Sequence record: MG655270.1 | Length of the DNA stretch: 64,000 bases | Direction: 5' to 3' (one strand) | Part shown: positions 1 through 64,000 of the stretch, piece by piece | How positions within the stretch are numbered: position 1 is the stretch's first letter | Layout: the number at the start of each line of letters is the position of its first letter | Translations under genes and position numbers: made by a program | Notes under the pieces: generated by a model | Told to the model about the DNA's origin: nothing | The model's database searches: none | The model's input: the letters and a program-made list of their open reading frames with translations, nothing else

Positions 1-16
1 GACTTTCCCGAAAGAG

Positions 17-742
17 ATGAATGCTGCTTTCCATCCTGATAACGAACAAACCACCCAGCTGTGCAAAACGATCCAGCAGATCAGCGGGGTGGAGATCAAA
101 CGTGTACATGTGGTGATGGCGATCCACCATTACAAACAAAACGATGCGGCACATCAGCCTGACCACATGCTGGCGGTCTTAGCAGAAGCAGCCCACATCA
201 TCCAGTCGTTTCCTGACCTGGAGAAATGGCGCACCCAGATCATGTTAGGGTGTCTGTTCCATGACACCCACTGTCACATCGATCGGGATATGCACCACCT
301 GCTAGGCGCCGAACATGCCCAAGAGGCATTACTGGAGTATGCGTGTGGTTATGGGATGTCACGTGCGGATGTCTACCTGATCAGTCAGGCCGTACTGGAG
401 CATCGGGCTTCCTGGAAGTACCCGCGTATTAACCCTGTATCCAACGCTGTGGCGTCTGCAGATCGTGGCTACCCTGATCTAAAGAAATACATCCGTCGTG
501 CTGTACAGTACCGTTACAAGCGCATGGCAGTCATCAACATGAACACCATCATCGATGAGTCGATCGAACACATGGTAGAGAAGTTCGGTGATGGCGGTTA
601 TGCCTGGGAAAGCTACCCGACGTATGCAGCGGTGATGCACGGTGATGCGATTCAACAAGTGAAGCAACAACTGCGCAGTAAAGAAGGAAAGGCACAGCTC
701 AAGGAGTACGCTGAACTCCACTTTGATGAGTGGGTAGAATAA
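17..742 (+). CDS. HD-domain phosphohydrolase
   Basis: H(DHM)...LFHDTH...HHLLGAEH...EH...ADR metal-binding HD motif set. Confidence 0.8.
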   Translation: MNAAFHPDNEQTTQLCKTIQQISGVEIKRVHVVMAIHHYKQNDAAHQPDHMLAVLAEAAHIIQSFPDLEKWRTQIMLGCLFHDTHCHIDRDMHHLLGAEHAQEALLEYACGYGMSRADVYLISQAVLEHRASWKYPRINPVSNAVASADRGYPDLKKYIRRAVQYRYKRMAVINMNTIIDESIEHMVEKFGDGGYAWESYPTYAAVMHGDAIQQVKQQLRSKEGKAQLKEYAELHFDEWVE

Positions 743-750
743 GCTACGTG

Positions 751-790
751 GCCGGAGGATTACCTCCGGCTGTTATGCCTGTTCTTTCTT
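751..790 (+). terminator. Hairpin + TTATGCC terminator
   Basis: gccggagg-atta-cctccggc, then tgTTATGCC and a T-rich run. Confidence 0.75.
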
Positions 791-902
791 CTTTGTAATT
801 CTCAACACATTCGGTCTTTGTTATACAAAGGCTATAATCTTTGTCCCGAGCTAAGGGTAACGTGAACAGTTATGCTGGCTTACTTTTTAAAGGTATCTTT
901 TC

Positions 903-1433
903 ATGGATGGTTTATTTAATCTCTCCTCATGGCAATCGATTTTACTTGTGGTAGTTGTACTCCTGCTGTGGGCGTATTACCAACGACTTCAACACCTGCG
1001 TCGTAAGTATCATCGCCGTAATGAACGCATGATGGCGCAGAGCGTGGTCATGACATCCCGGCTGTTACTGAGTACCTTCTCGGAGATTGTGGAACGCGCT
1101 AAAGAGGAGGACATCTACCAGCGTGATCCTAACTCCCCGATTGCGGCAGACCGGGCCAGTGCGATGGCCTGCTCCTCCATCTTCAGTGGGTTGTATAACC
1201 TGGTTGTGGTGCCCGTCACCACCCTTGATCCGGTGTTCAACGATTTATTGATTACCGGTACTGAGCGGGAAGATGTTGAGGAAGGGGTCTTTGTGTCGTT
1301 TTATTTGGGTGAACAGCGTAATGATGTGGTTAGGCATTTTATACCCGACCGGTCGTTACAGGCCTTTATCACCCAAACGCGTGCCTTCAGTGCTTACCTG
1401 CGACAGGCTGCGAATACAAAACCACCACAATGA
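903..1433 (+). CDS. N-terminally membrane-anchored hypothetical protein
   Basis: 176 aa; single N-terminal TM helix (ILLVVVVLLLWAYY); RBS aaggt. Confidence 0.7.
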   Translation: MDGLFNLSSWQSILLVVVVLLLWAYYQRLQHLRRKYHRRNERMMAQSVVMTSRLLLSTFSEIVERAKEEDIYQRDPNSPIAADRASAMACSSIFSGLYNLVVVPVTTLDPVFNDLLITGTEREDVEEGVFVSFYLGEQRNDVVRHFIPDRSLQAFITQTRAFSAYLRQAANTKPPQ

Positions 1434-1441
1434 GGTGACAC

Positions 1442-1972
1442 ATGACCAATTATGGTTTTCTGCTGAACACAGTACTTCTGGCTTTTCTTATTTGGTTTGG
1501 TTACCGACTGCACACGTTGGTAAACAACAGCGAGAAAGCCACCCTCGCCGCTGATCATAACGCCAAGCTGCGCTTCCTGACCTATGCAGCCCGGCAGATA
1601 ATGAGTGACTTGTATACGTCGCTCAATCTTCCGACGCTCACCGGGTGTGCGAAGATGTATCTACGCGATGACGGCAAGCTTGATAATATTGAAGTCATTA
1701 TGCGACTCTTCATGAAAACCCATAATGAGATTATTACCAAGCTCTCCGAGGGATTGGTGTCGGATCATTTGAAGATCACCGATGTTAAAGTTACCCATGA
1801 TCTGGTGACCAACGAAGTGCTCATCACACTCTTGTATCCGAATAAAGTCACTGACATCCTGGTCTTCCATCATAACCACCTGGCGCAGGCGATCTACCAA
1901 CTGGATCGATTGCAGCATCGGCTCTCAACGTTCCACAAAGCGGTGCCGAACCGCGACCTGTACCAACTCTAA
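1442..1972 (+). CDS. N-terminally membrane-anchored hypothetical protein
   Basis: 176 aa; RBS gaggt; N-terminal TM; same architecture as upstream gene. Confidence 0.7.
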   Translation: MTNYGFLLNTVLLAFLIWFGYRLHTLVNNSEKATLAADHNAKLRFLTYAARQIMSDLYTSLNLPTLTGCAKMYLRDDGKLDNIEVIMRLFMKTHNEIITKLSEGLVSDHLKITDVKVTHDLVTNEVLITLLYPNKVTDILVFHHNHLAQAIYQLDRLQHRLSTFHKAVPNRDLYQL

Positions 1973-1975
1973 ACC

Positions 1976-2022
1976 AAGGGAGGGCTTCGGCTCTCCCTTA
2001 TGCCACCCGTTCTTCTTTTTTG
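1976..2022 (+). terminator. Hairpin + TTATGCC terminator
   Basis: aagggag-ggc-ttcg-gct-ctccctt, then ATGCC and a T run. Confidence 0.75.
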
Positions 2023-2092
2023 GTTATTACTATGAATTGCAAGATTCACCACGTAGTTCGTTTCACTTATTAACCCCTAAAGAGGAATAGTC

Positions 2093-4015
2093 ATGACAGA
2101 TAGCACTACAGCGCAGAGCCCGACCGTGACGTTAGACCAAGTCATCGCGTCAGGCGGCCAGATTGTCTTCCTGGACAATGGGCAACTGAAAAGCTTTCCT
2201 GTCTCTCAGATCACTGACTTACTGAAAAGCGGCATGTCTACTGACGTGTTGGGTCAGGCTGATTCTCTGAGTATGTTTGGTCAAGTGGAGTCGTTCGAGG
2301 CTCTACGTAAGCTTAAGCCACAGAAAGAAGGTGCACGCATCTCTCTTCGTGGCTGGAACAAAGGCAGTTGTCTGGGTGGCGGTGAGTTCATTGGTCATCT
2401 CGTCACCAAAGATCTTAAAGCCCGTCCAGATGATGGCGGTATGATTGCAGCCGGTAGCGGGTTCTTCTGGGAACGTGTGTGCTCAGATTGCGGGCAAATG
2501 AATGTCACTCACTTCGGTGCGCTTCCTGGCGCCACTGCAGCGACTGATTGCGTGCCAGCAATGACCGCCATGCTGAACTGGAGTAATGCCAACGCTGTTG
2601 GTTTAGGAATTCAATTCCCAGCCGGTACTTTCTTCGCTTCCAGTTTAAAGTTCACCAAAGAGATCGGGTATTTCCGTATCGCCGGTAACCACATCAACTT
2701 TGGTTATTTTGCTAACACGGTATTGGTGAGTGACGCTACTGAAAACTTTATGTTGGATGTTGCGGCCCGTCGGGTTGAGTTGGCAAACATCATCTTCCGC
2801 GGTGTGAGTACTACTGAGAAGCCGAATAAGAAAGGGATCTTTAATAACATCGTCATTGGTGGTCAGTACTTCAACATGACCTGTGTGCGGTTTGAGAAAA
2901 TCGGCGGGACCTGTGTTAATCTGATCGATACTCTCGATACCAAGATGACACAATGGTACGCGTCACAATGTACTGGTGATGTGATCGTTAACAAATGGTC
3001 CGATCGTCAGGCAGGTGGCTGGAACCATACCACTGCTGTTGAAATGACCAACTTTAACATCCAGAAGTGTGTTGGTGGTAAAGTGTTTGACATGCAGCGC
3101 TGCGCTCAGTCGTTTATCACTAATGGCTGGATCGAGCACTGTGATGATCCAGGCGACCTGTCTAATGGTCAATGGACGGTAAATGGCCTGAGTATCGAAG
3201 ATTGTAAGAAACCATTAAAGGCCTCTTACGCTCGCTTTATTGAGATCCAGCGTAACCTGCAGTCCGGGTCACGAATCGACTACTCCATTGACCCAGAGCT
3301 CGAAGAGTGGCTGAGTGAATGGGAACGCGGTCGTCTGGATATCGCCAACCACGGCATCTTCATCGACGGTACCTTAGAGCCGGGTACGATCATGTCTCGC
3401 AACAAGCTGAGCAACAGCAGCGACAAAGCGAAATGGTTCCGGGTCGGTACCTGGTACAGCCCATCTGAAGGCGACTCCATTGACCTCAACCTGGTTGGTA
3501 CTGGTAACTTCCTGTCGGTCGCACCAAAGCTTGATGATATCGATGGTGTGCGTCAAGGTGGCGGTAACACCCTGATCCGTGTGCAGTTGAAGAAAGACTC
3601 CGTAGGTGCGACCTTAGAACCACATGGTTCAAGTCCCCTGCAAGCGGCGAAGATTGCCAAAGTCGGTGCCGGTAAGTTTGTGATCTACGCCCAGCTGAAA
3701 CCGTATACCCGTAATGTGATCCCGGTGATTGTTGCAACCGGTGCCACGCACTACGAAGCCGGTGTCTCTTATTACTTCCGTCCGGCGATTGCCTCGATGA
3801 GTGATGAAGAGATCGCAGCAGTGCCGGATGCGGTGGTGATTGCTGAACAGTGGTCGCTCGGTCAACTGGCCGGTGTGGGCGCCACTAACGAAGGTAACCT
3901 GATGCTGAAGAGTAAGATCGTTAACGATCACTTGCAGGTACAGGTCATGGTTAGCCAAGCACAATGGGCGAAACCAGAACTTCGTTATATCGAGCTGAAG
4001 AAAGAAGCCAAGTAA
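2093..4015 (+). CDS. AmsF/WceF-like beta-helix protein (putative EPS depolymerase / tailspike-like)
   Basis: 640 aa; GQVESF..LR.LKP..EGARI.LRGW..G...GGGEF...DDGG.IA N-terminal module followed by parallel beta-helix-like repeats, as recalled for Erwinia AmsF-type proteins. Confidence 0.65.
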   Translation: MTDSTTAQSPTVTLDQVIASGGQIVFLDNGQLKSFPVSQITDLLKSGMSTDVLGQADSLSMFGQVESFEALRKLKPQKEGARISLRGWNKGSCLGGGEFIGHLVTKDLKARPDDGGMIAAGSGFFWERVCSDCGQMNVTHFGALPGATAATDCVPAMTAMLNWSNANAVGLGIQFPAGTFFASSLKFTKEIGYFRIAGNHINFGYFANTVLVSDATENFMLDVAARRVELANIIFRGVSTTEKPNKKGIFNNIVIGGQYFNMTCVRFEKIGGTCVNLIDTLDTKMTQWYASQCTGDVIVNKWSDRQAGGWNHTTAVEMTNFNIQKCVGGKVFDMQRCAQSFITNGWIEHCDDPGDLSNGQWTVNGLSIEDCKKPLKASYARFIEIQRNLQSGSRIDYSIDPELEEWLSEWERGRLDIANHGIFIDGTLEPGTIMSRNKLSNSSDKAKWFRVGTWYSPSEGDSIDLNLVGTGNFLSVAPKLDDIDGVRQGGGNTLIRVQLKKDSVGATLEPHGSSPLQAAKIAKVGAGKFVIYAQLKPYTRNVIPVIVATGATHYEAGVSYYFRPAIASMSDEEIAAVPDAVVIAEQWSLGQLAGVGATNEGNLMLKSKIVNDHLQVQVMVSQAQWAKPELRYIELKKEAK

Positions 4016-4040
4016 GGCAAGCGCGTTATACCGCTAACTG

Positions 4041-4070
4041 GAGGAGGGGATTCCCCTCCTCTTTATGCCG
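4041..4070 (+). terminator. Hairpin + TTATGCC terminator
   Basis: gaggagggg-att-cccctcctc-TTTATGCCG. Confidence 0.75.
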
Positions 4071-4074
4071 CCCT

Positions 4075-4105
4075 AGATTTTACCAGACCTATATTACCCT
4101 TGTGA
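4075..4105 (+). promoter_or_regulatory. Phage (probably early) promoter motif
   Basis: aga-ttttaccaga-CCTATATTAC-cctt-GTGA. Confidence 0.7.
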
Positions 4106-4188
4106 TTTCTGTAGAAATAAACGGAATCACCCAGTCTTATAACCCGCTGACCAAACCGAGTGTCGGCTAAACAAAAAGAGGAAATACC

Positions 4189-4890
4189 ATGACTACCCGT
4201 AAGATTGCTCGCTTAGACAAACTCGCTAAATTTGTAAACGACAATTTTGATCGTGATTACAACCTGCCATTTGCGATCGAGATCGAACAGCATGAAGATA
4301 AGTGGCACGGTGTTCGATACAGCCTCAACCTGACTCAGCCAGAGTGTGACGGTAGTCCTGTAAAAACGTTATTCCGTTCGAAGATGTTACCGGCTGAATT
4401 CGTTGGTGATCGGTTTACACGGCTAGAAGGCAGTGTGGCCGGAATGGCATCTGGGATTGAACTCCTGGGACAAGTTGCCTGGTACTGGATGTTATCAGGG
4501 GTAAACGGCAGTGATCGCGAATTGGGTGTGCAGGTAGCGTCGATGGCCTGGGATGCCTGGACACTGGCAACCGCCATATTTGATGGCTCTAAAGCCCGTG
4601 ATCTCTTCGAGCGTGACGATTTCCTTTGCCCTGGCGTAACACTGAATCAGCACGTCCTGTGCGAAAAGTTTGTCAGCATTGACCGCGAAGTATGGCTAAA
4701 GCGTCGCACTAAACTGCTCGATAATGCGGTGGTTATTGAAAGTCGTTGGACCTTCGTAAAACAATATATCGGGGCAGGTGGTCTGGGTCATGAAGAGAAA
4801 CACACTGTCGCCGAGGTCACCAAACGCAGGCAAGCACCCGCGCCTTTTGAAATTATCTTTAAGGCCAAATCGTCTCCTTTTAATCCATGA
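4189..4890 (+). CDS. Hypothetical protein
   Basis: 233 aa ORF, RBS gagga, follows promoter motif. Confidence 0.7.
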   Translation: MTTRKIARLDKLAKFVNDNFDRDYNLPFAIEIEQHEDKWHGVRYSLNLTQPECDGSPVKTLFRSKMLPAEFVGDRFTRLEGSVAGMASGIELLGQVAWYWMLSGVNGSDRELGVQVASMAWDAWTLATAIFDGSKARDLFERDDFLCPGVTLNQHVLCEKFVSIDREVWLKRRTKLLDNAVVIESRWTFVKQYIGAGGLGHEEKHTVAEVTKRRQAPAPFEIIFKAKSSPFNP

Positions 4891-4939
4891 GAATGAGGAG
4901 GGGGTTTCGACCTCCTCCATTATTGCTATTTTAAGTTGC

Positions 4940-4970
4940 AGAAAATCTAACGCCTACATTACTAATGGGA
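4940..4970 (+). promoter_or_regulatory. Phage promoter motif
   Basis: aga-aaatctaacg-CCTACATTAC-taat-GGGA. Confidence 0.7.
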
Positions 4971-5007
4971 TAGGCCTGATCAACAATTCTAATTAAGGGA
5001 ATTTGTA

Positions 5008-5478
5008 ATGAGTGAAATCACGTTTAAAGACGCGCGGTATTACGACCTGATTACCAAAGAACAATTGCAACCTGGACACACCATCCTGCTGAGCCTCAAA
5101 GGTCAACCAGCGGGTGTCATGACCCCAGCAGTACAGTGGGCTAAAGACAACCTGGAAAACACGGTCGTGGTGTACGGCACGGTTGACGATCTGCAATCAA
5201 TCCATAAAGAGATCAGTACTTGCGATCAACCGGTAGCTGTGGTCCTTACCGGCGGCTACCACGCAACGTATGAACTTACTCACTGGGCACGGGAAAACAA
5301 CGTAGTGGTGTTCCTGGCTTCAGATACCAATGCACCGCGTCCACGTTATGCGGTACTGCTCGGTACCTGTCTGATCCAGCTGACTTATGACCAGACTGGT
5401 CGAGTGAGTTCTGCTACCGCCATTCGTAATCAAGCAACCGCATCAGGCTGGGTGATCGACTTCACCGCTGACGCATAA
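5008..5478 (+). CDS. Hypothetical alpha/beta protein
   Basis: 156 aa; alternating beta-strand/helix pattern; RBS aaggga. Confidence 0.65.
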   Translation: MSEITFKDARYYDLITKEQLQPGHTILLSLKGQPAGVMTPAVQWAKDNLENTVVVYGTVDDLQSIHKEISTCDQPVAVVLTGGYHATYELTHWARENNVVVFLASDTNAPRPRYAVLLGTCLIQLTYDQTGRVSSATAIRNQATASGWVIDFTADA

Positions 5479-5517
5479 TCCTTTATTCATCCAATTAATT
5501 TAACCTGAGGTAATATC

Positions 5518-6123
5518 ATGCAACTTCATCAATACGTCGCCCTCTTACTCGGTGTGGGTTTAATCACGATCATTCTCGTTATGCTGGTCGGTTGGCTCGT
5601 GCTTGAAAACCAACGCAAATACGCCGCATTCCAACGGGTGCGTTACGAAAACATGCTGCGCTATCGCCTGACTGATTTCAGCAACCAGGTGACGGCAGAT
5701 CTCTCAGCCATGTTCCTGCGCTATTTACTCTCCCCGCGGGTTGGTGGTACTGAGCGGGTGAGTGTAGAGGCAATAGCCGGTACCGTCCAGGGTATGCTGC
5801 AAGCGATCGCTGCTCACCACAACCATGAGTTTAAAAGCTCAGAGGTCGGTGATACGTTACTGGGTCTGTTGATTAAAGAGGTCTCTTATGAAACACAGAG
5901 CGACCGCATCATCTTTACCTTGACACGTCCAGGTGCCACGAACCTCACTTATACCCTGACACACCCCGAAGCGTACGGTTCGATGCTCTGCTGTGAGCTG
6001 GAAGACTATCGCATGCGTCTGCGTGACCGCGCAACCCTGCAGATCAAGCGTGAGCTCGATCAGGCACCGCAAACGTATAAAGCCGCCTTCCCTAACTCGG
6101 AGCGGATTAATACCACTGCGTAA
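5518..6123 (+). CDS. N-terminally membrane-anchored hypothetical protein
   Basis: 201 aa; RBS gaggt; TM LLGVGLITIILVMLVGWLVL. Confidence 0.7.
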   Translation: MQLHQYVALLLGVGLITIILVMLVGWLVLENQRKYAAFQRVRYENMLRYRLTDFSNQVTADLSAMFLRYLLSPRVGGTERVSVEAIAGTVQGMLQAIAAHHNHEFKSSEVGDTLLGLLIKEVSYETQSDRIIFTLTRPGATNLTYTLTHPEAYGSMLCCELEDYRMRLRDRATLQIKRELDQAPQTYKAAFPNSERINTTA

Positions 6124-6127
6124 TAAA

Positions 6128-6157
6128 TGGGAGGCAAAGCCTCCCTTTATTTTTTGT
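6128..6157 (+). terminator. Intrinsic terminator
   Basis: gggaggc-aaa-gcctccc followed by tttattttttg. Confidence 0.7.
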
Positions 6158-6222
6158 CATTGTAGTAAATGTGTACAACTTAACTAAATCATTTAGTAAA
6201 CGTAAAAAGGAAAGTCAGCATC

Positions 6223-6519
6223 ATGTCAAACGAAGCCATTCTGAAAGCCCTGGAAACCATTGCCACTACATACCCAAAAGTTGAGGTGGTGTCGATTGGT
6301 GGGATTATCGCCTGCTTCGGCACGATGAAAGATGGGAAGGTAGAAACCACGGTGTTTGGCAATCTGCCCGAGTTCACTGTCGCCAATGTGAAGAAGCTTT
6401 ACAACGCGAAGTGGTCACAACGTCAATTGGGTTATATGTACGGTACATCACAGGCCCAGATCGCTAACTTCATGAAGAACCGTGAGGTTAACGTTCCCAA
6501 TACGGTAAAAGGTTATTAG
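6223..6519 (+). CDS. Small protein with C-terminal helix-turn-helix
   Basis: WSQRQLGYMYGTSQAQIANFMK fits an HTH pattern. Confidence 0.6.
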   Translation: MSNEAILKALETIATTYPKVEVVSIGGIIACFGTMKDGKVETTVFGNLPEFTVANVKKLYNAKWSQRQLGYMYGTSQAQIANFMKNREVNVPNTVKGY

Positions 6520-6520
6520 C

Positions 6521-6811
6521 ATGAAATGGTACGAACGACTGGTCGAGAGCACGGTGTTGCGGTTTATGGCAACTTTCCTCTTAGCCTGCTTGTGGTCCCT
6601 GCTCCTTTTAAGCCAATGCTCGTTAGCGCTCGATCTCACCTTAAGCGTGATCTCTCTGGTGATCGTGTATAACCTGCGGGATTTCTTAAAGGACTTGCAC
6701 CACGGTGTTTCAACCCGTCATGACTTTGCAGGGTGGTTTGTGCTGAACGCTGCTGGCATGGCACTGCTCTCGGCAATCATTAACGCCCTGTTCATCTTAC
6801 ATAGACTCTAG
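6521..6811 (+). CDS. Small multi-pass membrane protein
   Basis: 96 aa with three hydrophobic segments. Confidence 0.6.
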   Translation: MKWYERLVESTVLRFMATFLLACLWSLLLLSQCSLALDLTLSVISLVIVYNLRDFLKDLHHGVSTRHDFAGWFVLNAAGMALLSAIINALFILHRL

Positions 6812-6819
6812 GAGCTCTC

Positions 6820-7401
6820 ATGTCAAAGAAACTCGATACCCGTAAAAGTATGTTTCTGGCCTTGGTGTTACGCCACCGTCCTGAAGAGATCGGAATTACC
6901 CTGGATGAGAACGGCTGGGCTAAAGTCAGCGAAGTGATCACCGGGTTTACCTTTACCGGGCGTGGGCTCTCATTACCTGAGCTTGAGATCATCGTTGAGA
7001 CGGATGAGAAGAAGCGTTACCAGCTCTCTGACGATAAGTGCTATATCCGGGCCGTGCAGGGGCATTCTCACGAGAGCGTGATGAACATGCAGCTGGAAGT
7101 GACGACACCGCCAAAGTACTTGTATCACGGCACCCAACAGATCTCCTGTGAATCGATCGAGCGACAAGGGATCTTGCGCCTTAAACGTTTATATGTCCAC
7201 CTAACGGATGACATCGAAGCGGCTTGGCGCGCAGCAACTCGTAAACGAACAGCCGGTGCAGTCTACCGAATCGACACCGAGAAGATGACGCGGATGGGCC
7301 ATGTGTTCTATCGCGCTGAGAACGGGGTCTGGCTGGCGAAGCGCATTCCTTTCTCAGTCATTGAGATGGTTGATGCACATGACGAAGAAACAAGTACCTG
7401 A
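6820..7401 (+). CDS. kptA: RNA 2'-phosphotransferase (Tpt1/KptA family)
   Basis: LRH.PE..G..LD..GW, KKRY, IRA.QGHS, LYHGT, VHLT and R...NGVWL motifs. Confidence 0.92.
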   Translation: MSKKLDTRKSMFLALVLRHRPEEIGITLDENGWAKVSEVITGFTFTGRGLSLPELEIIVETDEKKRYQLSDDKCYIRAVQGHSHESVMNMQLEVTTPPKYLYHGTQQISCESIERQGILRLKRLYVHLTDDIEAAWRAATRKRTAGAVYRIDTEKMTRMGHVFYRAENGVWLAKRIPFSVIEMVDAHDEETST

Positions 7402-7663
7402 GTGGTGGAACAGCATCTTGTTACCGGTTGGTTTCATGATGATCTGGGCAGGGTATGTAATAGGTGGGCAGTTCCTCAGTTTCTGGGGGTGTATCTGTGT
7501 CACGTTGATTTGTGGTGGGGTTTCGTACCAACACTGCATGCGCTCAACCAAGTATCGCAAAAATTCCGTAAGCTGGTTTATCTGTTGGAATGCTTACGGT
7601 ATCATCGCGTGTTTGGGTATTGGGTTTATGGTAGCAGCAATTTATCTAGGCGGAGTCAAATAA
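7373..7663 (+). CDS. Small multi-pass membrane protein
   Basis: Start reassigned from 7301; three hydrophobic segments. Confidence 0.55.
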   Translation: MHMTKKQVPEWWNSILLPVGFMMIWAGYVIGGQFLSFWGCICVTLICGGVSYQHCMRSTKYRKNSVSWFICWNAYGIIACLGIGFMVAAIYLGGVK

Positions 7664-7936
7664 GTGAAAAGTAAAACAGGCAGTAAGTTAACACGCACGT
7701 TGTTATTTTGTTTTGGTGCTTACATCACAGGGATGTTTGCCTTGATGATGATCCTGTCATCACAAAGCACTGCAGATATCACTGCAGGGAACTATGACAA
7801 AATGAGCGTGGATGACTCGCCTGAGTTTATTTTAACAGATCGCAGTAATGGATGTAGATACGTCTATGACTCGGTTACCAAAACAGCCCACACTGCAACA
7901 GGCTTCGATTATTGTCTGTCGCTAAGGAAAGAATAA
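7664..7936 (+). CDS. Membrane-anchored small protein
   Basis: 90 aa; N-terminal TM, soluble part with a Cys pair. Confidence 0.6.
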   Translation: MKSKTGSKLTRTLLFCFGAYITGMFALMMILSSQSTADITAGNYDKMSVDDSPEFILTDRSNGCRYVYDSVTKTAHTATGFDYCLSLRKE

Positions 7937-8008
7937 TGGTTCGTGCATATCGACACTCTGAGCTGCTACGATGGCCGCATCCCGCGGCCTGCACTCGGAG
8001 TTCGTTCT

Positions 8009-8236
8009 ATGTCTATTGCAGTCAACCGTCACCACGCTAAACGTTTAAAGGCCAAACGTAAACACTACTGGAACGTCGGCGGGAAACGCCAGAACAACAA
8101 GGCGGTGGGAATTATCTTCCATACCCCGTGTAAATGCAGCTGCACCATGTGCGGTAACCAACGCAAGCATTGGGGACGTCCGATCCAGGAAGTGAAACAA
8201 GCGGCCCGTTTTAGCGATACGGTCACTGACATTTAA
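8009..8236 (+). CDS. Basic small protein with TPxxCSCxxCGNxR motif (putative Zn-binding)
   Basis: RBS ggag at about 7997; HTPCKCSCTMCGNQRKH. Confidence 0.6.
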   Translation: MSIAVNRHHAKRLKAKRKHYWNVGGKRQNNKAVGIIFHTPCKCSCTMCGNQRKHWGRPIQEVKQAARFSDTVTDI

Positions 8237-8284
8237 CCATGCAAGGGGAGTTGTTGGCTCCCCTTCTTTATTTGAGGAATCCGC

Positions 8285-8650
8285 ATGAAACGCGGCTACC
8301 CATCAGGCCAGCCGATTGAAGTCGAAGTCGGTGGAGTCATGTACCAATTTAATCCCCTTGAAAACATGCTGGCTGACCTGCGTGCCAATAAGTTGATCAT
8401 CGTGTGCTGCAGTAATAAGAAGCGCGCCATTACCGATATCTGGATGTGTGATAGCGAGATCGACTACTCGACGCAGTCACGCATGGAACACATCCTGGTG
8501 AGCGACCGTTGCAAACAGTTCACCAAAGACTACGCCTTAACGCGAGTGGTGGATGTTGATAGCCGGTCATTGACGATTGCCGGCCCAGATAAAAAGATGC
8601 TGTCGATGGTGATTATGGGGGATACCCTCTACGCCGTTAAACCAAGCTAA
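8285..8650 (+). CDS. Hypothetical protein
   Basis: 121 aa, RBS gagga. Confidence 0.65.
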   Translation: MKRGYPSGQPIEVEVGGVMYQFNPLENMLADLRANKLIIVCCSNKKRAITDIWMCDSEIDYSTQSRMEHILVSDRCKQFTKDYALTRVVDVDSRSLTIAGPDKKMLSMVIMGDTLYAVKPS

Positions 8651-8670
8651 CAGAACAGAGGGCTAACCAA

Positions 8671-8793
8671 ATGACTTTATTAAAGATCGCAGCTGGCGCA
8701 TTGTTCCTGGGTTGGATCATTACCGCAGGCATCACCACCATCGATGCGTACCTTTCCCCTGAACCTACCGAAGGGAAGTCTATCCACTTCTAA
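8671..8793 (+). CDS. 40-aa membrane peptide (not in ORF track)
   Basis: MTLLKIAAGALFLGWIITAGITTIDAYLSPEPTEGKSIHF*; RBS gaggg; fills the intergenic gap. Confidence 0.55.
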   Translation: MTLLKIAAGALFLGWIITAGITTIDAYLSPEPTEGKSIHF

Positions 8794-8815
8794 CCGGTGC
8801 CATGAGGTCTGTTTG

Positions 8816-9304
8816 ATGAAAAATGATTTAAGCAGTTTCATGAAAAACACCATCTGTACACTGACTGTAGTTCAGCAGCGTATCGGCGGTTCCTTCTGCG
8901 CATTCCTCTCTGCCGAACACCACGCCGAAGCCATGGCTGATGACGCGGGTGGAAAACACGGCAATCACGATAACCTGGAGAATGGTCTCTTTAGCACTGA
9001 CTGGTTCCCGGTAGGATTTGGCGAAACACCCCGCGAGGCAGTCACCGATCTTGAAGAACGGGTAATCAATTTCACCAACATCTCAGGTGACCCCAAAGGT
9101 TGGGTTTATAACCATTTGTTCAACATGCTTGTTTGTCGTGTTTATCGTGAAACAGGCACAGGACACTATACCTTACAACCGGCTCTCTTTCCGGAAGTAA
9201 TCCCTGACTGGCTTAAACACTTTGATAAACTCGATGAAGATCTTGTTGATGATTTTATTAAGCGTATTCCCATCAGTCAAGATGATGGCTGGACCCCTCT
9301 ATGA
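8816..9304 (+). CDS. Hypothetical protein
   Basis: Start reassigned to ATG after gaggt; GFGETPREAV motif. Confidence 0.65.
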   Translation: MKNDLSSFMKNTICTLTVVQQRIGGSFCAFLSAEHHAEAMADDAGGKHGNHDNLENGLFSTDWFPVGFGETPREAVTDLEERVINFTNISGDPKGWVYNHLFNMLVCRVYRETGTGHYTLQPALFPEVIPDWLKHFDKLDEDLVDDFIKRIPISQDDGWTPL

Positions 9305-9402
9305 ATAACCTCTGGTTGTTGGCAATGGCCATTATTTACACAGCAGGGCTTATTGCCGCATGTGTGGTGGCACGGATGGCAGTCTTTCATCATGTGATTT
9401 AA
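9301..9402 (+). CDS. 33-aa membrane peptide (not in ORF track)
   Basis: MNNLWLLAMAIIYTAGLIAACVVARMAVFHHVI*; ATGA overlap with upstream stop. Confidence 0.55.
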   Translation: MNNLWLLAMAIIYTAGLIAACVVARMAVFHHVI

Positions 9403-9411
9403 GGGGTCATT

Positions 9412-9690
9412 ATGAGTAAAGGTACTTTGAAAGGCCTTGGTGTGGTCTTGGCGTGTCTTGTGATCGGCGTGTTGCTGTTTGTTTTTGCAACCTCTGTTCA
9501 AGCTGCTGATACACCGGTTAACCCCCACTGCGTCGCTATCACCAATGACAGTACAATTACCACCCAGTGCGACGACGGTACCGTGGTCATTACCAACACC
9601 GCAACCTCGACGGTGATGGTGTGCCATGTAAGTAAAGAAACAAAAGGTCTTCCGCAATGCGTGAAAGACCGGGTTGTCATTTCTAATTAA
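9412..9690 (+). CDS. Secreted/periplasmic small protein
   Basis: Signal-peptide-like N terminus ending VQA-A; four Cys. Confidence 0.6.
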
Positions 9691-9713
9691 CGTTATTCTT
9701 CGGAGCTACACAC

Positions 9714-10847
9714 ATGCAGTACAGTACCTTTAATACCACTAAAAACGATCAGATGGCTGAACCGATGTTCCTGGGTCAGTCGGTTAACGTCTCACGTTAT
9801 GATCAGCAGAAGTACCCCGCGTTCGAAAAACTGATTGAGAAACAACTTTCATTCTTCTGGCGCCCTGAAGAGGTGGATGTTTCGCAAGACCGTATCGACT
9901 TCCAGGGGTTACCGGATCACGAGAAACACATCTTCGTTTCTAACCTGAAATACCAAACCCTGCTGGACTCGATTCAGGGTCGTAGTCCGAACGTGGCCCT
10001 GCTGCCGATCTGTTCTATCCCGGAACTCGAAACCTGGATTGAAACCTGGGCGTTCTCTGAAACGATCCACTCGCGCTCATACACCCACATCATCCGTAAT
10101 ATCTTTACTGACCCCTCCATCGTGTTTGATGACATCGTGACCAACGAACACATCAAAGCGCGTGCTGAGTCCGTCACGGAGTATTACGACCAGCTGATTG
10201 AAATGACCATGTACCTCAACTTACTGGGTGAAGGTACTCATGTAATCAATGGTAAGAAAGTCGTGGTGTCGATGCGTGCTATCAAGCGTCTGGTCTACCT
10301 GTGCATCGTGTCAGTCAACGTGCTGGAAGCCATCCGCTTCTATGTCTCCTTTGCCTGCTCGTTTGCCTTTGCTGAACGCGAGCTGATGGAAGGCAACGCC
10401 AAGATCATTAAACTGATCGCCCGTGATGAAGCCCTGCATCTGACCGGCACTCAGCACATGATCATGTTGATGAAGTCCGGTGCTGACGATGCTGAGATGG
10501 CGGAAATCGTTAAAGAGTGTGAAGCAGAAACATACGCACTCTTTAAGGACGCTGCAGAGCAGGAGAAAGACTGGGCGAACTATCTGTTCCAGGACGGCTC
10601 GATGATCGGTCTGAACAAAGAGATCGTCTGCCAGTACATCGAATACATCACCAACATCCGTATTCGCGCCATCGGTTACGATGACATCTACGCCGGTGTC
10701 AAAGCTAACCCAATCCCATGGATCAACTCCTGGTTGGTTTCTGACAACGTGCAACAAGCCCCTCAAGAGTCAGAGATTACCTCGTATTTAGTAGGTCAGA
10801 TCGACTCAACTGTCGATGCAGATGCGTTTGATAACTTCGAACTTTAA
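9714..10847 (+). CDS. nrdB: Class Ia ribonucleotide reductase beta subunit
   Basis: [37 protein letters not shown] and PQE..SYLVG motifs; E. coli-like. Confidence 0.97.
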
Positions 10848-10904
10848 TACGTGATCAGCTTCACTCACGTAGAGGGCTGATCGCTAGCCCTTTATGGAGA
10901 GTGT

Positions 10905-11738
10905 ATGTCTGAGATAAAAGATAACCCGGATAACTGGAAAGTGATTCCGGGTTACTCACGTTATGAGATCAACGAAGTCGGCGTTGTAAGAAAGATACAT
11001 AACAAGAAGGTGATGAAACAATGGCTGCGTGGTAATTATACCGCCACTGCTATCACTTCTGATAATAAGTCAACTAGTAGAATAGAATCTATTCATATTT
11101 TACTGTGCCTTACATTTATTGGTCCAAAGCCCTTACCTGAACCTGGGCACAAACTTGTTACCGCTAACCACAAGGACGGTAACAAACTTAACAATGTGAG
11201 GTCTAATGTAGAATGGTTATCCAATTCTGGTAATATTCTGCATGCTTACAAGAACCGGCTAAATAAATCATCACAGCACCTGCGTCTAACCAATGTGGTC
11301 TCTGGTGAAGTTGTCGACCTGCATTCTTACCGCGAATTATCCAAATGGATGGGTAATCCTAACCTGCGCGGAAGAATGGAGTATCTGAAGTATCGTAACA
11401 GGCTTTATCAAGGCCAGTGGCGAATAGAACTTCTTGGCGAATCAGAGAAGTCTTCAGGGTCTCGTACCAGTAAGCAAGTATGCGTAATGGATGTGGCTAA
11501 ACGAATTGGATTGAGGGAGGGTGAGTTTGATACTTTCATCTTTAATTCCATGCATGACGCCGCAGCGGCATTAGGCGTAAGTCGCAAAGGTATTGGTCGA
11601 TCGATTAGTACCAAAGGACGCCATGTTGTAAATGGGTACGCTATATCGCTATCATTTGACGATATGGTTAATGTCACTTATGACAAAGCGTATGTGGAGA
11701 TTAGTCTTAAATGGGCGAAACTCAGGGGTCAGAAGTAA
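10905..11738 (+). mobile_element. NUMOD4-HNH-NUMOD1 homing endonuclease, intron-less insertion at nrdB 3' end
   Basis: WKVIPGYSRYEIN (NUMOD4), NHKDGNKLNN..SNVEW (HNH), FNSMHDAAAALGVS (NUMOD1); visibly more AT-rich than flanks. Confidence 0.88.
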
Positions 11739-11806
11739 GTTCTTATCTGGTCGGTCAGATCGACTCGAAAGTTGACGCCAACGATTTCGACGATTTCCAA
11801 CTGTAA
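11723..11806 (+). pseudogene. nrdB: Displaced duplicate of nrdB 3' end
   Basis: Encodes [27 protein letters not shown]; 19/27 aa and 57/84 nt identical to 10764-10847; no start codon. Confidence 0.9.
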
Positions 11807-11854
11807 CTGCCAGGCGCCCATGCTTCGGTGTGGGTGCTGTATAAAGGAGGATGT

Positions 11855-12451
11855 ATGGATGTAGGGCAACGCAATGTCCAGATCTCAGATCAGTATGAGA
11901 TTATCGGCATGGCGGGTGTAAACTACCTGCCTTTAAAGAAGTCTTCCTCCGATACATACCGCGTGGTGTTGTGTCGGCTGGATGGGTTAGGGCGTGACAA
12001 CACTAACTTGCATTATGACATCGATGATGCTTTTACTGACCACTACCGCTTTATCACCCAGCAACTCCCCTTTGCCGAATTTGATGGTAGGGATCGTGTC
12101 ACCACACTCATGCAGAACTGGCAAGGCAAAGCCACCACCGAGATCATTGACAATATCTTTAGTTCAATTGATCCCGATGCAGGTGCCTTTACGCTAGAAA
12201 GCATCAGTGTGGAAAACGGTTACCTTTATGGCGAGGTTAAATTAGCCAATAGCATTGTGGGAACGAACCTCTCCATGATGCTGAACCATCCACGTCCCGA
12301 TCAGGCGGCCATGATCTTTGGTGTTCGCTATCTGTCCGTCAATACCCGGCTTGACGGACTGCAATATGCTGATGTCAAGAAGATCTGTGCGTATGACGTG
12401 AATATCGTCAGCGAAACTGAATTAACCCAACGTCGTAACGGCGTGAAATAA
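11855..12451 (+). CDS. Hypothetical protein
   Basis: Strong RBS aaggagg; about 198 aa. Confidence 0.65.
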   Translation: MDVGQRNVQISDQYEIIGMAGVNYLPLKKSSSDTYRVVLCRLDGLGRDNTNLHYDIDDAFTDHYRFITQQLPFAEFDGRDRVTTLMQNWQGKATTEIIDNIFSSIDPDAGAFTLESISVENGYLYGEVKLANSIVGTNLSMMLNHPRPDQAAMIFGVRYLSVNTRLDGLQYADVKKICAYDVNIVSETELTQRRNGVK

Positions 12452-12485
12452 TGAACCGTTTAAAAGGTGCTGTGAGAACCTATAA

Positions 12486-13103
12486 ATGAAAAGAACAAAA
12501 AATATAAAGCTTGATCGTTTTCGTAAGGCATGGAAATTTAAGAAGGTTACGCTGGCATTGATGGTGGTAACCGGATCGTTTTACCTGGTGGCGTGCGATG
12601 AGCCGCGTGATCAGCAAGTGCAGATGTATCAGAATGCGGATGACTGTAGTCGAGCTCGCCCGCAAGACAAGCAGCGCTGTTCTGATGCGTACAATAACGC
12701 TCTGCGTGAATCTGAACGTACCGCCCCGCGTTACGGATCGAAAGGAGATTGTGATGCCGAGTTTGGCTCTGACAATTGCTACCAATCCACGGCTCATAGC
12801 CCGACCTGGATGCCGTATATGGGCGGATACATGTACGGGCGCAACGGGAGTTACGCACAGCCGTTGTATTCCTCACGGGTAACGTCAAGTCCTGCCTATC
12901 ACCGCTACGTCGATGCTGGCGGACGTAACTACGGCAGTGCTATCTCTGGACGCTCGATTAATACCACACGCAGCGCGTTAGCGCCCAAGCCTGTAGTCAC
13001 TTCAACCATTACCCGTGGCGGGTTCGGTGCAAGCGTGGCACACATGAGTAGTTCTCATTCTTCGTCCAGTCACAGCAGTGGCGGACATTCATCTGGCGGT
13101 TAA
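12486..13103 (+). CDS. ygiB: DUF1190 / YgiB family lipoprotein
   Basis: MKRTK.I...FRK.W; LVAC lipobox; YQNADDC, AYNNAL.E.ERTAP.Y, WMP.M.GY, TRGGFG match recalled E. coli YgiB. Confidence 0.88.
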   Translation: MKRTKNIKLDRFRKAWKFKKVTLALMVVTGSFYLVACDEPRDQQVQMYQNADDCSRARPQDKQRCSDAYNNALRESERTAPRYGSKGDCDAEFGSDNCYQSTAHSPTWMPYMGGYMYGRNGSYAQPLYSSRVTSSPAYHRYVDAGGRNYGSAISGRSINTTRSALAPKPVVTSTITRGGFGASVAHMSSSHSSSSHSSGGHSSGG

Positions 13104-13112
13104 GGAACAGTA

Positions 13113-13634
13113 ATGCAAATCCCCGGTATGCCAACTTCATTTGAAGAGCTGTGCAGTATCATTGTTAAACTCGGGTTAGTTGATGCCTCGGTTGAAAAGA
13201 CCACTGAGCTTTTGTGGCAGTCTGTCGAAGACCACGGCTACACCCATCGGTGGGACGACCCAGATCAAGAGATGACGTCAACAGAACGTTGGTTCAACCG
13301 CGCAGAAGAGTTGAAAATGACGTTCCATGGTGATGTTGTCGCCATGCTGGTTGATTGGTCTATTATGACGGGTCGTATGGCTCAGTACCATAATGACATT
13401 GATTATCAGCAATATTATCGCAACTGGTTGGCTTCGCAGATCAGTGTTAAGCTACAACTCGATGAGGAAGGCGTCACCGAAACGACCTTACATCCACCAA
13501 CCTATCGCTATCTTCAAGGTGGCAAGATCTTTGTCATCAATGCAGCCACTTCTGGTAACGGTGGTGGCATCAACTATTACACCATGTCATTAGAGGAGTA
13601 TGTGAAGTACATTAAAACGCAACCGGCTATTTAA
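13113..13634 (+). CDS. Hypothetical protein
   Basis: 173 aa, RBS aagga. Confidence 0.65.
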   Translation: MQIPGMPTSFEELCSIIVKLGLVDASVEKTTELLWQSVEDHGYTHRWDDPDQEMTSTERWFNRAEELKMTFHGDVVAMLVDWSIMTGRMAQYHNDIDYQQYYRNWLASQISVKLQLDEEGVTETTLHPPTYRYLQGGKIFVINAATSGNGGGINYYTMSLEEYVKYIKTQPAI

Positions 13635-13667
13635 TGTAAGAGCCCGCTATCAGTAGGAGAGTTACGT

Positions 13668-13970
13668 ATGGCGAACAAAAGTGTTATCGGCGTGATCAAA
13701 TACAGTCGGGTGGACAACAAAGACACCTGGACCGTCTACCAGCACGGTAAACACGTTGAGCTTTTCCAGAAAGCTTTCCAGCATCCCATCGAGGCGTTTA
13801 AGCTTCGGGATATTTCCAAAGTAGGTCGGCCTGAAGTCAGTCATGCCTCGGGCCATTATCCGATCGTTGATAACCCCAGTATCCGCGTCTTCTACGAAGA
13901 TGGCAGTATCGGTGTGGGTGCGGGTGCGTTAATCAACATCATGTTGCAACAGTATCAATTAACGGAGTGA
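13668..13970 (+). CDS. Hypothetical protein
   Basis: 100 aa, RBS aggag. Confidence 0.6.
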   Translation: MANKSVIGVIKYSRVDNKDTWTVYQHGKHVELFQKAFQHPIEAFKLRDISKVGRPEVSHASGHYPIVDNPSIRVFYEDGSIGVGAGALINIMLQQYQLTE

Positions 13971-13974
13971 CATC

Positions 13975-14265
13975 ATGGGTAAAGTCAAAGAGATTTTGTA
14001 TGGTCGCCGCGGTAGCACGGCCGGTGAGATTCTTAAGTTAGAATACATGGAGCCGTTAAACCTCACCGTCGATGAAACAGCAAAGAAACTGAAAGTTGCA
14101 AAGTCTACCATCAGCCGGATTATTAATGGCCGTTGCCGCTTGAGCAAGCCCCTTGCCACCAAACTTGCCAAAGCGTTCGCCACTACGCCGGAATACTGGA
14201 TGAACTTTGCTGACAACTGCACCAACCCCTATCCAAACTTGCGGGCCAAGGGCTGGTACAGATGA
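13975..14265 (+). CDS. higA: HigA-family antitoxin-like XRE HTH protein
   Basis: GEILK.EY.EPL.LT....AK.L.V..STIS.IING...LS...A.KLA.AF.TTPEYWMN. Confidence 0.82.
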   Translation: MGKVKEILYGRRGSTAGEILKLEYMEPLNLTVDETAKKLKVAKSTISRIINGRCRLSKPLATKLAKAFATTPEYWMNFADNCTNPYPNLRAKGWYR

Positions 14266-14483
14266 ACATCGCCGAACCCATCTATGAGGTGGAAGTCGGC
14301 AAAACGTATCTGTCACCTTCGGGCTTGCCATTCGAAGTGTTGTTCTTAGCCGCGCATGGTCAGGACTGCACGGTGCCGATGGTGGTATACCGCAACCTCA
14401 CCCCGACGTACGACAAACCTGCAGGGCAGATCTGGACCACATCGGAGTCACTCTTTCTAACGCAATTCCGCGTGCCTGCGTGA
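14262..14483 (+). CDS. DUF1653-like protein
   Basis: F.VL.LA.H..D...MVVYR.L....W....F pattern. Confidence 0.6.
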   Translation: MNIAEPIYEVEVGKTYLSPSGLPFEVLFLAAHGQDCTVPMVVYRNLTPTYDKPAGQIWTTSESLFLTQFRVPA

Positions 14484-14527
14484 TGCTATGGCGGTAACTG
14501 ACCGTCCATCACTACAGAGGCAAGCGC

Positions 14528-14833
14528 ATGTCTACGAACGAGAACTTTCATGTATCCGATCAGGCGATTATCGATGCCATCCTGGAATACACCCGTAACG
14601 GGAAAGAACCAGCTGTAGTCAAGTACGACCCCGATGGCCCTGAAGCAGAACGCATGAGTCAGGAACATCGGATTGTCACCTGGTTTCAAGACATCCGTAC
14701 CATTGTTGACGCGGTATGTCAACGTCCAGGTTTCTCCGGGCTTAACGTGCTGAAGATCGCAACCCGTGCTATGGAACAGGATATCATAGCACAGTCAGCG
14801 GGACCGGCATCGCCTATTAACCCTGAACTGTAG
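14528..14833 (+). CDS. Hypothetical protein
   Basis: 101 aa, RBS gagg. Confidence 0.6.
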   Translation: MSTNENFHVSDQAIIDAILEYTRNGKEPAVVKYDPDGPEAERMSQEHRIVTWFQDIRTIVDAVCQRPGFSGLNVLKIATRAMEQDIIAQSAGPASPINPEL

Positions 14834-14854
14834 AAAATAAGAAGACTTTCACAC

Positions 14855-15112
14855 ATGCAATTAAAAGAACTGCTTACCTGCATTCGCCCTGGTGACGTTA
14901 TCACCAATACCGCCTGGCCACAGGGACGGACCTTTACCGTCTCAACGGAGTTCATGAAGTTTCATACCGGTCGTGGTACGGATGTTCATGAACGCAATTC
15001 ATGTCCAGATGGTGCGTGGTACGGTTGGTCGGTGGCAAACAAATATGCCACTGTCCTTAACCGTCGTGCAGTAGCGCAATCCCACAACCCGATCAAAGAG
15101 GACGTTTCATGA
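14855..15112 (+). CDS. Hypothetical protein
   Basis: 85 aa; ATGA coupling to next gene. Confidence 0.55.
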   Translation: MQLKELLTCIRPGDVITNTAWPQGRTFTVSTEFMKFHTGRGTDVHERNSCPDGAWYGWSVANKYATVLNRRAVAQSHNPIKEDVS

Positions 15113-15510
15113 TTACCATTACGGACATGCACGATGAAGAAGGGTTCACTGACGAAAAGAAAGATGCGTTAGTGAAGCTTCTGCCAGAAGACAACAACGG
15201 TCTTGCACACACCTATCGTTTTACTGATGGTGCTGAAGAGAACCCGTTTGAAGGCTTCCTGATCATCGGCGCACCAACGCTGGTTTATCACTTTATCCGC
15301 ACCGGTAAGAATGACGCGGGTGAAGAGGAAGAGACCTATCTGGGCCAATACGTCCCAACGGTCGATGGTGGTGTAATGCCAGAGAACGGTCTGGGGCAGA
15401 ACCTGAGCGACAACGTGGGTACTCGCGTGGCAGAGTTCGAATCTGTTATCCGTAGCTTCCACCGTAAAGTGCTCGAGCGTCTGGGTCAGCCAGTCCCTGG
15501 CGCACGGTAA
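15109..15510 (+). CDS. Hypothetical protein, paralogue of 16527-16925
   Basis: Y.F.DG....F.GFL.I..P.L.Y...R, PEN and RV..F blocks shared with 16527-16925. Confidence 0.7.
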   Translation: MITITDMHDEEGFTDEKKDALVKLLPEDNNGLAHTYRFTDGAEENPFEGFLIIGAPTLVYHFIRTGKNDAGEEEETYLGQYVPTVDGGVMPENGLGQNLSDNVGTRVAEFESVIRSFHRKVLERLGQPVPGAR

Positions 15511-15516
15511 GATGAC

Positions 15517-15562
15517 ACCCGGGGGTTCTCCCCGGGTTTTATGCCGTCTTTTTATTTTTTGT
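15517..15562 (+). terminator. Hairpin + TTATGCC terminator
   Basis: acccggggg-ttc-tccccgggt-TTTATGCCG and a T run. Confidence 0.75.
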
Positions 15563-15616
15563 TACAGATTACATAGATGGTACTTATTATACACCACTAC
15601 TGAAAAGGAATACATC

Positions 15617-16522
15617 ATGTCTGAGCAAGCCGCTGTAAAACCGAAGAATTATACCAACCTGACTGTCACCATCGCCGGCAATGATCCGGTTGCTGCCACT
15701 GCTGTTGCCAGTGTGTTATCCACGTACCTGAACGAAAAGGGTCTGGCCGGTCGCCGTCTGGGTGAGAATGCTATCGCTCCTGACTTCGCCGTGCAATCTG
15801 TTGAAGGCCTGGCTGCTGACCAGAACAACAGTGTAAACGTTTCTGTTGACACCCTGACTATGGAATCCCTGCAGGGCAGAACGCAGGTTTGGGATTGGCC
15901 AACCTGGGGTGACAGCGAACAACCCTGGACCGCGCTGGTCGGTGACGAACTGCGTAACCTCTGGTCAACGTTATCCGGTGTGCAGAAACGCGCTATCTAT
16001 AAAAGCCTGGCTGCACTGAACATCGTGGTGGAAGACGATGAGATGACTGAAGAGAAAGCACAGGAGATCATCAACAACTCCGAAGTTTATGTTGATCTGC
16101 GTGATGTGCGTAACGACGGCAGTTATAACCGTGTGCTGATTGACGGCGCTGCGACCATTGAAGAACTCGACGCCATCAAGTTCATCTTCCAGACCGCGCG
16201 TGAAGGCAACCCGGTCACCCACGAAGACATCACACTGCAACAGCAGCAGGATGCCAGCAACGGCGCGCATGCAGCACCTGAATTACCGGATGGTCGTGAG
16301 ACACCAGAGCTGCCGGACACTCTCGAACCGCTGGCCAGTCCGGAATACAACCCGGAAGATTTAGAGCCGGGTACAGGCATTCCCGCGGTAAACCCAACCG
16401 ACCCTTCGCTGGCACCACAAACCAAACAGCAGGCTGTGTCGTTTGACAACAGCGATAAAGCTACCCTGGCTGCTGCACCTACTTCAGGAACCGTCCGTCC
16501 ATCCGACGACATGGGAGACTAA
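15617..16522 (+). CDS. Acidic multi-module hypothetical protein
   Basis: Start reassigned (RBS aagga); Pro/Glu-rich disordered C terminus. Confidence 0.7.
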   Translation: MSEQAAVKPKNYTNLTVTIAGNDPVAATAVASVLSTYLNEKGLAGRRLGENAIAPDFAVQSVEGLAADQNNSVNVSVDTLTMESLQGRTQVWDWPTWGDSEQPWTALVGDELRNLWSTLSGVQKRAIYKSLAALNIVVEDDEMTEEKAQEIINNSEVYVDLRDVRNDGSYNRVLIDGAATIEELDAIKFIFQTAREGNPVTHEDITLQQQQDASNGAHAAPELPDGRETPELPDTLEPLASPEYNPEDLEPGTGIPAVNPTDPSLAPQTKQQAVSFDNSDKATLAAAPTSGTVRPSDDMGD

Positions 16523-16526
16523 GTCA

Positions 16527-16925
16527 ATGCTACCGAAGTCTGAACCAATCTCCATCTTCAGCGTCTCGAGTGTTCAACTGACCGAAACGTCAGAAGCGCA
16601 CTTTCGTAAAGAGCTGAACGAGGCAGATGCCATTCACTCTGTCTACGCCTTTAAAGATGGCTCGCAATTCGGTGCCCGCTTTAATGGCTTTCTGGTGATC
16701 ACCGGCCCTATCCTGGCGTACCAGTTATTCCGGGGCAGTGAACTGGAGTCGTCTGAGTTCGTCGGCACCTTTATGTACGGTGAAGGCGGGGAAGCGATCA
16801 TCCCAGAGAACGTTAAAACGGTGTTCAGTCAATATGACCGTAACCGAGTGACCCAGTTTAAGGCATTAGCCCAAGCACTGCACTCAGCGGTCACTGACCA
16901 CATCAAAGGGGTACGGCGTGACTGA
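16527..16925 (+). CDS. Hypothetical protein, paralogue of 15109-15510
   Basis: Start reassigned; shared motifs with 15109-15510. Confidence 0.7.
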   Translation: MLPKSEPISIFSVSSVQLTETSEAHFRKELNEADAIHSVYAFKDGSQFGARFNGFLVITGPILAYQLFRGSELESSEFVGTFMYGEGGEAIIPENVKTVFSQYDRNRVTQFKALAQALHSAVTDHIKGVRRD

Positions 16926-17622
16926 CATCACTTCAACACCAGAAGTAGCGACGGCCCTGCCGGCGTTTAAAGGGGTGTTGGGTGAACAGGTAAAAGGCTT
17001 CGGAGCAAGCCAGCTCACCGGCTGGCATATTGTGGTCGCTGATCCGACTGACCTGCCAAAGGGGGTGCAAGAAGGCCTCAGTGCTTTGGTGGGTCGCTCC
17101 AGCATCTTTACCTATCTCGGTGCCCGCTGGGTATTTGACGGCATCGGCACCGGTTACCTGCAACGCACCCGTATGGTCATTGACCCTGACACGGTTAACA
17201 TCGAACAGATTGAAGACCGGTCTGCTCAACACGGTATCGTCCGGGGAAGTGAAGATCGTCGAGAGTGGAACCTGGGTAACTGGGTCGCACACCTCGGGGG
17301 TCGCATCAACCGGGATAGCTACCTGGAGTTCGGTAGTCTGTATGCATTAGATCAGATGATCAATCAGATGCATAAATTGATGTTTCGCACCAAAGATGAT
17401 GAGCTGAAGATTCACATCGTGGGCGGGTCACCTGATGATCAAAAAGTTATTGCCCTGCTGATTGGCGGTGTCTTGGACGACTACGATGTCACCCCGAGCA
17501 CCAGTCTTGGTAAACTCATTGAAGAGGCATCAGTTAATCCCCCTTCAATGGATAGCCTGAATGACACAGCGGATCATTCGTTGCGTCTTAAAATTGAAAT
17601 TAATATCGTGCCTCGTAACTGA
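16918..17622 (+). CDS. Hypothetical protein
   Basis: 234 aa, overlaps upstream stop. Confidence 0.65.
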   Translation: MTDITSTPEVATALPAFKGVLGEQVKGFGASQLTGWHIVVADPTDLPKGVQEGLSALVGRSSIFTYLGARWVFDGIGTGYLQRTRMVIDPDTVNIEQIEDRSAQHGIVRGSEDRREWNLGNWVAHLGGRINRDSYLEFGSLYALDQMINQMHKLMFRTKDDELKIHIVGGSPDDQKVIALLIGGVLDDYDVTPSTSLGKLIEEASVNPPSMDSLNDTADHSLRLKIEINIVPRN

Positions 17623-17651
17623 GGCCTTATTTCTCGTCGAAGGAAAAAGAG

Positions 17652-18299
17652 ATGGCTGACATTAACTATTACGAACTGATTCGCAACTGGGGTAAAGCCC
17701 GTAACATCATCGGTGGTGGCTCTACCCCGATCGATCAGTTCATCAAAGGCACTACGGAAGCGGCAGAGCTTTGGGCCAATGTGTTGGGTAAAGAACCCGC
17801 TAAGCTGAAAGATGACATCGGCGATACGCTGGTCTGTCTGACACAGTCTTACGGCATTGCTGGTAGTGTGGTAATTGAAGACGCAGCATCGCATGCTGAC
17901 CAGTACCTGGCATCACTACGTAAAGATTACGAAGCCTACGGCGAATGGGCGCTGAAACGCTTTGCCCTGAAAGTGCTGCGCAGCATGTCTGACATCTCAA
18001 CGCAGATTGAACACGCCCAGTTCGAAGCTGACCGCCATTGCCCGGACCGTCTGTCTGATGAAACTGCAGAGCTGGTAGCCGTCCTGACGGTGATTGCAGA
18101 GAACCAGGGCTGGACGCTGGAAGAGTGTCTGGAAGAAGCGTACAACGACATCAAAGACCGTAAAGGTGTAATGTTCAACGGTGGCTTCGTAAAAGAAGCG
18201 AGCCTGTCAGTTGAGCGCGCACAAGAGATGCTGGCCTCGGGCACCGTCGGTGGCGTGGGTGCGGAATACCTGAACGGTTATATCAGCGCAAACAGCTAA
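17652..18299 (+). CDS. MazG-like nucleotide pyrophosphohydrolase
   Basis: Q..K..EA.EL...LKDDIGD.LV and LEECLEEAYNDIKDRKG motifs. Confidence 0.8.
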   Translation: MADINYYELIRNWGKARNIIGGGSTPIDQFIKGTTEAAELWANVLGKEPAKLKDDIGDTLVCLTQSYGIAGSVVIEDAASHADQYLASLRKDYEAYGEWALKRFALKVLRSMSDISTQIEHAQFEADRHCPDRLSDETAELVAVLTVIAENQGWTLEECLEEAYNDIKDRKGVMFNGGFVKEASLSVERAQEMLASGTVGGVGAEYLNGYISANS

Positions 18300-18303
18300 C
18301 TGT

Positions 18304-18334
18304 AAATAAAGCTAAACCTACATTACCTAAGGGA
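18304..18334 (+). promoter_or_regulatory. Phage promoter motif overlapping a terminator hairpin
   Basis: aaa-taaagctaaa-CCTACATTAC-ctaa-GGGA; hairpin aagggatag-tgaaag-ctatccctt then TTATGCC. Confidence 0.65.
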
Positions 18335-18380
18335 TAGTGAAAGCTATCCCTTTTATGCCAATTATAATTGAGGATTCAAA

Positions 18381-18761
18381 ATGAAACAGGTTGCTGCTAA
18401 CGTAAATGTTCTTTCTGTTGATTATCGTTTCGGTGCTAAACAGATGGAGACCTATGCCAAGTTTATTACTGATGCGTTAACGGCGGGTCAGAAAGTCTTT
18501 ATCTATGCGGATAAAGAAGCGCGGGCGAAAGTAAATGAACTCTTCCCTAAAGTCCTCGGCCAGGAGGTGATGGAGAAGGTACTTGTTCGTGCGTACCCTA
18601 TTAGTGAACTGACTGCGGTTAACGTCGGGCGGGGGATGTCCAACATGTCGGCTATCTTCATCAGCGAAACCGGGCGTTATACCGATCTGATCACGAAAAC
18701 GTTTTCAGTCGTCACCGGTCATGACGCACTGATTGTTGAATGCAGCGAAGTGGTGGCGTGA
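18381..18761 (+). CDS. Hypothetical protein
   Basis: 126 aa, RBS gagga. Confidence 0.65.
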   Translation: MKQVAANVNVLSVDYRFGAKQMETYAKFITDALTAGQKVFIYADKEARAKVNELFPKVLGQEVMEKVLVRAYPISELTAVNVGRGMSNMSAIFISETGRYTDLITKTFSVVTGHDALIVECSEVVA

Positions 18762-19111
18762 TGTCAAAGGCTAAAGCAGTCTGGGATGACCTCTCATACA
18801 CCCTGCTCATTCTGGGCGCGTGGCTTCTGTATATTGTCTTTGTTGGCTGGTGCGCTTATTTCTTCCCAGAGAAAACTATCATCAAGAACGATGAGGATTT
18901 GCTGGCGTACCAGGAAGGCGATGGGCGTTTCAATCGGTTTGTTAACGAAGCATTAGAAACGGTGATTGCTGACACGGAATGCTTATACCCCATCACAATC
19001 ACTAAACGCGGGCATTGGTTCTTTGCCGCAGATATGTTTACTGTTCAGAATGCCAAATGCATAAGTCAGGTTGGTCTCAATAATAACGTGACGACTACCC
19101 CGATCATTTAA
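18761..19111 (+). CDS. Membrane-anchored hypothetical protein
   Basis: TGATG overlap start; N-terminal TM. Confidence 0.6.
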   Translation: MSKAKAVWDDLSYTLLILGAWLLYIVFVGWCAYFFPEKTIIKNDEDLLAYQEGDGRFNRFVNEALETVIADTECLYPITITKRGHWFFAADMFTVQNAKCISQVGLNNNVTTTPII

Positions 19112-19168
19112 CCCTCAAGGGAGGTAATTCCTCCCTATCACTCATTAACCTACTTGTGGAGATTTGCC

Positions 19169-19585
19169 ATGACAACGTCGCGTACTGACTTGATTACTAG
19201 CCGGATCAAAGAAGCATTAAATGGGGTCCGGGTACAAACCAGTGAGCTGTATCATGAATCGACTGATGTCGCATCGTTCGGTGCGGTAAAAACGGTGATG
19301 TTCTTTTGGAATGTAGCTGACAATGATTTAACTGCTGAGATGGTTGAGCGTGAAATCCTGGTCCGACTACAGACCGAGAACATTTACGTGGCCTTTCACA
19401 AAACCCGCCGGCGTGAAGGGGAGCGCTTAATCGCGGCCAGTATTGCCTGTAATCCGAATAACCCGAATTACACCTACGGCAACCTGCGGGGCTTCACCCA
19501 GATGTGGCTACAGAAAAGCTTTGGGGCAACGAAAGAACGTCTGCAGCAAAAGCAACGTGACAGCAATTTGTTTATTCGTCGTTAA
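19169..19585 (+). CDS. Hypothetical protein
   Basis: RBS ggag before ATG 19169. Confidence 0.6.
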   Translation: MTTSRTDLITSRIKEALNGVRVQTSELYHESTDVASFGAVKTVMFFWNVADNDLTAEMVEREILVRLQTENIYVAFHKTRRREGERLIAASIACNPNNPNYTYGNLRGFTQMWLQKSFGATKERLQQKQRDSNLFIRR

Positions 19586-19596
19586 TTAAGGAACGC

Positions 19597-20325
19597 GTGA
19601 TGGATATTGATAATAAAAAGATCTTGGGGTTGGTGTTGAATGACTTCGTGGACATGTACATGCTACAGCTCAACAACAAGAACCGTGATGTCTGCATCAA
19701 CGAGTTAAACTCGGGGCTGTGTGGTGTAGCGACCATGTGCGTTGGGAATGTCATGCGTGAGCGCTACGGAGCAACTGACATCGACTGGGAGTCACACTGT
19801 TTGCACATGTGGTTGGTATTGGATGGCAAACGCTACGACACCCTTTATCCGGAAGGTTATGACGTACCGGTGGTAGATGCCTGGTTACTGAAAGAGCAGA
19901 AATACAACAGCCATGTCATGGCCGGAGAAAGTGTCATCGATATTGAAGATAACAGTGGTTATGTAGCGGGCGGTTGGTGGGATTGTCTCTATCTCATCAA
20001 AGGCTGGTATGAACGTTACGGTATGACGCCTCCTGCTTACGTTAAACGCATGATGACTAACTTACGCGGTAATCATCTCCATCGCCGAGAGCGTCGTGCG
20101 GCGCGCCGTTACCAGCTCGTGTTGAAAGCCCCGCTTCCCTCCTTTACCGATGAAGTGCGCGCCAACACTGTATTGCCGATGACCCACTATTGGCACGGTG
20201 AGTTCGAAGGTAGCCAAGAGCGTGTCCTGGCACGTAAGCCGGGCATGCCGTCAGTGAAGACCTATAAAAGCTTATTGAAGTATTACCGTGAGAAAGGCGT
20301 GCCTGTCACGCAGTACTTCTGTTAA
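19597..20325 (+). CDS. Putative papain/transglutaminase-fold Cys-His-Asp enzyme
   Basis: NSGLCG...HMW...G..YD; paralogue of 27754-28293. Confidence 0.5.
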   Translation: MMDIDNKKILGLVLNDFVDMYMLQLNNKNRDVCINELNSGLCGVATMCVGNVMRERYGATDIDWESHCLHMWLVLDGKRYDTLYPEGYDVPVVDAWLLKEQKYNSHVMAGESVIDIEDNSGYVAGGWWDCLYLIKGWYERYGMTPPAYVKRMMTNLRGNHLHRRERRAARRYQLVLKAPLPSFTDEVRANTVLPMTHYWHGEFEGSQERVLARKPGMPSVKTYKSLLKYYREKGVPVTQYFC

Positions 20326-20354
20326 TCAACCATCTATTAAGAAGGACGCGATTT

Positions 20355-20906
20355 ATGACACTGAAGAGTAATGAACAGTTAAATGCCGAGACCCCTGAAC
20401 TGCGTGACTTGGTTATCGTCATTGACGGTTTGAACATCCTGGACTTGAATCTGGCACCAGGGGCCCGTGCGCCGCGTTACAGCGTTCAACTGTCAGGCGA
20501 TATGGGATTGACCGCAACCAATAAACGTGCAGTGTATGGTCATGCCGCACAATTGTTAAACGCACTCCTGGAGAGAGGGTTCTCTGCCCATGCGAACGTG
20601 TCACGTGATGATCTGGACAACGACACCGCACGTGCAACTGAAATCATGCAACAGGCGATCACTTTATTGGTTGAAACTGGTGAAGATGTTATCGTGCGTT
20701 GCCACTCTCTGTCTATTTCAGTCACCACGGTTGATTTCGACTTGACTGAACTGCGTGTCATCAGCGATGAAGCAATGGCGAAGGTCGAGTTCCTACTGGC
20801 ACAGCCGGGCGAACCGTCCGAGGCGTTAACTGAGTTGATGACCGGTAAGCGTAAGTATCTCATCCGTGAAGACCTGGATGAGGTTGCACCGCAGTCACCA
20901 ATCTAG
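20355..20906 (+). CDS. Hypothetical protein
   Basis: 183 aa, RBS aagga. Confidence 0.65.
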   Translation: MTLKSNEQLNAETPELRDLVIVIDGLNILDLNLAPGARAPRYSVQLSGDMGLTATNKRAVYGHAAQLLNALLERGFSAHANVSRDDLDNDTARATEIMQQAITLLVETGEDVIVRCHSLSISVTTVDFDLTELRVISDEAMAKVEFLLAQPGEPSEALTELMTGKRKYLIREDLDEVAPQSPI

Positions 20907-21076
20907 TAATTAAATACTAGGCAGCGTAATCATATACGTAAAGGGGTCTGGTGAAAGCCATATCCCTTTTGGTTATGCTGTCTTTTTTTTTTGGTTAAGA
21001 AATACTAGCCTTCTCCATTATATGCAATTTACACGATACACTTTTCTATTTACTACATCAGCAAGAGAGATAAGAC

Positions 21077-21220
21077 ATGAGCGCACCTGAAGAATTTGAT
21101 ATGGACGGTCTGGAATCACTGGATCTGGAAGGCGCTGAGAAAGCGGCAGAAGAGAAAGCAGCCGGCGGTGGCGAAGCCCTGTCTGATGGCGAAGCAGATT
21201 GCGAAGGTTGCAAGATCTAA
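21077..21220 (+). CDS. 47-aa acidic peptide ending DCEGCKI, resembling an NrdA C-terminal redox tail (not in ORF track)
   Basis: MSAPEEFDMDGLESLDLEGAEKAAEEKAAGGGEALSDGEADCEGCKI*; purine-rich RBS agagag; phage-typical codons. Confidence 0.7.
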   Translation: MSAPEEFDMDGLESLDLEGAEKAAEEKAAGGGEALSDGEADCEGCKI

Positions 21221-21273
21221 ATGCTGTGATGTGAATCGGGTCTGATATGGGATCAGTTAACCGAGGAAACATC

Positions 21274-21573
21274 ATGAACATCTATCTTGTCCAACGCAAA
21301 TCAGAGCCCCGTTACACACCGGATTCATTTATCGCTGTTGCAACATCGACCGAAGAGGTGCTGATGATTCACCCTAGCTACTTTCAGGGAAAGAACACAC
21401 CTGTGAAGTTTGACGAGGCAATGGCCGCCCTCTGGGCGAATGAGTTATCCGATAGTCCAATGGATCATCAATGGGTTACCGATAAGAACGAACTCGAGGC
21501 CACCTATCTGGGTCAGGCTGCGATGGAGTTCACCGACCCCACGATCATTGAGATGTGGTACGGGTACGCCTGA
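21274..21573 (+). CDS. Hypothetical protein
   Basis: MNIYLV...YTPDSFIAVA; RBS gagga. Confidence 0.65.
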   Translation: MNIYLVQRKSEPRYTPDSFIAVATSTEEVLMIHPSYFQGKNTPVKFDEAMAALWANELSDSPMDHQWVTDKNELEATYLGQAAMEFTDPTIIEMWYGYA

Positions 21574-21579
21574 TCATAC

Positions 21580-21608
21580 GGGGAGGCTTCGGCCTCCCTT
21601 TATGCCGG
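21580..21608 (+). terminator. Hairpin + TTATGCC terminator
   Basis: gggaggc-ttcg-gcctccc-TTTATGCCG. Confidence 0.75.
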
Positions 21609-21650
21609 TCGTTATCCTATGACTTGTATTTGGCAGGTCTGAGGTGACGT

Positions 21651-22262
21651 ATGTTTAAACGTTTCATGTTCTATCTGTTCAGTAAGTTATTTGACCATAA
21701 AGGGGAGTACACCATGTCCGAAGCAGTGAAAGATCAGCAAAGCAATGATGTTAATGCAACCAACGATGTTGAGGTGCAGCCAACACCTGCTGAGACCTCT
21801 GCACCGGAACTGGCATCTAACGATGTGGTTGCCGCACCGGAAGCCGCAGGCGATGCCCGTCCTGAAGTCCAGGATACGGCAGAGTCGACGCCAGTGGTGA
21901 TTGAACCGGTTGCAGTTGCTGAACCATCCGCACCTGTCGTGGCACCTGCTCCTGTTGTTTTACCTGCGGCTGAGCCAGCTCCCGCACCTGTAGCACCGAC
22001 CACCCCGACCGACAGCGATAAGACTGAAGGCGAACCCGATACCAATCGCTTCGACCATCTGGCCAGCACCTTGAAGAGTTTACTTCAGGTAGCCGGTCAT
22101 GAGCTCGACGAAGCATTTGACGATGCAGTACCTTTGGCAAAACAGATCGCTTCCAGTGACGAAGAGTTCGGTGACAAGCTGAAAGACATCCTTGTGGTTG
22201 TCGGTCGTGAATACGGCGAAGCTTTCCATCATTTCTTCAGCTATGCGAAGAAGCACATCTAA
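21651..22262 (+). CDS. Pro/Ala-rich protein with duplicated C-terminal helical module
   Basis: PAPAP linker; LK.LL.V.G.E..EAF......AK repeated twice; alternative start 21714. Confidence 0.65.
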   Translation: MFKRFMFYLFSKLFDHKGEYTMSEAVKDQQSNDVNATNDVEVQPTPAETSAPELASNDVVAAPEAAGDARPEVQDTAESTPVVIEPVAVAEPSAPVVAPAPVVLPAAEPAPAPVAPTTPTDSDKTEGEPDTNRFDHLASTLKSLLQVAGHELDEAFDDAVPLAKQIASSDEEFGDKLKDILVVVGREYGEAFHHFFSYAKKHI

Positions 22263-22268
22263 GAAAAC

Positions 22269-22300
22269 AGGGGGCGGGATTTCCTGCCCCTTTTATGCCG
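22269..22300 (+). terminator. Hairpin + TTATGCC terminator
   Basis: agggggcgggatttcctgcccct-TTTATGCCG. Confidence 0.7.
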
Positions 22301-22340
22301 ATTATCTTATAACTGACTTACATCATTAAAGGGTTTTACC

Positions 22341-23306
22341 ATGACAGTTATTCAGCACGAGGCTATTGGTTATTGCGGGCATGCCATGATGGTGCACCAA
22401 ATGGAAAAAGATCAAGCAACCATTAAGCAATACGCAAAGCAGTTGGAAGGTGCCGGGCTGGAGGCGTTTGATACTCCTTCGCACAAACTGGTACTGCAGG
22501 GTATGTCTGCTCGTTACGGCGATTACATGAAGCTTGGTTCTGGACAGGAAGGACTGGGAACAATGGTTCTGTTGGGGGTGGCTATCGGTGGCGGGGTGGC
22601 GGCATACAAGAAATTGATGCTGGCGAAAAACTCGCCGATTACAAAAGATATCAGTGATGTATTGAGTAAGGTCACCGAAACCTATACCCCGAAATGGCTC
22701 GAAGGTAAAACCTCGGTTAATAAAGATGTGACTTGCGGAAAACTGAATAAGTTATTCGGCGGGTCTGAGTTGTCAGTACTTGATACTGCAGCCATCAAAT
22801 ACGCCACCCAAGCTGAACGTGAAGCAAAAACAGCCGGCGTATATTTGACAGGCGCGTGGGACAAAATAAAACCTCTGTTAGAGCGGTGGAAGAAAGCTGG
22901 TGAAGGGGAGGAGGATGAAGTCATCGAGCTAATGACTGATCTATACCCAGAGCCACCTTACTCTACTATGCCTGCTATTCACGCCAATACCCCTGGGGGT
23001 AAAGGTGAAAAAGTTAAAGCTCTCTCAGAGGCTGAATACCCTAAAGCGGTTGCGTTATTGAAAGCACTCCTGAAAGCCGCCGAAGAAGTCGACGGGATGT
23101 TTTACGATATTGCCAATAACGTTGGCTTTAAAGATCACTGGTACGATGGTATCCCGGCCGATAAACGTGGTGAGGAACACGCATTCCAATATGGACACTG
23201 CCGCTACTACCTTGATCATTATGGCGTAAAGACATGGAACCAACACGAAGCATTGATCAATGCAGCGCGCGGTGTCGAGGAATGGATCGTCAAGTCATTT
23301 AAGTAA
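22341..23306 (+). CDS. Putative virion head (internal) protein with propeptide
   Basis: AGLE-A and SGQE-G motifs in N-terminal region, typical of phiKZ-type prohead-protease-processed proteins. Confidence 0.55.
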   Translation: MTVIQHEAIGYCGHAMMVHQMEKDQATIKQYAKQLEGAGLEAFDTPSHKLVLQGMSARYGDYMKLGSGQEGLGTMVLLGVAIGGGVAAYKKLMLAKNSPITKDISDVLSKVTETYTPKWLEGKTSVNKDVTCGKLNKLFGGSELSVLDTAAIKYATQAEREAKTAGVYLTGAWDKIKPLLERWKKAGEGEEDEVIELMTDLYPEPPYSTMPAIHANTPGGKGEKVKALSEAEYPKAVALLKALLKAAEEVDGMFYDIANNVGFKDHWYDGIPADKRGEEHAFQYGHCRYYLDHYGVKTWNQHEALINAARGVEEWIVKSFK

Positions 23307-23314
23307 TCGCTACG

Positions 23315-23347
23315 AGGGGAGGGATAACACCTCCCCTTTTATGCCGG
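23315..23347 (+). terminator. Hairpin + TTATGCC terminator
   Basis: aggggagg-gataaca-cctcccct-TTTATGCCG. Confidence 0.7.
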
Positions 23348-23390
23348 GCGCGGAATCGTATAGGTGCTTTTGCCAACGAGGAATCTTATC

Positions 23391-24173
23391 GTGTTTGAAA
23401 TGCTTTTAGGCGGTAGTCCGAACGGGAACTTGCCATTTGGGCAGTTGTTAGCCAAAACAACAACAGACTTTACAGTTCCTGCCGGAGTGACCGATATTTC
23501 CGGTGTTGCTATCGGTGGTGGGGGTGGGAACTCACGCGGCAATACCATTGGTGGGTCAGGGGGTGATTTACGCTGGCGTAATCACATTGCCGTTATTCCA
23601 GGTGAAGTGCTGTCACTTATTACCGGTGTGGTAACAGCGGCTGGGAAACCGGGCACCTCCAGTAAGATCATCCGTAAGTCAACCGGCGAAGTATTACTGG
23701 TCGCTAAAGGCGGTGACTCCACTGATGTATCAACACCGATCAATGGAGCTGATATAGGTGGCGGGAACGGTGGTGCTGGCACCAATCCATCAGGTGGTGG
23801 TGCTGGCGGGTATACCGGCAATGGTGGTAAAGGTGGTTCAGCTGCCGATGTTGATTCTGGTGGTGGCGGTGGTGGTGGTTCTTATACCTTCAGCGGAAAC
23901 AGTTTTGGTTGTGGCGGTGGTGGTGTCTACCCTAACGGTAAAGGCGCTGATGGTGGCGCACCCCCTGTCAATACCGGCAGTCAGGCGTTTGGTGGTAAAG
24001 GGGGTTCTGGTGGTAATCCTGGTCAAAACACGAATGGGGGCTTATACGGCGGCGGCGCTGGCGCACCCATTAGGATAACCTTTGCAACAACAGGGACTGC
24101 CGGCTGCATCAGACTCATCTGGGGTTCGGGTCGTGCTTTCCCAGCTACGAAGACCGCAGATATTACAGCATAA
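23391..24173 (+). CDS. Glycine-rich virion structural / tail-appendage protein
   Basis: Start GTG after gagga gives MFEMLLGG; FTVPAGV..I..VA.GGGG and IWG.GR.FP; paralogue of 35668-36507. Confidence 0.7.
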   Translation: MFEMLLGGSPNGNLPFGQLLAKTTTDFTVPAGVTDISGVAIGGGGGNSRGNTIGGSGGDLRWRNHIAVIPGEVLSLITGVVTAAGKPGTSSKIIRKSTGEVLLVAKGGDSTDVSTPINGADIGGGNGGAGTNPSGGGAGGYTGNGGKGGSAADVDSGGGGGGGSYTFSGNSFGCGGGGVYPNGKGADGGAPPVNTGSQAFGGKGGSGGNPGQNTNGGLYGGGAGAPIRITFATTGTAGCIRLIWGSGRAFPATKTADITA

Positions 24174-24232
24174 ATGTTAAGGGATAAATAGGTTATAAAT
24201 ATATGAAACCCTCCCCTCATTGAGATTGAATT

Positions 24233-24811
24233 ATGGCCAAGATGACTTTCTATTACGCTTCGATGAACGCCGGCAAATCCACTGCGTGCATTCAAGCGGG
24301 TTACAACTATTTAGAACGCGGACTGCGGGCCTTGATGATCAAGCCTGAGGTTGATAACCGCGATGACACAGAGAAGGTCAGCTCGCGCGTCGGTCTCAGT
24401 GCGAAGGCGGTTGTTTTTGACAGTGAGGTTAATCTAACCGAACTGGTATTACACCAGATGAAAACTTCCAAGGTCTCGGTGGTGCTGGTTGATGAGGCGC
24501 AGTTCCTGACACCGGATCAAGTCAAAGAGCTCAGTGACATCGCCGACTTCGAAGACATCCCCGTGGTCTGTTATGGTTTGCGTACCGATTTCCAAGGTGA
24601 ACTCTTTCCTGGGTCTGCAGCCTTGATGGCTCGCTCAGATCGCCTTAAAGAACTGATCGGTGTTTGCCACTGTGGCAAGACAGCTCACTTCGTACTGCGT
24701 CGTGATGACAAAGGTCAGGTGGTGAAAGAAGGCGAGCAAATCCTGATTGGCGGGAATGACCGCTATGAAGCAGTGTGTCGCAAGCACCATCGCGTTGCTA
24801 TGCTGAGTTAA
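24233..24811 (+). CDS. tdk: Thymidine kinase
   Basis: Y.SMNAGKS P-loop, VDEAQFL, YGLRTDF, CHCG...GG...Y.AVCRKH. Confidence 0.95.
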   Translation: MAKMTFYYASMNAGKSTACIQAGYNYLERGLRALMIKPEVDNRDDTEKVSSRVGLSAKAVVFDSEVNLTELVLHQMKTSKVSVVLVDEAQFLTPDQVKELSDIADFEDIPVVCYGLRTDFQGELFPGSAALMARSDRLKELIGVCHCGKTAHFVLRRDDKGQVVKEGEQILIGGNDRYEAVCRKHHRVAMLS

Positions 24812-24826
24812 GCCTAAGAGGTAGGT

Positions 24827-25543
24827 ATGTTAGAAATGATAATGGCGATGCCAAAGGCGCTGATACCTAAAGCCGGTCAGCCGCTGATGGGGTTTAACTT
24901 TGATCAGGGTAAAAGCATTAGTGCACCGAGTGCAACCGCGTACTCCGGCGGGACGATTGAAACACTTAGCGCCAGTAACGCCCTTGCGGGATATGGTCGT
25001 AGCTTGCGTTGTAATGGCACGGTCACCAACGTTACCCCGCTGAGCGCATTATCAACCCTCGGGCTGGGTGATTTCACTTTAGAGTGTTACGCCTGGATGA
25101 CCACGATTCCCAGTGCCTATTTCCAGCTCTTCCTGCTCCAGTTCGCTAACGGCAAATACCTCACCATCCGTGTGGGTGATGGCGGGTACGGCCAGCGCAT
25201 GCAGGTAGGGATCGATTTAGGCAATGGCGGTAACTACTGTAGTAGCAAGACTGGTCCTTCATTGCGTAACGGCTGGCACCATTATGCTTTTGTGCGTAAA
25301 GCCGGGAAGTGTCGCTTCTTCATTGATGGGCAGCTTCAGTTACTGGCGCTGGGCACTAGCACCACCTTTAACCTCACTGAGTTTAACGGGAACTTTGATC
25401 TGTCGGGTAATTTGAGTTCGTTCGCTATTGGTAAAGCCAACTCCGGTGTAGGTGATATGTACATGCCTGAATTCCTCTTGTCCAATACCGCACGCTATCA
25501 AGAAACCTTTACACCACCCCCCGGTCCTATCTACCGCCCGTGA
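24827..25543 (+). CDS. LamG / concanavalin A-like domain virion protein
   Basis: DFTLECYAW, GWHHYAFVRK.G..RFFIDG, ARY..TFTPP. Confidence 0.75.
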   Translation: MLEMIMAMPKALIPKAGQPLMGFNFDQGKSISAPSATAYSGGTIETLSASNALAGYGRSLRCNGTVTNVTPLSALSTLGLGDFTLECYAWMTTIPSAYFQLFLLQFANGKYLTIRVGDGGYGQRMQVGIDLGNGGNYCSSKTGPSLRNGWHHYAFVRKAGKCRFFIDGQLQLLALGTSTTFNLTEFNGNFDLSGNLSSFAIGKANSGVGDMYMPEFLLSNTARYQETFTPPPGPIYRP

Positions 25544-25549
25544 CATTCT

Positions 25550-25577
25550 GCCAGGGTTTGTCCCTGGCTTTATGCCG
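25550..25577 (+). terminator. Hairpin + TTATGCC terminator
   Basis: gccaggg-tttgt-ccctggc-TTTATGCCG. Confidence 0.75.
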
Positions 25578-25580
25578 CCC

Positions 25581-25611
25581 AAAGTATCTCAGTCCTACAT
25601 TACCCTTGTGT
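25581..25611 (+). promoter_or_regulatory. Phage promoter motif
   Basis: aaa-gtatctcagt-CCTACATTAC-cctt-GTGT. Confidence 0.65.
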
Positions 25612-25666
25612 AGAAAACAACATTGTTAACTTAACCTATAGTGTTTTAGCTGGGAGGTTTCTTAAG

Positions 25667-26029
25667 ATGAATCACTTATTATTGGATGTGACCGAGAATG
25701 TCACCCCGATCACGCGCCAATTTACCAATACCGATTGGGATGGCATCCTGCGCGATGTTAGCTTGTACATCATGCGCCTTTACTGTGCCTCCCGAGTACT
25801 TGGCGAACATATTCCCCATAACCCTGCGGCGCACTTAAAGGACATTCAGTGGCGCTATGGCTTTGACCCAAATGACGGGCCGGTCTCGGTAGAGTTTGTG
25901 AAACTGTATAAATGCCTGAGTGATGCCATCGGGCTTTATGTGACACAGACCAACCCCACTAAACTGTTAACCGTAGTACGTGTTTCAACGGCTAACAACA
26001 TTTTTCAACTGCACTTAGGATATGCCTGA
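25667..26029 (+). CDS. Hypothetical protein
   Basis: 120 aa, RBS ggagg, TGATG coupling to hslU. Confidence 0.65.
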   Translation: MNHLLLDVTENVTPITRQFTNTDWDGILRDVSLYIMRLYCASRVLGEHIPHNPAAHLKDIQWRYGFDPNDGPVSVEFVKLYKCLSDAIGLYVTQTNPTKLLTVVRVSTANNIFQLHLGYA

Positions 26030-27738
26030 TGTCATCATTAACCACCAATGAAGTTGTTGAGCATTTAGACCAGTACGTAATTGGACAGGTAAATGCCAAA
26101 CGGGCGATCGCATTGGCGTATCGTGAACGAAGCTTGAAAGCGGAGAACAGCGGAGAAGGCTGGCGTTATATCACCCCGTCTAACATCATGATGGTCGGGC
26201 CGTCAGGCAGCGGTAAGACGGAACTGGCTAAGCAGTTAGCGGACATGACCAACTCACCTTTTGTGAAGTGCGAGATCACCGAGTTCACACAAGTCGGTTA
26301 CTACGGGCGCGACGTTAAAACCATTCTGACTGATCTGTTGAAAGAAGCCATTCGGATTGCCCCGGAGATCTGGCGGAAAGAAAACAAACCAAAACTCAGT
26401 AAAGCGAACCGTGACCTGTTGGCACTGATGCTCAAAGACCCAGAGACGTTGGATGCCTTTGCTAAAGCACTGAACATCACCACTGATAAATGCACTGTGC
26501 CGTTTGTGGAAGAGAAGCTCCTCAACGGCACCACCCTGCGTAAGCTCAATGTGCGTTACGGTTGGCGAGCGAATCCTTTACTGGCGGCCATCGATAAGCG
26601 GGCGGATAAACCGGAGAAGGGAGAAGAAGAGCCCCCAATGGAAGATGCGGCGGCGTGGACGCAGTGGTATGTCCGCACCAAGATGAACTTTAGCAAGCTC
26701 GGGTATTCAGGCACTGAAGACAGTCTGGTGAAAGAAGCTGCCCGCGTGTTAGAAGCGATTCCTATTAAGGATAAGATGGAACCGGTGCTGATTGAGGTAA
26801 TTGGCGAAACCCTTAATGAGAAACGCAAAAAGATCATCGCTGCCCGCGGCGCCAGTCAACCGAAACTGATTCGTCTGCTGCTGGATGAGAAAGACTACAA
26901 AGCCCTGTGCCGTAAGCTACTGGAAACAATGGGTTCCCGACTGTGGATGAAGCTTGACACCATCATCGATATCGGTGATGCGCTAAATCAAAGCAAGAAC
27001 CCACCGCCGGACTTCATTGTTAAACTGGTTGAAGAACGCGGCATTGTCTTCATTGATGAGTTCGACAAGATCTTCCTCGACAGCCGGGGCGAGAACGTCG
27101 GTAACATGGGTGTAGTGCGTGACCTGATGCCTTACCTTGATGGGGTCGTGACTGAAGTCTCTACGGTCAATGAACGTGAACGGGGTGGTGGGTTATTTGG
27201 TGAACGGAACGAGAAGTACATCATCAATACCGCTAATATCCTCTGGATCGCATCAGGTGCGTTTCATCTCGCTAAGGTGAGTGATGTACCCGCTGAGATC
27301 TTAGGACGTCTCCCTGTGCATGTGAAGCTCAATCGCTTGACTGCAGATGATCTGGAAAAGGTACTCATCAAACCCCACGGGTCGATCATTGCTGGCGTGA
27401 CACTGTTGATGTCAGCTGAAGGGGCTGAGTTCGTTATTGATGCCGCTGCGATTCGTGCTATTGCTGACTTGGCCTATGAGTGTAATACCGTTGGTGAGGA
27501 CACCGGAGCACGTCGTCTGAAAGGCGTCTGTTTCGAGCTGTTCCGCGACATGCTCTATGGCGCATCTAATCTATTACCTGACCAAAAGAAAGTGCACTTC
27601 ACCGCAGAGCAAGTGATGGCTGAGCGTGAACGCATTCTGGCGACTGTTGAGCGCCGTAAAGAAAAACCCAAAGAAACCGACCCTGCTCAGCGCTTTGCAA
27701 AAGCCATGAAAGAGCTCGGGACTTTGGTTAACAATTAA
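26029..27738 (+). CDS. hslU: HslU/ClpY-like AAA+ unfoldase
   Basis: LDQYVIGQ..AKRA.A.A, GPSGSGKTE, TQVGYYGRDV, GIVFIDEFDKI, GRLPV, GARRL. Confidence 0.9.
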   Translation: MSSLTTNEVVEHLDQYVIGQVNAKRAIALAYRERSLKAENSGEGWRYITPSNIMMVGPSGSGKTELAKQLADMTNSPFVKCEITEFTQVGYYGRDVKTILTDLLKEAIRIAPEIWRKENKPKLSKANRDLLALMLKDPETLDAFAKALNITTDKCTVPFVEEKLLNGTTLRKLNVRYGWRANPLLAAIDKRADKPEKGEEEPPMEDAAAWTQWYVRTKMNFSKLGYSGTEDSLVKEAARVLEAIPIKDKMEPVLIEVIGETLNEKRKKIIAARGASQPKLIRLLLDEKDYKALCRKLLETMGSRLWMKLDTIIDIGDALNQSKNPPPDFIVKLVEERGIVFIDEFDKIFLDSRGENVGNMGVVRDLMPYLDGVVTEVSTVNERERGGGLFGERNEKYIINTANILWIASGAFHLAKVSDVPAEILGRLPVHVKLNRLTADDLEKVLIKPHGSIIAGVTLLMSAEGAEFVIDAAAIRAIADLAYECNTVGEDTGARRLKGVCFELFRDMLYGASNLLPDQKKVHFTAEQVMAERERILATVERRKEKPKETDPAQRFAKAMKELGTLVNN

Positions 27739-27753
27739 CCCTCTGGAGTTGTC

Positions 27754-28293
27754 ATGGACCACAATACCGCTCTTTGTACGTTAAACCCGAAAGTCTTGAT
27801 TCAGAATGAGTTGTATCGCTTCATTCGTCTGTATGCTTTGTTTAATGACTTGGATGTCCACGATGTGAACGCAATAACCAAGAAGATCAATTCTGGGGAT
27901 TGTGGTCTGGCGGCAATTACTGTGCACCACCTGCTAAAGGAAAAGTACAAACTGGATACGGATATCCTGATGTGCCGTAATCACTGTTGGCTGGCTTATC
28001 AGGAAGGTGAATACGATACGGCCTTTCCCGGCGGGTACACGAAACGGGTGGTGGAAGTCTGGGACGGAAGCCCGGATGAATCCGTCCACTATTTAACCTT
28101 TCAGGAAGCGTGTGATGAATGGATGCCAATGGATGTCAAAGGGGCTTACATTGTAAAAGCCTTCTGCGCCATCACGTGGACACAGTTTCCCAAAGAGCTT
28201 CAGCATTGCTTAGACAATGCGGACGAATATGAGATGCCGGGTATTGCAGCGCAGTACGAGGCGAAATGTAAATTTGTCACTGACAAGATGTAG
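27754..28293 (+). CDS. Putative papain/transglutaminase-fold Cys-His-Asp enzyme
   Basis: INSGDCG...HCW...G.YD; paralogue of 19597-20325. Confidence 0.5.
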   Translation: MDHNTALCTLNPKVLIQNELYRFIRLYALFNDLDVHDVNAITKKINSGDCGLAAITVHHLLKEKYKLDTDILMCRNHCWLAYQEGEYDTAFPGGYTKRVVEVWDGSPDESVHYLTFQEACDEWMPMDVKGAYIVKAFCAITWTQFPKELQHCLDNADEYEMPGIAAQYEAKCKFVTDKM

Positions 28294-28300
28294 GTGAATT

Positions 28301-28840
28301 ATGTCTGACGTTATCGTTATTCCTCGTTTAAGTGTAGTAAAAGGCGGATCGTATCAGCAGGTCAGTGGTGGTGTGTTAGCACAACTGCGACTTATCCTTG
28401 GTCCGGATATCCGCAACGTTGTGTTGCATGGCGCCCAGCGCAGTCATGCTAAGTTGTTAGTGGATGCCCTGCGGGCTGAGTACGAGCCCTTTGGTGTGAC
28501 GCTGCAGTTCAATGCCAAGCCGTTGTACGACACGCTGGATATCAGTTGGCCAGACAGTGATGCGGTGACGATCCTAACCCTTCGCCCTGAAGAGTTTGAT
28601 GTCGAAGCGCCGTTACGTCTGAGCCACGACACCCACATCGTGGTTATCAGCACCAAACCGATCCTGACCACCCAACTGCTCAATCTCTACGACCATGCCG
28701 TTATGAGCGGTGTGCACGTTACACTGTTCACCACTGGGTATGTTCCAGCCGGGATCGTGTTGCTTGAGCCGTTGGAAGGGTTTGTTTATCAGCCGATGAT
28801 TGACAACGTTATCAAGACACGGGCGATGGCACACGTGTAA
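28301..28840 (+). CDS. Hypothetical alpha/beta protein
   Basis: 179 aa, RBS aggtg. Confidence 0.6.
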   Translation: MSDVIVIPRLSVVKGGSYQQVSGGVLAQLRLILGPDIRNVVLHGAQRSHAKLLVDALRAEYEPFGVTLQFNAKPLYDTLDISWPDSDAVTILTLRPEEFDVEAPLRLSHDTHIVVISTKPILTTQLLNLYDHAVMSGVHVTLFTTGYVPAGIVLLEPLEGFVYQPMIDNVIKTRAMAHV

Positions 28841-28864
28841 TTGGCGACATAATCTGCTGTTTAT

Positions 28865-29284
28865 ATGTTAACCGGCCTCCTGGTTATTCCGGGAGGCTTT
28901 TATAGCAGCATTCATTTTTTATCGAGGTTGGGTATGGTTGGTATTGGCTTATCTATCTGCTTTCGTTTACGTGCAGAAGAAGTCGACCCTTTCTTGGTGG
29001 GGGTGTGTAATTACGATGTCCTGATCACCGAGGAGCGGGTGCCCAGTTTATTGAAAGAGTTGGAGGGGATGTTTAAGCGGGTGATGTATCGTTACGATCA
29101 TCAGTGTGATTTCAAACTGGAAGGTAACCTGCTGGAGATCGTGTTGCCGTTTCACCCTAACCCGTTTGAAGGAAAGCTTGCACCGGCAATCACCGTGCGC
29201 ATCCCTAAAGATGTGAACTATGCGGTGAATGGCTGTATGAAAGAAACCCATGAAGTGTTGTATCCGCTGACCAAAGCAGCTTAA
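28865..29284 (+). CDS. Hypothetical protein
   Basis: ORF; true start may be the ATG at about 28934 after gaggt. Confidence 0.55.
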   Translation: MLTGLLVIPGGFYSSIHFLSRLGMVGIGLSICFRLRAEEVDPFLVGVCNYDVLITEERVPSLLKELEGMFKRVMYRYDHQCDFKLEGNLLEIVLPFHPNPFEGKLAPAITVRIPKDVNYAVNGCMKETHEVLYPLTKAA

Positions 29285-29314
29285 AGAATTTATAAACCTA
29301 CATTACTCTCGTGA
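29284..29314 (+). promoter_or_regulatory. Phage promoter motif
   Basis: CCTACATTAC-tctc-GTGA with upstream AGA at 9-nt spacing. Confidence 0.7.
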
Positions 29315-29343
29315 TGTAAGATAATTAACTAAGTGGGTGCATT

Positions 29344-29961
29344 ATGGCCTGGAATGGGTATGTCCTGGAATTCTTGGGCAATGACCTCGGGAAGTATTAC
29401 CTGGGAATCAGTAACATCGATGCTAAGCAGCAAGATGAGTTGATGCTTGCAGCATTGCGTGCCGGTGGTCCTGCGCTACCAGTAGAGATCCAAACAGCCT
29501 ATAAACAGATGGCTGAGAAAGAAGTCTTGCTGTTTACCCATGTTCCGTTTAATGCGGAGTATGCGGTTGTGGAAGCCTGGCAGAATGATCACATTCATGC
29601 ACAGTCTCTGAAAGCACGTCGGTTTCGATTCTCGAGTCATCGACGAGAGACACTGTTCCAATGTATCAATGCCGAACAGATTGTCAGTAAGATAAAGCAA
29701 TTGCGCAGTCGAGTGACCGTGCAAGCCGGTATCCGTTTTGATGGCTTTTATCATCCACAACTGATGATGACTGACCAACAATGGGTGCAGGAGCTGGAGA
29801 TGCTCAATCAACTGCAATCGCTTTATTATTATCTGGGCGATTTCATTGAGTTCTTTGATGAAGAGTTCAAGGAGTTCAAAGGCACCGAAAGTGTCAAGGC
29901 GTTACCTTACCGCAATCCGTATTTCATCAACTTAGGATTGCAGTTAAGTCAGATGTGTTAA
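29344..29961 (+). CDS. Hypothetical protein
   Basis: 205 aa following promoter motif. Confidence 0.65.
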   Translation: MAWNGYVLEFLGNDLGKYYLGISNIDAKQQDELMLAALRAGGPALPVEIQTAYKQMAEKEVLLFTHVPFNAEYAVVEAWQNDHIHAQSLKARRFRFSSHRRETLFQCINAEQIVSKIKQLRSRVTVQAGIRFDGFYHPQLMMTDQQWVQELEMLNQLQSLYYYLGDFIEFFDEEFKEFKGTESVKALPYRNPYFINLGLQLSQMC

Positions 29962-30013
29962 CCCTCCTACCTTGGCCTATCATGGCCGCTTACTAAAGCA
30001 AAGAGAGATTACC

Positions 30014-30643
30014 ATGAATATCATCAACACTGTATGTGAACTGACCAACATCTCCATCGCCATCAGCATCACCCATGATGAGGAGGTGAACTCCACCCTG
30101 GTGGCATTGGATATCAACAATGTCCCGTTCTTCAGCTACCAGTGGGGTCAGGTAACCAAAGGTCAGCGTAAAGTCCAGCTGGGTGCTACAAGCCACGGGC
30201 TGAGTGCATTGTATCTGCACCTGCATCACAATGTCATCGACAGCCGTAACACCGACATCGCCCAGTGCTATCTCACCAACCGGGATGAGATCTTAGCCGT
30301 CGTGCGAGACCTGGGTGTGATCTTCAATGGCACTGAGTGGATTGAGAAACTCGATATCTCGCATTACCGTCTGGCAATCGAAGAGCAGTTCCCAGGGGAA
30401 ACCAAAGCAGTGATGGTGCTGACCAGCAAGGGCGATGAACACCGTGCGGCGTACACTTTCACTGCTAACAATTTAGGTGACCTTATGGGGACCGGGATCA
30501 AGCGGGGTGAAACGGTGGTGTTAAGCGGACATAACAGCCGGTTTGTTCACGACTACGCATCCACTGTAGTGCCGCCTCAGATCAGCGATGTCATCAGCAG
30601 TCATGCCGATACATTGAAAGCCCGTTTTCCGGCGTTAGTTTAA
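30014..30643 (+). CDS. Hypothetical protein
   Basis: Start reassigned to ATG after agaga. Confidence 0.6.
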   Translation: MNIINTVCELTNISIAISITHDEEVNSTLVALDINNVPFFSYQWGQVTKGQRKVQLGATSHGLSALYLHLHHNVIDSRNTDIAQCYLTNRDEILAVVRDLGVIFNGTEWIEKLDISHYRLAIEEQFPGETKAVMVLTSKGDEHRAAYTFTANNLGDLMGTGIKRGETVVLSGHNSRFVHDYASTVVPPQISDVISSHADTLKARFPALV

Positions 30644-30676
30644 TCTCCCCTTTTCCTTCTATTTAGAGAAACCGTT

Positions 30677-32317
30677 ATGCACATTCAAGATATGACCTTC
30701 CGCATTCTCGTGGCTACCGATACCGCTGTTTCATCTACCGGGAACGTTTTGTATCTCGTTAATCAAAATGATGAGGTGGTCATCGAACACTCCATCACCG
30801 ATGAAACATTAAACGACATCAGTAATGGCGGGGATTACGATAGCGACGAGTTTAAGAAAGCGGCGGCGGCTTATCTGTATACTTGTTACTTGTATACGCG
30901 CGACTACCCTGAAGGTAAAGGTGCGGCAAGCTATGACTTCCATCGCACTGCAGGTATTATTCTGATGCAGTTTGTTGAAGAAGAAAGTCTTGGTGAATTC
31001 GAACCCGATGACTGGAACCTGGCAGAGGTCATGGTCCCTGGGTTACCAGAAAGCACCCGGGCCTTCGTATTCAGTAATGACGGCTCTGACATTAACATCC
31101 GTATCTATCGTCAAGACCGTGGGTTGGTGAACGATCGTCTGTTCACCTATGGTGATGAAGAGACGGTTCCTTCTATTGAAGAGATGCTTGCGCAATGGGA
31201 TGCTGATGTCGCTCCTACCGCCGATCCGGTACAGGAAAACGCAGCCAGCATCTCGTTTGGCGACGTCTCCTTTATTTACACCCTGGACATGAGCAAGGAA
31301 GGACGCGAGCAACGTAAAGCTATCATGCAGGTGGTAATTGGTGAGCGCCTGGTGGCACAGCAGAAAGTCCATGAGAACACCCAACCGCTCATGTATTACA
31401 TGATGGAAGTGTTCAACATGCTGGCGCTGCGCATGACAGTGGGTCCGGTAGAAGGCATTAATGCTCAAGACCGGGTAACCTTACTGACGGCTATCAGCGG
31501 GTTTGTGGGCGGGCATTTAGCGATGCCTGATCAGGTGCAAATCGCAGAAGGTATGCAGTACATGCACGAAGGTGCGATCAGTGATGAGGTAACCTACATG
31601 GTTTCACATCAGTTGATTGCCGACAACCATCTGCGGGCAACCTACCAGTTCAATACCGTGGTCGATGAAACGATGCGTCGTTCAATCACCATGTGTGATG
31701 AAGTGAGCTACCTGGAAAACCCGATGAGTCCACAGGCGTTCTTCACTGCGTATCAGGCAGACCTCAGTCGTGAGCTGAAACTATCTCGGTTGTTTGACAT
31801 CGCAATGATTGCGGCCATCGATCGGGGTCAGGGTCTCGGTAAAGATAACGAACTGCTGTACCGTATCAAAGAAGACATGAAGTACTTCAAAGAGATGACA
31901 CTGCATTCACCGGTGATCATGGGACGGAAAACGTATGAGTCGTTACCGAACCCGTTGGTAGATCGCCTGAACATCGTTATCACTACTGCTCCGACCAACA
32001 CCTATACCACCCGCTCAGGTGTGGTGTTCGTCAACAGCAAAGAAGAAGCCCTGCTGCACGCGAAGGGTTATCTGGCTGAACACGGCGGTGATAAGATCTG
32101 GATTATCGGGGGTGCGAGTATCTATGCTGCATTCCTGCCAGATGCCAAAGAGATCCACCTGACCACCATCGGTACTGAACGTGAAGATGCTGATACGTTC
32201 TTCCCGGAAGTTGATCTGCGTCAGTTTAACGCTGCACGTCAGTTTGAGGAAGACCAGGTGTTCGAGCGTGAAGGTGAAACCTTTGGCTACAACCGCGTCA
32301 TCCTGACCCGTAAGTAA
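30677..32317 (+). CDS. Unknown N-terminal domain fused to dihydrofolate reductase
   Basis: C-terminal about 170 aa: MIAA....G.G.DN.L..R..EDM.YF, VIMGRKT.ESLP..L..R.NIV, IIGG..IY, ADTFFP. Confidence 0.88.
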   Translation: MHIQDMTFRILVATDTAVSSTGNVLYLVNQNDEVVIEHSITDETLNDISNGGDYDSDEFKKAAAAYLYTCYLYTRDYPEGKGAASYDFHRTAGIILMQFVEEESLGEFEPDDWNLAEVMVPGLPESTRAFVFSNDGSDINIRIYRQDRGLVNDRLFTYGDEETVPSIEEMLAQWDADVAPTADPVQENAASISFGDVSFIYTLDMSKEGREQRKAIMQVVIGERLVAQQKVHENTQPLMYYMMEVFNMLALRMTVGPVEGINAQDRVTLLTAISGFVGGHLAMPDQVQIAEGMQYMHEGAISDEVTYMVSHQLIADNHLRATYQFNTVVDETMRRSITMCDEVSYLENPMSPQAFFTAYQADLSRELKLSRLFDIAMIAAIDRGQGLGKDNELLYRIKEDMKYFKEMTLHSPVIMGRKTYESLPNPLVDRLNIVITTAPTNTYTTRSGVVFVNSKEEALLHAKGYLAEHGGDKIWIIGGASIYAAFLPDAKEIHLTTIGTEREDADTFFPEVDLRQFNAARQFEEDQVFEREGETFGYNRVILTRK

Positions 32318-32372
32318 TTTAACCCCCTGGGGAGGCAACTCCCCATTCTTGTCTATAAAGGAAACATTTCTC

Positions 32373-33005
32373 ATGGCGATTGAAAAAGCAGCAGTACCGG
32401 CAAACGTAGTCGAGATCACTGGCAAGACCCTGGACCAGGCCCGCGGTGATATCCCGAACGCTATCATGTTGCTGGACAGCAATACGGTCGATGTGCGCTA
32501 CACCCCGGCATTCAATAAACTGCCTGCAGATTTGCAGCACGTCATCCTGGTTGCACAGACCGGCAACCCAGTGATCTCATTAGAGCGCCCACTGGATGCG
32601 ACCGGAAAGGTTGATGCGACCAACCCGAACATGGTGATTGCCGCGGCAGTCCAGCAAGATGGTCAGCCACTAGGGATCTATCATCCAGCCTTGATGGGTC
32701 GTCTGCGTCAGATTCCAAATGGCTATCTGCTTTATACTCACTATCACACTAACAGTAAAGCAGACTTCTCTTATCCGGCGTTTGAGAAAGCCTTGGCGGA
32801 ATATTGCATGCTGGCGTTTGCGTTAGGTACGAAAGAGCAACCGGTGGTAATTAACATGCCCGGTCTGCAATGTGCCAATAGCTTCGTCTGGGAAGAGGTC
32901 AACGGTGAACGTGTCCCAACACTGAGCCCGCGTCATCTTGAGCGTGTGAAAGAAGTGATTGCTAACACCATGTTCGCCGGGTCAACGGTTTATCTGGTGC
33001 TGTGA
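32373..33005 (+). CDS. Divergent macro-domain-like protein
   Basis: LYTHY...FSY.A.EKAL....INMPGL.C....WEEV...V.EVI...V.LV resembles the macro C-terminal half. Confidence 0.45.
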   Translation: MAIEKAAVPANVVEITGKTLDQARGDIPNAIMLLDSNTVDVRYTPAFNKLPADLQHVILVAQTGNPVISLERPLDATGKVDATNPNMVIAAAVQQDGQPLGIYHPALMGRLRQIPNGYLLYTHYHTNSKADFSYPAFEKALAEYCMLAFALGTKEQPVVINMPGLQCANSFVWEEVNGERVPTLSPRHLERVKEVIANTMFAGSTVYLVL

Positions 33006-33196
33006 TGAAAGCGTGTCCCCTCTGTGCTTCACCGGGTAAGACCTACAAATACGCGTTAGTGTTCTGGGGTGTGCGTTGTACCAGTTGCATGCTGTTCCTC
33101 AAAGATATGAACACCTCTGAGGCAGCGGCTATTCGTCAGTGGGATACACGCATTACCCCCGAAGAGAAAGCAGCAAAGAAACGCAAGAAAGCTTAA
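33002..33196 (+). CDS. Lar-like restriction-alleviation zinc-finger protein
   Basis: KACPLC...VRCTSC...EAAAIRQWDTR. Confidence 0.65.
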   Translation: MMKACPLCASPGKTYKYALVFWGVRCTSCMLFLKDMNTSEAAAIRQWDTRITPEEKAAKKRKKA

Positions 33197-33217
33197 CCCC
33201 TGGATAAAGGAGTTGTC

Positions 33218-33532
33218 GTGCTGAAAAGAACAGTACTGAGTTTGGTCACCTGCTTTATGCTATCGGGCTGCGGAATGGCAGAATCCGAAGATGTACCGGT
33301 CAAATCGGTTGAGGGTGTTGTGATCAGCGATGAGGTCTGTCAAGTCGGTCAAAAGTGCGAGGCAGTGATTGCCCGCGATCAAACCGCCTGGACATACCAG
33401 ATTGCAGAAGGGCCTTTTAAGAAAGGCACGGTGCTTTATAAAGCGTGTGCATATCACCGTACACACGAGCGCTGCAGTTCGGTCTGGTCACCCACTCCTG
33501 ATCGGTTTATTCCGCCGGAGTCAAAGAACTAA
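33218..33532 (+). CDS. Lipoprotein
   Basis: Lipobox LSGC after a hydrophobic signal; RBS aaggag. Confidence 0.7.
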   Translation: MLKRTVLSLVTCFMLSGCGMAESEDVPVKSVEGVVISDEVCQVGQKCEAVIARDQTAWTYQIAEGPFKKGTVLYKACAYHRTHERCSSVWSPTPDRFIPPESKN

Positions 33533-33592
33533 GTTGTAACCACGGCGTGTCATGCGCCGTTTTAATTTAACCCTGCTGTAAGGTAACTCACC

Positions 33593-34681
33593 ATGAAAGA
33601 CTCAGAACACCAAGATACTACAATTGATAATGTCTCTCCGTATGCGGGGGAACTGGCGGACCTGATTGAAGAGTTTGTGGCAGACCGATTTACCTTAATG
33701 GATGATGCGGTTCTTGAATCCCTTTATGCCGACTTACCGGATGTCACCTATTTGAAAGGTGTGGTGAAAGGCTTACGTCGAAACCTGATGCGACAGGCAG
33801 CATCGATCAATGTCGAAGACGCATACCCGAAAGTTATGCTGTTTAAAGAACAACCGTTAACCGCTGAGGATATCAAAGAGATTATCCAGGCCGATTGCCC
33901 GGACATGCCGGCGGATGAAGTTACACAAACCGTAACAGAAGTCATGACGGCAACTGATGAAGACGACGATGACGATAATAGCGAAGCGCTGCGTCTACGG
34001 GAAAGCAACAAACTCGAACATATCCCAAGCCTTGATGAACTCATGCAAGCGGATGGGAAAGGCTGGGGTTCGGTGAGTGCGGTGATCACACCCCCGCCAG
34101 TCATTGAACCTGCTCGTCCTGCAAGACCCTCGCGTGCTGAGCGCTTTGGCACCTCAAATGTTGAGTTAGCTGAATTACTGAGTCAGGCCAAGCCGGGCAG
34201 TGTGTTCTCTGTTGACACCATTAAATCTGCAAAAGATAAAAACCTGGTGCTGGTGAAATCCCCCGAGACAAAACACTTTGAACCCCTGCGTCTGTTAGAG
34301 CGTTCTGATCCGCAATATTACCAATACATGTGGCCAGCATTATTCGAAGCCCTGGAGGCTGTGTTGAATGACACAAGCTTAACGGTGAATCGGATGCGTC
34401 GTCTGGATGAAGAGATGCTTGCACGCTTTGGTGATACCTTAGCTGCCGCGGTCACGACTATCCTGAGTATTGGTAATCACGATCTGTTGATTAAAGAGAA
34501 CGTCAACTATTTCATGCAGCAGTGTAATGACCGTGGACTGGATATCAAACTCTATATGGGTGCTAAGGTTTATAAGCAAGGTCGCTGGATTAACACCTGG
34601 ATCGACGCAGCATTACAAACCCCTAAAGGCAAGTTTATCTTTGGTACCCCGGAGGTGGATGTGGTATGGCAAGCGAAATGA
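33593..34681 (+). CDS. Acidic hypothetical protein
   Basis: 362 aa, RBS aaggt. Confidence 0.7.
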   Translation: MKDSEHQDTTIDNVSPYAGELADLIEEFVADRFTLMDDAVLESLYADLPDVTYLKGVVKGLRRNLMRQAASINVEDAYPKVMLFKEQPLTAEDIKEIIQADCPDMPADEVTQTVTEVMTATDEDDDDDNSEALRLRESNKLEHIPSLDELMQADGKGWGSVSAVITPPPVIEPARPARPSRAERFGTSNVELAELLSQAKPGSVFSVDTIKSAKDKNLVLVKSPETKHFEPLRLLERSDPQYYQYMWPALFEALEAVLNDTSLTVNRMRRLDEEMLARFGDTLAAAVTTILSIGNHDLLIKENVNYFMQQCNDRGLDIKLYMGAKVYKQGRWINTWIDAALQTPKGKFIFGTPEVDVVWQAK

Positions 34682-34983
34682 TTGAATGGGAAAAGCTCTT
34701 TAACTCACTAAAAGCGATTGAACAAAGCGACCAGGTCTGTGATTTACCGACGCGCAATCTGTCGGTCATGATGGCACAGCGGCGCCTCAAGGCTGGATTG
34801 CAACGCGCAGTGAAACGGGTGGACGCGATCATGAGCGCACAGGTACAAACCGACGAAGCGTACGATGAACTGATGCATCGACTGCAAGTGCTGGCATTGC
34901 CTGTCACTGTGACGCGCTTTACCGGTGGGAAGTGGAATCATGGAGTGATCAGAACCAAGAAAGGTACGATCATGTATGGTTAG
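34666..34983 (+). CDS. Hypothetical protein
   Basis: 105 aa, RBS ggagg, overlaps both neighbours. Confidence 0.55.
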   Translation: MASEMIEWEKLFNSLKAIEQSDQVCDLPTRNLSVMMAQRRLKAGLQRAVKRVDAIMSAQVQTDEAYDELMHRLQVLALPVTVTRFTGGKWNHGVIRTKKGTIMYG

Positions 34984-35296
34984 AAATAACGTTGTCTCTA
35001 TTTATAAACCGACGTTTCGTAAACGTCTCGCTGTCGACCCGATGGTAGTCATCACCGAGTTGCAGCATGTCTTTACAGTGATTGAACTGTGTAAAGCATC
35101 TAACAAATATGACCATCGTGTGTATGGTAAATTGCTGAAAGATGAGGTACAATTAGTTCGTGACTGTGCAGCGGTGCTTGTACGACATGTGCAGACACCA
35201 TCCATCGTGCAGATGTTGCAAACCGCAATTACCCACGAGAAGCCGGTTGAGTTGATTGCAGCCCGACACGGTGAGTTTTTACAATTGATAAATTAA
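34976..35296 (+). CDS. Hypothetical protein
   Basis: 106 aa. Confidence 0.55.
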   Translation: MVRNNVVSIYKPTFRKRLAVDPMVVITELQHVFTVIELCKASNKYDHRVYGKLLKDEVQLVRDCAAVLVRHVQTPSIVQMLQTAITHEKPVELIAARHGEFLQLIN

Positions 35297-35322
35297 CCCC
35301 TGAGTATAAGGAAAATAAAAAT

Positions 35323-35613
35323 ATGGCTAAGAAGATTACCGCAGCAGCTTTAGAGAAAGACATCTTTGATCACGAAGGCATCCGTGTCATCTTCCGTGTA
35401 CCAACTGGTAAGCGCATTGCTGAACAGAAATACACTGAAGTCTTCACGAATCGTTCGCCAAAGAACTACACGTTAAAAACCTTACGCGAACGCATTGTCC
35501 GTGTGGTGGGCGAGAACATTGAGTTCTCCATCATCACAGGCGGTGGCGAGATTGCAAACGGCAATTACAAGATCGGTAACTTACGCACCACCTACGAAGT
35601 AATCGAAGAGTAA
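35323..35613 (+). CDS. Small conserved-looking beta/alpha protein
   Basis: 96 aa; IFDHEGIRV...G...NGNYKIGNLRTTY; RBS aagga. Confidence 0.65.
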   Translation: MAKKITAAALEKDIFDHEGIRVIFRVPTGKRIAEQKYTEVFTNRSPKNYTLKTLRERIVRVVGENIEFSIITGGGEIANGNYKIGNLRTTYEVIEE

Positions 35614-35618
35614 TAGAC

Positions 35619-35668
35619 GGCATAAGAGGAGGAGCATTTGCTCCTCCTCTGTTTATGCTGCTTTTTTT
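35619..35668. terminator. Bidirectional terminator with the TTATGC motif on both strands
   Basis: GGCATAA-gaggaggagc-attt-gctcctcctc-tg-TTTATGCTG between convergent genes. Confidence 0.8.
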
Positions 35669-36507
35669 TATCCCGCGACTACAGTCTGGTCGGCAGTTAA
35701 TGCAGAAGGGAAGCTTCGACCTTTACCCCAGATGATACGAATCCCGCCTGTACCTGGTGTATACGCACCTCCCATCCCAGCGGCGCCACCGAATCGCCCA
35801 CCGGTACCACCATTTGCGGCTGTACCGGCAGACCCGGCTTTACCAAACTGCGTAATTGTACCACCTGCTCCGGATGTGCTGCCGATTGAGATATCCCCAC
35901 TGGTACCTTCGCCGTAGAGACCAACACCCCCGCCCCCGGCACCATAACGGTTACCGTTGTAAGACCAACCAGCACCACCGCCGCCGCCACCTCCTTTACC
36001 GGCCTGACCATCCACTGTAGGACAACCACCCATTCCGCCATCACCGGAGTAGCCACCCGCGCCACCACCGCCGTTATTGGTGCCGGCAGTCTGTCCACCC
36101 AACCCACCGTTTCCACCACCGAGAAGAGGCAGACTAATGGGAGTGCTGGTACTGGTCGAATCACCACCTCTGGCTAACAACAAGACCGTATTACCCCTTA
36201 GCAGTTTACTGTCGTTACCGGTCATGTCACCAACGATCAGGGTCAGAACTTCACCCGGGGTCACTTTCAAACGGTTGACATAACGTAGATCACCACCACG
36301 CGCACCGATATGAGGTGTACCGGTAAGTCCTTTGCCACCCGAGCCAACAGCCACAGCACAGATATCAAACACACCGGCAGGTACCGTCCAAGAGGTGGTT
36401 CCGCTGGTTGCAAATATCTGCTGACCTACCGCAGTGGTGTCACTATCCGGTAACGGACCTCCCCCGGATACTGGTCGGTAACTTGAGTTCAGTAACAGTT
36501 CAAACAC
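35668..36507 (-). CDS. Glycine-rich virion structural / tail-appendage protein
   Basis: MFELLL start; WTVPAGV.DICAVAVG; IWGKGRSFP; paralogue of 23391-24173. Confidence 0.75.
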   Translation of the reverse strand: MFELLLNSSYRPVSGGGPLPDSDTTAVGQQIFATSGTTSWTVPAGVFDICAVAVGSGGKGLTGTPHIGARGGDLRYVNRLKVTPGEVLTLIVGDMTGNDSKLLRGNTVLLLARGGDSTSTSTPISLPLLGGGNGGLGGQTAGTNNGGGGAGGYSGDGGMGGCPTVDGQAGKGGGGGGGAGWSYNGNRYGAGGGGVGLYGEGTSGDISIGSTSGAGGTITQFGKAGSAGTAANGGTGGRFGGAAGMGGAYTPGTGGIRIIWGKGRSFPSALTADQTVVAG

Positions 36508-36516
36508 GGTAACTCC

Positions 36517-38640
36517 TTACCAGCTAAATGCTTTATTGGCACGCGGCATAGTCACTTCCATTGGGATATCTTCCGTGACGAGCTCTTGGCTTTCCAGATC
36601 GTCTAACCACGCTTCCATTCCTGCCGAGAGGAACTGGTGCTCATGTGCACTTTCTTCAAACGATTCCAACCCTACTGCTTCAGCGATCTCTTCAACTTCA
36701 ACGTTCGAACCATAACGGTCCAAGCCCATCAGTGCATCAACCTGAGACTTCGACCAAGCCATGATGTCTTCTGAGCGTGTTGAGATGTTCGGCATGGCAC
36801 CGGTATCCAATACGAAGTTAAAGATATACACTTCGTCTTCCTGGCCAATACGGTGCATACGTGAGACAGCCTGCTCGTAGTGGTGGAAGCGGAAAGGTTT
36901 GTTCAACATCAATCCACAGTTCGCTTCAGTCAGGGGTACGGCTTCTGCCAGTGAGCGGAAGGTGGCGATCCCGGGGTTAACGTCTTCAGAAGCACGGAAC
37001 GACTTCACCATCTCAACCAGGTCTTTGTTGGTATCACCGTAAACCACAACTGGCTTATACCCCAGACCCCGACATATCAACGCCATGGTTTCCAGCGCGG
37101 GCACAAAGTCAGTGAAGATCAGGGTCTTCTTCTTGGCGTTGTCAATGTAGGTACCGAACGGAATCGCCTCAGCAAGCTCTACGTGACACATGGTGCGTTC
37201 TTTACCCAACACCCTACCCAGACACTCCCCTTTGATCTTCAAGTCTACATACTTGATTACAGAGCGGGCATCTTTGAACGTCTTACGCATGTGGTCCGGG
37301 AGCACCGGGATGATGCGCTTGAGTTCGTACTCGTTACAATACTGACTCATGTAGGCCATCGAGTAGGGATCAAACCCCTGGGTGACAAACGTGTTCACGT
37401 ATTGGTTGTAGAGTTTGAAGTCCTCTTTCTCTTTGGGGGAGTGCAAGGTCTTCTCATACCAACCCAGTGCATCGTCGTAGATTTTCTGGTAGGCCGGCTT
37501 GTTGTCGGTATAGAACTTAAACCGCTCTTGAATGAACGCCATCATGATCCGTTGGATGTTATCCAGAGTATAATGCGCACCATTCTTAATCTTGATCTTC
37601 ACCGTCATCTCGATCGGCTTGGTGGTCATGAACTTCGACTTCGGTACTGAGAAGCTCACAATCCCCAATCGGTTCGCCAGGATGTCGTTGGCTTTGGTGG
37701 CGGTCTTGCCCCAGATTTTACGCATCGCTAATTCAACATCATTAGTGAAACCGGGGATCAGGGTACGGAACAACGGTACAGCTTCAGTGCCCATTGCGGT
37801 CAGTGCAGTACCGGAAGCCCAAACGATATCCTGCGACCCTGAGACCTGGCAGAGTTCCACAAACAGGTTGGTGCGAATAGACTCTTTGGTTTTCTGGTTT
37901 AAGTTGTGCGACTCATCGAGGATAATCCCGACGTTGGGCAGGCGCAGTTCTTTTACCATCTTCACCACTTCGTCCAGGCGCTCGTAGTGCGCAACGATCC
38001 ATTTGGTGCCTTTACGGTATGGCTGGTCATACTCTGCAACCCAGACCGACTCCTCTGTCGTAAGTTCTGTGGTGATCGTGCGCTCCCAAACATCGCGTGT
38101 GGCTTTCTTGGGGGCAATGACAATCACGTAATCTTTCTTACGACAGAGCATGGTCATGATACTGCAGAGCGTCTTACCGGCACCTGGGGCGGCAGAGAGT
38201 AAAGCACCGCGCAGGCCGTAGCGTGGGATCACGGTGTTGTAGTAGTTCAACCAGTTACGCTGTTCAGGTAACGGGGTCTTTTTAACATACTTCAACTGGT
38301 TCAGGTCGATGATATCTTCATACTGCTCCTCGAGGTTGCGCATCCAGGTGTTCTTGCGCAGCAGCTCCAGGATCTTACCCAGACCGCGACGATCTGACCA
38401 GGTCTTATCGTGCTCGTAGAGTTGCTTTAAGATGTACTCGACTTCGATGGCAAAGAAGCTGTTAAAGCTGATCTTGTTCTGGGTTACCTCTCTAAAGAGA
38501 TAGCCGGCAATTTTACTGGTCTTCCAGACCTTGAGGATGTCACGCGTTGCCAGTGGGGCATTAAAGCCAGTGATGGTGATGATATCGTTTTTCTCTTCGA
38601 CGTTAATGAACCCTAACGCCCGACGCAGGTAGTCAAACAT
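36517..38640 (-). CDS. SNF2/DEAD-like superfamily 2 helicase
   Basis: APGAGKT (I), ILDESH (II), ASGTA (III), KTLIFTD (IV), QAVSRMHRIGQ (VI). Confidence 0.88.
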   Translation of the reverse strand: MFDYLRRALGFINVEEKNDIITITGFNAPLATRDILKVWKTSKIAGYLFREVTQNKISFNSFFAIEVEYILKQLYEHDKTWSDRRGLGKILELLRKNTWMRNLEEQYEDIIDLNQLKYVKKTPLPEQRNWLNYYNTVIPRYGLRGALLSAAPGAGKTLCSIMTMLCRKKDYVIVIAPKKATRDVWERTITTELTTEESVWVAEYDQPYRKGTKWIVAHYERLDEVVKMVKELRLPNVGIILDESHNLNQKTKESIRTNLFVELCQVSGSQDIVWASGTALTAMGTEAVPLFRTLIPGFTNDVELAMRKIWGKTATKANDILANRLGIVSFSVPKSKFMTTKPIEMTVKIKIKNGAHYTLDNIQRIMMAFIQERFKFYTDNKPAYQKIYDDALGWYEKTLHSPKEKEDFKLYNQYVNTFVTQGFDPYSMAYMSQYCNEYELKRIIPVLPDHMRKTFKDARSVIKYVDLKIKGECLGRVLGKERTMCHVELAEAIPFGTYIDNAKKKTLIFTDFVPALETMALICRGLGYKPVVVYGDTNKDLVEMVKSFRASEDVNPGIATFRSLAEAVPLTEANCGLMLNKPFRFHHYEQAVSRMHRIGQEDEVYIFNFVLDTGAMPNISTRSEDIMAWSKSQVDALMGLDRYGSNVEVEEIAEAVGLESFEESAHEHQFLSAGMEAWLDDLESQELVTEDIPMEVTMPRANKAFSW

Positions 38641-38706
38641 AAATGCCCCTTAGGAAAGTTAAATCATACTAATGTGATCTATAAAATAACGTGCGATATA
38701 GAATCT

Positions 38707-38737
38707 ATATTTTTACATACCTACATTACGGTAGTGA
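38707..38737 (+). promoter_or_regulatory. Phage promoter motif
   Basis: CCTACATTAC-ggta-GTGA, followed directly by a 16-bp palindrome. Confidence 0.7.
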
Positions 38738-38753
38738 TATGTTGTACAACATA
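38738..38753. repeat. Perfect 16-bp palindrome
   Basis: TATGTTGTACAACATA. Confidence 0.85.
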
Positions 38754-38763
38754 AAACATATTA

Positions 38764-38829
38764 GTTGGGTATACTAAAGTTTTATTAGATCCACTACACT
38801 TTCGAATAGTGTTTTAGTATACAACCAAC
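38764..38829 (+). ncRNA. Candidate structured leader RNA with a T-loop hairpin
   Basis: gtatactaaa/tttagtatac stem stacked on acact-TTCGAAT-agtgt; outer gttgg/ccaac pairing. Confidence 0.35.
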
Positions 38830-38845
38830 AACTTGGAGGTCCACT

Positions 38846-38917
38846 ATGGATCGTTTAATCATTTTCACCGGGGTAATCGTTACATTCGTCATTAGCATTG
38901 CAATGACTGTGACGTAA
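38846..38917 (+). CDS. 23-aa single-TM peptide (not in ORF track)
   Basis: MDRLIIFTGVIVTFVISIAMTVT*; strong RBS ggaggt. Confidence 0.6.
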   Translation: MDRLIIFTGVIVTFVISIAMTVT

Positions 38918-38933
38918 CACAAAGGAGAGGGTT

Positions 38934-39347
38934 ATGAATCGCCCTACATTGACCGTTCGCGGCATGATCGATGAGCTATTAGCCGCTGCAAAAGCGCAAC
39001 ACCCAGATATAACTCGACTGGCAATAAAGGTCGCATATATTCAGAATGAAAAAATTAAGTACATTGTGAATATCACCACCGCTACAGGAGTGATACCATT
39101 CACGGATGAAAGTCAGATGGATGTTATGGGAGTTGTCGAGCATGAGGTGGCAAAGATCACCGAACGCGAACGCAATAGACCCAACGTAGGCGAATTAGAC
39201 ATAGCCAGTAACACCACAATAAACCTGTATACGAAGTTTAGGCGCATCTTTGGGCCTCGACCCATTATCACAGTGAAATTGGGTTATCTTGATCCCGTCA
39301 CCCCTAACGTCAACAGGGTTACCGTGGAATTAGACTACACTTACTAA
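38934..39347 (+). CDS. Hypothetical early protein
   Basis: 137 aa, RBS ggagagg. Confidence 0.65.
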   Translation: MNRPTLTVRGMIDELLAAAKAQHPDITRLAIKVAYIQNEKIKYIVNITTATGVIPFTDESQMDVMGVVEHEVAKITERERNRPNVGELDIASNTTINLYTKFRRIFGPRPIITVKLGYLDPVTPNVNRVTVELDYTY

Positions 39348-39352
39348 AGGGT

Positions 39353-39937
39353 TTGACAATAATGTTAAACAAAATCATTACTGAGAATGTTGGACGCATC
39401 TCACTGAAGGTCTGGGATAACTGCGAAGATTATTTGCTTCGCGTCACCCAGGGGATTAAACGTGACATCATGCGGGAAATCAAAACGCATGGTGGTCGCA
39501 CGCAATTCCGCGTCACTGTCCGTAACTCTCTCGGCTATAACAAGGCCGAGGGGATCTTTCACGATCTGCAAGTGGTGGTCACCTGTCTGGCCACTTCCAA
39601 AGAACTGAAAGAGACCGTGCGTCTGCCTGTCAGCAAAGACAACCCCCTGGCCATTATCCAGGGCACGTTAATGCATGCGGCGATCAAAGCCAACGCAGTG
39701 CGCAGCTATACCTCGATGAACTCACGGGCTGATGAAGTCCGTAAGACACTGAAGAGCAACCTGGATGACATGCTGAAAACGCACTCCACGGTCATCTCAG
39801 TACATCAACATAAATCTGGCCATCCTGAAATTGCTGCGGAATTCATTCAAACTGACGGTCCTTCCATGGCCGCCTTATTTGAGAAACTTGCGCAGCACTC
39901 CCCATTGGGTGGTCTCTCAACACAACCTTCCATGTAA
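39353..39937 (+). CDS. Hypothetical early protein
   Basis: 194 aa; start may be ATG 39362. Confidence 0.65.
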   Translation: MTIMLNKIITENVGRISLKVWDNCEDYLLRVTQGIKRDIMREIKTHGGRTQFRVTVRNSLGYNKAEGIFHDLQVVVTCLATSKELKETVRLPVSKDNPLAIIQGTLMHAAIKANAVRSYTSMNSRADEVRKTLKSNLDDMLKTHSTVISVHQHKSGHPEIAAEFIQTDGPSMAALFEKLAQHSPLGGLSTQPSM

Positions 39938-39994
39938 GTTCTCGTAATCGGCTGGGCGGGTGAGTATCACCGCCTGGCTTTCCAGGAGTCTATT

Positions 39995-40495
39995 ATGAGC
40001 GCCTTGCTTACAGAACTCCTCTCTGGACCCGCAATTCCTTTCGGGTTGGTAATTGGTATACTCGTTTGGTTATTGCATGTGAAGCTGTCAAACAAATCAC
40101 ATCAGCATGTTTACGATGTGGTCGGTCATCAATTGGTTAATGATATCGAACACCTGTGCCGGGAGCTAGCCAGCCCATCGGATCATCGGCGTTACATCAA
40201 AACCGATCTTCCACCACAAGGTGATCAGATTAACTACCTGCGTAAGCACATCGAATCGCACCTTAAAGCGCGTGTAACTAAATACATCGATGCTGCTTGT
40301 TATAACGACAGGGCAGCCCGTAGACCTCGGGCGAAGTTACACGTCAAGGTGGTTAACCTGGCACATATGGGGCAAGGGCTTGAGATAAGTTTTAAACTAG
40401 GCCGAGGGATCTTCACCGATCACCGTACCTATTTTAAACCATCCACCTATGCCCATGTCAGTCTCTTCTTTAAAGATGAAGTTCTTTCCAAATAA
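39995..40495 (+). CDS. Membrane-anchored hypothetical protein
   Basis: RBS aggag; N-terminal TM. Confidence 0.65.
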   Translation: MSALLTELLSGPAIPFGLVIGILVWLLHVKLSNKSHQHVYDVVGHQLVNDIEHLCRELASPSDHRRYIKTDLPPQGDQINYLRKHIESHLKARVTKYIDAACYNDRAARRPRAKLHVKVVNLAHMGQGLEISFKLGRGIFTDHRTYFKPSTYAHVSLFFKDEVLSK

Positions 40496-40507
40496 AGGAA
40501 TCAGTAG

Positions 40508-41824
40508 ATGTCAAGCAAAAAAGCAGCCAAAGTCAATCCAAAGAAACAACACAAACAAGCTGTTGCGCAGCAGACGCAGCAGGTTAACGGTGACCTGGAA
40601 TGGGCCCGTGGTATCTTTAGCCATATCGACAGCTATTTTGTTCAGCAGGTGAATAACCTGGTGCACCGTCGTTATAAAGGCAGCGACAACTATCCGAAAC
40701 ATTTCGGTGCCCGTGTTGAGATCAATGAAAAGCACGGTCGCTACGACATCCTGAAATTCCTGAGCTGGGATGAAGCCGGTGTGCTCGATGACTTCGGTAA
40801 CCAGACCGGTGAGTTCGAACTCGGCTATGTGCATTTCCATCGCCTGAAAGAGATCTCGCAGGATGCACACAAAAACAACCGTCCGGTGGATATCGGCTGG
40901 GCCTATGTACCGCACGTTGATTTCGAACACTCTGTTGATGCAGCCATGAAAGCGGCAGCAAAACATGATCACTTCGAAGCGGCGGTGCGCGCACATCTGC
41001 AAGGCGCGCTGGATGTCTATGCGACACTGGTCGATGAACTCAAAGCCGAATACCAGCCTGAGAACGCAGACGGCCAATACGTTGGCGTGTGTTTCTACTT
41101 CAACCCAGAAACCAACGTATTGGAATACGTGATGCAGAAACACGGCGTAACCGATCTGATCGACGGCAAAGCCTCTGAGCGTGACTTCCGTGATCTGCCG
41201 GCTGGCGCAGAAGTTACTGGTCCAATCGTGGTGGATGGCGATACGGACTTCCGTAACTACAACTCCTGCATGCTGCGTCTGGTAAGCGAAGTGGCGCGTT
41301 GGGAACGTATCAGTAAACCAAACAAAGAGTGCATGGAAACCGCAGCAACGGATCTGGTCGGTCGCATGATCACCAATGCCGAAGCGGCGTTTGAGAAAGC
41401 CAAAGAGAAAGCCGCTGCTGAAGGCATCACAGCAGATCTCTCTCTGCGTTACAATGGTCTGCGTGGTCTGCTGGAAGTGGTCTACAAAGATGAGCTGGGT
41501 AATACCGCGCTGGTTGATATCGGTATGGACGCAGCCGCTGTGCTGTTGATCATGACCCGTATCGAACCGGATCTGCAGATGTACGTCACCCCACGTTTCA
41601 ATAAAGCCTTTGTTGAGCGTTTCGGTGCAGGTGACCAGCACGTCAAAAATGACAACGGTGATGTGATCGCCACCGAAGTCCCGGCGCGTGGCCTGACTGC
41701 TGACTTCCTCGCTTTTGATGAACTCGCTGTCACTGGTCAGGCGTCACCGGTACAGGAGCTGGATGATGCGTTTGATAAAGACGACGAACCGGCTGCTGAT
41801 GAAAACTACGCCCTGAAGGCGTAA
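40508..41824 (+). CDS. Hypothetical protein
   Basis: 438 aa, RBS aagga, strongly biased codons, terminator downstream. Confidence 0.75.
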   Translation: MSSKKAAKVNPKKQHKQAVAQQTQQVNGDLEWARGIFSHIDSYFVQQVNNLVHRRYKGSDNYPKHFGARVEINEKHGRYDILKFLSWDEAGVLDDFGNQTGEFELGYVHFHRLKEISQDAHKNNRPVDIGWAYVPHVDFEHSVDAAMKAAAKHDHFEAAVRAHLQGALDVYATLVDELKAEYQPENADGQYVGVCFYFNPETNVLEYVMQKHGVTDLIDGKASERDFRDLPAGAEVTGPIVVDGDTDFRNYNSCMLRLVSEVARWERISKPNKECMETAATDLVGRMITNAEAAFEKAKEKAAAEGITADLSLRYNGLRGLLEVVYKDELGNTALVDIGMDAAAVLLIMTRIEPDLQMYVTPRFNKAFVERFGAGDQHVKNDNGDVIATEVPARGLTADFLAFDELAVTGQASPVQELDDAFDKDDEPAADENYALKA

Positions 41825-41899
41825 GTTCGGTTATGGGGGAGGGCTTAGGCTCTCCCTTTTAACAGTTATCTTTCTTTTTTATTTGATTTTTTACAATGC

Positions 41900-41930
41900 A
41901 GATTTTTTCAGACCTATATGACGGAAGTGA
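41900..41930 (+). promoter_or_regulatory. Phage promoter motif
   Basis: aga-ttttttcaga-CCTATATGAC-ggaa-GTGA. Confidence 0.65.
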
Positions 41931-41985
41931 ATAGAGCCAGTAGTCACTGACTCGACAATCTTAATTCACTTACGAGGTATAGATT

Positions 41986-42423
41986 ATGAAACTGAATAAA
42001 CTGCGTTATGTTCTTTCTAAGGGATTCATTTCTCTTTGTGCCGACAACATCGAAGCCATGGGTATGGAAAGAGTTATCCGTATGGCCGAACGTCGTTACA
42101 TGTTCGCTAACCCAAAAGCTGACGAAGTCGAAATCGACGAGTCTGATGTTAACCGTGCCCTTAGCATCGCTAAGAACAAAGATGCACGCTATGACCGTAT
42201 TGCTAACCTGTACTCTTGGTTGGCACGTAACATCTCTGGTGTTCGTAACACTGCGGCGTTAAACCGTGATGTAATGAAAAGCCTGTGGATGAGCTACCGC
42301 GGTTATATCACTGCAAACGCTCTGGAAGAACTGTGGGTGGTTACTAAGGTGTATGACAATGGTACTGACCTCGAAGTTGAGTTCAGTGAAGTTTGTGCCC
42401 TGATTGCCAACAGCGAAGTATAA
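41986..42423 (+). CDS. Hypothetical early protein
   Basis: 145 aa, RBS gaggt, highly biased codons. Confidence 0.7.
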   Translation: MKLNKLRYVLSKGFISLCADNIEAMGMERVIRMAERRYMFANPKADEVEIDESDVNRALSIAKNKDARYDRIANLYSWLARNISGVRNTAALNRDVMKSLWMSYRGYITANALEELWVVTKVYDNGTDLEVEFSEVCALIANSEV

Positions 42424-42433
42424 GGAGCACATT

Positions 42434-42919
42434 ATGTCAAACGGGGTAATGTGGATGATGCTAGCGGCCTGTATCGCTATCGGCTTCAAGATTATCGGTA
42501 CGGCCTTATCTTCCCCGGCCTCGACCGTTGCAGATCTAAAACGCTGGGCTTCTATTAAGACACCAGATTTCATTGATGCGGCTTTCACCGGGGAAACGAT
42601 GTATTGCATTACTGAGCGTACTGCGAAACGCCATTTGGAACTTTATGGACCAGACGGTATCGTGGGAATGTACAGTGATGTGTTTGATGAACTTAGACAA
42701 TGTACCACTATGGATGGGTGGTTAATCGACGGTAGGATTGTCGACAATAAAAACGGAGCAGTACAGATCGCCTTGACCATGACCCGCAACGAAGTGGTTC
42801 TCAATAAAGCATACGTTGTCCCATACTTGCAAATCCTGCGAGTCACCGACACGTTCTCTCCTGAGATTCTCCGTCGTTCTGTTCGTGATGTTCAGGTTAT
42901 TAATGCAAATGTTGTTTGA
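42434..42919 (+). CDS. Membrane-anchored hypothetical protein
   Basis: Start reassigned (RBS aaggag); N-terminal TM. Confidence 0.65.
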   Translation: MSNGVMWMMLAACIAIGFKIIGTALSSPASTVADLKRWASIKTPDFIDAAFTGETMYCITERTAKRHLELYGPDGIVGMYSDVFDELRQCTTMDGWLIDGRIVDNKNGAVQIALTMTRNEVVLNKAYVVPYLQILRVTDTFSPEILRRSVRDVQVINANVV

Positions 42920-42933
42920 TCCCTCCGAATTTT

Positions 42934-42963
42934 AGGCCAGGTTTGCACCTGGCCTTTATGCCG
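42934..42963 (+). terminator. Hairpin + TTATGCC terminator
   Basis: aggccagg-tttgca-cctggcct-TTATGCCG. Confidence 0.75.
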
Positions 42964-43134
42964 GCCTGGGAATGGTACCCGTTATGCCACTATCAATTAA
43001 CCAAAATGTAGAAATGGTAGATTGGCCTAACCAAGGGCCAACTACCTAGCCGTCATACTGCGCTGGGGGTTCGATGTAACCCCCAGGCAACCCTTATCTA
43101 TTTAACCTAATTTAACACCAGGGAATTTACTAAA

Positions 43135-43299
43135 ATGGCTTTTATCAAATCACTGTTCCACAAAGCGTCTTCTACTACTCCTGTTAACATCAGCGTAATC
43201 GAAGCCCAGCTGGAAGAGACCCAACGTATCCTGAACCGTTTAAACAAACATCAGGCATCAGCCGTCCGTGGCGAACGTACTCGCCACAATCACCACTGA
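43135..43299 (+). CDS. 54-aa peptide (not in ORF track)
   Basis: MAFIKSLFHKASSTTPVNISVIEAQLEETQRILNRLNKHQASAVRGERTRHNHH*; RBS aggga. Confidence 0.55.
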   Translation: MAFIKSLFHKASSTTPVNISVIEAQLEETQRILNRLNKHQASAVRGERTRHNHH

Positions 43300-43332
43300 G
43301 TGGTGTGCACGAAAGCAAGAAAAGTGTAGTGC

Positions 43333-43363
43333 AGAAAATCTCACACCTATATAACCTGGGTGA
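43333..43363 (+). promoter_or_regulatory. Phage promoter motif
   Basis: aga-aaatctcaca-CCTATATAAC-ctgg-GTGA. Confidence 0.7.
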
Positions 43364-43424
43364 TATACAGTAGTAAATCAATTGCAGTAACCAACTTAAC
43401 CTAATTGTCTTGTGAGGTATTATC

Positions 43425-44054
43425 ATGTCAAACGTACTCGAACTGAACACAACTCCTTCTAACCCGGCAATGGCTGAAGCTTTCCGTAAAGCAGCAACCA
43501 AGGATCTCTCGCCGGAACTGGGCGGTGATACCTTACAAGCCGAATTAGCGAACATGGAACGTGCAAAAACTGAGCCTGAATCAAACACTGCACGTCTGGC
43601 CAAAACCTTAGCGGGCATGACTTCTTCTGTGAAGGACATGAACGAGACGCTGCACGAAGCAGCAGGAGAGAACACCATGCATCACACTGATGGCGCTGAT
43701 AACATGTTCAGCGAAGTAGAAGAAATGATCGAGCCTGAATTCACTGGCAGTCATGGTCGTGTCAAAGCCATGGCGCTGCTGTCAGCGGGTTCATTGATTG
43801 CGACTACTGCTACTGCTGCGTTATTCACACGTAACAGCAAGACTGTCAAATCAGTCGCAGTAACGGGTCTGTTAACCAGCAGCATGCTGATCGGCATGGA
43901 AGCGATTCAGGCTAAACGTAATCCGTCTGTGGCGGATCGTCTGGTCATGGGCAAGAAACGTGCCGCCAAGTTACTGGGCGGTGGTCTGGCAATCGGTGCG
44001 GCAACCATGTCAATCGGTTTAACTGTAGGTCGTATCTTTAACTCCGGAGAGTAA
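43425..44054 (+). CDS. Ala/Gly-rich membrane protein (about 3 hydrophobic helices)
   Basis: Acidic N terminus; LLSAGSLIATTATAALF, VAVTGLLTSSMLIG, LLGGGLAIGAATMSIGLTVG. Confidence 0.7.
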   Translation: MSNVLELNTTPSNPAMAEAFRKAATKDLSPELGGDTLQAELANMERAKTEPESNTARLAKTLAGMTSSVKDMNETLHEAAGENTMHHTDGADNMFSEVEEMIEPEFTGSHGRVKAMALLSAGSLIATTATAALFTRNSKTVKSVAVTGLLTSSMLIGMEAIQAKRNPSVADRLVMGKKRAAKLLGGGLAIGAATMSIGLTVGRIFNSGE

Positions 44055-44055
44055 C

Positions 44056-44436
44056 ATGAGCCAGTTATTCGAGAACATCGATGACGTCATCGAACCAGTA
44101 GTCGATCTGAATGTGGCGAAACGTACCCTGATGTTAGCATCCGGGGTGCGAGCTGTAGCACTGGCAGTGGGTGTCGGTGTCGGCGCAGCAGCCATGAAGA
44201 TCAAACCTTCAACTGCGGTGAAAGCCGCAGTGATCCCAGCGGTGATCGAACTCGGTGCAACTTACCTCGGGGTGAGTCGTGCCAGCGAAGTCGAGATCCT
44301 GGATAAAGAAGCAACTGTCAGCAACAAATCACACCTCAACGATGCAGCCGTCAATTTCATTGCCGGTGCCGTTGCCATTGTAGGCGGTGCAGTGATTGCC
44401 CGTGTACTCAAAGGGCCGGAAACACCGGCTGAATAA
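44056..44436 (+). CDS. Ala/Gly-rich membrane protein
   Basis: AKRTLM motif then GVRAVALAVGVGVGAAA; IAGAVAIVGGAVIA. Confidence 0.7.
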   Translation: MSQLFENIDDVIEPVVDLNVAKRTLMLASGVRAVALAVGVGVGAAAMKIKPSTAVKAAVIPAVIELGATYLGVSRASEVEILDKEATVSNKSHLNDAAVNFIAGAVAIVGGAVIARVLKGPETPAE

Positions 44437-44451
44437 TCCCAGTAAAGGAAC

Positions 44452-44646
44452 ATGACCATGTTTAACAAAACCTGCGAACAGAAAGAGCCAGCTTGTGAAG
44501 TCACCATCAATCTTAACGTACAGATCGTAGGCATGGCCGTGGGTTGTGTTCTTGCGCAGAGTGAGAACACCATGGTCAAAGCCGGTGGCGTGGGCTTGGT
44601 AGCCGCGTCCTTCCTGGGCATGATTAAGAAACTGTCTAAACTGTAA
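44452..44646 (+). CDS. Small Ala/Gly-rich membrane protein
   Basis: 64 aa; VGMAVGCVLA and AGGVGLVAASFLG. Confidence 0.6.
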   Translation: MTMFNKTCEQKEPACEVTINLNVQIVGMAVGCVLAQSENTMVKAGGVGLVAASFLGMIKKLSKL

Positions 44647-44712
44647 TTCCTTGTAGTAACCAAACCCAATCAAACTCACTGTAATTAACCTAACTGTAAA
44701 AGAGAGAATATC

Positions 44713-45012
44713 ATGGAAAACATCAACGCATCTGCAATCAACGAAACTGCTAAAACTGCTGGCGCTACTGTTGAAGGTATCGTAAAAGAAACCATGTTCG
44801 CGAAAGTGGCAGAAGCTGTCGAACCAACTGTTGCGAAGAAGATCGCCAAACGCACCCTGATGGCAGGCGGCGTGTTAACGCTCTGTGGTCTGGGTTACTT
44901 CGGCTACCGTGCACTGAAGAAAACCAAAGCAGTCGTAATCATCACCGAAGGCGATGCAGCTAACGAAACCACCACTGACACCACCGTGGTAGCAGACGAC
45001 ACTGCTGCGTAA
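44713..45012 (+). CDS. Single-TM protein with AKRTLM motif
   Basis: IAKRTLMAGGVLTLCGLGYFGYR. Confidence 0.7.
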   Translation: MENINASAINETAKTAGATVEGIVKETMFAKVAEAVEPTVAKKIAKRTLMAGGVLTLCGLGYFGYRALKKTKAVVIITEGDAANETTTDTTVVADDTAA

Positions 45013-45018
45013 TTTTGT

Positions 45019-45066
45019 GAGGGCTAGGATATCCTAGCCCTTTCCTTTCTCACTCTTTTTTTTTTG
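45019..45066 (+). terminator. Intrinsic terminator
   Basis: agggctagg-atat-cctagccct followed by a pyrimidine/T run. Confidence 0.7.
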
Positions 45067-45083
45067 TTAAAGTAGGGACGCCC

Positions 45084-45554
45084 ATGCATGCAATCACAAC
45101 CGGTACCGTCGCTATTCTGATCTTCATCACCTTCTTGTTTATTTCAGAATGGCGATTAAAGGTAAGTAAGAACCTTATCTTCAAAGAAGTCACCCGAATC
45201 GCGTACTCGATTATTCGCTATACCGACGTCAAGCAGATCACCCCGGAGATCTACCTTATTGCGGCTGAACTACAAAACCGCATGGTAAAGGTAGGGAACT
45301 TCAGCGTAACCGAGAAGGACCGGGAAGTCGCCATGACGATTGCCAAGTACATTTCAATCTTTGGCAACCAGCGGGTGCGTGATCCGGTTATCCTGTTGCA
45401 CGTGATCGCCAGACGGCTAAATGAGTTCGATGGGATATCCGCTAAATCGCTGGTCTCCACCAATGGCCGCCTGGAACTCGTTATAGGGCGTGATGACGCC
45501 ACAGACTATGATCGGGTCATCTATCGCTTCAACTCTCCGCAGACGCTCTTCTAG
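45084..45554 (+). CDS. Membrane-anchored hypothetical protein
   Basis: N-terminal TM VAILIFITFLFI. Confidence 0.6.
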   Translation: MHAITTGTVAILIFITFLFISEWRLKVSKNLIFKEVTRIAYSIIRYTDVKQITPEIYLIAAELQNRMVKVGNFSVTEKDREVAMTIAKYISIFGNQRVRDPVILLHVIARRLNEFDGISAKSLVSTNGRLELVIGRDDATDYDRVIYRFNSPQTLF

Positions 45555-45590
45555 GGCGGCATAAGGGGCAGGGTTTCCCCCGCCCACTTA

Positions 45591-46229
45591 TTAACTGGTT
45601 AACCGTGCTTCGTAATCCGCAATGATCGTGCGTAACTGGGCAATGGTGTTGTTGGCTTCCAGCAATTGTGCGTGTTCCGTTGTCCGGCGTTTAATGGCGT
45701 TCAAACGGTTCTGCTCGGCCAGCCGATATTGCTCAGCCGTCACAGCATTCGTAGAAGGGGCCACCGCAATCGCAATGGTAGGTTCTATCCCAATCAAATC
45801 ACTGATCGCTGCTTTAATCACATCTTGTGTTTGTTGCAATTGATCAATGATCGCCGACGGCACTGCACCCAGCGACATCGACATGACAATGTACTGATAT
45901 TGAATTGCCGAGTCATCAGGGAACTGGGTGATGTAAGTACTGGGGATGTAGATCGGGGTACGGCCTACCGCGCTTAAGGTGATGATGTTCGCCGCCACCA
46001 ATACATCCGCATCCATGTCCGCTTGCTTTAACCCCACCGGGGTATAGACACGCGCCAGAATGTCGACGCCTAAAGCCTGGAGCTCCTGGAAGGTACGAAT
46101 GGCTTGCACGGTATAGATCACACCTGGATCAACCCGAGCAAAATCCGTGACGTTGGCCGCACCCATATACGGGGTGGCGACTTTGAACAACCCCTTCGTT
46201 AGAATGGGTGGGGTTAATGACGTTGCCAT
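45591..46229 (-). CDS. Putative virion structural protein (phiKZ-like core)
   Basis: 212 aa; RBS aggag; lies in the core structural block; C-terminal coiled coil. Confidence 0.6.
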   Translation of the reverse strand: MATSLTPPILTKGLFKVATPYMGAANVTDFARVDPGVIYTVQAIRTFQELQALGVDILARVYTPVGLKQADMDADVLVAANIITLSAVGRTPIYIPSTYITQFPDDSAIQYQYIVMSMSLGAVPSAIIDQLQQTQDVIKAAISDLIGIEPTIAIAVAPSTNAVTAEQYRLAEQNRLNAIKRRTTEHAQLLEANNTIAQLRTIIADYEARLTS

Positions 46230-46239
46230 GGACTACTCC

Positions 46240-47553
46240 TTATGTATACAGTGACTCAACATAAGGTTTCGCCACGACTAAAAACTTAATGCCATTAACA
46301 GACTTCGCTGCACAGATTACACCGTCGCGCACCACGCGGGAGATCTCTGATGGCAACTCACTGAACTCCGACATGGTCTCAGCGGCGATCAGCATCTGTT
46401 GCATGGCAAAGATAAACGCCTGGGTCTCTGGTGAGATCCGGTCAAACTCCACATTGTCAGACGGCAGCAGGGCGTAATCCGGGTAGAGCTCTTTCAGCTT
46501 GATCTGGCCACCGCGGTTAGTCGGTTTCGCCACACTGTAGAGTGCCAGGGATTTATGCAACGCCGGGAAGACCTGCAGTGACGCTTTGATGTGATCGGCC
46601 GGATACCACTTCATTACCTTGGTCGGCATCTCCAGCATTGTTTCATAATCCACAACTGGAGAGTTGGTGCCCGTTTCGGTGGTTTTGTTAGGAATGCTAT
46701 AGGAGCGCCAGTCAGGTGCAATGACATACTCGATCGGGTTAAAAAGATCAGGGATGACCAACGCCCACTCATCTTCACCGAACTTTGAGTTTGCCAGGAT
46801 ATCGGCTTTCAGCAACTCATAGATCGCATCATCGTTGTTGCCGTTCTTACCGTAACCGACGATGGTGAAATATCCCGTCTGCCATTTACTGGTATTCTCT
46901 TTGTCGTAGATCTTGAATTCAATATCACGGACAAAGGTCGGCGGATTAATGCCCATGATGGCATTAATGTTCTTGGCGATATCGCCTTTCGTTACCGAAT
47001 CGATTGCAGTTTTTGCTGTTGCGTAATCTTCGTGCAACACATCAATTTGGCTCAATGGGACAGGATAGTCAGCAAAGAGTTCATAGCGCGGGTAGCTCAG
47101 CTCGAACGACTCATCAGATAACCAAATCTTGATGGTGTTGTCATCACTGCCACTCAGTTTACCTGAGACCCATTCAGGCGCCCAGTACTTACCGTCAGTG
47201 ATCATGTCACCGATTGCTAAGTTTTCCCATGACGTATCGAAGTCTGCTTTGATCTGCTGCAGCGCAATCGTCTTGTCATTGGTGAAACGACCATCAGCAA
47301 TACGCACGAGCATCCACGCCTGCAAACTAAGGATTGCCAGACTGTAAGTATTCGCTAATTGGAACGCTACGTTATTCTCATCAACTGCTGTGAAAACAAG
47401 TAGAGCAGTACCTGGTTTATCCGTGTTAGTGTACGTCCCAATATCCCGTGAAAAAGACATTGAGAGTTGCGATATTTCGCCAATGGGGTTAGTAACACCT
47501 TTCTGGTTGTTATTCAGTGACGGATACACCGAAAACCCTAAGATCGTTTTCAT
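46240..47553 (-). CDS. Putative virion structural protein (phiKZ-like core)
   Basis: Start reassigned to MKTILGF; TNPIGEIS..S..F motif as recalled for phiKZ-family structural proteins. Confidence 0.6.
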   Translation of the reverse strand: MKTILGFSVYPSLNNNQKGVTNPIGEISQLSMSFSRDIGTYTNTDKPGTALLVFTAVDENNVAFQLANTYSLAILSLQAWMLVRIADGRFTNDKTIALQQIKADFDTSWENLAIGDMITDGKYWAPEWVSGKLSGSDDNTIKIWLSDESFELSYPRYELFADYPVPLSQIDVLHEDYATAKTAIDSVTKGDIAKNINAIMGINPPTFVRDIEFKIYDKENTSKWQTGYFTIVGYGKNGNNDDAIYELLKADILANSKFGEDEWALVIPDLFNPIEYVIAPDWRSYSIPNKTTETGTNSPVVDYETMLEMPTKVMKWYPADHIKASLQVFPALHKSLALYSVAKPTNRGGQIKLKELYPDYALLPSDNVEFDRISPETQAFIFAMQQMLIAAETMSEFSELPSEISRVVRDGVICAAKSVNGIKFLVVAKPYVESLYT

Positions 47554-47631
47554 AGCTCGCCCTTTACATGGGATGGGATTAAGATACATAACATTTAACA
47601 CAGTGTACGAGGGCCTGTAGGGAGACGAGAC

Positions 47632-48039
47632 GTGTTGTGGTTAAAGCTATTCTTTTGGAGTCTTCCTTTCATAAAAAAGCGGTCAAAGACTTTCATGGCC
47701 GATGGAGCGACTCGTTATAATGCATCGAAAAAAGCACGGGGTTGGTTCTACGCTATTTCGATGTCATTCTTTCTATTCCTTGGCATCCTTACCTGGGGCT
47801 ACCGCCAGTATGACTACCTGTCCAAACAGAACCGTCATATGACTGAAGAGATCTCCCAGCTTAAAGGTCGCATCAACATCTACCCTACTCTTTCTGATAC
47901 AATTGAACAGAACCGTTTGTTATTGACACAAAACCATGATCTTGCAGAGGAACTCATTAAAACTCGTCAAAACAATAACGAGTTATATAAAGAGAACCAA
48001 AAACTGCAAAGTCAGCTTGAAAAAGCATTAGGTAAATGA
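47632..48039 (+). CDS. TM + coiled-coil protein
   Basis: FYAISMSFFLFLGILTW then heptad repeats. Confidence 0.6.
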   Translation: MLWLKLFFWSLPFIKKRSKTFMADGATRYNASKKARGWFYAISMSFFLFLGILTWGYRQYDYLSKQNRHMTEEISQLKGRINIYPTLSDTIEQNRLLLTQNHDLAEELIKTRQNNNELYKENQKLQSQLEKALGK

Positions 48040-48113
48040 TGAACACCCGTTTTGGTAATTTATTACGTAGTTGATCAATTATAAGAGAGATATTGTTTAT
48101 TCGAGGGTGTTTC

Positions 48114-49634
48114 ATGGACAAGTTACCAAGTACCGCACTGCCAAAGGTGTCAATGGTTTTATACACCGATGGCGGTTGTCGTCAAAACATCGGAGGCTGG
48201 GGAATACATGGTTATTCCTGGCTGGTTGAAGACGATGACAAAAAGAAAAAGAAAAAGCCGGCGCGTGACGTCCCGTCAACGACTGGCTACATTGTAAAAG
48301 ACGATCCGAAACTCGACAGTCGTGAAGTGGTCAGGCCCCACGAAGTGATTGAAGGGTTTGGTGGTATTTTACCTAACACCACGAATAACGTTGCGGAACT
48401 TACGGCAACTATTAATGGTATTGACTTAGCACTGCAGCAGAACACAGAAAAGCTCCTCGTCATCTCCGATTCCAAATATGTCGGCGACAATGCAAAGAAC
48501 CAATTGCATCGTTGGATGAAAGCCGGCTGGAAGAAAGCGGATGGCGGGGATGTTGCCAACAAAGAGCTGTGGGAAACCCTCAGCAGCAAACTTGATGAGC
48601 TGAAGTATCGCGGCATCTCGTTTGACATCGAATGGCTGAAAGGGCATGCGGGCCACCGTGGAAATCAGTTCGCTGACTACATGGCAACCCGCGGTGTCTT
48701 TAAAGGCCGTGTTGGTGACGCTACCCCGTATTATCAGATCCAGGATGCCGGTGAGTACGATAAGTACAAAACCGAACGTCCGCGCTTTGTCACGCACTCG
48801 CGCTGGTACTTCACGTTACAGACTGAAAAGTTGATGAACAAGAATGAACAGGGCTTGTACGAGTATTGCTTTGGCCACCCAAGTAAAGGGGATGCTGATC
48901 AGCAGTACTTAGGCAAAGCGTTAGCCGACACCGCCTTTAGCGTGGTGTGGTTGAAAGCACCTGAAGAGTGTTTGGATCTGGTTTATTCACGCACCAAAGA
49001 GATCGCTACCGACGTTTACGGTAACGCCTTCATTGGTCGCCTGGATAACATTTACAACTCATTCATTCACAAAGAGATCATGGACTACGGCGGGTCGTTA
49101 TTGCAACGTGCGAATAAGTACAACAATGACATCACCAACTGTACCGATGCTCAAGTGGTGCGTGAGTGTAACCCGCCAGGTATCTCTTACCGGGCACTGT
49201 CGAATTTAGGACAGCTTAGTAAGATCCTGAATGAATTTGTCAGCGACAGTTTACCTGTGACAACCAGGGTGGTAGAGATTACTGACAAAATCTACCAGAC
49301 CGTGAAAGGTAAGAAAGAAGATAAGCTGGCATTGCTCGGTTCGATTCGTCAAACCGACAAAGCGCTCAAGTTCGATGTACCGTGTGATGTACTCGACAAA
49401 GCGATCTCCGTCGAAGTTACAGCCACGCTTGGATTGACCTTACCCAACCGTAATACGTTAAACGGTCTTACGGAACTCAATCCAAAGGTATACCTGTTCT
49501 TGACAAAAGAGTCCGACATTGCATTTCGCTACGGATCGATTGTGGTATGCGATGAAGGGTATTGCATCATGGCCAACGTATACGCTGACCTGCGTACGCT
49601 GTCAAAAAAGGATCTGGAGCGTTGCGGGCAGTAA
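48114..49634 (+). CDS. rnhA: Ribonuclease HI with C-terminal extension (phiKZ-type)
   Basis: YTDGGC, TTNNVAEL.A, SDSKYV, WLKGHAG..GN..AD. Confidence 0.9.
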   Translation: MDKLPSTALPKVSMVLYTDGGCRQNIGGWGIHGYSWLVEDDDKKKKKKPARDVPSTTGYIVKDDPKLDSREVVRPHEVIEGFGGILPNTTNNVAELTATINGIDLALQQNTEKLLVISDSKYVGDNAKNQLHRWMKAGWKKADGGDVANKELWETLSSKLDELKYRGISFDIEWLKGHAGHRGNQFADYMATRGVFKGRVGDATPYYQIQDAGEYDKYKTERPRFVTHSRWYFTLQTEKLMNKNEQGLYEYCFGHPSKGDADQQYLGKALADTAFSVVWLKAPEECLDLVYSRTKEIATDVYGNAFIGRLDNIYNSFIHKEIMDYGGSLLQRANKYNNDITNCTDAQVVRECNPPGISYRALSNLGQLSKILNEFVSDSLPVTTRVVEITDKIYQTVKGKKEDKLALLGSIRQTDKALKFDVPCDVLDKAISVEVTATLGLTLPNRNTLNGLTELNPKVYLFLTKESDIAFRYGSIVVCDEGYCIMANVYADLRTLSKKDLERCGQ

Positions 49635-49644
49635 AGGGTGACTT

Positions 49645-50001
49645 GTGACCACGTTATTCGCCGGTGCACCAACCAAGCTTCCGATGATGGACCTGTCTGC
49701 GATCATTGATCCAGATAAGGATATCGAGTCTCGGCTTAAACGGAAACTGTTATTAACTTTCGTTTGTCATTGTCGTCGTCCTCGTGCGAGTGCAGATGAG
49801 CTTAACCGCACACATGCACTATGCGAGGACTCGGCAGACGTTGAGCAGTGTCTTGATTACATCTCGCGCATGGGTCCTGAGTTCAGTGAAGCTTACGATG
49901 GTGTTGATCTTGAATGTGTGATGGATATCATCGGGCGCACGCCTGAATGGCTCCGTTACGGATCTGCTATTGAAATGTGGACAGACCTCAAGCAGTTGTA
50001 G
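49645..50001 (+). CDS. Hypothetical protein
   Basis: 118 aa, GTG start. Confidence 0.55.
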   Translation: MTTLFAGAPTKLPMMDLSAIIDPDKDIESRLKRKLLLTFVCHCRRPRASADELNRTHALCEDSADVEQCLDYISRMGPEFSEAYDGVDLECVMDIIGRTPEWLRYGSAIEMWTDLKQL

Positions 50002-50050
50002 GGCATAAGAGGAGGGCGTGAGCCCTCCTCTACTTTATGCTGCTTTTTTT
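50002..50050. terminator. Bidirectional terminator with the TTATGC motif on both strands
   Basis: GGCATAA-gaggagggc-gtga-gccctcctc-tac-TTTATGCTG between convergent genes. Confidence 0.8.
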
Positions 50051-50847
50051 TATTTGACTTCTTTTGCCAACTTCACTGCAGTGTTGTTCAGTGCCGTTCC
50101 TGTTGAAATGAACAGGGTATGACAAACACTATAGAGATCAGCCGCACGGGCCGTAGACAGCAGCGTCTTCGCCAGGTTGTCGATATCAGCCTTACTGAGT
50201 ACCAGTTCGCCAGACTCAATCTGACTGAAGACCAGATCAGACAGTTCCGCCACGCGTTTCACCGCCAGGTTGAAGTTGTAGATCTGCCCGCGCTTTAACA
50301 TCGCCACGAGCTTATTAAAGTCAGTGTAGACGTTGGTGAATTCCGTCAGGTTCGGGAAACGGGCGGCGAAGCTGATATCAGTGACATCTTTTCCACCCAG
50401 CGATTTACCTAACATTGCTTCCACTTTACCCAGGATAGCCTTGTCCACGTTCGGGGCGTACGCGACACTGGCATTACCCGCAGAGACACCCGCGAGCCAA
50501 GAGTGCAGCTTACTGATGTGGGTCGACTCCAGCATGGTGCAGAAAGCCCGGGCGGTTGCCAGGTTCTCAACCCATTCTTGATAGCTGACATTCAGACGCG
50601 CCGGTTGATAGATCGTGCGATCCATGAAGTCGGTGTAGTTGTGCGATGCCAGCGCTTTGGATAACGGGCTGAGGTCAGCGGTGATCAGATCCTGTGCAGT
50701 ACCATACGCACGATCGCTGAAGAACTTCTTAATGCCATCAAAGAAGTTGCGGATGGGGGCAATAATGTTTAATGCTTCGAGGCCGGCACCGGTTGACTCA
50801 CGCAGTTCCTGGTAGTCGGCTTCGAGGTTTTCAATGTTGTACGACAT
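50050..50847 (-). CDS. Putative virion head protein with propeptide
   Basis: AGLE-A motif at about residue 22; position next to uvsX as in phiKZ-like genomes. Confidence 0.6.
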   Translation of the reverse strand: MSYNIENLEADYQELRESTGAGLEALNIIAPIRNFFDGIKKFFSDRAYGTAQDLITADLSPLSKALASHNYTDFMDRTIYQPARLNVSYQEWVENLATARAFCTMLESTHISKLHSWLAGVSAGNASVAYAPNVDKAILGKVEAMLGKSLGGKDVTDISFAARFPNLTEFTNVYTDFNKLVAMLKRGQIYNFNLAVKRVAELSDLVFSQIESGELVLSKADIDNLAKTLLSTARAADLYSVCHTLFISTGTALNNTAVKLAKEVK

Positions 50848-50928
50848 ATGTACTCCGTGAGATAAAAGTAATCTGTTACATAAGATGACTTATTATGAAG
50901 GTATTATTAATTAAAAGGACCGCACACA

Positions 50929-52314
50929 ATGTTGTCATTCGGTGAATTTGTTGAGAAGTCACGCCCTATTCGACCTTTCTTGAATATCGGCGCGGGCTTT
51001 GATATCCCAACCGGTAGCTATCGTTTCGGTAAGCACGGTGAATCTATTCTTAATGGTGGTCTGGCGCCATTCATTGCGATCGTTGGTAAAGGCAACACCT
51101 TTAAAACAGCGATCGGTTGTTTCATGATGACCCGCGTGCTGGAGCGCTACAATAACTCTAACGGTCTCCACTACGATACCGAGTGTACGTTCAGTGCCGA
51201 TCGTCTTACCAGTCTTACCAGTCGTCTGGGTCCGAATGCTGCTGCAGAGTGGCTGGCCAACGAACGTATCTACCTGACTGATGACTCCATCATTAAAGGT
51301 AACCAGTGGTTTAAGAAATCGGTGCAGGAATACTCCGAAGCGAAGAAGAAAGCCAAAATGGGCACGCTGCCGTTTGTGGATAAAGATGGGAACTTAATCC
51401 CGTATCCATACCCGACAGTCAACTTTGGCGATTCCATGTCTGAGATGAAATTCGACGATCTGGAAAAGAACTACGCCAAGATGGAAATCGGCCAGGGTGA
51501 AATGCAAACGGAAGCCATGCGTGTGTCGAATGCCAAACGCATGTTAATCGAAAAGACCCAGGGTTACGCCAACGCCGGCGGCATGTATGTCATCATGACA
51601 GCGCACTTAGGTAAAGAGCTGAACATGGATGGTAAACCACAAGAGAAGAAAACCACCTTTATGAAACAAGGTGACAAAATCTCTAAGGTGCCTTCACAGA
51701 TCCTCTCTCTGCCAAACAACGCCTGGGAGATCTCTACCGGTACGGTGTTGATTGATAAGAACACCAAAGAGTGGATGTACCCGAAACAGGGTCGCAACGA
51801 CGTGGATACCAACGGTAACCCGGACATGATCACTCTGGTGGCGAAGAACCTGCGCGGGAAGAATGGCCCGTCTGGTGTGCCGTGGGAATTCGTGATGTCA
51901 CAGTCTGAAGGCCTGCTGCCGTCCCTGACTGAGTTCCATTACATTAAGAACAACGGCCGTTACGGCCTGGGTGGCAATGACCGTAATTATTATGTTGAAT
52001 TGTGCCCAGATATCAAGCTGCAGCGCACCACCGTGCGTGATCGCATCGACGACAACCCTGAGTTACGTCGGGCATTAGAGATCACCATGGAGATGTGTCA
52101 GATGCGTTTCCTGTGGCACACCCGCGATCCAAAGTACAACATGACTCCTCAGGAACTGCGTGAAGGCCTGGAGAAGAAAGGGTACAAATGGGATCAGCTG
52201 CTCAACACCCGTGGGTTCTGGACGTTTGAAGAAGACAACCATCCATTACCATTCTTAAGCACAATGGATCTACTCCGCATGTATCATGATGAGTATCGCC
52301 CATACTGGCTGTAA
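50929..52314 (+). CDS. uvsX: UvsX/RecA-like recombinase (phiKZ-type)
   Basis: LNIGAGFDIPTG, IVGKGNTFKT Walker A, HYDTE, DS.S, KN.RG.NG. Confidence 0.8.
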   Translation: MLSFGEFVEKSRPIRPFLNIGAGFDIPTGSYRFGKHGESILNGGLAPFIAIVGKGNTFKTAIGCFMMTRVLERYNNSNGLHYDTECTFSADRLTSLTSRLGPNAAAEWLANERIYLTDDSIIKGNQWFKKSVQEYSEAKKKAKMGTLPFVDKDGNLIPYPYPTVNFGDSMSEMKFDDLEKNYAKMEIGQGEMQTEAMRVSNAKRMLIEKTQGYANAGGMYVIMTAHLGKELNMDGKPQEKKTTFMKQGDKISKVPSQILSLPNNAWEISTGTVLIDKNTKEWMYPKQGRNDVDTNGNPDMITLVAKNLRGKNGPSGVPWEFVMSQSEGLLPSLTEFHYIKNNGRYGLGGNDRNYYVELCPDIKLQRTTVRDRIDDNPELRRALEITMEMCQMRFLWHTRDPKYNMTPQELREGLEKKGYKWDQLLNTRGFWTFEEDNHPLPFLSTMDLLRMYHDEYRPYWL

Positions 52315-52394
52315 GTGTACCCACTGTGGGAGAGGGTTATCCCTCTCCTTCTTATACCGTCAGTAGAGGGAAATAAGCTAATAGGAAGCAGTAT

Positions 52395-52814
52395 ATGCTT
52401 AACAAAGAAATACGCATTGTCGTTGCGTCGACTAAAGGTTTCAACGACGCAGAGCGTTTAAAACTGACTATTGACGGCCTCCTGGAAGATATCTATTACC
52501 TCAACGAAGGGGTAGGTGATGAGGACGAGGAGTTGATCACTGATGCCAAGATCGTTTTCATCACCAATGGCGAACACAAAACAGCGGCTGAGTTGCTGCC
52601 TGGTGTGTTGGGTGATCGGAACATCGACATCGAAGTGATCAAGGTTGATTGGTCAAAAGGTAAGAAAGCGTTTTTTGATAACTGCGCTGTATTGGGTGCG
52701 AAGTCGACCCACGGCGTCATTTTTACGGACAGCAAAGATGACGGGATGCAGACACTGCTGAAAGCATGTCTCGATGCCGGCTCACGCGTTCGTACTTATA
52801 GCTCTGCTATTTGA
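52395..52814 (+). CDS. Degenerate YspA-like SLOG protein
   Basis: IVV.S..GFND, I.VDW..GK.A, VIF.D....G..L..A; lacks GAD and RN residues. Confidence 0.6.
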   Translation: MLNKEIRIVVASTKGFNDAERLKLTIDGLLEDIYYLNEGVGDEDEELITDAKIVFITNGEHKTAAELLPGVLGDRNIDIEVIKVDWSKGKKAFFDNCAVLGAKSTHGVIFTDSKDDGMQTLLKACLDAGSRVRTYSSAI

Positions 52815-52828
52815 GAAAGGTAACCCCC

Positions 52829-53275
52829 ATGATAGCCTCAGAAGCTCACGTTAGTATACTTGACGTTAATGTCACCCACGTTATATGCACAGTTAATTGC
52901 GAAGGGCATATGGGTCGTGGCATAGCCTTGTATCTGCGTAAGTGTATTCCGGGGCTATATGAGCGGTATAAACACCTGTGCAGTTTAGGGATCATCACGG
53001 TAGACAAACTCTGGATCTACCCATCACACCCCCGTCAGATTCTCTGCTTTCCAACCAAAGATAAAACCTGGGAAGACAGCAAGCTTGAATGGATCGAAGC
53101 CAATCTCATAAAGCTTCGTGACAACTACAAAACAAAAGGCATTGTCTCTGTGGCGATGCCTCCTCTTGGATGTGGAAACGGTAACCTAAAGTGGGATGAG
53201 GTGCGGAGCCTCATTTATGCCATCTTGGGCGATTGTGACCTTGAAGTCCACATCTGTTTAGGTAAACCGAAGTGA
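52829..53275 (+). CDS. DarG/TARG1-type macro domain ADP-ribosylhydrolase
   Basis: TVNC.G.MG.GIA, FPTK..W..S..EWI, SVAMP.LGCGNG.L.W..V. Confidence 0.85.
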   Translation: MIASEAHVSILDVNVTHVICTVNCEGHMGRGIALYLRKCIPGLYERYKHLCSLGIITVDKLWIYPSHPRQILCFPTKDKTWEDSKLEWIEANLIKLRDNYKTKGIVSVAMPPLGCGNGNLKWDEVRSLIYAILGDCDLEVHICLGKPK

Positions 53276-53304
53276 GGGAAACACCCTGAATAGGAGCCAG
53301 TATT

Positions 53305-54186
53305 ATGTCTGATAACGCACGCGTTTTACCCGATCCACGCGAAGATGGCAAGACGCACATCAACGTCTATAGCCGTGGCGCTTCCTGGTTAGGACAGCAA
53401 CTTTCTAATATGTCCTACTACGACTTCGCACATCCACGCTACGGCGTGTTCGCCTCGTTGGAGGGCTTCTGGTATTGGTTGTCTACGGGCAAGCAACACG
53501 AGGAGTTACGGAAGCTTGCCGGGGTCAAAGCGAAAATGACCGGCCGGGAGTTCGAGACGATCCCAAATGAAAACTTTGAAGAAGAGTTCAAAGAAGCCAT
53601 GCGTCTGCGTCTGGAGCAACACCCGATCATTGCTAACGCCCTGGCTGAATCGTTACTGCCGTTAAAGCACTACTATTGTTACGGTGGGAAAGTGATCGAC
53701 TTGTATGACCGCCACAAATGGCAGATGGACTTCTACGAGGAGTGGCGTAAAGCCAATGCCCCCGAAGACACCACCTTGGTATTGTTGATCTCTGGCTCAC
53801 GTAAAGAGAAAGACTACGACGCCTTTAAGCACATCGTGATGACCTACCTGCAACCGTATATCGACAAGATAAAGGACACGTACAAAATCACCCTGCTTTC
53901 GGGGCTCGCCTGGGAAGGTCCCGATGACATGGCAATTCGTCTGTGTCGGGAAGAAGGCTTCATGTTGATTGGTCTGCCGGCTAAGTGGAAAGAGCAAGGC
54001 AAAGCCGCGGGCATGATCCGTAATGGTGCCATGGGGCGGTTGTGTAACAAGGCTCTGGTGTTCTGGGATGGCGAATCACCGGGGACAAAAGGGATGATTG
54101 ATTACCTGAAGAAAAATACTATAGACCATCTTGTGTATTTACACGGTAAACATGAACCTGACTGGAAAGCCCCGGAGACATCATGA
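53305..54186 (+). CDS. NADAR-like domain fused to a YspA-like SLOG domain
   Basis: N-term HIN.YS.G..LG..LSN....F.SLEG.W...G..AK..GR; C-term ISGSR..DY, SG.A..GPD, A.W...GK.AG.IRN, FWDG.S.GT..MI. Confidence 0.7.
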   Translation: MSDNARVLPDPREDGKTHINVYSRGASWLGQQLSNMSYYDFAHPRYGVFASLEGFWYWLSTGKQHEELRKLAGVKAKMTGREFETIPNENFEEEFKEAMRLRLEQHPIIANALAESLLPLKHYYCYGGKVIDLYDRHKWQMDFYEEWRKANAPEDTTLVLLISGSRKEKDYDAFKHIVMTYLQPYIDKIKDTYKITLLSGLAWEGPDDMAIRLCREEGFMLIGLPAKWKEQGKAAGMIRNGAMGRLCNKALVFWDGESPGTKGMIDYLKKNTIDHLVYLHGKHEPDWKAPETS

Positions 54187-54857
54187 CCCCAGCACGCGAA
54201 CAGACCCAGCAATTTGTGATCGAGGCTATTGCTGAGATTCTCCCCGGTTCTAAGAACCGGGATATCTATATCGACTTCTTCTCGCGGTTGAGCGATGAGG
54301 CGTTTGATGCCCTGATGCAGCGGATGGATGAAGACCAGGAGATCTTCCCCTTCTACCATCCGAACTTTACCGGCACGGTAATTGATGTTGAACGTGTGAT
54401 CAAGTTAATTGAAAAGCACGGCGACACCATCATGGAGCAGCTCTGGGATATCGACCCGGAAACCGGACTGCAGTACCTGACTCCATTGAAGTATCCGGTG
54501 CTGTTACTTCCGCTGCGTATTCAGCAGCAGAAGCTGCAGAAGAAGATGTCGATTCCAAAAGACAACAACCACATCGACGATCTGACTAACCAGCCCACCA
54601 CCGAATCCAAAGGGGCTTCTTTGTCTTACCCGGAAGTGCAGATCATCTATGCCATGGGTGGTGACAAGATTCTGGAAGAGACCATGAAGGTCCGTGGTGG
54701 TGATGAGAAGGCGTTTCGTGATTACAATAACGAAATCATTGCAAGCGGCGGTGTCACCATTGGTGCAATCAGCAGCAGCAAGACCAAGGTGAAGTCCACC
54801 AAAACCGTGCAAGTGATTCTTGAGGCCATGCACCTGAGCAACAACCTGGCCAGTTAA
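54183..54857 (+). CDS. Virion RNA polymerase beta subunit, C-terminal fragment (phiKZ gp149-like)
   Basis: QQQKL.KK.SIP.....DDLT.QPT..SKG..LS.PE.Q...A.G....L.E..KVRGGD parallels the beta C-terminus. Confidence 0.8.
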   Translation: MTPAREQTQQFVIEAIAEILPGSKNRDIYIDFFSRLSDEAFDALMQRMDEDQEIFPFYHPNFTGTVIDVERVIKLIEKHGDTIMEQLWDIDPETGLQYLTPLKYPVLLLPLRIQQQKLQKKMSIPKDNNHIDDLTNQPTTESKGASLSYPEVQIIYAMGGDKILEETMKVRGGDEKAFRDYNNEIIASGGVTIGAISSSKTKVKSTKTVQVILEAMHLSNNLAS

Positions 54858-54866
54858 GGATGCAAC

Positions 54867-55427
54867 ATGAGTAGCTTGATAAACAACCTGACCGGTAAAA
54901 ACAAAGTTGAGTTCAGCCCGATTGATCTTGACAGTGAAGTCGAGCGGGTTGTCTCTGAGTATGTCGGTACATACTTACGCAACCGTATCTTTCTGGCGGC
55001 GCAATCGAAGATACCGGTGAATGAAGACCCGGGGTATCTGCAGATTGTAAACTTCTTGGCGTTGGTCAACATGGAGTTCAACCATATGCGCATGTGGTCT
55101 ACGTCTGACATGACCAATACCGTCTGGCCGCAGATCGTTGAAGATGAGTATGTGTTGCGCTTTGTGTTTAAAGGCACTACCCATGTCAGTGTGCGGTGCT
55201 TTGATGGCGACGTACCCTTTCAGAAACTGGTCGACCACGTGGCCGGTTCTCTAAGCTGCATGTCGCACGGCGGAAATGAAATCATCGCAGCAGCGTTAAC
55301 CCAGGTCCTGCCACGCAATGACGAACTGGTTGAGCTCTTTACCGGTAACCAATGGTCGTTGTTCATTTATTACCTGACGCGCATTAACATCATTGAGATT
55401 GTGACCAATTCGGGAGGTAGTGTATAA
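54867..55427 (+). CDS. Conserved core hypothetical protein
   Basis: 186 aa, tightly coupled in core operon. Confidence 0.65.
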   Translation: MSSLINNLTGKNKVEFSPIDLDSEVERVVSEYVGTYLRNRIFLAAQSKIPVNEDPGYLQIVNFLALVNMEFNHMRMWSTSDMTNTVWPQIVEDEYVLRFVFKGTTHVSVRCFDGDVPFQKLVDHVAGSLSCMSHGGNEIIAAALTQVLPRNDELVELFTGNQWSLFIYYLTRINIIEIVTNSGGSV

Positions 55428-56155
55428 TGGTGGGCGGAGATCGTATTGGGTGTTACGTCCCCCTGGATGCTTTGTTGGATACCCGTATCGGGGTCATTGA
55501 CCAAGTGGCCGGGGAAGTAGGATTGGAGTTGGTTAAGTCATGGTACCATACTCGCACGGCTGATCGCTTTGACCGAAAAGGCACACCGTTAACGCAGGCG
55601 GCATATCAGGCAGCCTGGGCCGCCCGCAGTGAAGAGACCTTAAAGCGTACACGCATGACCTTTGTGCCGATGTACCTGATGAACCTGATCAGTCGCTTTA
55701 ACACCTCACACGGCATGCCGATCATGGCCGCAACCTACAACATCACGGTGAACACGTATCCGTATCGGTTATCCGATGAGCGCAAAGAACAACTGCAGAA
55801 GATCATCGAAACGTACACGTCGGGCATTGCTGAAATCACCATTGACTATATCAGTCCAGCAGACCTGACTGTCGAGTACGTGAAGGCGAACTACTCCGTG
55901 TGCATCATGTATGAGTTTGATGAATGGTTGATGTTGCATAAAGACGAGTTCAGCCAGACCCAGATGCCCGGGACCGTAATCCTGGCACCTAAGTTGTATC
56001 TGGCGGATGTGGGGGAAGATGTGATTAAGCGGGCAGAGCAGACCGATGGCTTTGCAGGCCTGAGCCTGGCACTCTGTGCATTGGTGACAGTGGTGTTCCT
56101 GGATGTAAGGTTGTTCTCTTATGTCACAGACACACCACCGAATCTGGATGAGTGA
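55427..56155 (+). CDS. Conserved core hypothetical protein (HAD-like fold possible)
   Basis: YVPLDALLDTR at N terminus. Confidence 0.65.
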   Translation: MVGGDRIGCYVPLDALLDTRIGVIDQVAGEVGLELVKSWYHTRTADRFDRKGTPLTQAAYQAAWAARSEETLKRTRMTFVPMYLMNLISRFNTSHGMPIMAATYNITVNTYPYRLSDERKEQLQKIIETYTSGIAEITIDYISPADLTVEYVKANYSVCIMYEFDEWLMLHKDEFSQTQMPGTVILAPKLYLADVGEDVIKRAEQTDGFAGLSLALCALVTVVFLDVRLFSYVTDTPPNLDE

Positions 56156-56614
56156 TTACTTCTTTTCGCCGCCTGGGTTCATGATATCATCGTACTCGAT
56201 GTGTTCACTGCCTTGACGGGTCTCACCTGCTTTAAACTCCGGGACCGGTAACTGACTGGCATCCGGGGTTGGAGCAGGGACGGCGGCAATCGAGGTGTCT
56301 GCACCTTCACCACGCAGGGCAAAACCACCGGCAGCCAACACTTGCTTAACTGCACCGATGATAACAGCACCTTGCGCTTCGTCGTTCTCTTGGGCTTTCT
56401 GCTCAAGGTCAAGACGTTGACGGTTAATGATGGATTTGTCGATATCACCCATCGCGGTCAGGGCGATCTTCAACATCTTCGGGTCTTGTCGGGAGGCCTT
56501 GATGGGAGCACCGGACTCAGAGTCCTTCTCATCAAGGATATCTTCGACAATCCCTAACCGTCGCATTTGCATACGACGCATCAAGGCCGCATCGTCTAAT
56601 TCATAATCAGCCAT
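56156..56614 (-). CDS. Hypothetical protein
   Basis: Start reassigned to MADYEL after ggagg. Confidence 0.65.
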   Translation of the reverse strand: MADYELDDAALMRRMQMRRLGIVEDILDEKDSESGAPIKASRQDPKMLKIALTAMGDIDKSIINRQRLDLEQKAQENDEAQGAVIIGAVKQVLAAGGFALRGEGADTSIAAVPAPTPDASQLPVPEFKAGETRQGSEHIEYDDIMNPGGEKK

Positions 56615-56623
56615 GAGGCCTCC

Positions 56624-56654
56624 AGAATAATTCACACCTACATTATCTAGGTGA
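56624..56654 (+). promoter_or_regulatory. Phage promoter motif
   Basis: aga-ataattcaca-CCTACATTAT-ctag-GTGA. Confidence 0.65.
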
Positions 56655-56679
56655 TCGTAGTGTATTAAAAGGAATCGTT

Positions 56680-57210
56680 ATGCGCTTTTTTAAAAAGCTT
56701 GCACTCAAACGATGCATGGCGATGTTGCGTGATGCGAAGCACGATACCTTCACCGCGCAAGAAAGCATGAACGTTCTACATGTGCTTGATACCGTGATTT
56801 CCACGGACGGCATCATAAAATATTTCGATGTTCGGGTTTCGCTCTCCATATTGATGGAAACACAACTCCCCAATGCGATGGCGATGCTGGACTTGATCAC
56901 CGAAATAAACAAACACATTCAAAAGGATTTGGATGCCACGTTACCGGATCACGGGACACTATTTGCTGAGTTTCGTGATCTGCGAGTCTTAAGCTTATAT
57001 GACTGGTTATCTGATAGCGCGGGTCGAGTAGTAGATGCACCACACTTTTACCAACTGTTCATTGATCAGTTGAACCAATTAATTACCGTTATAGTGAACT
57101 GTGAAGACCAGGCAACCCAACAGTATTATCTGCGTAGATTGCAACCACTCTACAACGAATTACTGGGAACAGTGTATGCGGCGTTACACTGCGGAATGCT
57201 GAGTCTCTAA
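56680..57210 (+). CDS. Hypothetical helical protein
   Basis: 176 aa, RBS aagga. Confidence 0.65.
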   Translation: MRFFKKLALKRCMAMLRDAKHDTFTAQESMNVLHVLDTVISTDGIIKYFDVRVSLSILMETQLPNAMAMLDLITEINKHIQKDLDATLPDHGTLFAEFRDLRVLSLYDWLSDSAGRVVDAPHFYQLFIDQLNQLITVIVNCEDQATQQYYLRRLQPLYNELLGTVYAALHCGMLSL

Positions 57211-57221
57211 GGAGTTATCAG

Positions 57222-57686
57222 GTGTCTGACAAGAAAAAACCAAGGGATCAATTGACGGAGATGTTAACCGATCCGACAAAGCGGTCACGGCAGACCGCGC
57301 ATCCGTTGGTGAGGCTCTGGCGACAATTCATGGCACGGGAGCTCATCACTCCTTCCAAATGGGGTGCCTTGATTGCCGAGCACATCACTCGATTGCGACA
57401 ATACAAAGAAATGGATGTCCAGGCTGTTGGTACCGAACGGGGTAATTTAAAGAAAGCGTTTATTGAAAAGAACACCATGTCTTTTTCGGCGTTTCAACGT
57501 GGCTTACGTTTCCTGGGTTTTGCCAAGGTCACGATCATCGTCATTGCAGAGCGACCTAATGGTGAGAAGGTTGAAGAGCGTGTCGAGATTGAATTAATTA
57601 AGCGTATGTTTACAGCAGGAACACCGCCAGCCACACCGCCGACAGAGAAAGATAAACCCGATTCTGATAAACCGCCTGAGAAGTAA
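57222..57686 (+). CDS. Hypothetical protein
   Basis: 154 aa, RBS aaggag. Confidence 0.65.
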   Translation: MSDKKKPRDQLTEMLTDPTKRSRQTAHPLVRLWRQFMARELITPSKWGALIAEHITRLRQYKEMDVQAVGTERGNLKKAFIEKNTMSFSAFQRGLRFLGFAKVTIIVIAERPNGEKVEERVEIELIKRMFTAGTPPATPPTEKDKPDSDKPPEK

Positions 57687-57752
57687 AGACGATACTATAG
57701 AAGATGGGACTTCGGTCCCATCGCTATTCCCTTCTTTTTTTTTTGTTGAGGT

Positions 57753-58829
57753 TTGATCATGGCTGGAGTGGATATTGGGCAATCGATTCAAAACTCGATT
57801 AAGGCAGCAGGTTCAGTAACAACCAACGCCGTGAACAAAGTTCAATCAACTTTTGTCGGAGGCGTGAAAGAAGACCTGGCATTAATCGATGCCAAAGCGA
57901 AGTCAGCGGTACAAACCCTGAACTCGTTTAAAGATACCCAGATTGGTGCGATCGATGGCTTTATCAAGAAAGTCTCCGGGGGTGCACTCAGCATCTCTGA
58001 ACTCTCGAGCATCATCGACGTACGCAATGGCATCAGCATTGACTACCAGCGCCTCTATCGTCGCTTAGGGGACGCGGCGGGTTTCCCGATGGATTCAATC
58101 ATTGGGATGACAGCTGATCTTAAAATGGAAGTGGCGAATCTCCTTGATGCCTATTCCAGCAAGAACTACACCTACCTGCTTAATAAAGCCGGGGTGAAGA
58201 TCGGGGTCAATGACTCAAGCTATCAAGCGGCACAGTTGATTGCTGGCGTGATCAGTAAGATGTCCAAGTCGGACTCTGACTTTAATACCATGGTGGATGA
58301 AGCAGCGCAACTGGCACTATTGAATGTCATGGTGCGTAATGCGGTGCAGGTCGGACTCTGGTCAGGGATTGATACCTTACTGGGTCAGTACACTGATAAA
58401 GCAGCCGGGATCACCAATCTGGCGACCTGTGCCCAGATCTCGATTCGGGGCGGCGATGTCTTTACCACCAAGTACATCATTGACACCGTCGGGATTGCGC
58501 GGGTCACTGCACTGAACACCGATTTCCTGACTGACATGTTACGCTACTTTAAGTTCAAGAGTGATGTGACTGCGGATCAGTACGCGAACTACCTGGCAAC
58601 GTTGACTTACTGCTTACAACAGGCCGAAGCGGATTGGGCATATATGCAGTTCGGGACAGTGCGGGCATTGCGGTTAAAGCCGTTCACCAATGCGTCAACG
58701 GATGCGATCACTCTGTTCCAGCATACTGACGAATACCGTCAGCACGTCATGATTGCCCGGACTTATCCACCCCGTGATCTGATGGATTTACTGAAACAGA
58801 ATTACCCGTACATGGCTGTCGTGCAATAA
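57753..58829 (+). CDS. Putative virion structural protein
   Basis: 358 aa between terminators within the structural region; start may be ATG 57759. Confidence 0.6.
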   Translation: MIMAGVDIGQSIQNSIKAAGSVTTNAVNKVQSTFVGGVKEDLALIDAKAKSAVQTLNSFKDTQIGAIDGFIKKVSGGALSISELSSIIDVRNGISIDYQRLYRRLGDAAGFPMDSIIGMTADLKMEVANLLDAYSSKNYTYLLNKAGVKIGVNDSSYQAAQLIAGVISKMSKSDSDFNTMVDEAAQLALLNVMVRNAVQVGLWSGIDTLLGQYTDKAAGITNLATCAQISIRGGDVFTTKYIIDTVGIARVTALNTDFLTDMLRYFKFKSDVTADQYANYLATLTYCLQQAEADWAYMQFGTVRALRLKPFTNASTDAITLFQHTDEYRQHVMIARTYPPRDLMDLLKQNYPYMAVVQ

Positions 58830-58832
58830 CCA

Positions 58833-58880
58833 ACATAAGGAGAGGGCCAGCGCCCTCTCCTCTATGCCGTCTTTCTTTTT
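58833..58880. terminator. Bidirectional terminator
   Basis: cataa-ggagagggc-cagc-gccctctcc-tc-TATGCCG and a T run. Confidence 0.7.
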
Positions 58881-59596
58881 TATGCCGACCCTATTAGCTC
58901 TAACACTGGGCGCCAATGCATATTGCTAGCGGTATAATTTTTGTTAGTATTACCGCTTTTGGTAACAGCGCTGTACGGTCCAATGTTGTTACTTGTGACG
59001 TTGACTTGTGTTTCCTGACACTGTATAAGTGTCGAGGATACAGCTAAGTTGATCGAAGCCCACTTTTCCCCTGACTCAGTTTGCGCGGCAGTAGTCTCGC
59101 TGGCAATATGGAACATGGTGCGACCCCATTCTGATGTTTTCTCAATCGCATTAGGGGGGTAGGCCAATGGGTCTGCTAAACCACATTTTGGTAATCGTAC
59201 CAGAAACTTATAACCAAGAAAGGTGATGGTCTTATTCTGCGGCACTAATGGCGTTGCTGGGTATGGGTATTTGCCCGGCCCTGCGATGCCATACACCATC
59301 CCTTTGGCATACAGCTGCTCCCAACTACACGAATTTATCATAGTGGCAGTAGGAATGAACAAGATTTTACCATCAACAACAAACTTCGCCCATGTGACGC
59401 CGCTGTTATATACGGTCCCATTGTTAAAACCGGTTAAGGAGCGTAGCGTTGCAGTATCTATAAACTGGCTAGGTGGGATCGTGCCGTAATATCCGGTTTC
59501 ATACCCTGGACTGGGATTGTAATAGTTGAGTAGGGTTGCTGGACCCGGTCCAGTACCCACTAACTTTTTCCCACCAAAAAATAACATTTCTAACAT
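58880..59596 (-). CDS. Virion structural / tail-fibre-associated protein
   Basis: MLEMLF start; GPGP..L, GY.G, W.KF..DGKILF.P, SWEQLY..G.VYG, WRPVLEL. Confidence 0.7.
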   Translation of the reverse strand: MLEMLFFGGKKLVGTGPGPATLLNYYNPSPGYETGYYGTIPPSQFIDTATLRSLTGFNNGTVYNSGVTWAKFVVDGKILFIPTATMINSCSWEQLYAKGMVYGIAGPGKYPYPATPLVPQNKTITFLGYKFLVRLPKCGLADPLAYPPNAIEKTSEWGRTMFHIASETTAAQTESGEKWASINLAVSSTLIQCQETQVNVTSNNIGPYSAVTKSGNTNKNYTASNMHWRPVLELIGSA

Positions 59597-59666
59597 AGCG
59601 TTAACCTTGGTTAAAGACGTTCATAGAATCTACAGGAAGTCTAGGTCATGCACCGAGAATAAGGTG

Positions 59667-59712
59667 AGGGAGTGGCGTTTGCCACTCCCTTCCACCTATG
59701 CTGTTTTTTTTT
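59667..59712. terminator. Hairpin terminator
   Basis: gggagtggc-gttt-gccactccc, then TATGCTG and a T run. Confidence 0.65.
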
Positions 59713-59721
59713 GTTGAAGGA

Positions 59722-61710
59722 TCAGTTGCGGTACGTACCCTCGACAAAGGCGCTGATAGCTTGCCCGACCAGCGAGGACGAGAAGGTTGCAGCCATTTGG
59801 GTTGGGGACACCCACTGTTTCACATCAAGCTGGGTCTTGGCTAACACGCGTGCCAATTTGTCTGAACGGTAGATCTGTTCATTCAATCCCATACCAGACA
59901 GCACCGCCAGGTAGTCGGAGTAGTTGTTGTCATCGGTCATGAGCTTAGCCGCTGCACGGGCCGGGTTGGTTAAGTCACCCGGGTTCAACGCAGGATCGAT
60001 CGGTGCATGCAGCATTGGTGACATATCGGCCACCGAGAACGTCACGTCAATCCCCAAAGGATGTTTGTCTTTGTTCCAGCCCACGTTACCCACACCACGT
60101 TGAATACTCATTGAGTCGATCATCCCTAAACGGGTTTGTGAGCGACCTTTTGAATACGCTTCGACTAAGAACGGTGAGGTATAGGCCTGAGCGCCCACAG
60201 AACGCGGCAGGACCATGTTTAACAAACAAACCAAGGGAATGATCAGGTTCTGGATGCGTGCCACTGGGTGACCGTACGGAGAGCGTAGATTGATGGTGTA
60301 CGTTTCCCGGGGTAGTGACGCAGTCGAGCCTGTCCAGTGTTGTGGGATCTCAATATAACCTTGGCCCAGCATCAGGTTAACAATCCCACCAAGACTGGTG
60401 CCGGATGCATAACCTTGGACTACCTGCATACTGGAGTCAATCAAGGCATCGATCGGTGCAAAGCCAGTCTTACCGCCGCCGGCCATGAAGCGAGCATCCT
60501 GTGCTGCAGTAGACGCGCCGTTCAGTATTCCGGTTAACTGGTTCTCACCAAACGAACTCTGGAAGGATTCTCCGATCGCGCCGTTATGGTTCACCTTGAA
60601 ACCAATAAAGGAACCGCCATCCCGCAACTCCGATTCCATGTGGTCGAGTACACTGTTAAAGAACCCAGTGGATTTCTCCACATCTGTGACCGACGCAGCA
60701 TCACCGGTGGCAGTTGGTGCAGTTACTCCGGTATCGCCATCAGCATCCGTGGTGTAGTTCCCCGCCCCTTCCATCCCGGTACCAGACGGATCTTTCACCT
60801 GACCCAATCCCGAACTGAAGTAGGATTGCAGATACGTGGTCAGATTAGACTCTGGGCTGTCGCCAGCCGGATCGGTCCATTCGTTACCGTGTTTGTTAAT
60901 CGCCCGGATCGCACTGTTACGTTCCGTTACCGAAGAGGACTCGATACGCTGGGCCAGTGCTTTCTGCCAACGAATGTGTTTACGGTTTGCACGGTTAGCA
61001 AGATAGAAAAGGTCAACAGAACCATCAGCACGCCACAAACCAGGCAACATGTTCGCAAGCAGTTTACGCTCGTTCGGTGTGTAAGCAGAGAAGTCAAACG
61101 TTTGTTCCTTAGCCTGAGCATGACGTGTACGGAATGCCGGTGGGATAATCCCCATGTTGATCATGATGGCGTTCAACATATTGGTACAGGATTTCCAATA
61201 GAGCGGCATTGCGTTCTTGGAGTAATAGAACTTGGATTTCGGAATCCCCATCAACCAGGTAACCGTGGTATAGGTGACCGAGATGGCCTGCAGTGGCCAG
61301 TGCACAATCGCTGACGCCGCTTCGGCAAAGTGGAACAGCCAACCCGGAGCACGTCCGGTACGCGCCAGGTAGGCGGCATTGGCATCAAACATGTTGGCCA
61401 GGAAACTGAAGATCCCGTTGAACTCCGGCACCCCCATACGGAAATAGACCACATCGGCATTGTCATCGATGTTAGCACTATAATCCGACCCCATTCCACC
61501 AAACTGATCATTCCACCAACGACTGGCACGAATGTCACAGCTCGGTGACCACTGAGGCGGTGGGTTAATCCAGAAGTTACCACCCGGGGTTGTGTCTGTG
61601 AATTTGTTTCGGGCCTTCTGATATTGCCTACGGTCTTTTAACCCGTCATCAATATTTACACCAGAAAGCATAAATGCCTGTTGTAAATAATCATGGTCTT
61701 TAATGTTCAT
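59722..61710 (-). CDS. Virion structural protein (phiKZ-like baseplate/tail region)
   Basis: 662 aa; TDT.PGGN..INPPPQ, P..W..S...LP, SPFL..AY.KG, LG.ID..SI.RG motifs. Confidence 0.7.
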   Translation of the reverse strand: MNIKDHDYLQQAFMLSGVNIDDGLKDRRQYQKARNKFTDTTPGGNFWINPPPQWSPSCDIRASRWWNDQFGGMGSDYSANIDDNADVVYFRMGVPEFNGIFSFLANMFDANAAYLARTGRAPGWLFHFAEAASAIVHWPLQAISVTYTTVTWLMGIPKSKFYYSKNAMPLYWKSCTNMLNAIMINMGIIPPAFRTRHAQAKEQTFDFSAYTPNERKLLANMLPGLWRADGSVDLFYLANRANRKHIRWQKALAQRIESSSVTERNSAIRAINKHGNEWTDPAGDSPESNLTTYLQSYFSSGLGQVKDPSGTGMEGAGNYTTDADGDTGVTAPTATGDAASVTDVEKSTGFFNSVLDHMESELRDGGSFIGFKVNHNGAIGESFQSSFGENQLTGILNGASTAAQDARFMAGGGKTGFAPIDALIDSSMQVVQGYASGTSLGGIVNLMLGQGYIEIPQHWTGSTASLPRETYTINLRSPYGHPVARIQNLIIPLVCLLNMVLPRSVGAQAYTSPFLVEAYSKGRSQTRLGMIDSMSIQRGVGNVGWNKDKHPLGIDVTFSVADMSPMLHAPIDPALNPGDLTNPARAAAKLMTDDNNYSDYLAVLSGMGLNEQIYRSDKLARVLAKTQLDVKQWVSPTQMAATFSSSLVGQAISAFVEGTYRN

Positions 61711-61772
61711 TCACCAACTCCGAATGATTAAGAATAAGAAGGCAGGGTATGACCCCCGCCTGATGTTACTGA

Positions 61773-64000
61773 CTAGCCATTACCGTACTTGCGAGCAAAG
61801 CTCACCGGTGGTGTACCGGCACCACTGGCAGGTGCTTGCGGTGCCGCCGGTGCAGGTTTGTTCAACATCTGGGTTTGCACCGCAATGAACTGCTTCATGA
61901 TCTCAACCAACGAGTTCATGTTATTGTCGATGTTCGCCAGGTGGTCTTTACTGCCAGAGATCGCCGCAGCAGACTCTTTCGGTAAGACCGGTACGGGTGC
62001 CGGGGCAGGGGCTACTGTCGTGACCTGCGGGGCATTAGGAACCTGCCCTTGGGTCGGTTGCATCCGAGGAGGCGTGTTAAGGGTTGGGGTGGTTGGTGTT
62101 GGTGTAGACGCATCAGCGGCTGCTTGCTTATCGATAGCCGATGCCGTGGAGTCTTTGGCATTCGGTGTCGATGAACCTGCAGAAACGGCTGCTGCTACAC
62201 TTGGTCCGCTTGTTGACTTCAATGCTGGCGCATCGCCCTGGCCCGGAGGTGGTGCTACGGCATTAGCCGCAGACGCACCCGGTGCAGTCAGCTCAGCTGC
62301 CGTCTTCGCACCCGACAATGCCGGAGTAGAAGGTCCGCTCTGTGCTTGACCGGATGCCAAGGTTTGTGCTTGGTTATCTTCAGCTGCATCACCTTGTGGG
62401 CCAGCAGACTGATCTTTACCCGAGAGAATGTCATCAAACTTCCCAGTCCCCATTAGATCCGTATACTGTTTGAACAACTGACCACGTTCAGCTAAACCGT
62501 GTGTCCCGCCGTTGACCAATTTGGTAACAGTATTCAGATCCCCTTTCTTCGCAGCTTCCTCAATCCCATTACGCGACTTCCAATACCACAGTGCTGACTT
62601 CGCAGCCATGGTTGGGTCAGTCGAGAGTTTATCGGGATCGGACACCAGGTCAACGCCAAGGCCTTTACTGGCGGCTGCGTAGTTGGCTTTACCGGTCAGC
62701 TGCATGAAGCCACGTCCACGGTACTTCCAACCATCACCCGGTTTGTCGTTCCCCATACGACCGCCGTAGATCGAGTTGGCAATCGCCACTGGACCCGCTG
62801 TCGCTAACTGCTGCGCAGCTGCCAGGGTGGGGAAGCGGTTAGGCCAGAGCCTCATCAGAGTCTCTGCTTTATAACGCAGGTTCTCTTCGAGTTTGCTAAA
62901 GCCTCCGGACTCCAGGTGAGTCTGGGCCAAGAGCATGGCGAGTTCTTGTTTATCCGTAATGCCGGACTTCATGGCTTCACGAATCAAGATACGCGCACCC
63001 TCTTCAGCACCCGGACCTAACTTAATCGGCCCAACCTTCCCGGTGTTGTCAATCCCCCCGCCTGCACCTGCCGCACCACCTGCCGCACCGCCACCATAGG
63101 CTGTCTCGATACGTCCCGTTTCCGGGTTGTATGTGGTTACCTGACGCTGAGAGGTATAGACTTGACCGGTGCTCGTCTTCACCTGGTTGTTCACCATGTT
63201 ACCGGACGAGTCCTTACGCCAATCTTTCTCAGTAGTGCCATCGGCCCGTTGTTGCACACCGCCTTTTACCGCTTCAGCAGAATACTGCGCTTGTTTGACT
63301 TGTGCCTTCAGGTTATTCAGGTGGTTTTGAACAACAGAGGCATCATCATTAAGTTCACCGGTTGACCACGGCGAGGTCTTAATGGTCCAAACAGAGATCG
63401 CATTCACACCGTCACTGTATTTGGCATTGGTCATCGCTGTCGCTGCAGCGAACTTCAACTCAGGTGGCATCTTCGGTACAGCAAGCGTCGGTCGACTGTC
63501 TCCGGTCTGGGTATAGACCGTGCTGGCAAACGCTAAGTACGCCGGTAAGAAGCGACGAGTAAACCATGGCTCCCATGATTTGTAAGACCACTGGCTGGAT
63601 GGACTCAAGCCAAAGCTTGCAGCAACAACCCGGTAGATGTCTGAGGCTTTACCGTCAAACGTCGCACCATTATCTGCAAACTTGATCTTGTTCGCCATCA
63701 CCAGTTCCAACTGCAGGAGTGTCGACACACGATCAACATCCAACGTTGGCAGGCCATACACTTTCATACGCAGCGCAGTGAGATCATCCATCGGCTGACC
63801 GGCTTTAGGTAGTAAGCCACCTAAGAGATCCCCGGCACTGACCACAGTACGATCACCGGTAAACCACGACGACTCTTTATGTCCAACCGTTTTCAGCTCA
63901 GGGATATCACCATTTGGATTAATGGCTTTGACCATGTCACTGCTGAGTTCACGGCTGGAGGCAACCTTATCCATCCCGGTTGCAAAGACCGACGCTGATT
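61773..64000 (-). CDS. Large tail protein with GH19 lysozyme domain (5'-truncated by window edge)
   Basis: Frame stays open past 63974 to the edge; LAQ.HLES.GF..LEENL.Y, GDGW.YRGRG..QLTGK.NY, VNGG.HGL.ER. Confidence 0.85.
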   Translation of the reverse strand, partial: SASVFATGMDKVASSRELSSDMVKAINPNGDIPELKTVGHKESSWFTGDRTVVSAGDLLGGLLPKAGQPMDDLTALRMKVYGLPTLDVDRVSTLLQLELVMANKIKFADNGATFDGKASDIYRVVAASFGLSPSSQWSYKSWEPWFTRRFLPAYLAFASTVYTQTGDSRPTLAVPKMPPELKFAAATAMTNAKYSDGVNAISVWTIKTSPWSTGELNDDASVVQNHLNNLKAQVKQAQYSAEAVKGGVQQRADGTTEKDWRKDSSGNMVNNQVKTSTGQVYTSQRQVTTYNPETGRIETAYGGGAAGGAAGAGGGIDNTGKVGPIKLGPGAEEGARILIREAMKSGITDKQELAMLLAQTHLESGGFSKLEENLRYKAETLMRLWPNRFPTLAAAQQLATAGPVAIANSIYGGRMGNDKPGDGWKYRGRGFMQLTGKANYAAASKGLGVDLVSDPDKLSTDPTMAAKSALWYWKSRNGIEEAAKKGDLNTVTKLVNGGTHGLAERGQLFKQYTDLMGTGKFDDILSGKDQSAGPQGDAAEDNQAQTLASGQAQSGPSTPALSGAKTAAELTAPGASAANAVAPPPGQGDAPALKSTSGPSVAAAVSAGSSTPNAKDSTASAIDKQAAADASTPTPTTPTLNTPPRMQPTQGQVPNAPQVTTVAPAPAPVPVLPKESAAAISGSKDHLANIDNNMNSLVEIMKQFIAVQTQMLNKPAPAAPQAPASGAGTPPVSFARKYGNG

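Follow-up and report, generated by a model that had tools for sequence, protein, structure and literature searches.

Why does the nrdB gene of a jumbo phage appear to end twice, with an HNH endonuclease gene lying between the two endings? The window that we analysed is the whole stretch of 64,000 nucleotides taken from record MG655270.1. Over 9714–11900 it matches Erwinia phage vB_EamM_Mortimer at 100% identity; Mortimer is an Agricanvirus jumbo phage with a genome of 274 kb that infects Erwinia amylovora. All of the Mortimer features given below lie on the plus strand. The complete nrdB gene occupies 9714–10847. Its product matches Pfam Ribonuc_red_sm (PF00268) at 1.1e-52, with the ferritin-like R2 domain present, and can be aligned with E. 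coli R2 over the full length (671 bits). In this alignment the tyrosine of the tail motif S-Y-L-V-G-Q pairs with the tyrosine at position 357 of E. coli R2 (376 residues in the chain), known as Y356 when the mature protein is numbered. Judged by these matches, Mortimer nrdB encodes the beta subunit of a class Ia ribonucleotide reductase (RNR), with an R2 domain and a C-terminal tail that holds the pathway tyrosine, and the statement of a first-pass annotation of this DNA that the nrdB tail carries the radical-transfer residue is borne out. The C-terminal peptide of NrdB carries the radical-transfer tyrosine and docks onto the large subunit of the reductase. The nrdA gene is absent from the 64-kb window.

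The two endings are 84 nt long each, lie on the same strand 959 nt apart (upstream copy, 10764–10847; downstream copy, 11723–11806) and are identical at 57 of 84 nucleotides and 19 of 27 amino acids. The 27 nucleotide differences are spread over codon positions 1, 2 and 3 as 5, 4 and 18. The coordinates, both counts and the excess at third positions (18/27) agree with those in the first-pass annotation. When the upstream copy was scanned ungapped along both strands of the window, the mean was 21.0 matches (sd 4.0) and the next best placement reached 40/84; against this background 57/84 excludes chance as the source of the likeness. A protein-level scan with the tail gave a next best match of 8/27. 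The differences between the copies look like ordinary, saturated synonymous divergence between lineages rather than the recoding of every site. Among the 19 codons that specify the same amino acid in both copies, 12 differ and 7 are identical, and this direct count led us to reject a 'maximal recoding' of the tails, for which the Nei-Gojobori pS above 1 is an artefact of codons hit more than once.

Comparison with Ea35-70, a sister phage that has no HNH gene at this locus, distinguishes the native ending from the added one. Only the flanks match: Ea35-70 follows the window up to 10754, with 93–100% identity in 60-nt windows, and again from 11732, and its nrdB continues directly into the counterpart of Mortimer's downstream copy. 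The resident, Ea35-70-type part of Mortimer nrdB is 9714–10754, as assigned from the Pfam match, the match to E. coli R2 and the identity to Ea35-70. The downstream copy agrees with the Ea35-70 tail at 77/84 nucleotides (73/75 from 11732 on) and the upstream copy at only 53/84, the outcome that the first-pass annotation had anticipated for an HNH-less sister phage. The hairpin and the gene that follow the downstream copy are those that follow nrdB in all HNH-less relatives; the hairpin (11813–11838) is a centroid stem that is kept after the nrdB stop codon in Ea35-70, MadMel and AH06. Additionally, Ea35-70 holds 18 nt between the junction points that occur nowhere in Mortimer yet are present in MadMel and, at the protein level, in E. 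coli, which rules out Ea35-70 as a deletion derivative. From the pattern of matches and these 18 nt it follows that 10755–11731 is an insertion into an Ea35-70-type allele. The Ea35-70 locus is the empty site, and the downstream copy (11723–11806; homology to Ea35-70 unbroken from 11732, with 11723–11731 ambiguous) is the displaced resident tail, now orphaned. Five phages in eight records (Mortimer, RAY, Special G, Bosolaphorus and Simmy50) carry the complete arrangement at 98–100% identity. At one exact site, the insertion is absent from Ea35-70 and present in these five sequenced phages and in L178, an Agricanvirus-like contig with the same orphan tail as Mortimer.

The functional upstream ending (10755–10847), which includes the stop codon and the tyrosine equivalent to Y356, departs from Ea35-70 right after 10754. 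Its closest match is the tail of L180, a metagenomic phage, at 72/84 nucleotides and 25/27 amino acids, with a dN/dS of 0.04 that indicates purifying selection; the tail of phage AH06 matches at 65/84 nucleotides and 23/27 amino acids. These similarities indicate that the upstream tail is foreign, the ordinary nrdB ending of another lineage brought in by co-conversion. The idea that it is a purpose-made recoded copy must be given up, since it matches the usual ending of L180 and AH06 so closely. AH06 is also an HNH-less phage with an upstream-type tail, the kind of relative that had been named as evidence against replacement. To this extent it fits, but it is distant, with an nrdB only 84% identical, and because of this distance its tail appears to mark the source lineage rather than to refute the replacement.

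The gene between the two tails (10905–11738; 277 amino acids) has its own start behind the nrdB stop codon and a 57-nt spacer (10848–10904), and it sits in no intron or intein. We annotate it as a free-standing, I-HmuI-like HNH homing-endonuclease gene. Its protein matches the HNH endonuclease family PHROG 59 at 6e-32, with Pfam NUMOD4 and HNH_3 matches just under the cut-off. With a family profile of three sequences, I-HmuI (1U3E) was the only solved structure matched, at E 6.7e-7 over residues 9–130; the HNH motif aligns to that of 1U3E, and N88, H89 and N101 are invariant across the family. An AlphaFold model made from 6 sequences reached a mean pLDDT of 62, was below 50 at residues 38–123 and was confident in the C-terminal half only. 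A fold search with this poor model ranked 1U3E first at an E of only 0.043, which is not significant, and membership of the I-HmuI-like group therefore rests on the sequence profiles. I-HmuI (PDB 1U3E) is the intron-encoded HNH nicking endonuclease of Bacillus phage SPO1 and has 174 amino acids. According to the family profile, the Mortimer protein shares its N-terminal strands and HNH motif; unlike I-HmuI, the Mortimer gene is free-standing and lacks a group I intron, and its 277-residue product has a longer, DNA-binding-like C-terminal half.

The HNH gene is under purifying selection. Its dN/dS is 0.09 between Mortimer and L180, 0.065 between L178 and L180 and up to 0.2 overall, and the reading frame is intact in 6/6 genomes. 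The spacer folds into a stable hairpin (about 10862–10903; MFE −25.8 kcal/mol, z −3.9) that overlaps the HNH ribosome-binding site, and its sequence is unchanged in five phages and almost identical in L178 and L180. No promoter-like site was found in the 57 nt. Translational restraint has been described for endonuclease genes of T4 (PMC2988022), and the position of the hairpin over the ribosome-binding site suggests a similar restraint on the Mortimer gene.

A search of 5.8 billion proteins returned only five other clusters of this HNH protein, and all four whose loci were looked up lie directly downstream of nrdB. All of the close relatives found adjoin nrdB, whether downstream, as in L178, L180, L181, L182 and Klebsiella phage N1M2, or directly upstream, as with a 42%-identical HNH gene in the MadMel group. 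In the paper that describes these phages, all that is said on the matter is that HNH and RNR genes stand in 'reversed order' in part of the genus (PMC6690015). Two distinct insertions, one at either end of nrdB, account better for this order. Among 185,579 bacterial and archaeal genomes there was no close relative of the HNH gene, and an exact search for the spacer in IMG/VR returned phage RAY only. Profile-guided scans of viral and metagenome sequences yielded only generic NUMOD4/HNH relatives, about 30–40% identical over the N-terminal half. With a 40-amino-acid NrdB end as query, tblastn found 2,260 places in 2,247 phage records, and 10 of the 13 extra places belong to phages described here.

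In L180 the HNH protein is 82% identical to that of Mortimer, the spacer is the same and the nrdB tail is of the Mortimer type, but an orphan tail is absent and the next gene begins 9 nt past the HNH stop. On gene order, L180 appears to be a source-like arrangement, in which the endonuclease gene simply lies between nrdB and the next gene. The HNH proteins of L181 and L182 are 41–45% identical to Mortimer's, and these loci also lack an orphan tail. N1M2 encodes an HNH protein that is 46% identical by tblastn (41% by alignment). Here nrdB is followed by a 51-nt hairpin spacer and then by an HNH gene to which an orphan tail is fused in frame, with no stops. The N1M2 junction differs from that of Mortimer, and this locus is an independent second case of an orphan tail.

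The two ends of the Mortimer insertion differ in character. At the right end, an alignment of Mortimer, L178, L180 and Ea35-70 reveals an 8-nt microhomology (11732–11739) between the 3' end of the HNH gene, with its stop codon, and the intact Ea35-70 tail. This junction is identical in 6/6 orphan-bearing Agricanvirus-type genomes. The HNH stop codon (11736–11738) lies inside the downstream copy, as had been noted in the first-pass annotation, which took the gene to have no stop of its own. The position of this TAA is correct, but the second part is not supported, because L180 has no orphan copy and its HNH gene ends in a TAA at the same codon; the HNH end of L180 is the same as that of Mortimer with two differences. 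At the left end, foreign sequence begins at 10755 in Mortimer, RAY and Bosolaphorus, resident-type codons are kept further in by Special G and Simmy50, and L178 keeps them through Glu-Val-Glu. There are thus at least three left junctions and one right junction among the six genomes. The left crossovers come after a block of about 50 nt that is nearly invariant in all compared nrdB genes. Flanking markers have been co-converted, with variable end points.

The endings also move between phages. The difference between L178 and Mortimer is 27% in the tail. Within the HNH gene it falls from 25% in the first third to 15% in the middle third and only 2–3% in the final one, and it is equally low in the orphan tail and the flanks. 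This pattern is best explained as an exchange of cassette alleles in which the tail and the 5' part of the HNH gene co-vary. Among eight phages the flank identities are reticulate (95–99.7%), and the three states of the locus do not track flank similarity. For example, Bosolaphorus, with a downstream HNH gene, and MadMel, with an upstream one, are 99.6% identical in the right flank. Different tails circulate among phages whose flanks are 95–99.7% identical, in keeping with the earlier suggestion that tail peptides are swapped between phages.

Where the enzyme might cut is suggested by the tails themselves. The start points of the two independent orphan tails, those of Mortimer and N1M2, are no more than one codon apart and lie three to four codons ahead of the tyrosine codon. 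The leucine codon that follows the tyrosine is CTG in 8/8 HNH-free or orphan tails (Ea35-70, three orphan copies, MadMel, AH06, Kc263 and Yubaba) and TTA or CTT in 8/8 HNH-linked functional tails, a contrast that corresponds to about 4–5 independent lineages per side. It is suggestive only, a hint of a target and of an 'immune' linked tail, and the one piece of support for such immunity. The first-pass annotation had the enzyme cutting near the PQE codons and leaving an immune new tail; both the cutting there and the immunity are putative. The orphan tail itself retains the proposed CTG-type target codons, so the site would have to extend to the left across the junction, or self-nicking would have to be tolerated.

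We consider the following reading the best one, with a probability of roughly 0.72: a free-standing homing endonuclease was established here by one-sided homologous repair combined with a microhomology join, and then spread by recombination. The segment 10755–11731 (to 11739 with the microhomology) would be an import from another phage lineage, made up of the nrdB ending native to that lineage, the 57-nt hairpin spacer and the HNH gene. In that lineage the endonuclease gene would have resided behind nrdB, and a co-infecting HNH-less phage would have been the target. The predicted enzyme would break the recipient's nrdB tail just 5' of the Ser-Ser-Tyr-Leu-Val-Gly codons, and repair would copy the donor tail, the spacer and the HNH gene. 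On the left, repair would proceed by homologous recombination within the highly conserved nrdB block just upstream; on the right, where homology is lacking, the copy would be joined at the microhomology, the 8 nt common to the 3' end of the HNH gene and the broken tail. The outcome would be a complete nrdB with a donor tail, an endonuclease gene and the recipient's own tail as a stranded, untranslated remnant. The composite could then move among Agricanvirus phages by two-sided homologous recombination, in which the orphan tail would provide the homology on the right.

The events could also have run in another order. L180 may derive from a locus like that of Mortimer by a secondary deletion, and the end of its HNH gene has a further resemblance, to the DNA that precedes the next gene. 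A further explanation holds that the HNH protein no longer cuts or never cut here, and that the locus was inherited vertically or was moved only as co-infecting phages underwent general recombination. Such recombination is clearly frequent in these phages, given their reticulate flank identities, and the proposed target codons still stand in the orphan tail. We nevertheless regard this explanation as unlikely, because the HNH frame is intact in 6/6 genomes with a dN/dS of 0.07–0.09 against L180 over a deep divergence, the clade stays beside nrdB in lineages whose HNH proteins are only 41–51% identical, and the tail co-varies with the 5' part of the HNH gene as a cassette. It is still more doubtful that the orphan tail is a product rather than a scar, namely a free or enzyme-tethered peptide that docks onto NrdA. 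In N1M2 the orphan tail does form a 21-residue in-frame extension of the HNH protein with no stops, and in Mortimer and L178 it lies within a 31-codon ORF that has an ATG (11711–11806 in Mortimer, found by script; called as a gene in L178). This ORF is probably not functional, as one stop codon breaks it in RAY, and no such copy exists in L180, L181 or L182. The differences from Ea35-70 are synonymous only and number just 2, too few to speak of selection, and conversion from functional tails could explain them. If true, such a peptide could place the nuclease at the machinery of nucleotide synthesis and replication, or could interfere with the reductase of a rival or the host.

Splicing would offer another account of two nrdB endings, with a group I or other intron removing the upstream tail, the spacer and the HNH gene and joining nrdB to the downstream copy. 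Phage nrdB genes can host group I introns, as in T4 (PMC2988022), and the nrdB gene of Serratia phage Sureiya is split by an ORF with weak Intron_gpI matches on either side. A similar search of the present DNA gave no Rfam match at E ≤ 1, to an intron or any other RNA family, either in 9000–13000 or at the N1M2 locus. Additionally, non-coding DNA beside the HNH gene is limited to 57 nt before it and 0 after it, the upstream tail closes nrdB with an intact frame and a stop codon and is under selection (dN/dS 0.04), and in L180, where tail, spacer and HNH gene are the same, a downstream copy that could act as splice partner is missing. An intron is thus very improbable, and the description of the element as intron-less in the first-pass annotation stands. 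We give even less credence to a local tandem duplication of the nrdB end, whose copies would have diverged afterwards and received the HNH gene between them. The two copies are equal in length and lie 959 nt apart on the same strand, as such a duplication would leave them, but they differ by 32% between flanks that are 98–100% identical to Ea35-70, and the upstream copy is nearer to L180 (72/84) and AH06 (65/84) than to its own neighbour (57/84).

Homing with one-sided repair, the reading that we prefer, has its closest parallel in fungal mitochondria, where mobile endonuclease ORFs with a C-terminal duplication occur in atp6 of Allomyces macrogynus and in atp6, atp9, cox2 and nad3 of Glomus sp. 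(PMC3630166); the precedent cited in the first-pass annotation is therefore real. In both settings an endonuclease ORF lies in the 3' part of a conserved gene, with a foreign in-frame C-terminus upstream of it and the native C-terminus displaced downstream and nearly identical to that of a sister taxon (here 77/84 against 53/84). The two copies are about 63–68% identical in nucleotides and far closer in protein. The dN/dS of 0.04 for the linked tail gives indirect support to the view that in Mortimer, as in the mitochondrial type, expression comes from the hybrid gene while the native end stays silent. Unlike the fungal cases, the host here is a phage and the enzyme is an HNH protein rather than a LAGLIDADG or GIY-YIG one. 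The Mortimer endonuclease is a separate ORF past a stop codon and a hairpin, whereas the fungal one is fused in phase with the host gene. The phage locus additionally makes visible a duplication-free, source-like form (L180) and a microhomology junction.

Within phages, the nearest arrangement is that of T4 MobE, a free-standing HNH endonuclease encoded between nrdA and nrdB that nicks nrdB at the codons of the radical-transfer residue W48 (PMC2790892). The likeness is one of gene arrangement: a free-standing HNH gene beside nrdB, a target within nrdB at codons for a radical-transfer residue (W48 for MobE, and by our proposal Y356 here), co-conversion of flanking nrdB sequence, and a hairpin or terminator that tempers expression. 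MobE differs in lying upstream, nicking the 5' region and leaving no orphan gene fragment, and its position is closer to that of the MadMel-type than to that of the Mortimer-type HNH gene. For the repair itself, the T4 td intron provides a model, in which one-sided homing with illegitimate double-strand-break repair gives microhomology junctions (reviewed in PMC2988022). Homology on one side only, with the other junction at a microhomology, is also what 11732–11739 suggests; the td case came from engineered crosses, whereas ours is deduced from natural sequences. Full-text literature searches returned no description of such a 3'-end duplication for a phage.

On these comparisons, the Mortimer locus appears to be a phage instance of the fungal-mitochondrial type of endonuclease with a duplicated gene end. 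The phages compared here form a natural series that displays several stages of one process: the empty site in Ea35-70, the source-like form in L180, the composite with its orphan tail in Mortimer and relatives, the exchange of cassette alleles in L178, and an independent event with in-frame fusion in N1M2. In this way, selfish endonuclease genes appear to exchange the C-terminal peptide of an essential enzyme between phages that hardly differ elsewhere, and the nrdB trees and annotations of these phages include foreign ends and orphan fragments.

In MadMel and its relatives Deimos-Minion, Desertfox and Rebecca, nrdB is directly preceded by a different HNH gene, which is 42% identical to that of Mortimer (positions 441–2427 of locus L002 from MadMel). 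The nrdB gene of this group is a mosaic when compared to that of Ea35-70, the HNH-less sister phage, as the first ∼210 nt and several later patches are only 55–68% identical while the others reach 95–98%. The MadMel-group locus (L002 441–2427) contains no orphan nrdB fragment. This arrangement has been described as a "reversed gene order" (PMC6690015). To us it looks instead like the mirror image of the Mortimer-type event, occurring at the 5′ end of nrdB and resembling T4 MobE in this respect.

The annotated HNH protein of Klebsiella phage N1M2 (L005 2998–3795) ends in an NrdB tail, which makes up its last 21 residues; the Ser-Ser-Tyr motif is present in them, as is the hydrophobic C-terminus of the tail. 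Relative to the HNH protein of L182, a locus lacking an orphan tail, the protein's own C-terminus has been replaced, starting a few residues before the end. The 2,247 phage records yielded 13 extra matches to the NrdB tail; three of these fall outside the phages studied here and may reflect additional duplications of the tail or a second nrdB gene.

A 'winged helix-turn-helix' ORF divides nrdB into two ORFs in Serratia phage Sureiya (L176, 2501–4595) and is flanked on both sides by weak Intron_gpI matches (19–20 bits). The nrdB gene of its sister phage, Yubaba, is uninterrupted. In Sureiya, a third site in nrdB is probably occupied by an intron that carries a homing endonuclease.

Two other ORFs in the window were noted. 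One, a few genes upstream of nrdB (6820–7401), is annotated in relatives as an RNA 2′-phosphotransferase (KptA/Tpt1-like). The other (30677–32317) encodes 546 amino acids with a DHFR domain confined to the C-terminal third (residues 375–525); its N-terminal 370 residues had no Pfam match at 1e-5.

Lastly, the E. coli chromosomal nrdB tail (L185 3724–3807) is identical to the Ea35-70 tail (L001 2551–2634) at 68 of 84 positions, and the two have in common the CTG-type codons around the radical-transfer Tyr. Because of this similarity, host-type nrdB genes may present the same candidate target.

Follow-up and report, generated by a model that had tools for sequence, protein, structure and literature searches.

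To examine a short open reading frame (ORF) in the genome of the Erwinia jumbo phage vB_EamM_Mortimer, we analysed a window of 64,000 nucleotides from record MG655270.1 together with the complete genome of 273,914 bp. The ORF encodes a 47-residue acidic peptide, annotated in the record as MORTIMER_112 (gp112, hypothetical protein). Genes for MazG and thymidine kinase are located nearby. The ORF has its own Shine-Dalgarno sequence and follows a strong, conserved intrinsic terminator of the upstream gene gp111. This terminator was missed by a simple terminator scan but was detected by folding against shuffled sequences. Because no RNA family for the conserved hairpin was found in Rfam, we read it as a terminator. 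An invariant CCATTATATG box lies between the terminator and the ORF. We considered it as a phage promoter, but it was not recurrent in the window (6 matches against 14.4 expected) and no sigma-70-like site was found; no significance could be assigned to it. The features are listed in the table.

Features of the gp112 locus and of the RNR gene in the same window (positions in the 64,000-nucleotide window)
Position	Strand	Feature	Supporting observations
21077..21220	+	gp112 ORF, 47 aa plus stop; member of phrog_10239	PHROG profile match E = 9.3e-30 over residues 1-47 of 47
21089..21163	+	Conserved N-terminal acidic-hydrophobic motif ([DE]-F-[DN]-x3-L...L-D-L) and predicted helices (residues 9-14 and 17-29)	AlphaFold pLDDT about 75; motif shared with other phage and bacterial family members
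21164..21187	+	Gly-rich hinge and acidic linker (residues 30-37), predicted disordered	pLDDT below 50 at residues 30-33; G31, G32 and E33 invariant
21188..21217	+	NrdA-type redox tail, residues 38-47 (GEADCEGCKI); Cys42 at 21200..21202, Cys45 at 21209..21211; K-I at the C-terminus	Invariant in Agricanvirus-like homologues
21063..21069	+	Shine-Dalgarno AAGAGAG, 7 nt upstream of the ATG	Conserved
20919..20992	+	Intrinsic terminator of gp111: long hairpin (20919..20983) plus T10 (20983..20992)	dG -36.1 kcal/mol, z = -6.29, 0 of 200 shuffles as stable; almost invariant in four diverged lineages
21015..21024	+	Invariant CCATTATATG box between terminator and ORF	Invariant in the alignment; not shown to be a promoter
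9714..10847	+	gp92, class Ia NrdB of host (Erwiniaceae) type with an intact alpha-binding tail	Pfam Ribonuc_red_sm 1e-52; E. coli R2 structures E = 3e-201, end to end; 76-77% identical to Pantoea NrdB

The earlier note had described this ORF as a free-standing peptide with its own ribosome-binding site after a terminator, without nrdA sequence upstream, and resembling the redox-active C-terminal tail of the ribonucleotide reductase (RNR) alpha subunit, and this observation was confirmed in each of these points. To evaluate the likeness, the C-terminus of gp112 was compared with NrdA sequences retrieved from databases. NrdA of E. coli (R1, 4r1r_A) and of Pantoea ends in QDDGCESGACKI, and NrdA of phage CR3 ends in DDGCGGGACKL, while five phage NrdAs end in exactly the heptapeptide DCEGCKI of gp112, preceded by AE or PD where gp112 has EA (EADCEGCKI in gp112 against AEDCEGCKI or PDDCEGCKI). 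The match is not limited to a CxxC motif, but includes the acidic run, Glu after the first Cys, Gly before the second Cys and K-[IL] at the very C-terminus. Among 2.9 million viral contigs, the heptapeptide followed by a stop occurs only in NrdA, in the gp112 family and its fusions, and in one spurious antisense ORF. The last of these accounts for 57 extra motif hits in prophage-like contigs, which belong to a non-acidic ORF antisense to a KilA-N gene. Three tail variants, DCEGCKI, CESGACKI and CEGGGCKI, each terminate both true NrdAs and small non-RNR proteins, with counts of 5 NrdA versus 30 non-RNR, 20 versus 9, and 1 versus 8, respectively. This co-occurrence is hard to explain unless both kinds of protein serve the same partner. 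On the other hand, the similarity is confined to about 10-19 residues. A phmmer search of the peptide against the PDB found no RNR, searches of the peptide and of its bacterial homologue against PDB, Pfam and NCBIfam returned nothing, and gp112 contains no catalytic barrel (Ribonuc_red_lgN/lgC) or ATP-cone. In addition, the tail of gp112 is Cx2C, whereas that of the host-clade NrdA (Pantoea) is Cx4C.

To determine the distribution of the peptide, homologues were sought with degenerate DNA patterns and profile searches. Conservation of the terminal cysteines had been proposed in advance as a criterion for the reading, and the cysteines and the terminal K-I are conserved in all homologues. In Agricanvirus-like lineages the gene is kept at 47 aa with the last 10 residues invariant, and the dN/dS values of 0.19-0.39 indicate purifying selection. 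Four other tail-bearing proteins also match phrog_10239, two of them with their C-terminal part. The family is spread over at least five unrelated phage groups, including 50-kb myoviruses and T4/Vi01-like jumbo phages, and many bacterial genera. It includes a conserved chromosomal gene of 43 aa in Erwinia, Pantoea, Serratia and relatives, and a phage profile from which the tail had been removed still found the bacterial peptides. Within Erwinia the chromosomal homologue was found in E. pyrifoliae, E. piriflorinigrans and E. tasmaniensis only, which leaves its presence in E. amylovora itself unsettled. In phages the gene lies among nucleotide-metabolism genes: it is next to MazG in phage Wellington, and between dCMP deaminase and thymidylate synthase in pEa_SNUABM_5. 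No nrd gene is adjacent in any locus examined.

Translation of the ORF had also been named beforehand as a point on which the idea would stand or fall. Published crude-lysate proteomics of phages RAY and Deimos-Minion list the phage NrdB but not this peptide, and there is no direct evidence of translation yet. This lack of detection could suit an evolutionary relic, the leftover 3' end of a captured host nrdA, or a chance ORF. Indeed, the phage did capture host nrd DNA, because its nrdB is of host type and a displaced copy of the nrdB 3' end lies after the HNH gene. However, the purifying selection, the conserved Shine-Dalgarno and terminator context, the distance of 10 kb from nrdB, and the wide distribution of the family with conserved N-terminal features absent from NrdA make a relic or non-functional ORF very unlikely. 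The suggestion in the earlier note that a GLE-S motif makes the peptide a head-protease substrate is likewise not supported. The peptide is not among the proteins detected in lysates, the family also occurs in bacteria and in phages unrelated to the nucleus-forming jumbo phages, and x-x-E motifs are expected by composition in so Glu-rich a peptide.

The main proposal of the earlier note was that the phage encodes a split NrdA, of which gp112 is the detached redox arm, and it had asked whether an nrdA elsewhere in this genome lacks its own Cys pair. The search showed that there is no such gene: tblastn with a phage NrdA against the complete Mortimer genome gave a best E value of 4.1 in any frame, and none of the large hypothetical proteins has an RNR domain. 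The only RNR gene of Mortimer is gp92, a lone host-like NrdB located 10 kb upstream of gp112, which must pair with host NrdA and whose product was detected by MS in the Deimos-Minion lysate. Furthermore, pEa_SNUABM_5 and Pantoea phage AAM37 have no RNR gene by tblastn, and coliphage N4 has neither rnr nor trx according to the literature (PMC2784036), yet all three carry the tail, and the host-clade NrdA (Pantoea) keeps its own intact tail. Although a detached Cys-pair subunit has a precedent in split class II RNR (PMC4520616), the split-NrdA reading is refuted by the sequences, and only a very remote possibility is left to it. The interpretation of the earlier note was therefore only partly supported. 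It was right that gp112 is a free-standing acidic peptide with an NrdA-type Cys-pair tail and not a displaced end of an adjacent nrdA, and two of its alternatives, a diffusible shuttle (here for the host enzyme) and a decoy for thioredoxin (Trx) or glutaredoxin (Grx), are still in play. It did not include the lone NrdB, the homologous 43-aa peptide of the host clade, or the portable nature of the tail.

To obtain information on the N-terminal half of gp112, its predicted structure and motif were examined. The AlphaFold model has a mean pLDDT of 64, with a helical region at residues 9-29 of modest confidence and a tail below 55. The predicted structure, an N-terminal helix followed by a floppy tail, fits the shuttle reading given below, but these values do not settle whether the protein as a whole is intrinsically disordered. 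We also considered that the N-terminal motif mimics the C-terminal alpha-binding tail of NrdB, which looked attractive in comparison with the CR3, Pantoea and gp92 tails. However, a PSSM of 27 unique Erwiniaceae-type NrdB tails tested against shuffles gave p = 0.25 for gp112 and a median p of 0.17, with 10 of 26 non-independent relatives below 0.05, and the NrdBs encoded next to DCEGCKI-type NrdAs have unrelated tails. This idea was rejected. A RiPP precursor was also not supported, because the phage neighbours have no radical SAM, YcaO, cyclase or protease/exporter domains and the only conserved bacterial neighbour is yedI (DUF808).

The same tail is appended to homologues of the Acb4-type (PF13876, Phage_gp49_66) sponges, including N4 gp49. 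In these fusions the match extends over about 19 residues, to the hydrophobic D-L-V..[LI] arm of E. coli and Pantoea NrdA. A simple electron shuttle does not explain these fusions, and the attachment of the tail to unrelated domains, including tetrameric Acb4-type sponges, raises the possibility that it serves a partner or purpose unrelated to RNR. The cysteines might bind a metal or form intermolecular disulfides that staple oligomers, the tail might tether its carrier to thioredoxin for a non-RNR purpose, or the bacterial peptide might work with the membrane protein YedI, and the likeness to NrdA would then reflect a shared generic module. In bacteria, yedI is upstream on the same strand in at least 72 of 120 loci. 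However, E. coli has an unrelated gene, yodC, at the position after yedI, which we first considered as the orthologue of the bacterial peptide and rejected because the sequence is unrelated, so that this synteny is weak evidence. Together with the extended match and the three co-varying tail versions shared with NrdA, these observations make a role unrelated to RNR unlikely, though not excluded.

From these results, we consider it slightly more likely than not that gp112 acts through the partners of the host NrdA tail, namely the NrdA active site and/or thioredoxin/glutaredoxin. As a tentative mechanism, the reduced Cys42/Cys45 pair would enter the active site of host NrdA, as the enzyme's own tail does, and reduce the disulfide left after each turnover, the oxidised peptide would leave, and host thioredoxin or glutaredoxin would re-reduce it. 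In this view the peptide is an extra, diffusible electron shuttle that keeps host NrdA turning over for a phage that depends on it, and in Mortimer it would act alongside the phage-supplied NrdB, which fits a strategy of propping up host alpha. The tail cysteines of the enzyme reduce the active site from the other polypeptide of the dimer and are reduced by Trx/Grx, and a second dithiol acting directly on the active site adds to the tail-dependent rate (PMC4078304). A free 25-mer R1 tail is also a ligand in a solved entry (1qfn_B). What the analysis itself demonstrates is the ORF with its conservation and selection, the identity of the tail with real NrdA tails in three variants, the absence of NrdA in Mortimer, pEa_SNUABM_5 and AAM37 by tblastn and in N4 from the literature, and the existence of one family spanning phages and host chromosomes. 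Translation, binding to NrdA, Trx or Grx, redox cycling and the direction of the effect are our inferences; there is no direct evidence of binding or redox activity, and no complex prediction or interaction data entered the analysis. The mechanism also has to accommodate that host NrdA keeps its own tethered tail, whose local concentration a free peptide can hardly match, and that bacteria with an intact NrdA tail keep the chromosomal homologue.

Alternatively, the peptide could be a competitive inhibitor or decoy that occupies the entrance of the NrdA active site or soaks up thioredoxin/glutaredoxin in place of the enzyme's own tail, and thereby damps host class Ia RNR, working like yeast Sml1. 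The bacterial homologue would then be an endogenous brake on RNR, which the phage copies would hijack. The identity of the tail is equally consistent with this reading. Peptide mimics of RNR tails, such as R2 C-terminal peptides, usually inhibit, the conserved motif and helix in the N-terminal half could provide anchoring beyond the tail, and the fusion to anti-defence-type Acb4 domains points to a role in host-phage conflict. On the other hand, the carriers without NrdA depend on the host enzyme, so that blocking it would starve their own replication, and Mortimer invests in a host-type NrdB that needs an active host alpha. These points argue against a pure inhibitor. We regard inhibition as unlikely, and among readings through the tail's partners we somewhat favour boosting over blocking.

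In the broader view, which we consider about as likely as not, Enterobacterales and many of their phages share an undescribed class of small proteins that carry a detached copy of the NrdA redox tail, either alone or fused to other modules such as Acb4-type sponges, and use it to control or feed the reduction step of host class Ia RNR. This would be a first bacterial/phage counterpart of tail-directed RNR regulation and a way for phages without an RNR to manage host dNTP synthesis. Re-reduction of the active site through the alpha tail is a required step of every class I RNR turnover, yet no trans-acting protein that imitates this tail has been described in bacteria or phages; a full-text search of the papers available to the analysis for the tail string and keyword searches for phage RNR-tail proteins returned nothing relevant. 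If the family acts at this step, it reveals a new control point of dNTP supply during infection, helps to explain how phages lacking an RNR large subunit (jumbo Erwinia phages, Pantoea Dibbivirus and coliphage N4) exploit host NrdA, and gives a function to the conserved 43-aa gene in Erwinia, Pantoea and Serratia. It also raises the question of why anti-CBASS-type sponge homologues such as N4 gp49 carry the same tail, and makes the long-standing biochemical question of whether the tail can work in trans as a free peptide testable with natural sequences.

Among the known systems, the closest is the C-terminal redox tail of class Ia NrdA, e.g. E. coli residues ~737-761 with Cys754/Cys759, which shares with gp112 an acidic flexible arm and two cysteines 2-4 residues apart, with Glu after the first Cys, Gly before the second and K-I as the last two residues. 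gp112 differs in having no catalytic body, in having its own start, Shine-Dalgarno and terminator, and in carrying an N-terminal motif and helix not found in NrdA. NrdJb of the split class II RNR of Pseudomonas aeruginosa is also a separate polypeptide, whose main role is to carry the redox-active C-terminal cysteines and perform thiol-disulfide exchange for the catalytic subunit (PMC4520616), but it is a larger piece of the ancestral enzyme, is encoded next to NrdJa and binds it stably, while gp112 has no cognate tail-less partner and the enzyme it would serve already has a tail. The eukaryotic regulators Sml1, Spd1, Hug1 and Dif1 are small disordered proteins that act on RNR subunits, and a small, acidic, disordered protein is the format of the inhibitors Sml1 and Hug1. 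Sml1 of yeast inhibits by binding the large subunit (PMC4245953), and the title of Zhang et al. 2007 links its inhibition to the role of the R1 C-terminus in enzyme regeneration. These proteins have no sequence relation to gp112, do not carry a copy of the tail and are inhibitors, whereas the direction for gp112 is not shown; to our knowledge no such protein has been described in bacteria or phages. Members of the Acb4/PF13876 anti-CBASS sponge family in enterobacterial phages, including N4 gp49 and proteins encoded on contigs of 70-76 kb, a size typical of N4-like phages, end in the same NrdA-type tail after an acidic linker, but gp112 lacks the sponge domain entirely, and the Acb4 paper does not mention such a tail. 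Finally, the chromosomal 43-aa hypothetical protein of Erwiniaceae, Yersiniaceae and relatives (e.g. WP_023655371.1) has the same architecture as gp112 and 9 of the last 10 residues identical (DEADCEGCKI against GEADCEGCKI), but it is bacterial, sits downstream of yedI with its own terminator and lacks the Gly-rich hinge, and its function is equally unknown.

To confirm that the small ORF described in the earlier note is present, the window, which corresponds to bases 62001-126000 of Erwinia phage vB_EamM_Mortimer (MG655270.1), was compared with its source record. Mortimer is an Agricanvirus jumbo phage, and its gp227 is a chimallin, so it is a nucleus-forming phage. The ORF encodes exactly the 47 residues given in the note, and the record annotates it as gp112, hypothetical protein. 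The observation of a short free-standing ORF with its own ribosome-binding site behind a terminator was therefore correct. An AAGAGAG Shine-Dalgarno sequence precedes the ORF by 7 nt, and about 85 nt upstream lies an unusually long and stable hairpin (about 65 nt, dG -36.1 kcal/mol, z = -6.3) followed by T10, a terminator for gp111. The hairpin, the spacer and the ORF are conserved in AH06 and in two metagenomic relatives, and the hairpin is conserved more strongly than the flanking coding DNA in four lineages, while no Rfam family matched it. An invariant CCATTATATG box between the hairpin and the ORF is not a recurrent element, and therefore, we do not call it a promoter. Two neighbouring hypothetical proteins are strongly low-complexity, as gp114 has a long Pro/Ala/Val-rich acidic middle and gp116 is Gly-rich, and neither has a Pfam match. 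The positions of the features are collected in the table.

Positions of the features described in the text (L numbers denote loci recovered in the motif scans)
Feature	Sequence	Position	Strand
gp112 ORF	window	21077..21220	+
Terminator hairpin of gp111	window	20919..20983
Terminator hairpin with T10	window	20919..20992
Invariant CCATTATATG box	window	21015..21024
gp92 (NrdB)	window	9714..10847
HNH gene gp93 and nrdB 3' remnant	window	10905..11806
HNH gene gp93	window	10905..11738
nrdB 3' remnant	window	11711..11806
Region compared for the nrdB alleles	window	8700..11800
gp114	window	21651..22262
gp116	window	23364..24173
Coliphage N4 gp49	L267	1088-1459
Chromosomal 43-aa gene	L155	5079-5213	-
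134-codon ORF antisense to a KilA-N domain gene	L020	6839-7240

To investigate whether the ORF is a gene, its homologues were compared. The peptide is 98-100% identical in all the cultured E. amylovora Agricanviruses and 74.5% identical in AH06, and the metagenomic relatives are 82-89% identical, plus one at 70%. Conservation of the terminal cysteine motif had been proposed in advance as a check, and indeed the length is held at 47 aa and the last ten residues are invariant. The pairwise dN/dS is 0.19-0.39. The peptide is the seed of phrog_10239, a family of unknown function. Detection by mass spectrometry had likewise been suggested, but published proteomics of RAY and Deimos-Minion crude lysates list the phage NrdB and not this peptide, so that its translation is still inferred. 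AlphaFold predicted helices of modest confidence at residues 9-14 and 17-29, followed by a Gly-rich hinge and a tail of low confidence.

To examine the likeness of the C-terminus to the NrdA tail, only sequences retrieved from databases were used. NrdA of phage CR3 ends in DDGCGGGACKL, E. coli R1 (4r1r_A) ends in QDDGCESGACKI, 7mdi_A ends in DDGCAGGACKI, and NrdA of Pantoea agglomerans ends as that of E. coli does, while gp112 ends in GEADCEGCKI. A scan of 2.9 million viral contigs for the back-translated heptapeptide DCEGCKI plus stop gave 92 places. Of these, 57 (L020 and 56 similar loci) lie in a recurrent 134-codon ORF that is non-acidic and runs antisense to a KilA-N domain gene in prophage-like contigs, a chance match that inflates motif counts. 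Five are the ends of true NrdA proteins (L017, L059, L067, L078 and L104), 16 are free-standing acidic peptides of 41-77 aa (one is cut by the locus end), seven are Phage_gp49_66 domain proteins, and seven are other small fusions. The two Cx4C versions behaved in the same way. CESGACKI plus stop ends 20 NrdAs, seven free-standing 54-aa peptides and two small fusions, and CEGGGCKI plus stop ends one NrdA, two free-standing peptides, one longer fusion and five Phage_gp49_66 proteins. So three distinct tail variants are each shared between NrdA and small non-RNR proteins. In the gp49_66 fusions the match extends about 19 residues, including the hydrophobic D-L-V..[LI] arm seen in E. coli and Pantoea NrdA, which is far beyond a generic CxxC. 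These results indicated that the tail of gp112 really is an NrdA tail.

The earlier note had proposed that the phage may encode a split NrdA with gp112 as its detached arm, and finding nrdA elsewhere in the genome had been named as one of the checks. The Mortimer record annotates only an NrdB (gp92), tblastn of a phage NrdA against all 273,914 bases found nothing (best E = 4.1), and no large hypothetical protein has an RNR domain. gp92 is of host type, as it aligns end to end with E. coli R2 (E = 3e-201) and is 76-77% identical to Pantoea NrdB, against 58.7% to the nearest other phage NrdB, and it must therefore pair with host NrdA. Right after the HNH endonuclease gene that follows nrdB lies a displaced second copy of the nrdB 3' end, 27 codons long and 70% identical to gp92 residues 351-377. 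It encodes a host-type tail ending in ANDFDDFQL, whereas the working gene ends in AFDNFEL, and it looks like a footprint of a homing-endonuclease insertion at the end of nrdB. Among otherwise 95-99% identical phages, nrdB exists as two alleles only about 82-83% identical in DNA, with Deimos-Minion, MadMel, Rebecca, Desertfox and AH06 against the RAY group, and the published paper describes a reversed order of the HNH and RNR genes in some of them. The tail-bearing protein of pEa_SNUABM_5, a T4/Vi01-like jumbo phage unrelated to Agricanvirus, is a 208-aa acidic protein with the same last 18 residues except for one, and that genome has neither NrdA nor NrdB. Pantoea phage AAM37 (50 kb) has the free-standing peptide and no RNR. 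Coliphage N4 gp49 carries the Cx4C tail, and N4 has neither rnr nor trx (PMC2784036). Other carriers are the Wellington and Kwan jumbo phages, where the gene is next to MazG, and the Alexandravirus-like Erwinia and Dickeya jumbo phages. The split-enzyme idea thus fails, and the tail therefore works on something the host supplies. The interpretation in the note was accordingly supported only in part, because its likeness to the NrdA tail holds, while its further idea that the peptide is a head-protease substrate has no support.

To investigate whether the host also encodes such a peptide, one genome per bacterial species was scanned for the motif. At least 120 loci were found, almost all of them in Erwinia, Pantoea, Serratia, Sodalis, Tatumella, Mixta, Izhakiella, Rouxiella, Hafnia and Budvicia. 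In all but a handful of the 120 loci examined (L155 and about 115 others among L109-L228), the motif ends a ~43-aa acidic ORF with the same architecture as gp112, terminating in DEADCEGCKI, and 9 of its last 10 residues are identical. The gene has its own RBS and a clean terminator, and lies downstream of the DUF808 membrane gene yedI in at least 72 of the 120 loci, while E. coli has the unrelated yodC at that position. It is present on more than a thousand contigs and is named only 'hypothetical protein', with stray automatic 'TraD' labels. The homologue is present in E. pyrifoliae, E. piriflorinigrans and E. tasmaniensis, although its presence in E. amylovora itself was not verified. The hit in the Pantoea stewartii chromosome (L157) is of the phage type, nearly identical to the peptide on viral contig L069, and not of the chromosomal type, and it is probably a prophage-borne copy. 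A profile built from the phage peptides with the last eight residues removed still scored the bacterial peptides at a median of 12.5 bits, a score reached by only 0.05% of composition-matched shuffles, so this is one family and not just a shared tail. A profile search of 1.84 billion representatives found only 17 proteins at E <= 0.001, which include longer fusions and tails such as NECEGGGCKI, VCESGACSI and NDCGGACSI.

The tail is a portable module. Phage_gp49_66 (PF13876) is the Acb4 anti-CBASS sponge family, and its homologues in enterobacterial phages carry an acidic linker and an NrdA-type Cys tail at the C-terminus (L044, L053, L084, L094, L098, L266 and L268-L270), including the family's namesake, N4 gp49. 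The closest solved structure to N4 gp49 is Acb4 itself (9e4w_A, E = 9e-4). The Acb4 paper equates the family with PF13876 and says nothing about a Cys tail. Other carriers have N-terminal parts with no known domain. In gp112, the N-terminal [DE]-F-[DN]-x3-L motif looked like the alpha-binding tails of NrdB, which end in NDFDDFQL in Pantoea and AFDNFEL in gp92. However, a position-specific test against shuffles gave p = 0.25 for gp112 and a median of 0.17 across the family, and NrdBs encoded beside DCEGCKI-type NrdAs have unrelated tails, and therefore, this idea was rejected.

It is established that, after each turnover, the tail Cys pair of the other alpha polypeptide reduces the active-site disulfide of class I RNR, that thioredoxin or glutaredoxin then reduces the tail, and that a second dithiol acting directly on the active site adds to the tail-dependent rate (PMC4078304). 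A free 25-residue R1 tail is a ligand in PDB entry 1qfn. That entry is the glutaredoxin-1 mixed disulfide. In split class II RNR, a separate polypeptide (NrdJb) carries the Cys pair and provides thiol-disulfide exchange (PMC4520616). We infer that gp112 engages the same partners as the host NrdA tail. The conserved gene, the identity of its tail and the spread of the family were observed directly in the sequences, whereas translation, this engagement and its effect on the host enzyme are inferred. Every carrier examined lacks NrdA, and Mortimer also brings a host-type NrdB, and we therefore favour, tentatively, an auxiliary, diffusible dithiol shuttle that sustains host NrdA. The main objections are that the host enzyme already has a tethered tail, that the bacterial homologue is not linked to nrd genes, and that the fusion to sponge domains is unexplained. 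A competitive inhibitor or redoxin decoy in the style of Sml1 comes next and is less likely, and a use of the tail outside RNR follows closely as a doubtful possibility, the remainder being an unknown function or none.

The gene itself was already annotated as hypothetical and sits in a PHROG of unknown function, and no paper mentioning the tail string, or a phage or bacterial RNR-tail mimic, was found. What is new is the identification of its tail, the reach of the family into host chromosomes, its modular spread, and its association with NrdA-less phages. We place gp112 with the RNR redox tail acting from a separate polypeptide, as a new form of it. It does not have the catalytic barrel that defines NrdA, no tail-less partner as in split RNR is encoded in the genome, and it has no sequence homology to Sml1-type regulators.

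Follow-up and report, generated by a model that had tools for sequence, protein, structure and literature searches.

A three-gene cluster of the nucleus-forming Erwinia jumbo phage vB_EamM_Mortimer (Agricanvirus, a RAY/Ea35-70-like chimallivirus) may be an accessory counter-defense island whose enzymes would free phage DNA of ADP-ribose within the phage nucleus, with a SLOG domain as the likely binding or targeting module. We give this reading a probability of roughly 55%. That DarT toxins defend bacteria against phages by ADP-ribosylating DNA has been recognized only recently. The window that we analyzed is a stretch of 64,000 nucleotides from record MG655270.1, and the cluster consists of three open reading frames (ORFs) on the same strand, found where an earlier sequence-only reading had placed them, between the genes for a UvsX-like recombinase and a beta-subunit piece of the virion RNA polymerase (vRNAP). 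The genes, referred to here as g1, g2, and g3, and their flanking anchors are as follows:

50929..52314, + strand: upstream anchor, UvsX-like recombinase, core gene, RAY gp150 (phrog_97, 1.8e-56)
52395..52814, + strand: g1, predicted motif-eroded stand-alone YAcAr-type SLOG paralog, 139 aa, ortholog of RAY gp151
52829..53275, + strand: g2, predicted orphan DarG2-type macrodomain, AdfM homolog, 148 aa, ortholog of RAY gp152
53305..54186, + strand: g3, whole ORF, 293 aa, ortholog of RAY gp153
53305..53769, + strand: N-terminal domain of g3, predicted divergent His-type NADAR, aa 1-155
53770..54186, + strand: C-terminal domain of g3, intact, probably YAcAr-type (DprA-like) SLOG, aa ~156-293
54183..54857, + strand: downstream anchor, vRNAP beta-subunit piece, core gene, RAY gp154 (phrog_3233, 1.7e-99)

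All three are real genes under purifying selection, with 98-100% conservation across 17 Agricanvirus records and dN/dS values against phage AH06 of 0.11 (g1), 0.08 (g2), and 0.06 (g3). This selection, like the domain identities, catalytic residues, fusions, and distribution, is established in the present analysis. The stop of g3 overlaps by 4 nt with the start of the vRNAP beta piece, which is present in 290 phage records. The g2 ORF opens at a TTG at position 52811 (52811-53275), and its true start is likely the ATG at 52829, which gives 148 aa and matches both the RAY annotation and the starts of g2 homologs. Programmed read-through from g2 into g3 was considered and rejected, since the two genes differ in frame, and a stop codon and 29 nt of spacer lie between them. 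Promoter scanning of the locus yielded nothing above the shuffled expectation, and the sole noteworthy item of the promoter/terminator scan was a weak hairpin 3' of uvsX (52332-52347). A leader motif common to the upstream regions of g1 and g3 was only marginally non-random.

Judged by sequence, g2 is a DarG2-type macrodomain with the catalytic Lys and Asn and a homolog of AdfM. It matches the Pfam Macro model (1.2e-9), the NCBIfam DarG model (E 1.4e-37, positions 8-145 of 338, the macro part), and the PADLOC DarG model (8.6e-41). The DarG macrodomains in the PDB were hit at 1.1e-22 (5M3I) and 8.5e-21 (5M31), whereas TARG1 was hit at only 3e-6. The FPTK lysine that the sequence-only reading had called DarG/TARG1-type is in register with the FPTK of 5M3I and 5M31, which contains the catalytic Lys (Taq DarG K80). 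Identity to the macro proteins of PhiKZ and Asesino is 33-34%, with 34% (E 1e-20) for gp217 of Asesino, which is taken as the AdfM of that phage and is the one macro gene that turned up there. Aligned with PhiKZ gp104 and Asesino gp217, g2 keeps two residues unchanged, the Asn of its TVN motif (PhiKZ N23) and the Lys of PTK. By full-length DarG standards g2 falls short (148 aa, 130 bits versus a cut-off of 250); it carries no C-terminal DarT-binding domain, has no adjacent DarT gene, and is neighbored instead by SLOG and NADAR genes.

These features resemble those of AdfM (PhiKZ gp104, the PhiPA3 and Asesino homologs, and T4 Tk.4), an orphan DarG2-type macrodomain of ~150-165 aa that keeps the catalytic Asn and Lys and has no DarT-binding domain; like the PhiKZ protein, g2 is encoded by a chimallivirus. 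However, g2 differs in adjoining the UvsX region and in being linked, and in relatives fused, to NADAR and SLOG domains. AdfM was reported in 2026 to strip DarT2 marks from DNA inside the PhiKZ phage nucleus and thereby protect PhiKZ, in a study that also found enclosure in the phage nucleus to be insufficient protection for chimallivirus DNA (PMC13309987). Genetic protection against DarTG2 has been described for T4 Tk.4 (PMC13716836).

Profile-profile comparison and predicted fold, though not the Pfam HMM, place the N-terminal domain of g3 in the NADAR superfamily; the assignment is drawn from these two lines because direct Pfam and NCBIfam scans were empty. NADAR models from both collections gave no match, even at E<=10, to g3, to its N-terminal half, or to seven close homologs. 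Phage_30_3 (PF08010) left g3 itself unmatched, and a PDB sequence search with g3 found no meaningful match. Among the 146 members of the family, nine match Phage_30_3 and four match NADAR (PF08719), with a best NADAR E value of 7e-4. In hhalign, the 146-sequence domain profile matched the YbiA-family profile at 96.1% (E 3.3e-9), an 11-sequence profile matched YbiA alone at 87.9%, and the NADAR domain profile matched T4 gp30.3 at 87.9% (E 3.6e-7); pairwise BLAST of the g3 N terminus against T4 gp30.3 was marginal (E 0.003). The AF2 model of the domain (pLDDT 90.6, and >90 across the NADAR domain) consists of a hairpin (41-49), five helices (52-115), a second hairpin (123-132), and a C-terminal helix. 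Foldseek aligned the g3 model with 8BAU (NADAR-ADPr) over 174 columns at a probability of 1.00 and a TM score of 0.52 normalized to the target, so that the predicted fold is that of a NADAR, as the sequence-only reading had proposed.

The catalytic Glu, which in NADARs coordinates the distal ribose, corresponds to E53 in g3. It is invariant (146/146) and aligns with Pn E43, EcC7 E88, T4 E36, and YbiA E48; the LSN...SLEG stretch highlighted earlier is the active-site region. H122, present in 143 of the 146 members, aligns with T4 H124, which is itself aligned to the Glu of the YbiA LVEHT motif. The charged residue of the last NADAR strand is Glu in the YbiA type, Asp in the DarT1-linked type, and His in the phage gp30.3 type (PMC11125620, PMC11543638), and g3 shares this His with the gp30.3-type phage NADARs. 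Judging from motif spacing, the K77/R81 pair of g3 matches the pyrophosphate pair K75/R79 of the solved NADAR. In contrast, the canonical phosphate/adenine-binding Lys (Pn K50, EcC7 K95, T4 K43, YbiA K55), described as essential for efficient hydrolysis, aligns with S60 in g3, and its column across the family is filled by S (51), G (26), A (22), and K (18). The domain is therefore best described by likeness and difference: it shares the fold, catalytic Glu, and C-terminal helix with AdfN (T4 gp30.3), YbiA, and DarG1 (8BAU, 8BAT, 2B3W) but lacks the canonical Lys, escapes the Pfam HMMs, has its own near-invariant motifs (DG-THIN-YS, WYW, LP-HYY), and is fused to a SLOG domain. From DarT1-linked NADARs it also differs in lacking their typical N-terminal extension and in having His instead of Asp in the last strand. 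The clade extends to 535 phage records and 2025 representative clusters, covering Ackermannviridae and several jumbo-phage groups, with no T5-like or rV5-like phages among 60 listed of the 535 carrier records. T4 gp30.3 (AdfN) is indeed a NADAR that counters DarT1, as had been stated from the sequence (PMC11825919), and guanine-ADP-ribose DNA is hydrolyzed by every NADAR subfamily tested so far (PMC11125620, PMC11825919).

The C terminus of g3 is a SLOG domain, securely at the superfamily level and probably of the YAcAr/DUF2493 family; the family is only probable because the Pfam YAcAr score (22-25 bits) lies under the cut-off of 28.2. It matches phrog_289 at 1.1e-20, and its motifs (GSR, SGxAxxGxD, AGxIRN, and WDGxSxGT) are intact. 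Foldseek retrieved ShosA (8ZVA), DprA (3UQZ/4LJK), the ThsA SLOG (8BTP, 7UXS), and LOG, the closest solved folds being DprA, which binds ssDNA, and the DprA-like ShosA, and the fold also matches many viral YAcAr/DUF2493 models. The YAcAr-DprA relationship is taken from the fold and motif comparison made here. The SG-A-G-D, RN, and G-T loops are common to the g3 SLOG and to DprA/Smf and ShosA, as is the association of a SLOG with a RecA-family recombinase gene. However, the three-part architecture of DprA/Smf is absent: g3 has the Rossmannoid core only, without SAM-like or winged-helix domains, with the NADAR at its N terminus and no space left for a winged helix at the C terminus. The sequence-only reading saw in this domain a sensor or processor of NAD or ADP-ribose, which is a speculative option among others; by analogy with the solved folds, ssDNA targeting plausibly fits at least as well.

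By profile comparison, g1 is homologous to the SLOG domain of g3 (hhalign 95.9%, E 6.4e-9, 124 columns) but does not retain the conserved loop residues. GSR is replaced by STK, SGxAxGxD by TNGEHKTAAE, IRN by FDN, and WDGxSxGT by FTDSKDDGM, which bears out the earlier description of this first SLOG as eroded. The gene matches phrog_289 at 1.6e-6 and Pfam YAcAr weakly (E 0.19). Its AF2 model has strands and helices alternating in the same order as in the g3 SLOG, at a low pLDDT of 67. A PDB fold search with this model was non-specific, returning generic Rossmannoid proteins and placing YpsA (2NX2) no higher than rank 15. Model and fold search were both left out of the evidence for a SLOG, and for these reasons the fold assignment of g1 is by profile comparison only. 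A PDB sequence search with g1 found no meaningful match, and PADLOC matched neither g1 nor g3. The g1 type was found in only 21 phage records, always beside a Macro-linked SLOG. Overall, profile, fold, and motif evidence agreed with all four of the original domain identifications.

The region between UvsX and the vRNAP subunit is a variable slot in chimalliviruses. The relatives pEa_SNUABM_37/48 have Macro, NADAR, and SLOG joined in one polypeptide at this locus; Proteus phage 10 has a Macro-SLOG polypeptide there, without the NADAR; and in Moabite, a stand-alone SLOG homologous to that of g3 (99.1%, E 5e-19) and DprA-like sits beside UvsX in the same slot. The PhiKZ-like phages and Asesino have no SLOG there, and the small slot ORFs of Asesino, SL2, Moabite, and AH06 bear no relation to g1-g3. 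The genes for PhiKZ gp104 and Asesino gp217 each stand alone at another place in the genome, with no detectable SLOG or NADAR neighbors. The adjacency to UvsX is kept in all four cluster architectures and was thus correctly noted at the outset; the suggestion that it serves the restart of stalled forks is conjectural, because the interval is a variable slot.

RAY gp153 is 100% identical to g3. Its gene is accessory, and the protein co-localizes with the DNA of the phage in the nucleus, in a report whose localization covers gp153 only, among gp151, gp152, and gp153 (PMC10299810). This accessory status means that the gene is not universally conserved in nucleus-forming phages, as a housekeeping role would have implied. 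We count the position of gp153 with phage DNA, together with single NADAR-family members fused to BRCT, pyrimidine-dimer glycosylase, and exonuclease domains, as support for a DNA target. The Macro-NADAR-SLOG and Macro-SLOG fusions and the restriction of g1 to their company are counted as support for coupling among the genes.

A different target is favored in surveys by Iyer, Burroughs, and Aravind (2021, 2022), which catalog Macro/NADAR/SLOG/DUF4326 associations in jumbo phages and giant viruses, with the same domains and the same division of labor around ADP-ribose (PMC9503650, PMC7824862). According to these surveys, which speak against our reading and make their prediction for exactly the Macro/NADAR/SLOG combination, the three domains would share in degrading diffusible ADP-ribose-derived signals or toxins (Thoeris-type cADPR isomers, ADPr-1''-phosphate), with the SLOG sensing the signals or cleaving the ribosyl-adenine bond. 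The resemblance of the SLOG model to the gcADPR-binding ThsA SLOG and to LOG enzymes would suit such a role, as would the frequent fusion of the NADAR family to DUF4326 and DUF488 domains, which are predicted to process phosphates or nucleotides, and a non-DNA substrate could explain why the canonical NADAR Lys is lost. However, the macrodomain is specifically of the DarG type, its chimallivirus and T4 homologs work on DNA, and all NADARs tested to date remove ADP-ribose from DNA bases. Furthermore, gp153 lies with phage DNA in the nucleus, whereas the host producers and effectors of such signals are cytoplasmic. We consider soluble targets possible but unlikely; together with the AdfM and AdfN experiments, our results point to DNA adducts in the nucleus. 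In the available parts of the surveys, we did not find the eroded SLOG partner, the split/fused/NADAR-less series, or the UvsX slot described.

The RAY authors classed gp153 under recombination as "DprA" (PMC10299810), and it could be that the protein is mainly a DprA-like, ssDNA-binding loader of UvsX with g1 as a second subunit, leaving the NADAR and macrodomain secondary and with little role in defense. The label, the location with phage DNA, the DprA and ShosA folds, and the stand-alone Moabite SLOG beside UvsX are all consistent with this, and chimalliviruses have no obvious UvsY, for which DprA-like SLOGs have been suggested as substitutes in one of the surveys (PMC7824862). Such a loader role is nevertheless quite improbable: the gene is accessory, the slot is SLOG-free in PhiKZ-like phages and Asesino, the remaining DprA domains are absent, and the sequence is nearer to the YAcAr than to the DprA HMM (29 versus 16 of the 146 members). 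Strict conservation of the catalytic residues, in the NADAR as in the macrodomain, also speaks for the enzymes being important. Most improbable of all is a role in cleaning up after RNA repair, with g2 as the ADP-ribose-1''-phosphate phosphatase implied by its GenBank label ("phosphatase" or "Appr-1-p processing") and a NADAR clearing ADP-ribose derivatives of NAD-dependent tRNA/RNA repair, as NADARs associated with RNA-repair systems in some genomes might suggest, given that g2 scores 1e-22 against DarG but only 0.16-0.5 against Appr-1''-pase structures, that core genes flank the cluster with no RNA ligase, KptA, or 2H neighbors, and that the RAY RtcB homolog is cytoplasmic whereas gp153 is nuclear (PMC10299810).

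As a counter-defense island in the variable slot between the core genes for UvsX and the vRNAP beta piece, the cluster would work as follows. The AdfM-like g2 would hydrolyze ADP-ribose from thymidine in ssDNA and so neutralize DarT2-type toxins. The AdfN/gp30.3-related NADAR of g3 would most likely cleave N-glycosidic ADP-ribose-base adducts, with guanine adducts such as those made by DarT1, and possibly those of other bases, as predicted substrates. The intact SLOG would most likely be a binding or targeting module, directed either to ssDNA and the recombination machinery in a DprA-like manner or to an ADP-ribose or nucleotide moiety, and the eroded g1 would be a non-catalytic partner. We infer the substrates of the NADAR clade, the roles of both SLOGs, and the cooperation between the genes. 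The two predicted chemistries, macrodomain for thymidine-ADP-ribose and NADAR for guanine-ADP-ribose, are those of the DarG antitoxins of DarTG2 and DarTG1, but here they come as phage-encoded orphans with no DarT neighbor and no DarT-binding domain. Against this reading stand the Ser60 that replaces the canonical Lys and the failure of the Pfam NADAR and Phage_30_3 models to match g3. Within the pangenome of E. amylovora, DarTG is seldom found (PMC13480210), which leaves the selective agent in the natural host uncertain.

The reading of the locus as a kit of DNA ADP-ribose erasers is plausible overall, its NADAR part by analogy. ADP-ribosylation also occurs on adenine, cytidine, and RNA, and for that reason the kit cannot be called "complete," as it had tentatively been. 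A bolder version, which we hold only tentatively and consider unlikely, is that the YAcAr SLOG is not a nucleotide sensor but a DprA-like module targeting ssDNA and UvsX, which delivers two base-ADP-ribose glycohydrolases to ssDNA at recombination-dependent replication intermediates in the phage nucleus, with g1 as a paired pseudo-enzyme subunit. If this were true, there would be a physical link between the erasure of lesions and recombinational restart, and the NADAR clade, with its His and without the Lys, could differ in base specificity from the AdfNs tested so far.

Both eraser types were already known to be carried by T4, the linkage of Macro, NADAR, and SLOG domains was catalogued in the surveys of 2021-22, and orphan NADAR (AdfN) and macrodomain (AdfM) enzymes were shown in 2025-26 to be phage countermeasures (PMC11825919, PMC13309987). 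The present locus puts both eraser types together, in relatives within one polypeptide, and ties them to SLOG domains whose viral role is so far predicted; one product of the cluster, gp153, has already been located with phage DNA in the nucleus. The cluster also has a practical side for the selection of Erwinia phages in the biocontrol of fire blight, since phages lacking such protection could be restricted by DarTG systems of the host. The natural series of architectures (split, fused, NADAR-less, and SLOG alone) could show what viral YAcAr SLOG domains do, whether the Lys-less NADAR clade erases DNA marks, and whether erasure is coupled to recombination.

The region 52000-54600 is identical (100%) to Erwinia phage vB_EamM_Mortimer (MG655270.1) and 98-99.8% identical to 16 further Ea35-70/RAY-like records of Agricanvirus, a genus of the nucleus-forming Chimalliviridae. 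The three tightly packed genes proposed in the sequence-only reading correspond exactly to listed ORFs on a common strand, between UvsX and part of the virion RNA polymerase (vRNAP) beta subunit:

50929-52314, flank, UvsX-like recombinase
52395-52814, same strand as genes 2 and 3, gene 1 (RAY gp151 ortholog), 139 aa
52811-53275, same strand as genes 1 and 3, gene 2 (gp152 ortholog), ORF with TTG start; 148 aa from the ATG at 52829
53305-54186, same strand as genes 1 and 2, gene 3 (gp153 ortholog), 293 aa
54183-54857, flank, vRNAP beta-subunit piece

The RAY annotation and all homologs start gene 2 at ATG 52829 rather than at the TTG that opens the ORF. In comparison with phage AH06 (84% identical), genes 1, 2, and 3 have dN/dS values of 0.11, 0.08, and 0.06, respectively, so all three, including the "degenerate" gene 1, are kept by selection. 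A terminator-like hairpin (52332-52347; 5-bp stem, T-rich tail) lies between the uvsX stop and gene 1, and the cluster may form a transcription unit of its own; 11 terminator-like sites were observed in 50000-56500, versus 5.6 +/- 2.3 after shuffling. The leaders of gene 1 (52366-52394) and gene 3 (53275-53303) have in common GAGGGAAA, then AATAGGA(A/G)(G/C)CAGTAT abutting the ATG. This motif has these two matches and no others in the window (expected, 0.27; two reached in 5 of 100 shuffles) and could be a common translation-initiation or regulatory element, or chance.

Gene 2 matches the Pfam Macro model (1.2e-9), the macro part of NCBIfam DarG (positions 8-145 of 338; E = 1.4e-37), and the PADLOC DarG model (8.6e-41). 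Its closest solved structures are the DarG macrodomains 5M3I (1.1e-22) and 5M31 (8.5e-21), with TARG1 (3e-6) and ADP-ribose-1''-phosphatases (0.16-0.5) as weaker relatives. The FPTK motif aligns residue by residue with DarG macrodomains, bearing out the earlier call of a DarG-type macrodomain with this lysine; because the DarT-binding half of DarG is absent, gene 2 is an orphan macrodomain. About half of chimalliviruses encode AdfM, a macro-type anti-DarT factor (PhiKZ gp104 and its PhiPA3 and Asesino homologs) that reaches the inside of the phage nucleus by import. The PhiKZ protein removes from DNA the ADP-ribose that DarT2 attaches, relieves DarT2 toxicity, and is required for growth on DarTG2 hosts (PMC13309987, 2026). 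Asesino gp217, the only macro gene found in that genome and taken here to be the AdfM of that study, is 34% identical to gene 2 (E = 1e-20). In the alignment of gene 2 with PhiKZ gp104, the Lys of PTK and the Asn matching N23, mutation of which lowers PhiKZ AdfM activity (PMC13309987), are invariant. Because of the gp217 identity and these two residues, we file gene 2 as an AdfM-family member, with a putative activity drawn from its homologs.

The least secure call of the sequence-only reading was the NADAR-like N terminus of gene 3. Even with the cutoff relaxed to E <= 10, the Pfam NADAR model matched neither gene 3 nor its N-terminal half nor any of seven close homologs. When 1.84 billion proteins were searched with a profile, this domain fell into a family of 2025 representative clusters (E <= 1e-3), and tblastn found it in 535 phage records; none of the 60 carriers listed of these 535 is a T5-like or rV5-like phage. 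A profile built from the trimmed domain alignment of the 146 best family members matched a YbiA-type NADAR profile (all sequences PF08719 positive) with 96.1% probability (E = 3.3e-9) and T4 gp30.3 alone with 87.9% (E = 3.6e-7; 134 columns). The AlphaFold2 model of gene 3 (mean pLDDT, 90.6) gives this domain a beta-hairpin, five helices, a second hairpin, and a C-terminal helix, in agreement with the published NADAR/YbiA fold description. In a PDB fold search, the sole non-Rossmannoid match was 8BAU, a Phytophthora NADAR-ADP-ribose complex (probability, 1.00; target-normalized TM, 0.52; 174 columns). Because the confident model, the 8BAU match, and the profile comparison agree, a non-NADAR fold, which would have spoken against the sequence-only reading, was not the outcome, and the domain is a NADAR. 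Among the 146 members, Pfam detects Phage_30_3 (the family of T4 gp30.3/AdfN) in 9 and NADAR in 4, a match that may fall elsewhere in a fusion protein; partner domains are YAcAr SLOG (29), DUF4326 (24), DUF488-N3a (7), and Macro (4), and 16 members match the DprA model. Single members of the family alignment carry a fused BRCT, pyrimidine-dimer DNA glycosylase, RNase T/Rv2179c-like exonuclease, or GIY-YIG/I-TevI-type domain. Several fusion partners of the clade are of DNA repair type.

Three NADAR determinants have been defined: a Glu that grips the distal ribose (Pn E43, T4 E36, YbiA E48), a Lys that contacts phosphate and adenine (Pn K50, EcC7 K95, T4 K43) and is called essential, with Arg able to replace it in vitro, and a charged catalytic residue of the last strand (PMC11543638, PMC11125620). 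In gene 3, E53 aligned with the catalytic Glu in every comparison and is the sole fully invariant family residue (146/146). H122 (143/146) pairs with T4 H124, itself the counterpart of the Glu in YbiA's LVEHT motif, and the domain is a His-type, gp30.3-like NADAR. The canonical Lys column holds S60 (K in only 18/146), leaving two of the three determinants, Glu and His. K77 (140/146) and R/K81 are spaced like the pyrophosphate pair K75/R79 of Pn and, on motif spacing, may be its counterpart. Mainly because the canonical Lys is missing, we do not assume the substrate or efficiency of AdfN, the NADAR-type factor. In T4, AdfN (gp30.3) is both required and enough on its own to counter DarTG1, and two unrelated phage NADARs (Bas32, Bas60) likewise counter DarT1 but not DarT2 (PMC11825919); some NADARs also remove cytidine-ADPr (PMC12945103).

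Pfam YAcAr gives the C terminus of gene 3 22-25 bits, short of its cutoff of 28.2, and phrog_289 matches it at 1.1e-20. With GSR, SGxAxxGxD, AGxIRN, and WDGxSxGT all present and fold likenesses to ShosA (8ZVA), DprA (3UQZ, 4LJK), the ThsA SLOG, LOG enzymes, and dozens of viral "YspA cpYpsA-related SLOG/DUF2493" models, it is an intact SLOG, probably of the YspA type, as had been proposed. "Degenerate SLOG" is likewise a reasonable description of gene 1: its family matches the gene 3-type SLOG profile (95.9% probability; E = 6.4e-9; 124 columns), and nearly every motif residue is changed (GSR to STK, SGxAxGxD to TNGEHKTAAE, IRN to FDN, WDGxSxGT to FTDSKDDGM). The weak gene 1 model (pLDDT, 67) keeps the alternating strand-helix order of the gene 3 SLOG, and a fold search from it gave nonspecific matches. 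Motif erosion together with conservation and purifying selection fits a pseudoenzyme partner. The SLOG domains may have one of two roles. DprA-like targeting to ssDNA or UvsX is suggested by the action of DarT on ssDNA, by DprA and ShosA as best folds, and by a lone Moabite SLOG adjoining UvsX; binding or processing of an ADP-ribose or nucleotide moiety agrees with the ThsA-SLOG resemblance and is predicted in the Aravind-laboratory surveys.

Four architectures occupy the same position from UvsX to the vRNAP beta piece:

(a) Agricanvirus: eroded SLOG, Macro, NADAR-SLOG
(b) pEa_SNUABM_37/48: eroded SLOG, single 429-aa Macro-NADAR-SLOG protein
(c) Proteus phage 10: eroded SLOG, 276-aa Macro-SLOG protein without NADAR
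(d) Salmonella phage SA002: fusion split by a 590-bp tandem duplication (98.3% identity)

In SA002 (locus L003), the direct repeat copies (~3842-4431 and 4432-5021) each hold the macrodomain end and the NADAR domain and break the fusion into ORFs of 290 and 326 aa; the duplication is either recent or an assembly artifact. AH06 (L009) has two additional small ORFs around its gene 3 ortholog, 3161-3508 (115 aa) and 4393-4677 (94 aa; annotated "RNA binding protein"), which lack significant Pfam matches and are unlike genes 1 to 3 or other phages' small ORFs at this position. Gene 1-type proteins occur in only 21 phage records, invariably in this Macro-linked context. More distant chimalliviruses fill this position differently: Serratia phage Moabite carries here a small ORF and a stand-alone DprA-like SLOG homologous to the gene 3 C terminus (99.1%; E = 5e-19). 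Its NADAR clade member ("N-glycosidase"; L005 2498-2998) lies ~60 kb from that SLOG (L014 3619-4113), so the two domains fused in the window are unlinked in Moabite. The interval (window 50929-54857; L014-L016) varies, with one to three unrelated genes across genera, within a conserved chimallivirus core block ordered RNase H, small ORF, minus-strand ORF, UvsX, variable interval, vRNAP beta. The RNase H protein (48093-49634; 513 aa) has its domain within the N-terminal 200 residues (Pfam, 3.6e-25) and a long, chimallivirus-conserved C-terminal extension (phrog_3265, 3e-186) without a Pfam match. From the architecture series, the constant core of the clade is therefore eroded SLOG, Macro, and intact SLOG; NADAR behaves as an insertable module, and the intact SLOG may have been resident beside UvsX for longer. 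As classical Rosetta stone evidence, the fusions point to joint action of the macro, NADAR, and SLOG parts.

We favor, at a probability of roughly 0.55, a module for DNA de-ADP-ribosylation in the phage nucleus, in which the AdfM-like macrodomain would erase thymidine-ADPr (DarT2), the His-type NADAR would erase N-linked base adducts (by default guanine-ADPr from DarT1-like enzymes), and the SLOG domains would serve in binding or targeting. Counting against it are the missing NADAR Lys and, in the E. amylovora pangenome, the rarity of DarTG (PMC13480210). Removal of soluble immune signals derived from ADPr, the published prediction for Macro/NADAR/SLOG combinations, is a doubtful alternative: RAY gp153, 100% identical to gene 3, co-localizes as a GFP fusion with phage DNA, probably within the phage nucleus (PMC10299810), which favors DNA adducts over cytoplasmic soluble signals. 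The RAY authors named gp153 "DprA" and placed it with UvsX under recombination (PMC10299810); a mainly recombination-mediator role is improbable. Clean-up of RNA repair by-products is very improbable. As one of two nuclear RAY proteins outside the chimallivirus core genome (PMC10299810), gp153 marks the cluster as accessory, which is what a counterdefense role predicts. The housekeeping alternative in the sequence-only reading called for universal conservation and loses ground here. Across chimalliviruses the position is kept and the content is not: in PhiKZ-like SL2 and in Asesino it is filled by nothing but small ORFs unrelated to genes 1 to 3, and their AdfM genes lie elsewhere.

That Macro, NADAR, SLOG, and DUF4326 occur together and as fusions in jumbo phages was catalogued in 2021 and 2022 (PMC7824862, PMC9503650), and AdfN (2025, PMC11825919) and AdfM (2026, PMC13309987) are experimentally established. 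Because T4 already carries both types, at separate loci (PMC13716836), a phage covering both DarT chemistries is not new. Apparently undescribed, as far as we found in this literature, are the physical linkage, in a nucleus-forming phage, of both erasers to two SLOG domains, one intact and one eroded; the split, fused, and NADAR-less series at one locus; and a His-type, Lys-less NADAR clade very widespread in phages. The locus would be unsurprising to a specialist and is a good system for the role of viral YAcAr SLOG domains.
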